From assembly GCA_008015455.1 (NCBI GenBank), contig SSFP01000061.1, forward strand, positions 1 through 15,892: DNA of 15,892 nucleotides, read 5' to 3'. Below are positions 1-15,892 of the stretch, piece by piece (within the stretch, counting starts at the first letter, position 1; each line of letters opens with the position of its first letter). The position numbers were made by a program, and so were the translations under genes. The notes beneath the pieces are model-generated. The model did no database searches. It had not been told where the DNA came from and saw nothing but the letters and a program-made list of their open reading frames with translations. The stretch comes from Polynucleobacter sp. Its GTDB lineage: Bacteria; Pseudomonadota; Gammaproteobacteria; Burkholderiales; Burkholderiaceae.

Positions 1-59
1 AATGAGGAACAACTTAAACACATGAGCGATGATATGACTCAAAGAAGAAAAATTAATTA

Positions 60-791
60 TTAATGTCCACAACCACAACTAGTTGTAGCAGCATGGGAAG
101 TGCCAACATCGTCACACTCTGCTTCAAAGATAGGGAATAAAATATTATTTTCTAAATGAATATGGTTCATTAAATCATTCCTAAGTTGGTCTAAACCTGC
201 ATATAAAGCTCTCCATGTGTTACATGCCCCGACGGGTGGAACACAATCATTAGTTAACTTAGACAATTCATCTAGCGTTTTACCATGATCCAAATGCTCC
301 AATCGCATCATACTGATTGGCTGAACAACAAATGGATTACCGCCTTGTTTCATTATTGGGAACAAAACATTCTCTTCTTTTTTCATATGACAAATTAAAT
401 CAGCATCCATATGCTCAAGAAAGCTTGAGAGACCTTTGGGAACATCAGGATTATCTTTGTGCACCGCCTCAACTCTGGCGGCCATTCGAATTAATTCTGG
501 CAATTGCTCACGATGAACCTCATGATATCTAGTTAAGATGTAATCAATTAGCTCTGATGGTGACTTGTCATGGTCAGACTCATCAACTCTTTCAAGTTTT
601 GCTAAATCTAATAAAAGGCTGTCAATATTCACGTTTTTCTTTGCAGCTGCTTCCCTTAAACTAATATGGCCGCCACAACAAAAATCAATCTTGTGCTTTC
701 TAAACAAAGCAGTAGCGCCTGGAATATTCACAGCAAAATCCCCTACTGCTGTTGATGGCTCAAATACAAACTTTTCATTTACATTTGACAT
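60..791 (-). CDS. ytfE: Iron-sulfur cluster repair di-iron protein (YtfE/RIC/ScdA family)
   Basis: The translation matches remembered E. coli YtfE blocks: ALFRK..D.CCGG; RYH..HREQLPEL; VH...P.VPKGL; HM.KEE..LFP..KQG; PIS.M..EH; AC.TW.A.Y.G...L..DLM.HI.LENN.LFP. I chose the ATG at 791 over 809 because AAGGAG lies 7 nt upstream of it. There is an extra Cys/His-rich C-terminal tail (TSCGCGH). Confidence 0.93.
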   Translation of the reverse strand: MSNVNEKFVFEPSTAVGDFAVNIPGATALFRKHKIDFCCGGHISLREAAAKKNVNIDSLLLDLAKLERVDESDHDKSPSELIDYILTRYHEVHREQLPELIRMAARVEAVHKDNPDVPKGLSSFLEHMDADLICHMKKEENVLFPIMKQGGNPFVVQPISMMRLEHLDHGKTLDELSKLTNDCVPPVGACNTWRALYAGLDQLRNDLMNHIHLENNILFPIFEAECDDVGTSHAATTSCGCGH

Positions 792-836
792 ACAATTCTC
801 CTTAAACATTCATTTGATGTGAATGTATTGTCATTT

Positions 837-859
837 AAAATTCATATAAAATGAATGTT
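837..859. promoter_or_regulatory. Putative NsrR operator (11-1-11 inverted repeat) in the divergent ytfE-nsrR intergenic region
   Basis: The site AAAATTCATAT-A-AAATGAATGTT contains a perfect ATTCAT-N5-ATGAAT core at 840-856. Against the remembered NsrR consensus AANATGCATTT-N-AAATGCATNTT it matches about 9/11 and 10/11 per half-site. It lies 46-68 nt upstream of ytfE and 25-47 nt upstream of nsrR. Confidence 0.6.
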
Positions 860-883
860 TAGATTTGATTTAGGACAAAATTA

Positions 884-1285
884 GTGCAATTAACACAATG
901 GACCGATTATTCCCTCAGAGTATTAATGTATTGCGCCAAGAATAGTGATCGAGATACCCCCATAACGATCATGGAGATTCTTGAAAGACACCAAATATCA
1001 AAAAGTCATTTAACAAAAATTGTTTCATTCCTATCAAATACTGGGTACCTCAAGACAACAAGAGGTAGAAATGGTGGGATTTCAATTGCAAGACCACCCA
1101 GAAACATTAGCGTAGGTGAAGTTGTACGAATGACAGAATCAAATTTTGAAATTGTCGAATGTTTTAATAAAAAAACGAACTCATGCTCGATTACATCTAC
1201 TTGTAAACTAAAGCATCTATTACAAAATGCAACAAACGCATTTATATCCAAATTAGACCAAGTGACGCTTGATCAAATCTGTTAA
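884..1285 (+). CDS. nsrR: Rrf2-family transcriptional repressor, NsrR-like (NO-sensing Fe-S regulator)
   Basis: It has the Rrf2 N-terminus MQLT.WTDY.LRVLMY and a wHTH (ISKSHLTKIV..L...GYL.T.RGRNGG). Three clustered Cys (C-x6-C-x5-C in ECFNKKTNSCSITSTC) fit NsrR/IscR cluster ligands. The start is GTG. The gene is divergent from ytfE, a classic NsrR target. Confidence 0.88.
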   Translation: MQLTQWTDYSLRVLMYCAKNSDRDTPITIMEILERHQISKSHLTKIVSFLSNTGYLKTTRGRNGGISIARPPRNISVGEVVRMTESNFEIVECFNKKTNSCSITSTCKLKHLLQNATNAFISKLDQVTLDQIC

Positions 1286-1297
1286 ATCAATATATTT

Positions 1298-1663
1298 ATG
1301 ATCAATACAACACCCCATGTTGCATGGCTCTTAGTCCCATTTGCAATTTTTCTCGGATATAAACTTCGAGTTTCTCGGGCTTATCGGTTTCAAAATCGGG
1401 GGGAAGAGCTTCTTAAAAATCAAATTATCAATAGCCTATCCTCACCTTCATGGCATCTACTAAACAATATCACTCTAAAAACAGTTAACGGAACAACTCA
1501 AATTGACCATATTTTGGTGTCCCGCTATGGTGTATTTGTAATTGAAACCAAACACTACTCAGGTTGGCTTTTTGGTGGTGCCACATCTAAAGAATGGACT
1601 CAGGTGATTTATGGCACAAAACATCGCTTTCAAAAATCAAATATCTCAAAGGACTTAATGTAG
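1298..1663 (+). CDS. NERD (nuclease-related domain) protein, apparently C-terminally decayed or frameshifted
   Basis: It has an N-terminal TM helix followed by the NERD core: GEELL...L......LLNN..L....GTTQIDHILVSRYGVFVIETKHYSGWLFG....EWTQ. The frame stops right after HRFQ. The expected continuation (KYLKGLNVELL) reads in the overlapping ORF 1594-1779 in another frame. Confidence 0.6.
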   Translation: MINTTPHVAWLLVPFAIFLGYKLRVSRAYRFQNRGEELLKNQIINSLSSPSWHLLNNITLKTVNGTTQIDHILVSRYGVFVIETKHYSGWLFGGATSKEWTQVIYGTKHRFQKSNISKDLM

Positions 1664-1775
1664 AGCTTTTAACTGAAAACCGCATGCAGTTTTGCGTTGG
1701 CCGCCTTGAGTGTCAGCGACTAGCACTTACGCAACAAACTGATATCGAACATCAGACACACATTCAAAGCAGATT

Positions 1776-2072
1776 TTAAGAGTTTGGTTTTCTCTTGGGC
1801 AATCCAACTGGATTATCGATAACTAATTCCGTACTTGCTTTAACAACAAGATATGCAACGCAACCGCCTTCTTGCGCCTTTATATCAAATTCCTCAACCG
1901 TATTACAGAGATATACCTCGCTTGAACACTCAGTACAAAAAGCAATGTTAGGTTTTTCGGTCTTTTCAAGCTCATCCCAAGTCTTTGCGCAGTAATAATC
2001 CAGTGGGCAACGCTCAACAGAGAATAAATCACGACTTGCAAGCACAGTACTTTTTTTATTATCGCCAGTCAT
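1776..2072 (-). CDS. Small Cys-rich hypothetical protein (98 aa), possible zinc-ribbon-like
   Basis: The ORF lies 16 nt downstream of the lipoprotein ORF on the same strand. It has paired cysteines (C..DYYC, FCTEC, LC, GGC). I recognise no family. Confidence 0.45.
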   Translation of the reverse strand: MTGDNKKSTVLASRDLFSVERCPLDYYCAKTWDELEKTEKPNIAFCTECSSEVYLCNTVEEFDIKAQEGGCVAYLVVKASTELVIDNPVGLPKRKPNS

Positions 2073-2088
2073 AACTTACATCAAGTTT

Positions 2089-2465
2089 TTAGTCATATGA
2101 TTTACATGCATTTCCACTATGCTTCCAGCTCGTAATGAGCTTGTTCACAATTGTGAAAGTTACAGTACAAGAATATGCGTATGGAATAGCCTGCGTGCCT
2201 CCAGAAGTGTTGGTATAAGCCTTACCTCCAATATACGTAGTTGTTGTTACCGGTGGTTGACCAGGTATATAACCAAACTCGGAACGAGAGTACGTTAGGA
2301 ATCTCACGCCATCTGCTTCATAACTACCCTGAGGAATACCCTCTTCAGCCACAAGCTGACTTTCAGTTTTACCTAAATAGCCATTTAACTTTTTTCAAAG
2401 TTTGCTGCTGTTGCACATCCAGCCAGAAATGACATAACCAGAAGTAATGCAAAAATTAATCTCAT
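2089..2465 (-). pseudogene. Lipoprotein gene interrupted by a frameshift in an A6 homopolymer
   Basis: The ATG at 2465 encodes MRLIFALLLVMSFLAGCATAANFEKS*, which is a signal peptide plus LAGC lipobox. The stop at 2385-2387 falls just after an A6 run (T6 at 2390-2395 on the + strand). A different frame then continues KKLNGYLGKTESQLVAEEG..., which is the 87-aa ORF 2089-2352. Confidence 0.6.
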
Positions 2466-2513
2466 ATATGACGTATGCATTCAAACCATTAGTAATTAAT
2501 GTTTAATTTATCA

Positions 2514-2525
2514 CAGCCAAAAACT
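2514..2525. repeat. Left copy of 12-bp direct repeat AGCCAAAAACTT (candidate attL core)
   Basis: It is identical to 12295-12306. The flanks are also similar (TGTTTAATTTA upstream here versus TGTTAATTTA there). A G-run block follows on the same side in both copies. Confidence 0.4.
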
Positions 2526-2601
2526 TATTTTTTATAACTACACTAATCAAACGAGCAAAATCTAGTGCATAGGTGAGATTAGGTACCATCAAACCAAAAA
2601 T

Positions 2602-2621
2602 GGGGGGGCGGGTATGGGGGG
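2602..2621 (+). other. G-run block G7-C-G3-TAT-G6 (G-quadruplex-capable on +, C-rich on -)
   Basis: Read directly: tgggggggcgggtatgggggg, sitting in an otherwise AT-rich spacer. A weaker relative, gggggtggtattggagg, lies at 12319-12335. Confidence 0.5.
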
Positions 2622-2733
2622 TCGGCCTAGCAGAAATCATCATGGAGTACCCCCTGTCTAAACTTTGACATCATCCTTCAGATTTTTTATTACTTGTGAC
2701 GATTAGTAATACAGTAGGTGGCATCTGCATGTT

Positions 2734-2774
2734 GGGTATTTGGGTGATACCCAGTGGGTGAGGTTAACTCACCC
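2734..2774. repeat. Twin GC-rich hairpins
   Basis: The first hairpin is GGGTAT-ttgggtg-ATACCC (2734-2752). The second is GGGTGAG-gttaa-CTCACCC (2756-2774). Neither has a flanking T-run on either strand. Confidence 0.55.
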
Positions 2775-2921
2775 AATAATAGTGACTTACTAAATCTTCC
2801 CAGTTATATACGTCACCAACATACGCAACCTTGATATGGTTTTAGTTAGAAGATACTCAAATGGTGGGTAGATAGGCGGGTACATATTTAATAAATAAAA
2901 AACCCCAAGATAATCAATAAC

Positions 2922-3329
2922 TTGGTGTTATATTTGGCGGAGAGGATATTAATCGAATACAAAGATCGTGAAATAAAACAAAAATTTGCCGTATATCAAA
3001 ACTCTATAACTGGTGAAATAAAAATAGTTGGTGACTATAGATCAATAATTAGTAAGACCTCTGAATTACACGAAGAAGTATGGCAAGAGGTAATTCCTTT
3101 TACGTATTACTATGCCAACTATCAAGAAGAGCCTGTTGCAGCATACTTAATTCCTAAGGACCTAAAAGATAATTCGGAAGTTTTTATTCCAGACCCTATT
3201 GAAGATCTAATTGGCAGCACTTGGAATCAAGGAGACTGCTACAGAGCAACAAATGTCACAGGCAAGGTTGTTAGTAAAAAAATAATTCTTAATCCTAAAT
3301 CAATCGAACGAAGTGATTTTATTGGTTAA
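2922..3329 (+). CDS. Hypothetical protein (135 aa), weakly supported
   Basis: It is a long ORF but has only TTG starts (2922 or 2934). It has no ATG, no clear SD and no recognisable motifs. It converges on the 3374-5127 operon. Confidence 0.35.
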   Translation: MVLYLAERILIEYKDREIKQKFAVYQNSITGEIKIVGDYRSIISKTSELHEEVWQEVIPFTYYYANYQEEPVAAYLIPKDLKDNSEVFIPDPIEDLIGSTWNQGDCYRATNVTGKVVSKKIILNPKSIERSDFIG

Positions 3330-3373
3330 TTTAAAAACCCTATTAAATGTCAGAACATACTTTTTTTAATTCT

Positions 3374-3739
3374 TTAATGCTTCACAACATAATCACCCAT
3401 TGTTGTATAAACTTTAATCTCTTTGCAACCAGATTCTGGAAAGCTTGAGGTTAGATATGAAGCCACAAGGTTGATAACCTCAAACGAAACCGCCTCAATC
3501 TCTTGCGCCCACTTAATTGAGACGGCAATACCATCACCAAAGTCATCATCCTCAAATTCAATCTCATAAGGATCATCAATAAATCCCAGCGTATACAAGC
3601 TCTTTGCCCAATCGATAAATGATTGAACAAACTTGTCGCTAGGTACAGCTCCTTCTTCAAATACCAAATTAAGCCCGTAAACCTTGTTTACTTCCATTAA
3701 GTGTTCGCAAGGTTCTGCAAATAAATTTACGTTATTCAT
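3374..3739 (-). CDS. Small acidic hypothetical protein (121 aa)
   Basis: The ATG at 3739 is preceded by AAAGGGA, 14 nt after the stop of the upstream gene. The protein is very Asp/Glu-rich (EIEFEDDDFGDG). It is the third gene of a tight operon. Confidence 0.7.
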   Translation of the reverse strand: MNNVNLFAEPCEHLMEVNKVYGLNLVFEEGAVPSDKFVQSFIDWAKSLYTLGFIDDPYEIEFEDDDFGDGIAVSIKWAQEIEAVSFEVINLVASYLTSSFPESGCKEIKVYTTMGDYVVKH

Positions 3740-3753
3740 AACCAATCCCTTTC

Positions 3754-4287
3754 TTATTTGTTTTCGATATATTTAAATTCGTCTTTACGCATTGTTCGTA
3801 TCCACGTCTTAATAGTTCTAACCCCAACTTCATAATGACGTGCTGAAGCAGCAATACTTTCAAAGCGTCCAGCTGGCGTCAATACAGCTCGTACACCTGG
3901 TTGCAACTTTTTACGATCTTCATCTGACAGAGGGTTTGCATAACTAAATTGTTGAGGGCACAAAACTAACCACTCTTTCAAAGTAGCCACATCAATGTCA
4001 TAGCTTTTAGCTGCTGCTTTCAAAGTTTGGAATTGTCCCTGCGGTGTAATAACTGCAATGGACTGACCGTTGCTAGCACCCCAATTGCCGGGTCGAGTAC
4101 GCATGCCAGATTCATATTGCTCCTTAACAATGCGCCTCATTTTGTCACAATGATTAACATCCCATTCAATATTACGTATTGGATGATCTGTCATCATTCG
4201 CTGCTTATGATTAGACCATTTTGAAAATTCATCAAATGGGACTTTTGTCCCATTTGCCATAGTTACATATAATGTTTCGCGCGCCAT
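3754..4287 (-). CDS. DNA-binding protein with two NUMOD1/IENR1-like HTH repeats (177 aa)
   Basis: An internal duplication is visible: IAVITPQGQFQTLKAAAKSYDIDVATLKEWL and RAVLTPAGRFESIAASARHYEVGVRTIKTWI. This fits the remembered pattern tP.G.F.S...AA....v...ti..W of homing-endonuclease DNA-binding modules. A strong SD, AAGGGGAA, lies 9 nt after the ATPase stop. Confidence 0.75.
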   Translation of the reverse strand: MARETLYVTMANGTKVPFDEFSKWSNHKQRMMTDHPIRNIEWDVNHCDKMRRIVKEQYESGMRTRPGNWGASNGQSIAVITPQGQFQTLKAAAKSYDIDVATLKEWLVLCPQQFSYANPLSDEDRKKLQPGVRAVLTPAGRFESIAASARHYEVGVRTIKTWIRTMRKDEFKYIENK

Positions 4288-4296
4288 AATTTCCCC

Positions 4297-5127
4297 TTAT
4301 TCATCATTCAACAAACCGCTATCAGCCATGGAACGCCAGTCGTTAGGATTAGCCTGCATAAGAGATGCAAGCTTCATTGCAAGACGCAAGCTGATTTTAT
4401 GTAAGCGATCCAAGTTATCGCCAATGTAATCAAGAATTTCTGATTGCTGAGCACCACTAAGACCAAAGCTATTAAGTAGCCCCTTTTTCACAACCATAAA
4501 ACAAACTTGTAAGTACAAGCTCTCATTAGTACCATCAGAAATCTGAAGGCAGTAGCTACGATCCTTTAAAGCGTCCAGATGTTCTTGCAGTTTGCTTTTT
4601 TTGCGATTGAAGCCGATGTTTGAGATCAGCACTACGCTCCCGTTAAAGTCAAAACCTGATGGCAATCCCATTGACAGCACAGTTGCGCTTGAAGACTCCC
4701 AATTAACGCGACGTGTAGGTTTAGTATCCATCGCCGCTTTTAACAAGTTAATGCCTTCAATCTTGCTAAACACCGAATCGATATCGTCTAGGACTAGCAC
4801 TTCGCCAGTATTGCGATATTGATACAGGTTGCCATACAAACTCAGAGGCGTCATATGTCCAGCGACAACTTTATAGTTATCGACCTGCGAATACTTCTGC
4901 AAATATGACTCGACTGAAAAGGTCTTACCAACACCAGCGGGACCATTAACGATTACGCTGCGATACTGCCCTACTGCGATACCCTGAATATAGCTTTCAA
5001 CATCAGCATATTTCTGCTCAATGCTGCTAAAGTCCATAGTGTCATAGAACGTTGAAAAGCCATCAATAACACCAAAAAAGCCGTTATGAACAGGTGAAAC
5101 ATTTACTGCATTTGTAATATGTGTCAT
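4297..5127 (-). CDS. AAA+/P-loop ATPase (276 aa), family not recognised
   Basis: It has Walker A (NGPAGVGKTFS), Walker B (VLVLDDID), a sensor-1-like VVLISN and a sensor-2-like ALKDRS. The SD GAGAGGAA lies upstream of the ATG at 5127. Confidence 0.85.
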   Translation of the reverse strand: MTHITNAVNVSPVHNGFFGVIDGFSTFYDTMDFSSIEQKYADVESYIQGIAVGQYRSVIVNGPAGVGKTFSVESYLQKYSQVDNYKVVAGHMTPLSLYGNLYQYRNTGEVLVLDDIDSVFSKIEGINLLKAAMDTKPTRRVNWESSSATVLSMGLPSGFDFNGSVVLISNIGFNRKKSKLQEHLDALKDRSYCLQISDGTNESLYLQVCFMVVKKGLLNSFGLSGAQQSEILDYIGDNLDRLHKISLRLAMKLASLMQANPNDWRSMADSGLLNDE

Positions 5128-5312
5128 TTACATATTCCTCTCTAGAAATTAATTAAAAAAAATAAATCGACAGCTGTGCGCTTTGAAATGGCACGAGCTG
5201 CTTACAGACTGAGTTGTTAAAGAGCAAACTGTCACGCACATGAGTGCTTAAGAAGCGGCTGCAGCGATGGCAAAAATCGTTTGTTTTCACCATGACTTAA
5301 CTATATTCGGAT

Positions 5313-5361
5313 GTTGACTAATATTAAATTGACTGAAATAATTTCAATTAAGTTAGTCAAC
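5313..5361. promoter_or_regulatory. Nested palindromic operator/promoter upstream of the 301-aa gene
   Basis: The outer arms are perfect 9-bp repeats: GTTGACTAA (5313-5321) and TTAGTCAAC (5353-5361). They enclose a third TTGACT (5329-5334) and the palindrome GAAATAATTTC (5335-5345). TTGACT(5314)-N17-AATAAT is a plausible sigma70 promoter. Confidence 0.45.
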
Positions 5362-5375
5362 AAAAAGGTAAAAGA

Positions 5376-6281
5376 ATGACTAAAAATTCCCTGGCTTTAC
5401 AGAGGTCAGATCTGCAGAAGAACGGCAAGTTCGTAGAGGAGCATCGTCTATACAGGTTTTGGTTTGAGTTTTTGGCCTTAAGCCCTAGCTATGAATTAGC
5501 CAGGCGCTATCGTTCAACAAAGGGAAGGCTTACCAAAGAAGATGCCGCAAGACTGCCAGCAGACTTTGATCGAGTGCTTGAGATTTACGATACCTTTGGT
5601 AATGTGCAGGAATTTCTATTTAAAACTTGGTGGGTTGATCGCGCCGTTGAGCTATTTGGCATTTCTGGCGCACCGTCAAAAACAGTGTCGATATATAAAT
5701 TTGCCAATGGCACAAATCCAGATAAGGAAAAAGTTAATGCAGCAGTAGGCAAGTATCTTGACGCAACAAGACTAAAACAAAATAAACCCCCTGCTATCCT
5801 GTTATCAATACCGCTTAATGCAACCAGACAACAAGTACTCAAAGAGATTAAGACCTTGCTTGATGAGCATATTCAAAAGCCTAATAAACCAGCCAAACCT
5901 CTATTTGAATTAGCGGATAAGGATGTTCATGTTCAAAACATTATTGATGCTATGAGTGTTTTATGGATTAGAGCAGCACGACCAGATTGGCGACTATGGC
6001 AAATTGGTGAAGAGTGCAAGATTAAGAAAACAAGAAAGTCCAGAAGCCCCGATCCTGACGCTTTTGATAGCATGCGTACCCTAGAACAAATGACATCTAG
6101 AAAACTAAAGACAGCTATGTATATTGCAGAAAACGCTGCTCGCGGGATTTTCCCCTCTCAAGCCAAGCCAAAATCTTATGTGAAATTTGACCCCACGGAA
6201 TTCAGCAAGATCCTTTCTAAAAAGACAGCCTGGATTAAAAAGGAAAAAGCTCGTATCTTAGAACAAGCTAAATTAAATTAA
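5376..6281 (+). CDS. Hypothetical protein (301 aa), basic C-terminal half
   Basis: This is a long ORF with ordinary-looking composition. I recognise no catalytic motif. Its 3' end overlaps the convergent recombinase gene by 9 nt. Confidence 0.7.
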   Translation: MTKNSLALQRSDLQKNGKFVEEHRLYRFWFEFLALSPSYELARRYRSTKGRLTKEDAARLPADFDRVLEIYDTFGNVQEFLFKTWWVDRAVELFGISGAPSKTVSIYKFANGTNPDKEKVNAAVGKYLDATRLKQNKPPAILLSIPLNATRQQVLKEIKTLLDEHIQKPNKPAKPLFELADKDVHVQNIIDAMSVLWIRAARPDWRLWQIGEECKIKKTRKSRSPDPDAFDSMRTLEQMTSRKLKTAMYIAENAARGIFPSQAKPKSYVKFDPTEFSKILSKKTAWIKKEKARILEQAKLN

Positions 6282-6839
6282 TTCAACCGCATTTCGAAGA
6301 ATATCAGGGCGAGTATCAATATATCTTTGGGTAGTAGACATTTGACTGTGCCCTGCTAGCTGCATCATCACACGCACTGACACACCCTTTTCGCTTAATC
6401 GAGTTAAAAACCCTCGCCTTCCACTATGACTAGTTGCTCCATTTAAACCAGCTTGCCTATATAAGCCATTCACAATATGAGTCAGCGTATTGGGAGTAAA
6501 TCCTTGTGCTCTCTGTGTAGGAAATAATGGTTTATGGATATCTCTGGGTGGATGCGCTGCGATGTATTGGGCTAATTCAGCACGAATACGCTCTGATAAC
6601 AAAACAGTTCTACTTTTATTACCTTTAGTTTGGGTAGCGTTTAAACGAATTTCACTTAAGACCTGCTTATCTGTGCTTAAAACATCGCTGTAGCGCACAC
6701 TAGCCACTTCACCAATACGCATACCTGCCCAATGGGTTAACAGCAATATAACGCGGTTACGCTGCGCTGCTTTAGTCGTTGCTGCGAAGTCCAAAACCCT
6801 CTGCAACTCTTGATCTGTGAGTGTTCTTGCCTGTGCCAT
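6273..6839 (-). CDS. Minimal tyrosine recombinase, catalytic domain only (188 aa, FimB/FimE-sized)
   Basis: The catalytic residues sit in the expected contexts: AGMRIGE (Arg), KGNKSRTV (Lys), HSGRRGF (His-x-x-Arg), AGHSQMSTTQRY (His and Tyr nucleophile). There is no N-terminal core-binding domain. The SD AAAGGAGAA lies upstream of the ATG at 6839. Confidence 0.9.
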   Translation of the reverse strand: MAQARTLTDQELQRVLDFAATTKAAQRNRVILLLTHWAGMRIGEVASVRYSDVLSTDKQVLSEIRLNATQTKGNKSRTVLLSERIRAELAQYIAAHPPRDIHKPLFPTQRAQGFTPNTLTHIVNGLYRQAGLNGATSHSGRRGFLTRLSEKGVSVRVMMQLAGHSQMSTTQRYIDTRPDILRNAVELI

Positions 6840-6866
6840 TGAATTCTCCTTTGATTACACATTACC

Positions 6867-6895
6867 TACTATATTTAAGTTAATTGTGTAGTCAA
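6867..6895 (-). promoter_or_regulatory. Putative sigma70 promoter of the small recombinase gene
   Basis: On the minus strand, TTGACT (6895-6890) is followed by a ~17-nt spacer and TATAGT (6872-6867). This lies about 30 nt upstream of the SD. Confidence 0.35.
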
Positions 6896-7057
6896 AGCTG
6901 CCAAATTCCTACCGAAAATAGCCACAAATACATTCAGATTGATGGGTTTATCAACCAAAAAATACTGATATTTTTCTATTTGAATTTCAAATGGTTACAA
7001 GCACTCAACACTTAAGTGTATTTTTATGTTGAGTTCAAAAACTACAATTTTTGTTGT

Positions 7058-7085
7058 ATTTCTGTGGCAGAAAAGCCACAAATTA
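7058..7085. promoter_or_regulatory. Candidate tyrosine-recombinase core site (dyad TGTGGC-N6-GCCACA with extended arms)
   Basis: The site reads ATTTCTGTGGC-agaaaa-GCCACAAATTA. A further half-site, GCCACAAATAC, lies at 6921-6931. The architecture (two inverted arms and a 6-bp spacer) is that of lox/FRT/dif-type sites. Confidence 0.4.
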
Positions 7086-7351
7086 AACACTTAGATCATT
7101 GAGAAATAGATGAAATATATAAGAACTATTAATGAGTGAGCTAAAGCTCACTAGCTCTTCGCTAACGCTCATCGCATTTTTCTTTTTTTATTAATTATGA
7201 TTACCTCTTTCACTAGGGAGCACAAGCCAAGCCCTGTTAAAGGGCTCAACTTATGCTGAACCTTTCACTGAGGTTTTCAACTGATATACACACAACTTGC
7301 TAATGCAAGATAGGTAGGTTTTGCTATCTCCTATTACGTGCCGTCATACGC

Positions 7352-7393
7352 AGCTAATTTACAGTCTATATCAGGAACCTTTGTAAATTAGCT
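7352..7393. repeat. Perfect 12-bp inverted repeat with 18-nt loop
   Basis: The arms are AGCTAATTTACA (7352-7363) and TGTAAATTAGCT (7382-7393). I estimate well under one such repeat would occur by chance in this window. Confidence 0.6.
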
Positions 7394-7820
7394 TGTGGGT
7401 TTGTTTCATTGGCTTTCCCACTCACTTTCAGCCTAGACGAATTATTCAATCATTCGACAATTTAGCCTACATTCACGCATTTTGCTGCGCTACCAACTTA
7501 TACAACATTGCAAACGCTACTGCCACAGAGGGGCGTCGTTTAAAGCATCCAAAACAGCCAGAGTCTTGGGTAGTGCAATGAGGCCAGATAGTAAGAGATC
7601 CGAATTGCATACCGTCACACATCAGAACGGGTTTTGCAGCACTATTACCTTCGGCGTGCCAACCTTTACCTTACTTATATGCTTTTATTTAGCTTGAACA
7701 TAAAAACACCCAAAATTTTTTAGTTTCTGTTCAGGTAGCTAAAAACCGTCATTTTTCGGTTGTCCAGATCGTTTTTCAGATCATATTGTTGTGTTGCCCT
7801 AAATAAAGATGGAGAACACT

Positions 7821-8258
7821 ATGGCAACAATCGACAAACTTAACTTTGTAGCAACTCATAAGCCTATTCATCAGCCACCAGTTGTGCAGCGAAGAAACAA
7901 GCTGTCCAACAAGCTATGGGAACAGATTCAACTGGCTAAAAGTGAGCTAGATAGCAAACCACTGACTATTCACAAGAGAAAAACCGTTAAGGACACTGAA
8001 GGTAACTTAAAGAGTATTACTGTGCCTAAACGCATCAAACCTTGGTGGTTTGTCAGCAATGAAGGCAGGGTATGTATCTCAGTAAGATATGGATCAAAAA
8101 TCATCAGCCTAAAACCTGGCATGCCAAGTATTCAAGTCAACGATACACAAGAATTAATAGAGACACTGGAAATCATCAAAGCTGAAGTAGAAAAAGGTAG
8201 CTTTGATCAAGAAATTGAAGCTGCTAGTGGCGCACTGAAAGCCAACTTCAAGAAATAA
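7821..8258 (+). CDS. Hypothetical protein (145 aa)
   Basis: I preferred the ATG at 7821 over 7809 because GGAG (7811-7814) lies 6 nt upstream. It is the first gene of a plus-strand operon. I cannot name a family with confidence. Confidence 0.72.
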   Translation: MATIDKLNFVATHKPIHQPPVVQRRNKLSNKLWEQIQLAKSELDSKPLTIHKRKTVKDTEGNLKSITVPKRIKPWWFVSNEGRVCISVRYGSKIISLKPGMPSIQVNDTQELIETLEIIKAEVEKGSFDQEIEAASGALKANFKK

Positions 8259-8302
8259 ACCCTTCAAACGAGTCAAAATCGCAAGGTTCTGACTCGTCGA
8301 TA

Positions 8303-8327
8303 AGTATTACTTGAAGTAATACATTTT
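8303..8327 (+). terminator. Hairpin plus T-run (intrinsic terminator-like); a member of the recurring hairpin family
   Basis: The sequence is GTATTACTT-G-AAGTAATAC followed by ATTTTT. It is preceded by a second hairpin, CGAGTCA-N14-TGACTCG (8269-8296). Confidence 0.55.
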
Positions 8328-8348
8328 TACCGATGAGGCATAGCAAAA

Positions 8349-8714
8349 ATGAATCTTTCAAAAACCCATCTTTTGAATCAATTGGAGCAATTTATTGGCA
8401 CAGAGTTTTACTATCCACTCTGGCCTAATGTCATGCTCACGGATGGCACACGATTTTTAGCAGATACAGCTGGCTGCTTCTGGCTCATGGATGCCATTAC
8501 TAGCCACATTCAGAGATTGCCCAATAGAGAAGTCTTTACCAGTTGCCGACTGACCGTCAACAATGGCTCAGCAGTCTTAATTATTGATGATGGCAACAGC
8601 AATATCCTAGCCAGTCAAAAAATATCTTACACAGACTTCCCTTTAGACAGAATTCACTTATACGCCTGCTTTGATGGCAAGCAATGGATCATCATGCTAC
8701 CCAGTGAATACTAA
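8349..8714 (+). CDS. Small conserved mobile-element protein, DUF6876-like (family number from memory)
   Basis: The pattern F.GTE.YY......LTDG..FLADTAG.FWL.DAI.S ... DDGN.......I.YTDFPLD.I.L......I.MLPSEY matches a family I recall from conjugative plasmids and ICEs. Confidence 0.75.
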   Translation: MNLSKTHLLNQLEQFIGTEFYYPLWPNVMLTDGTRFLADTAGCFWLMDAITSHIQRLPNREVFTSCRLTVNNGSAVLIIDDGNSNILASQKISYTDFPLDRIHLYACFDGKQWIIMLPSEY

Positions 8715-8721
8715 ATACTTG

Positions 8722-9060
8722 ATGCGATTTTATGAATTCAAAACACAAAAACCACTCACACCCGATCAGGCAAGAATTAAGGCACTTAAAGATCAGGCGA
8801 CAAGGGCCAGATATGCTATTAAAGCCGAGCGAGCTAGACAAAAGATTAGTGCAGCACAAGCTACTCTTAGCGCCACTGAAAGTATGAGTACAACTTATAG
8901 AGCACAACATAAAAGTAAGAACGCCTATTCCGCTTGGGTAACAATTGGCACTTACGGAAGTTTCAATAGCGCACTCAGCGCTGTATTGCAAAAGAAGAAA
9001 CAAGGCTCCATTGCTGTACAAATACTTGATAGTAAGATGATGGTTGTTTACTCTGCTTAA
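8722..9060 (+). CDS. Hypothetical protein (112 aa)
   Basis: I took the ATG at 8722, 7 nt after the preceding stop, over the 8671 start that would overlap the upstream gene by 44 nt. No motifs are recognised and the SD is weak. Confidence 0.55.
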   Translation: MRFYEFKTQKPLTPDQARIKALKDQATRARYAIKAERARQKISAAQATLSATESMSTTYRAQHKSKNAYSAWVTIGTYGSFNSALSAVLQKKKQGSIAVQILDSKMMVVYSA

Positions 9061-9071
9061 AAGAGGGCTTA

Positions 9072-9728
9072 ATGCCTAAAACCATTATTTTTGATACCGA
9101 AACAACTGGTAAGAATGAACCCAAAATCATCGAAGCTGCCTGGCTAGAACTTGCTAGCATCAAACCCTTTGAAATTACCGATGGGTTTTGTGAAAGATAT
9201 AACCCAGGCAAGCCTATAGAATTAGGTGCGCTAGCCACACATCACATATTGGATGAAGAATTAGCAGACTGTAAACCTACTTCTGAATTTAAATTACCCA
9301 GCGATACGGAATACATCATTGGTCATAACGTCGATTACGACTGGAATGTATCTGGAAATCCTAATGTCAAAAGGATATGTACATTAGCTTTATCGAGAAA
9401 AGTATGGACAAATCTAGACAGCTACAGTCAAAGTGCACTTCTGTATCACCTAGATCGCGAAAATGCCAGAGAACAGCTTAAGCATGCTCATTCAGCACTA
9501 GCAGACGTCGGCATTTGCGCCGTTATCCTAGAAAACATCTGCCATTCTCTAAATATCGAGTCTATCGAACAACTATGGACTACCAGTGAAGCTGCTCGCA
9601 TTCCAACTGTGATGCCTTTTGGCAAACACAAAGGATTGCCTTTAAGTGAGGTACCCAGTGATTACAAAAATTGGTTATTGGGTACTGGAGATTTAGACTC
9701 CTATTTGCGGAAGGCTTTGGAACTTTAA
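9072..9728 (+). CDS. DEDDh 3'-5' exonuclease (DnaQ-like) with C-terminal DUF3820/QSregVF_b-like motif
   Basis: It has Exo I (IIFDTETTG), Exo II (GHNVDYDW) and Exo III (HSALADV). The C-terminal PFGKHKGLPLSEVPSDYKNWLL matches the remembered PFGK.KG.....P..Y..WL motif. The SD AGAGGG lies upstream. Confidence 0.9.
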   Translation: MPKTIIFDTETTGKNEPKIIEAAWLELASIKPFEITDGFCERYNPGKPIELGALATHHILDEELADCKPTSEFKLPSDTEYIIGHNVDYDWNVSGNPNVKRICTLALSRKVWTNLDSYSQSALLYHLDRENAREQLKHAHSALADVGICAVILENICHSLNIESIEQLWTTSEAARIPTVMPFGKHKGLPLSEVPSDYKNWLLGTGDLDSYLRKALEL

Positions 9729-9740
9729 ATACTTGAGCAA

Positions 9741-10781
9741 TTAGCCTAGGTTGCTTTGAGCAGCCTTAATCATTTTTTTTACCTCCAGGCTCTCGTTAAC
9801 AGAGTGAATTGTAATTTGAGGATTTTGTTTTACAAAAACTCGGAATACTTCATCTGCAAATGCCTGACCAATTGACTCAACACCTTTAAAATCTAAAAGA
9901 ACAGTCTTAAAACGATCTACACGATTTAATATTCGTTTTGCTTGGGAGCGTGAAATAAGCTGCCCACCTTCATATAAGGCTAGCTTAACTGGAACAATCG
10001 TTTTATTAAACGCGTAATCCTCATCTTCCGTACCACTAAAACTATCAAATACTTCACGCAGAGTTCTTTGAGAGTTGAGTGCAATTTTCATGACTACCCG
10101 CGTTCCCTTATGGCTCTTTTCATTGTGAAGCAAGAAGTCCATATCCGAACCATCGGCATGTGTAAAGACCAAGTCTCCAGAAAAAATAAAGAATTCATCA
10201 AAAGCGCGAGATGAAAAGAAGATTCCCTGGCCAGTATGATTGCTTGGATCCGTTGTTAGCTTTCCTTTACTCCACTCTAGTATTGATTCGCGTGGATCCT
10301 GCAGCTCTAATAGCCTTGCTATATGGTTAAAAATACCTTCGCCATTATCAGCAATTGAAATTGAAACAAAATCTGGCGTTCTTTCTACATGGATATAAAC
10401 ATCAGTGCCCTCTGAGTGATCAATCGCATTGTTTAAGATCTCAGTAAAACCATAATGACAAATATTGGCAATTTCTTTAGGCAAACCACTAAAGATTTCA
10501 CTAAAATCACGCGAATAAACCTCAGATTCCTCTAACCCTTTTAACTTAAATAAGCCATCATGAAATCGCTTGACTCCTAACTGATAAACCCGTGCTTTCG
10601 TACTACCACTAGAAGCTAAAAACCCATCCCTAACCAAAGCAGCAAAATGCGCATGAATTGCCTGCCTTGTTAAACCAAACTTCTCCATTGCCACATGAGC
10701 TAAATCAGCCTGATTGGCTTTAATACCATCCACTAAGAATTGACGAATCTCTTGGGAGCGCTTTGTATTGGCGAATTTCAT
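9741..10781 (-). CDS. Fusion protein: N-terminal wHTH + GHKL (HATPase_c, RsbW-like) + C-terminal STAS-like/DUF4325-like domain
   Basis: It has the N-box EILNNAIDHS, G1 box DNGEGI and G2 box TGQGIFFSS. The N-terminus is MarR/wHTH-like (FGLTRQAIHAHFAALVRDGFL). The C-terminus, RSQAKRIL...FKTVLLDFKGVESIGQAFADEVFRVF, resembles STAS-like DUF4325 (from memory). Confidence 0.82.
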   Translation of the reverse strand: MKFANTKRSQEIRQFLVDGIKANQADLAHVAMEKFGLTRQAIHAHFAALVRDGFLASSGSTKARVYQLGVKRFHDGLFKLKGLEESEVYSRDFSEIFSGLPKEIANICHYGFTEILNNAIDHSEGTDVYIHVERTPDFVSISIADNGEGIFNHIARLLELQDPRESILEWSKGKLTTDPSNHTGQGIFFSSRAFDEFFIFSGDLVFTHADGSDMDFLLHNEKSHKGTRVVMKIALNSQRTLREVFDSFSGTEDEDYAFNKTIVPVKLALYEGGQLISRSQAKRILNRVDRFKTVLLDFKGVESIGQAFADEVFRVFVKQNPQITIHSVNESLEVKKMIKAAQSNLG

Positions 10782-10790
10782 GTGAATTTT

Positions 10791-10850
10791 TTGTAAAGTT
10801 TTATAAGATTATTGTAAAGTTTTATAAGATTATTGTAAAGTTTTCATCCT
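10791..10850. repeat. 21-bp tandem repeat (2 perfect units plus 1 degenerate) overlapping the GHKL gene promoter
   Basis: TTGTAAAGTTTTATAAGATTA occurs at 10791-10811 and 10812-10832. A third unit begins at 10833 and diverges after 12 nt. On the coding strand, TTGTCA (10861-10856)-N18-TACAAT (10837-10832) places the -10 inside the repeats. Confidence 0.9.
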
Positions 10851-10881
10851 AAGATTGACAAGAAAATCATAAAAATTAGAC

Positions 10882-12234
10882 TCAGACATACTCTATAACC
10901 CTTTTAGCCAGCTTCTTACTAGGGTAATTTTCAGCAGCTTTACTATCCGCCTCGATGAGCTTTCTCGTATTAGTACCGCGTAATTGCTCAATAGCTTGGA
11001 TAACCTGTAAATGGCTATAGTGCTTTTCTATCATCAAAACACTCGTACCCATTTGCTTGGCCAGTGTATGAATAGGCACACTATCGTGAGTCAGCGAAAG
11101 CGTTGCATAGGTGTGACGTAGACTGTAGAAAACACGTTTTTGATTTGTCTTTGGATCTATCAGTAAGCCATGATCAGATAAGAAGTTATCAAACATATGG
11201 TTGAGGACGTCACTTAAATCTCTACCCTCTTTAGTTCTAAAAATATAGTCATCATTGGTAGGCTTAATTAACTCAGCTAGAGGATCTTTAATTGAACTCT
11301 TAACACCATAGTTTCTCAGTGCGATTCGCTCTAGCACTCTGATGCTAGGTAATCGTCCAATAATTTGTCTTTGACCAGTTTTACCTTTAACTGTCATCTC
11401 ACAGCTACGATTAAGACTGTGAACTTCAATAGCTTCACCATCTTCATCTAGCTGATCTGTCACTGTACTAATAGGATTCATCATGAAACGAATTTGCTTC
11501 CATTTCATATCCAATAGTTCAATACCAGGCCTAGCACCAGTATCCAAAAGCATTTCTACATAGTCACGCAGTATTTCTCTACGCTCTCTGATATCTCTGG
11601 TCTTGCCAGCGTCAATGTAAGGGGTCAGATTCCTTAATAAAGCCCTGACTTCATGTAATTCAAAGGCAGGTCTACGTTGAGATTCTTTGGTTTTACCGTC
11701 CAACTTAGGTCGATTGGATTCTGTTAAGTAACCCCTAACAATGGCCTCATCAAATACTCTATTAAATGCGGCATTTTGAGTCTTACGATGGCTATTAGAC
11801 ATAATCGAACCAAACTTAGCTTCACGATCACTGTAGTAATCGTTTAGAGCATCGTAATCAATATTAGTGATCAATCTTTGCCCTAGACTAGGCATGAAAT
11901 GATCTTTGATAATTCGGATGTAATCTTTATAGATAACCTTACCTAGGCCACCACGCATATCGCGTTCCATGCGATCAATAGCCAGCATGGCGATATCTTT
12001 AAAGCGTTTTGTGACCACAGGGATACCTGAACGCTTACGTATTTCAGCTTCTACCAATAGCTCTTTGGCTTTTGCTATGGCCAAATCAAATTTAGTTTCT
12101 TTGGTTGTGGCACGTATCCAGCGATTATCAATTTTGTAGCGACATTGCCATACCTGACTATGCTCACGCTGATACAGGGTTAGATTACGGTGGATTAATT
12201 GATGTGTAGTTTCTTTCTTAGTTGACATACACAT
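10882..12234 (-). CDS. Tyrosine integrase (phage/genomic-island type, 450 aa)
   Basis: The N-terminus is arm-binding-like (W.CRYKI.NRW.R.TT.). The catalytic blocks are LLDTGARPGIE, KGKTGQR, YSLRHTYAT and MIEKHYSH. An alternative start lies at 12228 (MSTKK). Confidence 0.93.
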   Translation of the reverse strand: MCMSTKKETTHQLIHRNLTLYQREHSQVWQCRYKIDNRWIRATTKETKFDLAIAKAKELLVEAEIRKRSGIPVVTKRFKDIAMLAIDRMERDMRGGLGKVIYKDYIRIIKDHFMPSLGQRLITNIDYDALNDYYSDREAKFGSIMSNSHRKTQNAAFNRVFDEAIVRGYLTESNRPKLDGKTKESQRRPAFELHEVRALLRNLTPYIDAGKTRDIRERREILRDYVEMLLDTGARPGIELLDMKWKQIRFMMNPISTVTDQLDEDGEAIEVHSLNRSCEMTVKGKTGQRQIIGRLPSIRVLERIALRNYGVKSSIKDPLAELIKPTNDDYIFRTKEGRDLSDVLNHMFDNFLSDHGLLIDPKTNQKRVFYSLRHTYATLSLTHDSVPIHTLAKQMGTSVLMIEKHYSHLQVIQAIEQLRGTNTRKLIEADSKAAENYPSKKLAKRVIEYV

Positions 12235-12292
12235 AATTTAGCTTCAGAGCCACATTAAGAGCAACCGAACTGGCAAGAAAACCAGTGTTAAT

Positions 12293-12314
12293 TTAGCCAA
12301 AAACTTGTGGCTAA
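12293..12314. repeat. Right copy of the 12-bp direct repeat inside a 7-8-7 dyad (candidate attR core)
   Basis: The dyad is TTAGCCA-AAAACTTG-TGGCTAA, and AGCCAAAAACTT (12295-12306) is identical to 2514-2525. It lies about 60 nt upstream of the integrase start. Confidence 0.4.
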
Positions 12315-12357
12315 GATTGGGGGTGGTATTGGAGGATTTGTGGAAGAAGTGTGGGGA

Positions 12358-12384
12358 GTGAGCGTTGCTTCAAGTAACACTTAG
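12358..12384 (-). repeat. Stop-codon-anchored hairpin element, copy 2
   Basis: The minus strand reads TAA-GTGTTACTT-G-AAGCAACGC-TCAC, followed by a C-rich, G-poor tract (TCCCCACACTTCTTCCACAAATCCTCCAATACCACCCCC). It starts at the stop of the 208-aa gene. Confidence 0.7.
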
Positions 12385-13007
12385 CCCGAACCTTTTTTAA
12401 CAAACAACTCCAACTCATAGAGTTTTTGTATAGCCAACTGACTAAGATCATTTCTGCCAGATACCTGAACTATCTGGATAAAAGCCAGCAATGCAAACAT
12501 CTGCCCCATTCTTAAAACCTCAATAATCTCTTCATCCAAGTAGTTTGGATCTATGGCATTACCTTTAACCCTTCTAGCAATCTGATGAATACCCCCATGG
12601 GTATAACTATTCATAGCAGCCCAAGCTTGTTTCTTTAGATCTGAGAGAGTTCCACTCTTGAAAGCAGGTAATCCTTCAACTTTCGAAAGAATCAAATCAA
12701 AGTTTCTAGCATATTCATCTCGTTCAAAAGCAGCCAATTCCTCATCAGAAGCACAATCTTTTAACCATACAGCCCTAACAAATGTTTCAAAGATTGAACG
12801 CACTAGAGCAAAGCCAGATCCATAGGCTCGCTTCTCGATTGCGCCAGTAATACCCGTGAAATAGTCGAGAACAACATCAAAAGCTGAGATTGCCAGTAAA
12901 AGTCTTCTGGTTTTAGGTAGCGGCACCCCATCCAAATGAACAAAGATCCATGTATGCAGATCCCGAGATTCTTGAAGAGTTTGTTCTAGCGTTGGATTTG
13001 TACTCAT
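12381..13007 (-). CDS. Hypothetical all-helical protein (208 aa)
   Basis: This is a clean ORF with a helix-prone sequence. No Rx4-6H HEPN motif was found and I cannot name a family. It has no clear SD and lies 72 nt downstream of the MBL gene. Confidence 0.65.
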   Translation of the reverse strand: MSTNPTLEQTLQESRDLHTWIFVHLDGVPLPKTRRLLLAISAFDVVLDYFTGITGAIEKRAYGSGFALVRSIFETFVRAVWLKDCASDEELAAFERDEYARNFDLILSKVEGLPAFKSGTLSDLKKQAWAAMNSYTHGGIHQIARRVKGNAIDPNYLDEEIIEVLRMGQMFALLAFIQIVQVSGRNDLSQLAIQKLYELELFVKKGSG

Positions 13008-13057
13008 ATCATCAGTTTAGGCTCAAACAACCTAATTGGATGAATTACTGGGAGGGG

Positions 13058-13084
13058 TGAGCGTTACTTAAAGTAACGCTTAAG
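13058..13084 (-). repeat. Stop-codon-anchored hairpin element, copy 1
   Basis: The minus strand reads TAA-GCGTTACTT-T-AAGTAACGC-TCAC-CCCTCCC. It starts at the stop of the MBL gene, in the same register as copy 2. Confidence 0.7.
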
Positions 13085-14087
13085 ACTTCGAAATACTCCA
13101 AATACCAAAATAACCTTGGTCATTAACCACCAACGATCCATCTTTGCTACTGTCTAAGGCAAATTTTTCATTCTCCACAAAAACATCTATCTGACTATCT
13201 GTGATCTCTAGAACTATATTGCCAGCCTGATTACTCGTGATTTTTGTGAGCCCTCTTCTGGTCCATTGCCCATAATCGATATACTCACTTGGAGCGCACC
13301 CAATAACGGTCAATTTAGGCTTTATAAAATCTAAAAAATCATAGCTTCTATCTGAATCTCTACCATGATGTGGCGCCAATAAAACCGCAATATCTTGAAC
13401 ATCATTTAGATGGTTTTCTTTTATATATTCAAAAGTTTTGTCATGCGCATCGCCACATATCAAAATATTGCCGCCGATACTTTTGTAAAGAAGAACATAA
13501 GACCCATCATTGATGTCATCACTTTTATTAGCATCATTTAGAAGATTGCTATTTGGCGCAAGAATATACAAGCCATCCCCTCCACTTGTGCCATCTTCAG
13601 CTTGGTTTGCATATTTAAATTTTGAATCTGCTAATGGAGTAACAACTTTCACATTCCCCTCTTTGCCAGCGATAACATTTTCATACCTATCCCAATCCTC
13701 TTCTAGGAATGGGCCTCCTTCAAAAGACGGTTTTTCTCGACGTAAGGTTGAATCCCAAAAATTTACTACGGTTACTTCGTCGAGCAGACGGTTAAAGCCA
13801 TCTAGATGATCCATATCAGGATGAGTAAGAATAAATCTGAAAATATTGCCAATATCTAAAGAAAGAAAATAATCAACTGAATTTGAGTTGCAATTGCACA
13901 TTCCATAATTGCCACTTACTTCTGATCCTTTGAGGGAAGGCGGCAAATAAACTGACTCAGAATAGGTCTCAATATTGCCATCACATATATCAATCATGGA
14001 AACATGACCACTTGCATGTTTGATAATTGTGCAGTCCCCTGGGTGTACATTTACAAAATGTACTTGGGCTTTATATTGATTACTCAT
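13080..14087 (-). CDS. Metallo-beta-lactamase-fold hydrolase, ComEC/Rec2 C-terminal-domain type (335 aa)
   Basis: The motifs are VNVHPGDCTII..., SMIDICDG, LTHPDMDHLDGF (the H-x-D-x-D-H variant typical of ComEC-type MBLs), ICGDAHD and LLAPHHGRDSD (PHHGS-like). The C-terminal ...ITSNQAGNIVLEITD fits the remembered rTd..G.i pattern. Confidence 0.88.
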   Translation of the reverse strand: MSNQYKAQVHFVNVHPGDCTIIKHASGHVSMIDICDGNIETYSESVYLPPSLKGSEVSGNYGMCNCNSNSVDYFLSLDIGNIFRFILTHPDMDHLDGFNRLLDEVTVVNFWDSTLRREKPSFEGGPFLEEDWDRYENVIAGKEGNVKVVTPLADSKFKYANQAEDGTSGGDGLYILAPNSNLLNDANKSDDINDGSYVLLYKSIGGNILICGDAHDKTFEYIKENHLNDVQDIAVLLAPHHGRDSDRSYDFLDFIKPKLTVIGCAPSEYIDYGQWTRRGLTKITSNQAGNIVLEITDSQIDVFVENEKFALDSSKDGSLVVNDQGYFGIWSISKS

Positions 14088-14544
14088 GAGGTTTTGATGA
14101 TCTTGATTTTTCGATGCCCCAAATAGATAAAGCGATATCCTGTAATTTCTCTAGAAATTTGTCTACGTTTAAACCAGCAATTAAGGCAAATGCAAAAAAT
14201 CCAAAGTCGCTAGAGCTTCCAGTAGAAGTCGCCTCTAGAGCTATTAGTCCAGCCTTTAAAAATACAAAAGATACTCCACCACAAATAGTGCTAACGAAGG
14301 GACGAATGAAATACCAGGGAATCCATTTTGAATTCCAGTCTCCTCTAACGCTTGCACTTAAATAGATTCCCCTTAAGCAATAAATGACGCCACCAATACC
14401 TCCAAATAGGGAGCTCATCAAAGCAATCTTTAGATTCGCAGAGGCTGCAAAAAATCCAGATATATCAGCAAAATACAGGCCGAAAATACATGCAATTAGA
14501 TACGCAACTAGGTAAAAGAATATAAAAGGTATTGAAACCATCAT
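14080..14544 (-). CDS. Small integral membrane protein, about 4 TM helices (154 aa)
   Basis: There are four hydrophobic segments: IPFIFFYLVAYLIACIFGLYF; LMSSLFGGIGGVIYCL; FIRPFVSTICGGVSFVFL; FGFFAFALIAGL. The stop overlaps the MBL start by 8 nt (ATGAGTAA). Confidence 0.75.
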   Translation of the reverse strand: MMVSIPFIFFYLVAYLIACIFGLYFADISGFFAASANLKIALMSSLFGGIGGVIYCLRGIYLSASVRGDWNSKWIPWYFIRPFVSTICGGVSFVFLKAGLIALEATSTGSSSDFGFFAFALIAGLNVDKFLEKLQDIALSIWGIEKSRSSKPHE

Positions 14545-14647
14545 GGCTATGCTTTATTAAGTTAACTCAAAACTCAATATTGCCATGAATAACCTTACAA
14601 ATTAATAAAAATAACAACCCGAAGGTTGGTATTTTGTACGACCTGAG

Positions 14648-14688
14648 ACATACTTTACAGTTTATACCGGACACATACTTTACAGTTT
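14648..14688 (+). repeat. Two direct copies of ACATACTTTACAGTTT in the IS left end
   Basis: The 16-nt perfect copies lie at 14648-14663 and 14673-14688, with a 25-bp period. They sit just upstream of the transposase SD AAGGAGGA. Confidence 0.75.
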
Positions 14689-14710
14689 TTGGCATAAGGA
14701 GGATCAACTT

Positions 14711-15892
14711 ATGCCATGGAATGAAAGTACGAAGATGGATGAAAAGCTCCGATTTGTGTCTCGTTTTTTGGATGGTGAGAAGATTTCTAGATTATGCGAA
14801 GAATTTGGCATATCCAGGGTCACTGGTCACAAGATCATCGATCGGTATAAAGAGTCTGGTTTAGAGGGCTTCAATGACCGCAGCCGTAAACCTTCCAGAC
14901 AAGCTAATCGACTACCGTTTCAGGTTGAACAATTAATCGTTAATGTGAAGAAAGAGTTCCCCAACTGGGGAGCTCCAAAGATCCGTGAACGGATTCATAC
15001 ACACTACCCAGAAATTGCTTTGCCGGCTAAAAGTACAGTCCATGCCGTCTTAGATCGCCATGGCTTAGTGCTTAAGAAGCGTCGGCGACGATATCCTAAA
15101 TTAGAGGGTACAGCTCTATCGGATAGTCGATCTCCTAATGCCTTGTGGTGTACAGATTACAAGGGTGAGTTCATGATGGGTAACAAACAATACTGTTATC
15201 CACTCACCGTCACCGATTACACAACGCGCTTCCTCATTTGCTGTGAAGGCTTGGAGAGCACCCGTGAGGCTCAGGCCTTTACGGTGTTTGAGCGGCTCTT
15301 TAAAGAGTATGGTTTACCGAACAATATTCGTTCTGATAATGGCGTTCCCTTTGCCAGTCCCAATGCCCTTTATGGTTTAAGTAGCTTATCGGTGTGGTGG
15401 TTGCGTTTGGGGATTGGCATTGAACGGATCAAGCCTGGGAACCCCCAACAAAATGGTCGGCATGAGCGCATGCATTTAACGCTTAAACAGGCCACCACCA
15501 AACCACCTGGAATGAACCTTTTACAACAGCAAGATAAGTTTGAAGACTTCATCCATGAATATAACTTTGAGCGACCTCATCAAGCGTTAGAGATGAAAAG
15601 GCCTGGGGATTTATATCAACCATCCAACAGAAAATATGATGGATTACCAGATGTGGCTTACCCCTTCCATGACAAAACTGTCACCGTCACTTCATGCGGA
15701 AGAATTTGTTTGGGGAGTAAAAAAATCCACTTCAGCACTGTCTTTGCAGGACAAGATGTTGGCGTCCGACAAGTAGAAGATGACGTTTGGTTGGTGAGTT
15801 TTATGGATTATGATTTAGCTTACTTTGATATGGAGACTCGAAGAGTGAGTGCTTTAGAGAACCCATTTGGTCCCAAAGTAATTGGAATGTGA
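14711..15892 (+). CDS. IS481-family DDE transposase (393 aa)
   Basis: It has an N-terminal HTH (ISRLCEEFGISRVTGHKII.RY). The rve-type DDE triad sits in WCTDYKGEF, IRSDNGVPF and NPQQNGRHERMH. A strong SD lies 7 nt upstream, and the stop is the last base of the window. Confidence 0.93.
   Translation: MPWNESTKMDEKLRFVSRFLDGEKISRLCEEFGISRVTGHKIIDRYKESGLEGFNDRSRKPSRQANRLPFQVEQLIVNVKKEFPNWGAPKIRERIHTHYPEIALPAKSTVHAVLDRHGLVLKKRRRRYPKLEGTALSDSRSPNALWCTDYKGEFMMGNKQYCYPLTVTDYTTRFLICCEGLESTREAQAFTVFERLFKEYGLPNNIRSDNGVPFASPNALYGLSSLSVWWLRLGIGIERIKPGNPQQNGRHERMHLTLKQATTKPPGMNLLQQQDKFEDFIHEYNFERPHQALEMKRPGDLYQPSNRKYDGLPDVAYPFHDKTVTVTSCGRICLGSKKIHFSTVFAGQDVGVRQVEDDVWLVSFMDYDLAYFDMETRRVSALENPFGPKVIGM

Follow-up and report, generated by a model that had tools for sequence, protein, structure and literature searches.

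A conserved pair of genes for a short NrdC.10-family AAA+ ATPase and a NUMOD-type DNA-binding protein on an integrative island of Polynucleobacter

The stretch of DNA analyzed here (the window) comprises 15,892 nucleotides of Polynucleobacter sp. (contig SSFP01000061.1, assembly GCA_008015455.1). Three closely spaced genes on its minus strand encode an AAA+ ATPase of 276 aa (4297..5127), a NUMOD-type DNA-binding protein of 177 aa, hereafter the partner (3754..4287), and an acidic protein of 121 aa (3374..3739, with its start ATG at 3739). The genes are separated by 9 nt (4296-4288) and 14 nt (3753-3740), and Shine-Dalgarno sites (GAGAGGAA, AAGGGGAAA and AAAGGGA) are located just 5' of the three starts. 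The original prediction for this DNA had described the set as a tight operon of an orphan ATPase, a tandem-repeat DNA-binding protein and a small acidic protein. Its gene layout, gaps and ribosome-binding sites were confirmed, but neither between the three genes nor 3' of the last one was a terminator-like site detected, so that the case for an operon is made by close spacing alone.

The three genes lie on an integrative island of approximately 9.8 kb (2515..12306), which is bounded by the direct repeat AGCCAAAAACTT, present in two exact copies versus 0 expected by chance. The island encodes a 450-aa integrase (10882-12234) with homologues in related loci. Divergently oriented to the ATPase gene is a gene for a basic protein of 301 aa (5376..6281, plus strand), a conserved neighbor that is found beside the ATPase and partner genes in genome loci L004-L006, L008 and L010 and in 28 of 58 metagenomic loci. 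The top structural match of its predicted structure (pLDDT 87.9) is RovC (6xz5), a weak one with Z 4.5 over 153 residues; Foldseek returned nothing at E 0.001 or better, and the lead from the Atlas was PF20109. The model thus points to a weakly RovC-like protein that could be a transcription activator. The next gene encodes a tyrosine recombinase of 188 aa that consists of the catalytic domain only (6273..6839, minus strand; Pfam Phage_integrase, E 9e-30) and recurs at 7 of 8 loci from genomes and 28 of 58 from metagenomes. Together with DUF6641, DUF6876 and an integrase, these two proteins make up the recurring backbone of related loci.

The non-coding region between the ATPase and 301-aa genes (5128..5375) is a divergent control region. 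It contains an inverted repeat, TGTTGACTAA (5312-5321) and TTAGTCAACA (5353-5362), and a palindrome, ACAGCTGT (5170-5177); in related islands, the element ACAGC-N6-GCTGT occurs just 5' of the ATPase ribosome-binding site. A search for origin-like iterons in the non-coding DNA of the island (the control region and the gene-free stretch within 6840-7810) revealed short dyads only, and an Rfam search of the whole window gave no matches.

The ATPase belongs to the AAA+ superfamily and is a short form of the NrdC.10 family, and therefore it is not the orphan it had been taken for. It matched the PHROG profile phrog_1250 with E 3.9e-66 (224 bits), residues 35-272 aligning to positions 84-325 of the 327 in the profile. 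This is the family of phage T4 NrdC.10, and its function is listed as unknown; T4 nrdC.10 is uncharacterized (PMC1524935). By tblastn, 1309 phage records matched the ATPase, 1224 of them over at least 80% of the query, and several are annotated as nrdC.10. Identity to NrdC.10 of the T4-like phages Acj9 and nt-1 is approximately 36%. The AAA+ core is homologous to that of the family over its full length and shares its invariant residues, but the T4-type proteins also have an N-terminal domain of approximately 85 residues that is absent here: the window ATPase begins approximately 35 residues before the core, leaving profile positions 1-83 unmatched. Two further differences from the T4-type proteins are that the window ATPase has a separate NUMOD-type partner to which it is translationally coupled and that it resides on a bacterial integrative island rather than in a phage genome. 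The protein is scarce in isolate genomes, being present in 2 of 61 relatives and, among the 401 genomes sampled from the order, in the window's own genome only.

The catalytic motifs are intact. Walker A (GPAGVGKT, residues 62-69; 4921..4944, minus strand) and Walker B (VLVLDDID, residues 110-117; 4777..4800, minus strand) can be read directly from the sequence, with G62, G65, G67 and K68 of the former and D114, D115 and D117 of the latter invariant in 59 homologues. Also invariant in these homologues are R139 and W143 (4699..4713, minus strand) in a beta-hairpin that precedes sensor 1 (strands 139-142 and 158-161 in the model) and that may face the pore and contact DNA. The same holds for N170 of sensor 1 (4620-4618), the arginine finger R190 (4560-4558) and R248 of sensor 2 (4386-4384), whose codons were read within 4384..4620 of the minus strand. 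The Walker and sensor motifs had been correctly recognized in the original prediction.

An AlphaFold2 model of the ATPase (pLDDT 89.8) has the AAA+ fold, with an alpha-beta-alpha core and a helical lid. It matched more than 500 AAA+ chains at E < 0.001 in Foldseek, and the best Z score in a VIA search was 13.2. In neither search did any AAA+ clade stand out, as VIA scores of 11-13 were shared by sigma-54 activators, MoxR, MuB, RuvB and Hda alike. When a profile of the ATPase was compared with PDB sequences, RFC matched at the level of the P-loop alone (E 0.012). RuvB, which works with RuvA, offers a partial parallel: both proteins are AAA+ motors with a pre-sensor-1 beta-hairpin, no helix-2 insert and a separate adaptor, and RuvB chains matched the model with Z 12.3 and TM 0.49-0.54. 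However, this match is tied with those of many AAA+ clades, and the ATPase lacks the winged-helix C-terminal domain of RuvB as well as a RuvA-like partner.

The partner is a basic protein (pI 9.6) in which a conserved peptide at the N-terminus precedes two NUMOD1-like helix-turn-helix repeats of the pattern V.TP.G.F.S...AA..Y.V....K.W. Repeat 1 covers residues 77-116 (3940..4059, minus strand), with V79, T81, P82 and G84 invariant, and repeat 2 covers residues 133-173 (3769..3891, minus strand), with V135, T137, P138, G140 and F142 invariant. The window protein itself reaches no Pfam cut-off, having diverged too far for the gathering scores of NUMOD1 and NUMOD3; its one Pfam row is HTH_28 at 18.6 bits (cut-off 25, residues 143-167 in repeat 2), and NUMOD1 is not listed. 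The prediction of homing-endonuclease-type DNA-binding repeats is right at the level of the family. Positional orthologues, which were matched by a profile built from the family of the window partner, scored for NUMOD1 at 23.4 (L004), 29.7 (L007) and 33.7 (L009) bits against a cut-off of 22.8, and that of L004 also for NUMOD3 (35.9 bits, cut-off 20.4). Partners of ATPases as low as 25-30% identical to that of the window likewise exceeded the Pfam cut-offs (L048, NUMOD3, 39.8 bits; L051, NUMOD1, 25.7 bits; L060, I-HmuI NUMOD-like, 31.3 bits). Neither a search of PDB sequences with the partner-family profile nor a tblastn search of phage records with the partner produced a match.

The partners thus resemble the homing endonucleases I-TevI and I-HmuI (NUMOD1, NUMOD3, zinc finger) in being strings of NUMOD1, NUMOD3 and I-HmuI NUMOD-like modules. 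As in those enzymes, the family is modular and the number of modules varies, and some members have Cys4-like motifs. Unlike homing endonucleases, they have no nuclease: neither the window partner, in agreement with the original prediction, nor the 17 partners scanned had a Pfam match to GIY-YIG or HNH. In the place of the nuclease is the short conserved N-terminal peptide (residues 7-30, YVTMANGTKVPFDEFSKWSNHKQR; 4198..4269, minus strand), with the consensus V.L.NG..V.W.EF..WS..KQ. In an alignment, this motif was kept in 42 distinct partner sequences while the remainder of the protein diverged; it may be a docking peptide for the ATPase. The idea that long-form phage ATPases contain this peptide in fused form, as their N-terminal domain, was rejected (hhalign probability 3%).

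The ATPase and the partner form a conserved, tightly coupled two-gene unit that occurs in phages and on small mobile islands. A partner detectable by HMM accompanies 49 of 64 distinct short-form ATPases, and for 60 of the 64 a co-oriented gene is located no more than 60 nt away (gaps in most cases from -53 to +18 nt). Of 21 ATPases of the long T4 type, none has a partner. The partner lies directly 3' of the ATPase in all eight genome loci found via the ATPase and in viral contigs L013-L015, L018, L066, L067 and L069-L073. Conversely, of 58 metagenomic loci retrieved via the partner, 51 have the ATPase gene immediately 5' of it. The pair occurs on islands of the Polynucleobacter/Limnohabitans type and on IMG/VR viral contigs, where most genes around it in small contigs lack a Pfam or PHROG family. 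At L004, the adjacent recombinase is 86% identical to that of the window, yet the ATPase is only 32% and the partner 26% identical, i.e., the two have diverged together in a cassette-like manner. Their divergences correlate with rho 0.84, a value inflated by shared ancestry. This association, seen in dozens of independent loci, supports the earlier proposal of an ATPase that works with a DNA-binding adaptor. The position of the pair upstream of terS-terL-portal in three small viral contigs fits packaging or late transcription as well as replication.

The third gene is not conserved and, by the refuting condition that came with the original prediction (the trio being absent from other genomes), the three-gene system first proposed does not exist as a unit. 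The encoded protein is strongly acidic, as predicted (pI 4.13, net charge about -15), and it has no family match in Pfam, PHROG, NCBIfam or PADLOC. Its relatives number three in 5.8 billion clusters and five in 1.8 billion representatives, of which one, the 560-aa P0143, is a PKD-repeat protein and was rejected as spurious; matches in the Atlas were below meaningful scores. The acidic gene was sought in metagenomic and viral contigs and no locus was found, and it is missing from 66 of 66 other loci bearing the pair. Compared with L086 and L081, it is an insertion of approximately 390 bp in a variable slot after the pair. It is lineage-restricted cargo outside the conserved module.

We interpret the pair as a two-part, sequence-targeted AAA+ DNA machine of the 9.8-kb island, with the acidic gene as cargo, and assign this reading a probability of approximately 0.6. 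In the proposed mechanism, the NUMOD1-type helix-turn-helix heads of the partner would recognize a specific DNA sequence, and the conserved N-terminal peptide of the same protein, approximately 25-30 residues long, would recruit or nucleate the ATPase. The ATPase would then form an ATP-hydrolyzing oligomer on the partner-bound DNA; the intact arginine finger implies hydrolysis between subunits. Such an oligomer may remodel or open DNA, or load something onto it. In T4-like phages, the ATPase has its additional N-terminal domain in place of a separate partner. On the island, the pair is a backbone function beside the RovC-like regulator and the small tyrosine recombinase, and most likely it would act at a defined site in the DNA of the element itself, initiating or aiding replication or recombination-type processing there.

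A different role, in packaging or in late-gene control, appears unlikely. Here, the site read by the partner would be pac/cos-like or a late promoter, the ATPase would help terminase or RNA polymerase, and the island would redirect or exploit a helper phage in the style of phage satellites. Such a role would suit the location of the pair directly 5' of the genes for the small and large terminase and the portal in L015, L016 and L018 and at the boundary with a virion structural gene in L013, and also an island that is small and has an integrase and no recognizable replication or transfer genes. However, in T4-like and other large phages the nrdC.10-family gene lies in the nrd or early region, far from terminase, L015 already has a separate candidate for the small terminase, and the island showed no gene for a capsid, for terminase or for packaging interference. 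With regard to late control, bacterial sigma-54 activators are among the best structural matches (DmpR, NtrX, NifA and FlrC, Z 12.6-13.2), but these ties fail to discriminate, and the ATPase has neither a GAFTGA-like motif nor a helix-2 insert between the two Walker motifs, as judged from both the sequence and the model.

It is improbable that the ATPase selects targets for transposition or integration in the manner of MuB, TnsC or IstB, with the partner as a site-specific adaptor (TniQ/TnsD logic) for the adjacent small tyrosine recombinase. The comparison with these proteins, which the original prediction had drawn, holds as a loose analogy of logic: MuB, and TnsC with TniQ, likewise combine a small AAA+ ATPase acting on DNA with a DNA-binding module, and MuB carries an N-terminal helix-turn-helix. 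The catalytic-domain-only recombinase is a conserved neighbor, one phage record labels a homologue "DNA transposition protein", and MuB chains also matched the model (4bs1, Z 12.3 over 148 residues; 8xvb, Z 11.2 over 194), with scores tied with those of sigma-54 activators, MoxR, RuvB and Hda. Membership in these families, or among the DnaC-type helicase loaders, was nevertheless not supported by Pfam searches, profile comparison or gene context. A comparison of Mu B with the 59-sequence ATPase profile (hhalign) gave 22 columns around the P-loop with a probability of 57%, and no sequence relationship was detectable beyond it. Neither IstB_IS21 nor TniB is among the Pfam matches of the ATPase at E 0.1 or better, and AAA_22 reached 24.9 bits (cut-off 27) over residues 56-91 only. 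Moreover, no TniA/TnsB, IstA, MuA-type transposase or TniQ is adjacent to the ATPase, whose neighbors are the NUMOD partner and the 301-aa RovC-like protein instead of the IstA of an IS21-type context. The pair is present in many phages that have no recombinase nearby, and the family extends across lytic, non-transposing phages.

That the three genes form an anti-phage defense or conflict system, an idea of the original prediction, in which the ATPase and a sensor would detect foreign DNA and the acidic protein would be an inhibitor, an immunity factor or a DNA mimic, is very improbable: the location on a mobile island, the strong negative charge of the third protein and variable DNA-binding heads that could reflect an arms race speak for it, but the best matches of the ATPase in PADLOC-DB v2 (E 0.011 and 0.023) are limited to approximately 40-50 residues at the P-loop, neither of the other two proteins had a match in that database, the pair contains no nuclease, toxin or membrane-protein domain that could be an effector, the pair is the backbone of an island family and also occurs in virulent T4-like and other phages, nothing supported the roles suggested for the acidic protein, and its gene, missing from all 66 other loci, is not a required immunity partner.

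We return to the reading of the pair as a sequence-targeted DNA machine. More tentatively, and with less than an even chance of being correct, the interpretation may extend to the NrdC.10 family as a whole, which would be a widespread class of AAA+ DNA machines that are programmable by sequence and belong to phages and small mobile islands, acting as a split replication initiator or as another, undescribed site-specific opener of DNA. Nuclease-free reading heads of homing endonucleases, swapped and reshuffled across lineages, would then aim the motor at an element-specific site.

NrdC.10-type ATPases occur in more than 1000 sequenced phages, T4 included. The split form of the window suggests that a modular reader of the homing-endonuclease type directs the motor to specific DNA, and thereby offers a testable hypothesis for an otherwise anonymous "AAA domain protein". 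In addition, the pair provides a backbone by which a family of small integrative islands is defined in Polynucleobacter and Limnohabitans, both of them abundant freshwater bacteria. If correct, the reading as a programmable machine would provide the first functional handle on a quasi-core gene of T4.

The ATPase gene (5127..4297, 276 aa), the gene for its NUMOD-type partner (4287..3754, 177 aa) and a gene for a small acidic protein (3739..3374, 121 aa, counted from the ATG at 3739) lie consecutively on the minus strand. The gaps are 9 nt (ATPase/partner) and 14 nt (partner/acidic gene), a purine-rich ribosome-binding site precedes each gene, and no terminator-like sites were found between them. 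Coordinates and sequence thus bear out the layout described in the original prediction, as do the pI of 4.13 and net charge of about -15 for its strongly acidic last protein. The conserved unit is the ATPase and partner pair.

No Pfam model matched the ATPase above its cut-off (best AAA_22, 24.9 bits versus a cut-off of 27), and NCBIfam and PADLOC gave no usable match. Residues 35-272, on the other hand, match PHROG phrog_1250 at E 3.9e-66, and tblastn located homologues in 1309 phage records, mostly of T4-like Straboviridae; nrdC.10 is the gene annotation in several phage records among the matches listed. The protein is therefore not the orphan it was first taken for. Its family is known yet uncharacterised, since PHROG labels it "unknown function" and nrdC.10 has been recorded as a conserved ORF whose match to AAA is weak (PMC1524935). 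Phage NrdC.10-type proteins (335-377 aa) have an extra N-terminal domain of ~85 residues, which the window ATPase lacks. Isolate genomes seldom carry the family (2/61 relatives), and in a sample of 401 genomes from the order it was present in the window's own genome only. Across 59 aligned homologues, no variation is seen in Walker A (GPAGVGKT), Walker B (VLVLDDID), sensor 1 (N170), the arginine finger (R190) or sensor 2 (R248), in agreement with the Walker and sensor motifs initially reported. Judged by its sequence, the ATPase is equipped with every residue that oligomer-dependent hydrolysis requires.

The ATPase was used as a query against IMG/VR and a genome set with one representative per species. 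It hit eight genome loci, among them Polynucleobacter, Limnohabitans and Burkholderiaceae MAGs, and in every one of the eight the following gene encodes a homologue of the 177-aa protein; the same order occurred in several IMG/VR viral contigs. With the partner as a query against metagenomes, the ATPase was immediately upstream in 51 of 58 loci, the remainder being mostly short or truncated contigs. We pooled counts over distinct ATPases, comparing the short form, which lacks the N-terminal domain, with the long (T4-type) form. An HMM-detectable partner accompanied 49 of 64 short-form ATPases versus 0 of 21 long ones, and a co-oriented gene at 60 nt or less was present for 60 and 11, respectively. 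Gaps between ATPase and partner are mostly -53 to +18 nt. The partner is obligate and translationally coupled to the ATPase, and the module is common to lytic phages, small phages and integrative islands. At L004, a related locus within the same genus, identity is 86% for the neighbouring recombinase but 32% for the ATPase and 26% for the partner; this joint divergence suggests that the pair has been exchanged as a cassette. Identities of the two proteins correlate (Spearman 0.84, a figure inflated by shared ancestry).

The partner is basic (pI 9.6) and contains two copies of a ~40-residue repeat, V.TP.G.F.S...AA..Y.V....K.W. Its N-terminal ~30 residues include a motif, V.L.NG..V.W.EF..WS..KQ, that is kept across 42 distinct sequences, beyond which partners vary between 133 and 325 aa and differ in which DNA-binding modules they carry and how many. 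The window's own partner gave nothing above cut-off against Pfam. Partners from related loci passed Pfam cut-offs for NUMOD1 (L004, 23.4 bits; L007, 29.7; L009, 33.7; L051, 25.7), NUMOD3 (L004, 35.9 bits; L048, 39.8) and the I-HmuI NUMOD-like model (L060, 31.3 bits), and the ATPases of L048, L051 and L060 are just 25-30% identical to that of the window. In distant partner classes the N-terminal peptides differ, and some have Cys-rich, zinc-finger-like motifs. No nuclease domain was found in the window partner, its positional orthologues or the distant classes. Because orthologues pass NUMOD cut-offs and nuclease domains are missing, the original description of a homing-endonuclease-type DNA-binding repeat without a nuclease is right at the family level. 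The N-terminal peptide would serve as the docking element for the ATPase, and the variable heads would select the DNA site.

The acidic gene is outside the conserved module. It was absent by tblastn from 66/66 other pair-bearing loci, so the proposed three-gene unit does not hold under the refuting condition that the original prediction set for itself. Among 5.8 billion clusters, word-based searching gave three relatives of the protein; HMMER, run exhaustively on 1.8 billion representatives, gave five matches, one of them a spurious PKD-repeat protein, and scanning found no acidic-gene loci in metagenome and viral contigs. Beyond the acidic gene is a 135-aa gene (2922-3329, plus strand), whose DNA is 90% and 85% identical in two related loci, L086 (6565-6848) and L081 (1626-1776), respectively. 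The interval from the partner end to this gene is ~45 bp in both loci versus 433 bp in the window, where the acidic gene occupies it. The junction at the 135-aa gene is a mosaic one, and the conserved module ends there. Other islands carry assorted small genes in the slot behind the partner. The partner gene of L086 and L081 is only 66% identical to that of the window, unlike the 135-aa gene.

The pair and the acidic gene are located in a ~9.8-kb element bounded by two identical direct copies of AGCCAAAAACTT, at 2515 and 12295 (copies expected by chance, 0), with a 450-aa integrase at one end. The backbone that recurs in related loci comprises the pair, a divergently encoded basic protein of 301 aa, a tyrosine recombinase of 188 aa consisting of the catalytic domain only, DUF6641, DUF6876, a DnaQ-like exonuclease and an integrase. 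The 301-aa protein (5376-6281, plus strand), a conserved neighbour of the pair, had no family match. Its model is confident (pLDDT 87.9), and the best structural match, the transcription activator RovC (6xz5), is weak (Z 4.5 over 153 residues); an Atlas lead to PF20109, obtained independently, is consistent with it. As a lead rather than a finding, this protein may activate the island in the manner of RovC/FseA.

The divergent control region contains a perfect 10-nt inverted repeat, TGTTGACTAA (5312-5321) and TTAGTCAACA (5353-5362), near the 301-aa gene start, and a palindrome, ACAGCTGT (5170-5177), upstream of the ATPase ribosome-binding site. Just before that site, L004, L083, L086 and L089-L094 have the dyad ACAGC-N6-GCTGT, and L005 has ACGGT-N6-GCCGT at the equivalent place. 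This arrangement looks like an operator. A 46-aa ORF (5153-5293, minus strand) containing a CxxC motif also lies in the window, with the promoter region on one side and the ATPase gene on the other. In several related islands this position is taken by an ORF of 108 aa or one of 250-296 aa (motif TKTLIGQADD..AAHE.F), neither with a Pfam family. Immediately upstream of the ATPase, some related islands have an ORF of 194 aa (L096:4534-5118; L115:1692-2276), which in L096 matches GNAT acetyltransferase models. Elsewhere, ~700 bp without genes (7130-7808) contain several dyads, one of them with perfect arms of 12 nt at 7352-7363 and 7382-7393 and, counted with them, a 10-nt inverted repeat at 7061-7070 and 7520-7529; this stretch had no Rfam match. 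Outside the island, an open-ended 393-aa ORF (14711-15892, plus strand) resembles an IS-type transposase by eye, with an N-terminal helix-turn-helix followed by an integrase-core-like region.

An AlphaFold2 model of the ATPase, for which 59 sequences were used, reached high confidence (pLDDT 89.8, pTM 0.84). It shows the usual AAA+ module, helical lid included, and the beta-hairpin preceding sensor 1 bears R139 and W143, both invariant. The best Foldseek matches were NorQ/CbbQ (MoxR, TM 0.55-0.62), RFC, RuvB and ORC/Cdc6, and in a second, Foldseek-independent search DmpR, NorQ, NtrX, CbbQ, NifA, FlrC, MuB, RuvB and Hda tied at Z 11.8-13.2, so that no single AAA+ clade stands out in either search. 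The GAFTGA loop is absent. The suggested likeness to MuB, TnsC and IstB holds as a loose analogy but not as family membership: a profile comparison with phage Mu B covers the P-loop only, and there is neither an IstB nor a TniB signal nor a neighbouring transposase.

We infer that the partner directs the ATPase motor to a DNA site specific to the element, and that the motor would there open, remodel or load something. A replication or recombination-type role is thinly favoured, because the island offers no other candidate for such a function; no iterons were found in its non-coding DNA. A role in packaging or late transcription fits equally well, as the pair is directly upstream of terS-terL-portal in three small IMG/VR contigs, preceding large terminase and portal genes at L015:2205-7101 (which also has a small-terminase candidate), L016:5926-11534 and L018:5968-10549. 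Defence, raised in the original prediction as a sensor function, is unlikely because PADLOC gives no convincing match, the pair lacks an effector domain and virulent phages carry it. The NrdC.10 family was previously known merely as an unnamed phage ATPase; new here is a split form of this family, with a nuclease-free NUMOD partner.

What the first reader, a model, noticed from the sequence alone, without database searches (positions are those of the whole stretch)
12381..14544. Coupled 4-TM protein + ComEC-type MBL hydrolase (+ helical 208-aa protein): candidate undescribed defence/conflict module
**Seen in the sequence.** A 154-aa protein with four hydrophobic helices ends inside the start codon context of a 335-aa MBL-fold protein. 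The overlap is 8 nt (ATGAGTAA), which implies translational coupling and fixed stoichiometry. A 208-aa helical protein follows after 72 nt. All three genes sit between an integrase-bounded element and an IS481 copy.

**Established knowledge.** The HxDxDH and PHHG motif variants are those of the ComEC/Rec2 C-terminal MBL domain, which is thought to be a DNase.

**Inference.** A stand-alone ComEC-type nuclease domain welded to a small membrane protein, with no competence channel or OB domain, is not a pairing I recognise. The layout resembles known two-gene anti-phage systems that pair a small TM protein with a soluble effector (for example Kiwa KwaA/KwaB, or hydrolase+TM pairs from P2/P4 hotspots). 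The 208-aa protein could be a sensor, an immunity factor or unrelated.
Basis: partly seen in the sequence, partly recalled or inferred. Interest (0 to 1): 0.72.

Follow-up and report, generated by a model that had tools for sequence, protein, structure and literature searches.

The report
Membrane protein plus ComEC-like hydrolase pair
A small four-helix membrane protein and a ComEC-like metal-dependent hydrolase form a tightly coupled gene pair that recurs across bacteria next to anti-phage genes; it is a variant of an already catalogued but untested defence candidate, not a new kind of system.

Summary
On the minus strand a 154-aa 4-TM gene (14080-14544) overlaps a 335-aa MBL-fold gene (13080-14087) by 8 nt. 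A 208-aa gene follows 72 nt later. An integrase and an IS481 transposase flank the three genes.

- The MBL is ComEC-type and its catalytic motifs are intact.
- TM+MBL pairing is widespread and patchy, and junctions are always tight.
- Neighbours are often restriction-modification, DISARM-like or ubiquitin-like (E2-E1-JAB) defence genes.

The pairing is not undescribed. PADLOC lists a small-TM + MBL pair as untested candidate PDC-M48, and the window's MBL hits PDC-M48B (E=3e-33). The window's TM protein belongs to a different family that no PDC-M48A model detects.

That TM family also follows E2-E1-JAB in operons resembling the validated 6A-MBL system. It is fused to a trypsin-like protease in one protein.

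The 208-aa protein is DUF6988 (PADLOC PDC-S52). It was absent from all 165 related loci, so it is a separate neighbour.

Most likely mechanism (inferred): the membrane protein anchors or controls a hydrolase effector. No experiment on this pair was found.

The parts
14080..14544 (-). Gene for a 154-aa four-helix inner-membrane protein ('TM family 1'). Predicted topology is N-in/C-in, with a conserved cytoplasmic loop and a C-terminal amphipathic helix.
   Evidence: ORF. At least 438 homologous clusters and 1852 representative clusters at E<=1e-3. AF2 pLDDT 89.6 with helices 5-28, 36-67, 72-102, 114-125 and 127-142. Nine K/R residues lie in loop 2 plus the C-terminal tail, against one in loops 1 and 3 (read from the sequence). 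There are 25 invariant columns, including G51, G52, Y55, C56, R58, W74, W77, R81, P82, N126 and D128. No Pfam, NCBIfam, PADLOC or PHROG hit and no significant PDB fold match.
13080..14087 (-). Gene for a 335-aa cytoplasmic MBL-fold metallo-hydrolase of the ComEC/Pce clade, with intact metal-binding motifs (H89, D91, D93, H94, D213, H215, H240, H241). It is the probable effector.
   Evidence: PADLOC PDC-M48B model PDLC04673, E=3.1e-33. NCBIfam ComEC_Rec2 at 5.6e-6, far below its cut-off. PDB sequence hits to ComEC MBL domains. AF2 pLDDT 90.9. Foldseek hits 9ic4 (ComEC beta-lactamase-like domain) at E=1.1e-14 and Pce/CbpE at 1e-13. The motif residues are invariant or nearly invariant in 100 homologues.
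14080..14087 (-). 8-nt overlap (ATGAGTAA) between the TM stop codon and the MBL start codon, consistent with translational coupling.
   Evidence: Sequence. In 30 related genome loci the same junction ranges from -38 to +13 nt, and three loci have the same 8-nt overlap.
14605..14628 (-). Terminator-like hairpin plus T-run about 70 nt upstream of the TM start codon. It would insulate the pair from transcription coming from the IS481 side.
   Evidence: CAACCTTCGGGTTG followed by TTATTTTTAT on the minus strand. It is a consensus match only.
13058..13082 (-). Palindrome that includes the MBL stop codon (TAAGCGTTACTTTAAGTAACGCTCA) and forms a 9-bp hairpin without a U-run. It is a genome-local element, not a feature of the module elsewhere.
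   Evidence: Six matches, which are three palindromic sites counted on both strands, against 0.08 expected by chance. Folding energy -10.9 kcal/mol, z=-3.2. Absent from all 167 related loci.
12381..13007 (-). Neighbouring 208-aa DUF6988 gene. It is an independent single-gene defence candidate (PADLOC PDC-S52), not a component of the TM-MBL module.
   Evidence: Pfam DUF6988 at 1.5e-27, 96.9 bits against a cut-off of 27. PADLOC PDC-S52 at 7.5e-27. No homologue in 165 TM- or MBL-anchored loci. DUF6988 is listed as newly implicated in defence by DefensePredictor (PMC13092281).
14711..15892 (+). Context: IS481-family transposase immediately upstream of the pair. The assembly ends here.
   Evidence: Pfam rve, rve_3, HTH_32 and LZ_Tnp_IS481. 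Three other short contigs carrying the identical TM protein also break 43-123 nt upstream of it.
10882..12234 (-). Context: 450-aa tyrosine integrase downstream of the DUF6988 gene.
   Evidence: PHROG_1 integrase at 6.2e-30. No Pfam hit at E<=0.01.

Best explanation
Genes 14544-13080 (minus strand) are a self-contained two-gene accessory module of the anti-phage-candidate kind. They encode a four-helix inner-membrane protein translationally coupled to a cytoplasmic, catalytically intact ComEC/Pce-clade MBL phosphodiesterase.

The module is a variant of PADLOC's untested candidate PDC-M48 (small TM protein + MBL). It uses a TM partner that is not detectably homologous to PDC-M48A.

Proposed mechanism (inferred, not shown): the TM protein oligomerises in the membrane. 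Through its conserved cytoplasmic loop and C-terminal amphipathic helix it holds or controls the hydrolase. An infection-linked membrane event, such as DNA entry or envelope perturbation, would release or activate the hydrolase. The hydrolase would then cleave nucleic acid, either incoming DNA or indiscriminately (abortive infection).

The 208-aa DUF6988 gene next door is a separate candidate system.

What is shown: gene structure, fold, intact active-site motifs, conserved adjacency, modular partner exchange and defence-gene neighbourhoods. What is inferred: the defence function itself, which protein senses and which kills, and the substrate.
For: 1. Conserved pairing from the MBL side. 67 of 80 MBL-anchored genome loci have a small multi-TM gene directly adjacent.

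2. Conserved pairing from the TM side. 79 of 108 informative TM-family-1 loci have an MBL gene directly downstream, and 35 are minimal pairs like the window. Junctions range from -38 to +13 nt.

3. Patchy, horizontally spread distribution. 523 relatives were found among 185,579 species representatives, across many bacterial phyla, CPR and two archaeal MAGs. Relatives also occur on plasmids.

4. Defence neighbourhoods. Immediately upstream genes include DrmD (1.6e-209, L007), a Type IIG RM enzyme (E=0, L043), Type I HsdR (1.6e-230, L041) and E2-E1-JAB (L051). A DUF1156/HmaB-like methylase lies downstream in 7 loci. The pooled flanks are rich in ResIII, methylases, MmeI and PIN.

5. Catalogue match. 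The MBL hits PDC-M48B at 3.1e-33, and PDC-M48A is a small TM protein. PDC systems were derived from genes embedded in BREX, DISARM and Type I RM systems (10.1101/2024.01.29.577857).

6. Effector logic. TM family 1 pairs with four PDC-M48B MBL subfamilies and with a Zn phospholipase C (L136). It is fused to a trypsin-like protease in P0259. All of these are executioner-type hydrolases, so the TM protein is more likely the constant sensor or anchor.

7. Tandem-duplicated TM domains (P0314, P0351, P0367) suggest oligomerisation.

8. Fold and active site. ComEC MBL domain 9ic4 is the top Foldseek hit (1.1e-14), and the metal-binding residues are invariant.

9. Relatives of this MBL type act in validated systems. 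6A-MBL is cited as validated in PMC13276650 and 10.1101/2025.09.30.679545, and HamMAB requires its active MBL domain (PMC13069673).
Against: - No experiment on this pair, or on PDC-M48, was found. The PDC systems are explicitly untested.
- The window's TM protein matches no defence model.
- In the window itself no known defence system is adjacent, only mobile-element genes and the DUF6988 candidate. The closest genome relative (L001, Polaromonas) sits beside ordinary-looking genes.
- The MBL is acidic (pI 4.64), which is unremarkable for a hydrolase but not suggestive of strong non-specific DNA binding.
- Pce/CbpE, a phosphorylcholine esterase, is nearly as good a structural match as ComEC, so the substrate is open.
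- The MBL also swaps among four unrelated TM families. The argument about which partner is constant therefore cuts both ways.
- The non-MBL partners rest on single examples.
Confidence: 0.6

Rival explanations
1. The roles are reversed. The MBL protein is the sensor or regulator, for example recognising or processing foreign nucleic acid or a nucleotide signal. The 4-TM protein is the killing effector, forming a pore that depolarises the membrane (abortive infection), as TM effectors do in CBASS, Pycsar and type III CRISPR.
For: One MBL family pairs with at least four unrelated small multi-TM families, and these were swapped repeatedly on the MBL tree. In known systems the swapped part is often the effector. 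Tandem-duplicated TM domains suggest an oligomeric, channel-like assembly. TM family 2 has a weak Csx27 hit (2e-5).
Against: TM family 1 also pairs with or is fused to other executioner-type enzymes: a phospholipase C and a trypsin-like protease. These are unlikely sensors. Related MBLs serve as effector domains in Lamassu (LmuA), Avs1a and HamMAB. The TM fold has no match to any known pore former.
Confidence: 0.15
2. The module is a defence or conflict module, but the MBL is not a nuclease. It is a membrane-proximal phosphodiesterase acting on lipid or envelope phosphodiesters, as the phosphorylcholine esterase Pce does. The TM protein positions it at the membrane.
For: Pce/CbpE is structurally almost as close as ComEC (1.4e-13 against 1.1e-14) and is also found by sequence (1e-3). 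One TM-family-1 locus has a Zn-dependent phospholipase C in the MBL's place, 3 nt after the TM gene (L136). The protein is acidic. A phage 'tail protein' PHROG contains a related MBL domain (phrog_7043, 3.5e-15).
Against: The best sequence and fold matches are ComEC nuclease domains. The HPDxDH and PHHG motifs are identical in type to those of 9ic4. The nearest defence-associated relatives (LmuA, Avs1a, DRT-associated MBL) are treated as nuclease-type effectors. The phospholipase C example is a single locus.
Confidence: 0.15
3. The pair is not a defence system. It is a selfish addiction (toxin-antitoxin-like) pair or an accessory function of mobile elements, and it merely hitch-hikes in variable islands.
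For: In the window it sits among integrase and IS481 genes with no known defence system beside it. It occurs on plasmids. There is no experimental evidence of protection.
Against: It is repeatedly embedded between components of DISARM/Hma-like, Type I and Type IIG RM systems and 6a ubiquitin-like systems, on the same strand and often overlapping them. It is rare on phage and viral contigs: 1 weak hit among phage records and 5 TM hits in IMG/VR.
Confidence: 0.08
4. The three genes (TM, MBL and the 208-aa DUF6988 protein) form one three-component system, as the first reader suggested might be the case.
For: All three are on the same strand with a 72-nt spacer. A similar palindrome follows both the MBL and the DUF6988 stop codons. 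The same arrangement appears in another sample's contig (L168).
Against: No DUF6988 homologue occurs in any of 165 loci anchored on MBL or TM relatives. PADLOC treats the family as a single-gene candidate (PDC-S52). In the validated DS-15 system a remote DUF6988 protein works with an AAA ATPase, not an MBL.
Confidence: 0.02

Closest known systems
PADLOC phage-defence candidate PDC-M48 (Payne et al. 2024, bioRxiv 10.1101/2024.01.29.577857; cassette CAS_00157)
   Same: Both are two-gene cassettes of a small multi-pass TM protein followed by an MBL-fold hydrolase, found embedded in or next to RM, DISARM and BREX-type systems. The window's MBL hits PDC-M48B (PDLC04673, 3.1e-33). TM family 1 elsewhere pairs with MBLs that match PDC-M48B models over their full length (5.9e-168 and 6.3e-100).
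   Different: No PDC-M48A model detects the window's TM protein. hhalign finds no homology to the M48A-type family (probability below 1%), so PADLOC's two-component rule would not call it. PDC-M48 is itself untested.
6A-MBL ubiquitin-like defence system (operon type 6a of Iyer, Burroughs and Aravind 2006, PMC1779556; reported as validated in P. aeruginosa by van den Berg et al. 2024; NCBIfam NF058524)
   Same: It uses a specialised MBL-fold protein. The window's TM family follows the E2-E1-JAB gene in at least 10 loci with the order MBL, E2-E1-JAB, TM. In some genomes a 6a module sits directly upstream of a TM-MBL pair of the window's type (L051, and CP101281).
   Different: The window has no E2-E1-JAB gene. 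Its MBL scores 25.5 bits against a cut-off of 220 for NF058524. The original 6a description lists two genes and no TM protein. I could not read the 2024 paper.
ComEC/Rec2 competence channel, C-terminal MBL nuclease domain (PDB 9ic4, 9vcb)
   Same: It is the closest solved fold (E=1.1e-14, TMt 0.77). It shares the HPDxDH and PHHG motif variants and a membrane association.
   Different: ComEC is one roughly 800-aa polypeptide with an OB domain and a multi-TM competence domain. Here the MBL is a separate soluble protein. The 154-aa partner has no similarity to the competence domain. TIGR00361 scores 24.8 bits against a cut-off of 190. Neighbouring genes are defence or mobile-element genes, not competence genes.
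DefensePredictor DS-42 (E. coli; ComA/ComEC-like MBL plus two small proteins; validated, PMC13092281)
   Same: It is a validated anti-phage operon built around a ComEC-like MBL hydrolase with small partner proteins.
   Different: Its partners are soluble, not TM proteins. Its MBL has the canonical HxHxDH motif (SHFHDDH) and shows no pairwise similarity to the window's MBL (BLASTP E=1.2).
MBL effector modules of Lamassu (LmuA hydrolase type), Avs1a, DRT-associated MBL and HamMAB
   Same: They are distant sequence relatives (LmuA 5.4e-10, RTasMBL 1.2e-4, Avs1a 0.057). They show that this MBL clade is used as a defence effector.
   Different: Those systems couple the MBL to SMC-like, STAND, reverse-transcriptase or helicase sensors. 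None uses a small TM partner.

Membership tests
PADLOC PDC-M48 | Component B: an MBL-fold protein matching one of the PDC-M48B models (PDLC04673-04677) | tested here: met
   PDLC04673 at E=3.1e-33 and 113 bits, covering residues 81-316 of the protein and positions 51-277 of the 296-position model. Weaker hits to 04674-04676.
PADLOC PDC-M48 | Component A: a small TM protein matching one of the PDC-M48A models (PDLC04670-04672) | tested here: not met
   No PDC-M48A hit at E<=1; the only hit is PycTM at 0.34. hhalign of TM family 1 against the M48A-type family gives a probability of 0.3%. By contrast, the L065 TM protein hits PDC-M48A at 1.7e-55.
PADLOC PDC-M48 | The two genes are adjacent on the same strand | tested here: met
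   8-nt overlap, TM gene first.
ComEC/Rec2 (TIGR00361) | A single polypeptide with an OB domain, a multi-TM competence domain and a C-terminal MBL, scoring above the curated cut-off | tested here: not met
   24.8 bits against a cut-off of 190, and only the MBL part aligns. The TM protein has no Pfam Competence domain hit.
ComEC-type MBL domain (fold and motif level) | MBL alpha-beta/beta-alpha fold with HxDxDH and PHHG metal-binding motifs | tested here: met
   Foldseek hits 9ic4 at E=1.1e-14. The profile aligns THPDMDH with THPDADH and APHHGR with VPHHGS. The motif residues are invariant in 100 homologues. Pfam Lactamase_B itself gives no hit.
6A-MBL system (Iyer 6a; NCBIfam NF058524) | An adjacent gene for an E2-E1-JAB triple-module protein | tested here: not met
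   No ThiF, Prok-E2 or JAB hit among the window's ORFs that were scanned. The sequence upstream of the pair is interrupted by IS481 and the contig end. A terminator-like hairpin upstream of the TM gene argues for an independent unit.
6A-MBL system (Iyer 6a; NCBIfam NF058524) | An MBL protein reaching the curated score of the 6A-MBL_enzyme model | tested here: not met
   25.5 bits against a cut-off of 220.
DUF6988 / PADLOC PDC-S52 (the 208-aa neighbour) | A match to Pfam PF22491 above the gathering score, and to the PADLOC model | tested here: met
   96.9 bits against 27. PDC-S52 at E=7.5e-27, covering residues 7-190 of the protein and positions 3-191 of the 211-position model.
Kiwa (KwaA/KwaB) and other named TM + soluble-protein defence pairs in PADLOC | A match of either protein to that system's models | tested here: not met
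   The PADLOC scan at E<=1 returned only PDC-M48B, LmuA and RTasMBL for the MBL, and PycTM (0.34) for the TM protein.
Anti-phage defence system (functional class) | Experimentally shown protection against phage | not testable with these tools
   The library held no paper testing PDC-M48 or this pair.

The most novel reading that the evidence does not exclude
TM family 1 may be a previously unrecognised, widely distributed membrane sensor or adaptor module. It has about 1850 representative clusters and no Pfam, NCBIfam or PADLOC model. It couples to interchangeable hydrolase effectors: several MBL subfamilies, a phospholipase C and a fused trypsin-like protease. It may also be an unannotated third component of many 6a (E2-E1-JAB + MBL) ubiquitin-like defence operons. 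On this reading the window's pair is the minimal form of a membrane-triggered immune system that detects phage entry at the inner membrane.
Probability: 0.22. Interest if true: 0.7.

Novelty: new variant of a known kind. Interest (0 to 1): 0.42.

Why it matters
If the pair protects against phage, it would validate a whole catalogued-but-untested class (PDC-M48). It would also add a TM partner family that current defence-finding tools miss, so such loci go uncalled. The link between this TM family and 6a ubiquitin-like operons suggests that the validated 6A-MBL system may have a membrane component. The pair also offers a simple two-gene model for how a membrane protein controls a ComEC-like hydrolase. 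If it does not protect, it still marks a very common accessory gene pair whose function is unknown.

Tried and rejected
1. A three-gene system including the 208-aa protein was rejected: 0 of 165 related loci carry a DUF6988 gene.

2. A competence (ComEC) function was rejected. There is no competence or OB domain, scores are far below the cut-off, and the neighbours are defence or mobile-element genes.

3. Identity with the validated DS-42 system was rejected. BLASTP gives E=1.2 and DS-42's partners are soluble.

4. Remote homology of the window's TM protein to PDC-M48A or the other partner TM families was not found (hhalign probability below 1%). Foldseek against the PDB gave no significant match (best E=0.35).

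5. I considered whether the shared palindrome after the MBL and DUF6988 stop codons marks integron-like cassettes (attC). I did not pursue this. There are only three short copies, no integron integrase, and no copy in 167 related loci.

6. My first MBL profile, built from homologues at least 50% identical, was too narrow. It suggested that only 19 of 75 TM loci had an MBL partner. Clustering and a broader profile corrected this to 79 of 108.

7. The L100 locus first looked like a TM + LHH-nuclease pair. It actually has an MBL directly upstream of the TM gene, so I do not count it as a clean exception.

8. Looking for longer contigs carrying the identical TM protein, to see beyond IS481, gave only contigs of 1.5-1.8 kb.

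9. The paper that validated 6A-MBL (van den Berg et al. 2024) is not held. Its gene composition is taken from Iyer et al. 2006 and from citing papers.

10. The Rfam gathering scan of the window found nothing.
Full report
**1. The observation**

The window's minus strand carries three ORFs at exactly the stated coordinates: 14080..14544 (154 aa), 13080..14087 (335 aa) and 12381..13007 (208 aa).
- The first two share the 8 nt ATGAGTAA (14080-14087). The MBL start codon lies inside the last codons of the TM gene.
- The third gene follows after 72 nt.
- The flanks are a 450-aa integrase (10882..12234; PHROG_1 E=6e-30) and an IS481-type transposase (14711..15892).
- The TM protein is 100% identical to a protein of a Polynucleobacter sp. 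MAG.

**2. What the proteins are**

*The 335-aa protein.*
- It has no Pfam hit, but it matches PADLOC PDC-M48B at E=3.1e-33. It weakly matches ComEC_Rec2, the 6A-MBL enzyme and Avs1a models of NCBIfam, all far below their cut-offs.
- A profile of 22 homologues finds solved ComEC MBL domains as best hits. It aligns THPDMDH and APHHGR with THPDADH and VPHHGS of 9ic4.
- The AlphaFold2 model (pLDDT 90.9) has the ComEC beta-lactamase-like domain 9ic4 as top Foldseek hit (E=1.1e-14, TMt 0.77). The phosphorylcholine esterase Pce/CbpE follows closely at 1.4e-13.
- The metal-binding residues are invariant or nearly invariant in 100 homologues, so the enzyme is probably active.
- It has no signal peptide (read from the sequence) and is acidic (pI 4.64).

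*The 154-aa protein.*
- It has no hit in Pfam, NCBIfam, PADLOC or PHROGs.
- Its model (pLDDT 89.6) shows four long helices and a C-terminal helix. No PDB fold match is significant.
- K/R residues concentrate in loop 2 and the C-terminal tail (9 against 1). This predicts an N-in/C-in topology, with the conserved W-rich loop and the amphipathic tail on the cytoplasmic side, where the MBL is. The topology is inferred from the sequence.
- The family is large and well conserved: at least 438 clusters at 90% identity, 1852 representatives at E<=1e-3, and 25 invariant columns.

*The 208-aa protein.* It is Pfam DUF6988 (1.5e-27) and PADLOC PDC-S52 (7.5e-27).

**3. Do the genes belong together?**

*Starting from the MBL.*
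- A scan of one genome per GTDB species found 523 relatives among 185,579 species. They are spread over many bacterial phyla, CPR and two archaeal MAGs.
- In the 80 best loci, 30 have a homologue of the window's TM protein directly upstream on the same strand.
- A further 37 have a small multi-TM protein of one of three other families adjacent (24, 7 and 6 loci).
- The four TM families show no detectable homology to the window's family by hhalign.
- On a quick neighbour-joining tree of the MBLs, families 1 and 2 are interleaved, so partners were swapped repeatedly.
- The TM-to-MBL junction in the 30 family-1 loci ranges from -38 to +13 nt. Three loci share the window's 8-nt overlap.

*Starting from the TM protein* (80 metagenome and 5 viral loci).
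- A narrow MBL profile at first suggested that few loci had an MBL partner.
- Clustering showed that 47 of 57 downstream proteins form one MBL cluster. Its members match PDC-M48B models over their full length (5.9e-168 and 6.3e-100).
- With a broad profile, and pooling these loci with the 30 family-1 genome loci, 79 of 108 informative TM-family-1 loci have an MBL directly downstream. Of these, 35 are minimal pairs with at least 2.5 kb of visible upstream sequence and no extra component.

*The DUF6988 gene.* No homologue occurs in any of the 165 loci. It is a neighbour, not a component.

**4. Genomic context**

The pooled flanks of the 30 family-1 genome loci are rich in defence genes: DrmD, HmaA/HmaB, mad2, MmeI-type enzymes, ResIII, DNA methylases, PIN, ThiF and JAB.

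Specific genes immediately upstream:

| Locus | Upstream gene | E-value |
|---|---|---|
| L007 | DrmD (overlaps the TM gene) | 1.6e-209 |
| L043 | Type IIG restriction-modification enzyme | 0 |
| L041 | Type I HsdR | 1.6e-230 |
| L051 | E2-E1-JAB | 9.4e-15 |

- Seven loci have a 1110-aa DUF1156/HmaB-like methylase directly downstream.
- Annotated plasmids show the same picture. Burkholderia CP101281 has the order metallohydrolase, small protein, JAB protein, 236-aa protein, TM, MBL. Runella pRUNSL03 has a cluster of three MBLs beside an MvaI/BcnI endonuclease.
- The pair is rare on phage records (one weak hit) and on IMG/VR contigs (five TM hits).
- In the window itself the neighbours are mobile-element genes and the DUF6988 candidate.
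- A terminator-like hairpin with a T-run lies about 70 nt upstream of the TM start codon. This suggests the pair is its own unit rather than the remnant of a longer operon cut by IS481.

**5. Relation to what is known**

- **PDC-M48.** PADLOC's PDC systems are 145 untested candidates derived from genes embedded in BREX, DISARM and Type I RM systems (10.1101/2024.01.29.577857). PDC-M48 is cassette CAS_00157, made of two protein families. Its A component is a small TM protein: the L065 TM protein hits PDC-M48A at 1.7e-55. The window's MBL meets the B criterion and its TM protein fails the A criterion. It is a variant with a different partner.
- **6a / 6A-MBL.** The window's TM family also follows E2-E1-JAB genes in at least 10 loci with the order MBL, E2-E1-JAB, TM. 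This is the 6a operon of Iyer et al. 2006 (PMC1779556) plus a TM gene those authors did not list. 6A-MBL is cited as a validated P. aeruginosa defence. I could not read the primary paper.
- **DS-42.** This validated E. coli operon has a ComEC-like MBL, but its partners are soluble and its MBL shows no pairwise similarity to the window's.
- **DUF6988.** DefensePredictor lists it among domains newly implicated in defence. There a remote member acts with an AAA ATPase.

**6. Mechanism**

*Shown:* the fold, the intact active-site motifs, conserved tight adjacency, modular exchange on both sides, and defence-gene neighbourhoods.

*Inferred:* everything functional.

I favour the hydrolase as effector and the TM protein as membrane anchor or sensor, for three reasons.
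- TM family 1 couples to several executioner-type hydrolases: four MBL subfamilies, a Zn phospholipase C 3 nt downstream in L136, and a fused trypsin-like protease in P0259.
- Related MBLs are effector modules in Lamassu, Avs1a and HamMAB.
- Tandem-duplicated TM domains suggest that the TM protein oligomerises.

The reverse assignment (TM pore as effector) is kept as a rival, because the MBL also swaps among four TM families. A non-nucleic-acid substrate is a second rival, because Pce is structurally nearly as close as ComEC and a phospholipase C can replace the MBL. Both non-MBL partners rest on single examples.

**7. Verdict**

This is a real and well-conserved two-gene module. It is a new variant of a known but untested candidate kind, not a categorically new system. 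The third gene is unrelated. Interest is moderate. The most useful new points are:
- current defence models miss this TM family;
- it links PDC-M48-type pairs to 6a ubiquitin-like operons.

Noticed in passing
window 8301-8325, 12359-12383, 13058-13082: There are three copies of a roughly 20-nt palindrome (TAAGYRTTACTTNAAGYAAC), against 0.08 matches expected by chance. Two of them include the stop codons of the DUF6988 and MBL genes, and these two share a 48-nt flank at 75% identity. They form hairpins without a U-run. They are absent from 167 related loci, so they look like a genome-local repeat, terminator or binding site.
   Followed up: partly
window 10788-10844: Three direct repeats of TT(T/A)TTGTAAAGTTTT, spaced 21 nt apart, lie between the start of the HATPase_c/DUF4325 gene and the end of the integrase gene. 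They look like an iteron or a regulator-binding array.
   Followed up: no
window 9741-10781 (-) and 9072-9728 (+): A 346-aa protein with a histidine-kinase-like ATPase domain and a STAS-like DUF4325 domain has no PADLOC hit. It lies tail-to-tail with a 218-aa DEDDh (ExoX-like) exonuclease that carries a QSregVF_b-like tail. Both are inside the mobile island and their role is unknown.
   Followed up: no
window 6840-7808: About 970 nt have no ORF of 100 aa or more (only two overlapping ORFs of 62 and 71 aa) and no Rfam family at gathering score. The stretch lies between a short (188-aa) tyrosine recombinase gene and a phage-like gene (phrog_31551).
   Followed up: partly
window 14641-14688: Two 23-nt direct repeats (ACCNGANACATACTTTACAGTTT, 91% identical, 25 nt apart) lie just upstream of the IS481 transposase gene. 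They are probably part of the IS end or its regulatory region.
   Followed up: no
window 10882-12234: The 450-aa integrase gives no Pfam hit at E<=0.01, yet it matches PHROG_1 (integrase) at 6e-30. It is a divergent tyrosine recombinase.
   Followed up: partly
L085, L093, L112, L124, L161 (e.g. L085:552-4456): These operons have the order MBL (370-410 aa), E2-E1-JAB fusion (745-793 aa), then the window's TM family. This is a 6a-type ubiquitin-like operon with a third, membrane gene that the original description does not list.
   Followed up: partly
P0259 (476 aa); P0314, P0351, P0367: P0259 is a fusion of the TM-family-1 domain to a trypsin-like serine protease (His, Asp and GDSG motifs). The other three proteins carry two tandem copies of the TM domain.
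   Followed up: partly
L136:1390-2820: A TM-family-1 gene is followed 3 nt later by a Zn-dependent phospholipase C (Pfam Zn_dep_PLPC, 2e-20) in the place of the MBL.
   Followed up: partly
L021:5316-5987: A member of the second partner TM family (about 220-270 aa) has a weak match to Csx27, the membrane protein associated with type VI-B CRISPR (E=2e-5).
   Followed up: no
window 13080-14087 (protein residues 85-270): The MBL matches phrog_7043, annotated 'tail protein' (1077 positions), at 3.5e-15. Some phage tail proteins therefore carry a related MBL domain.
   Followed up: no
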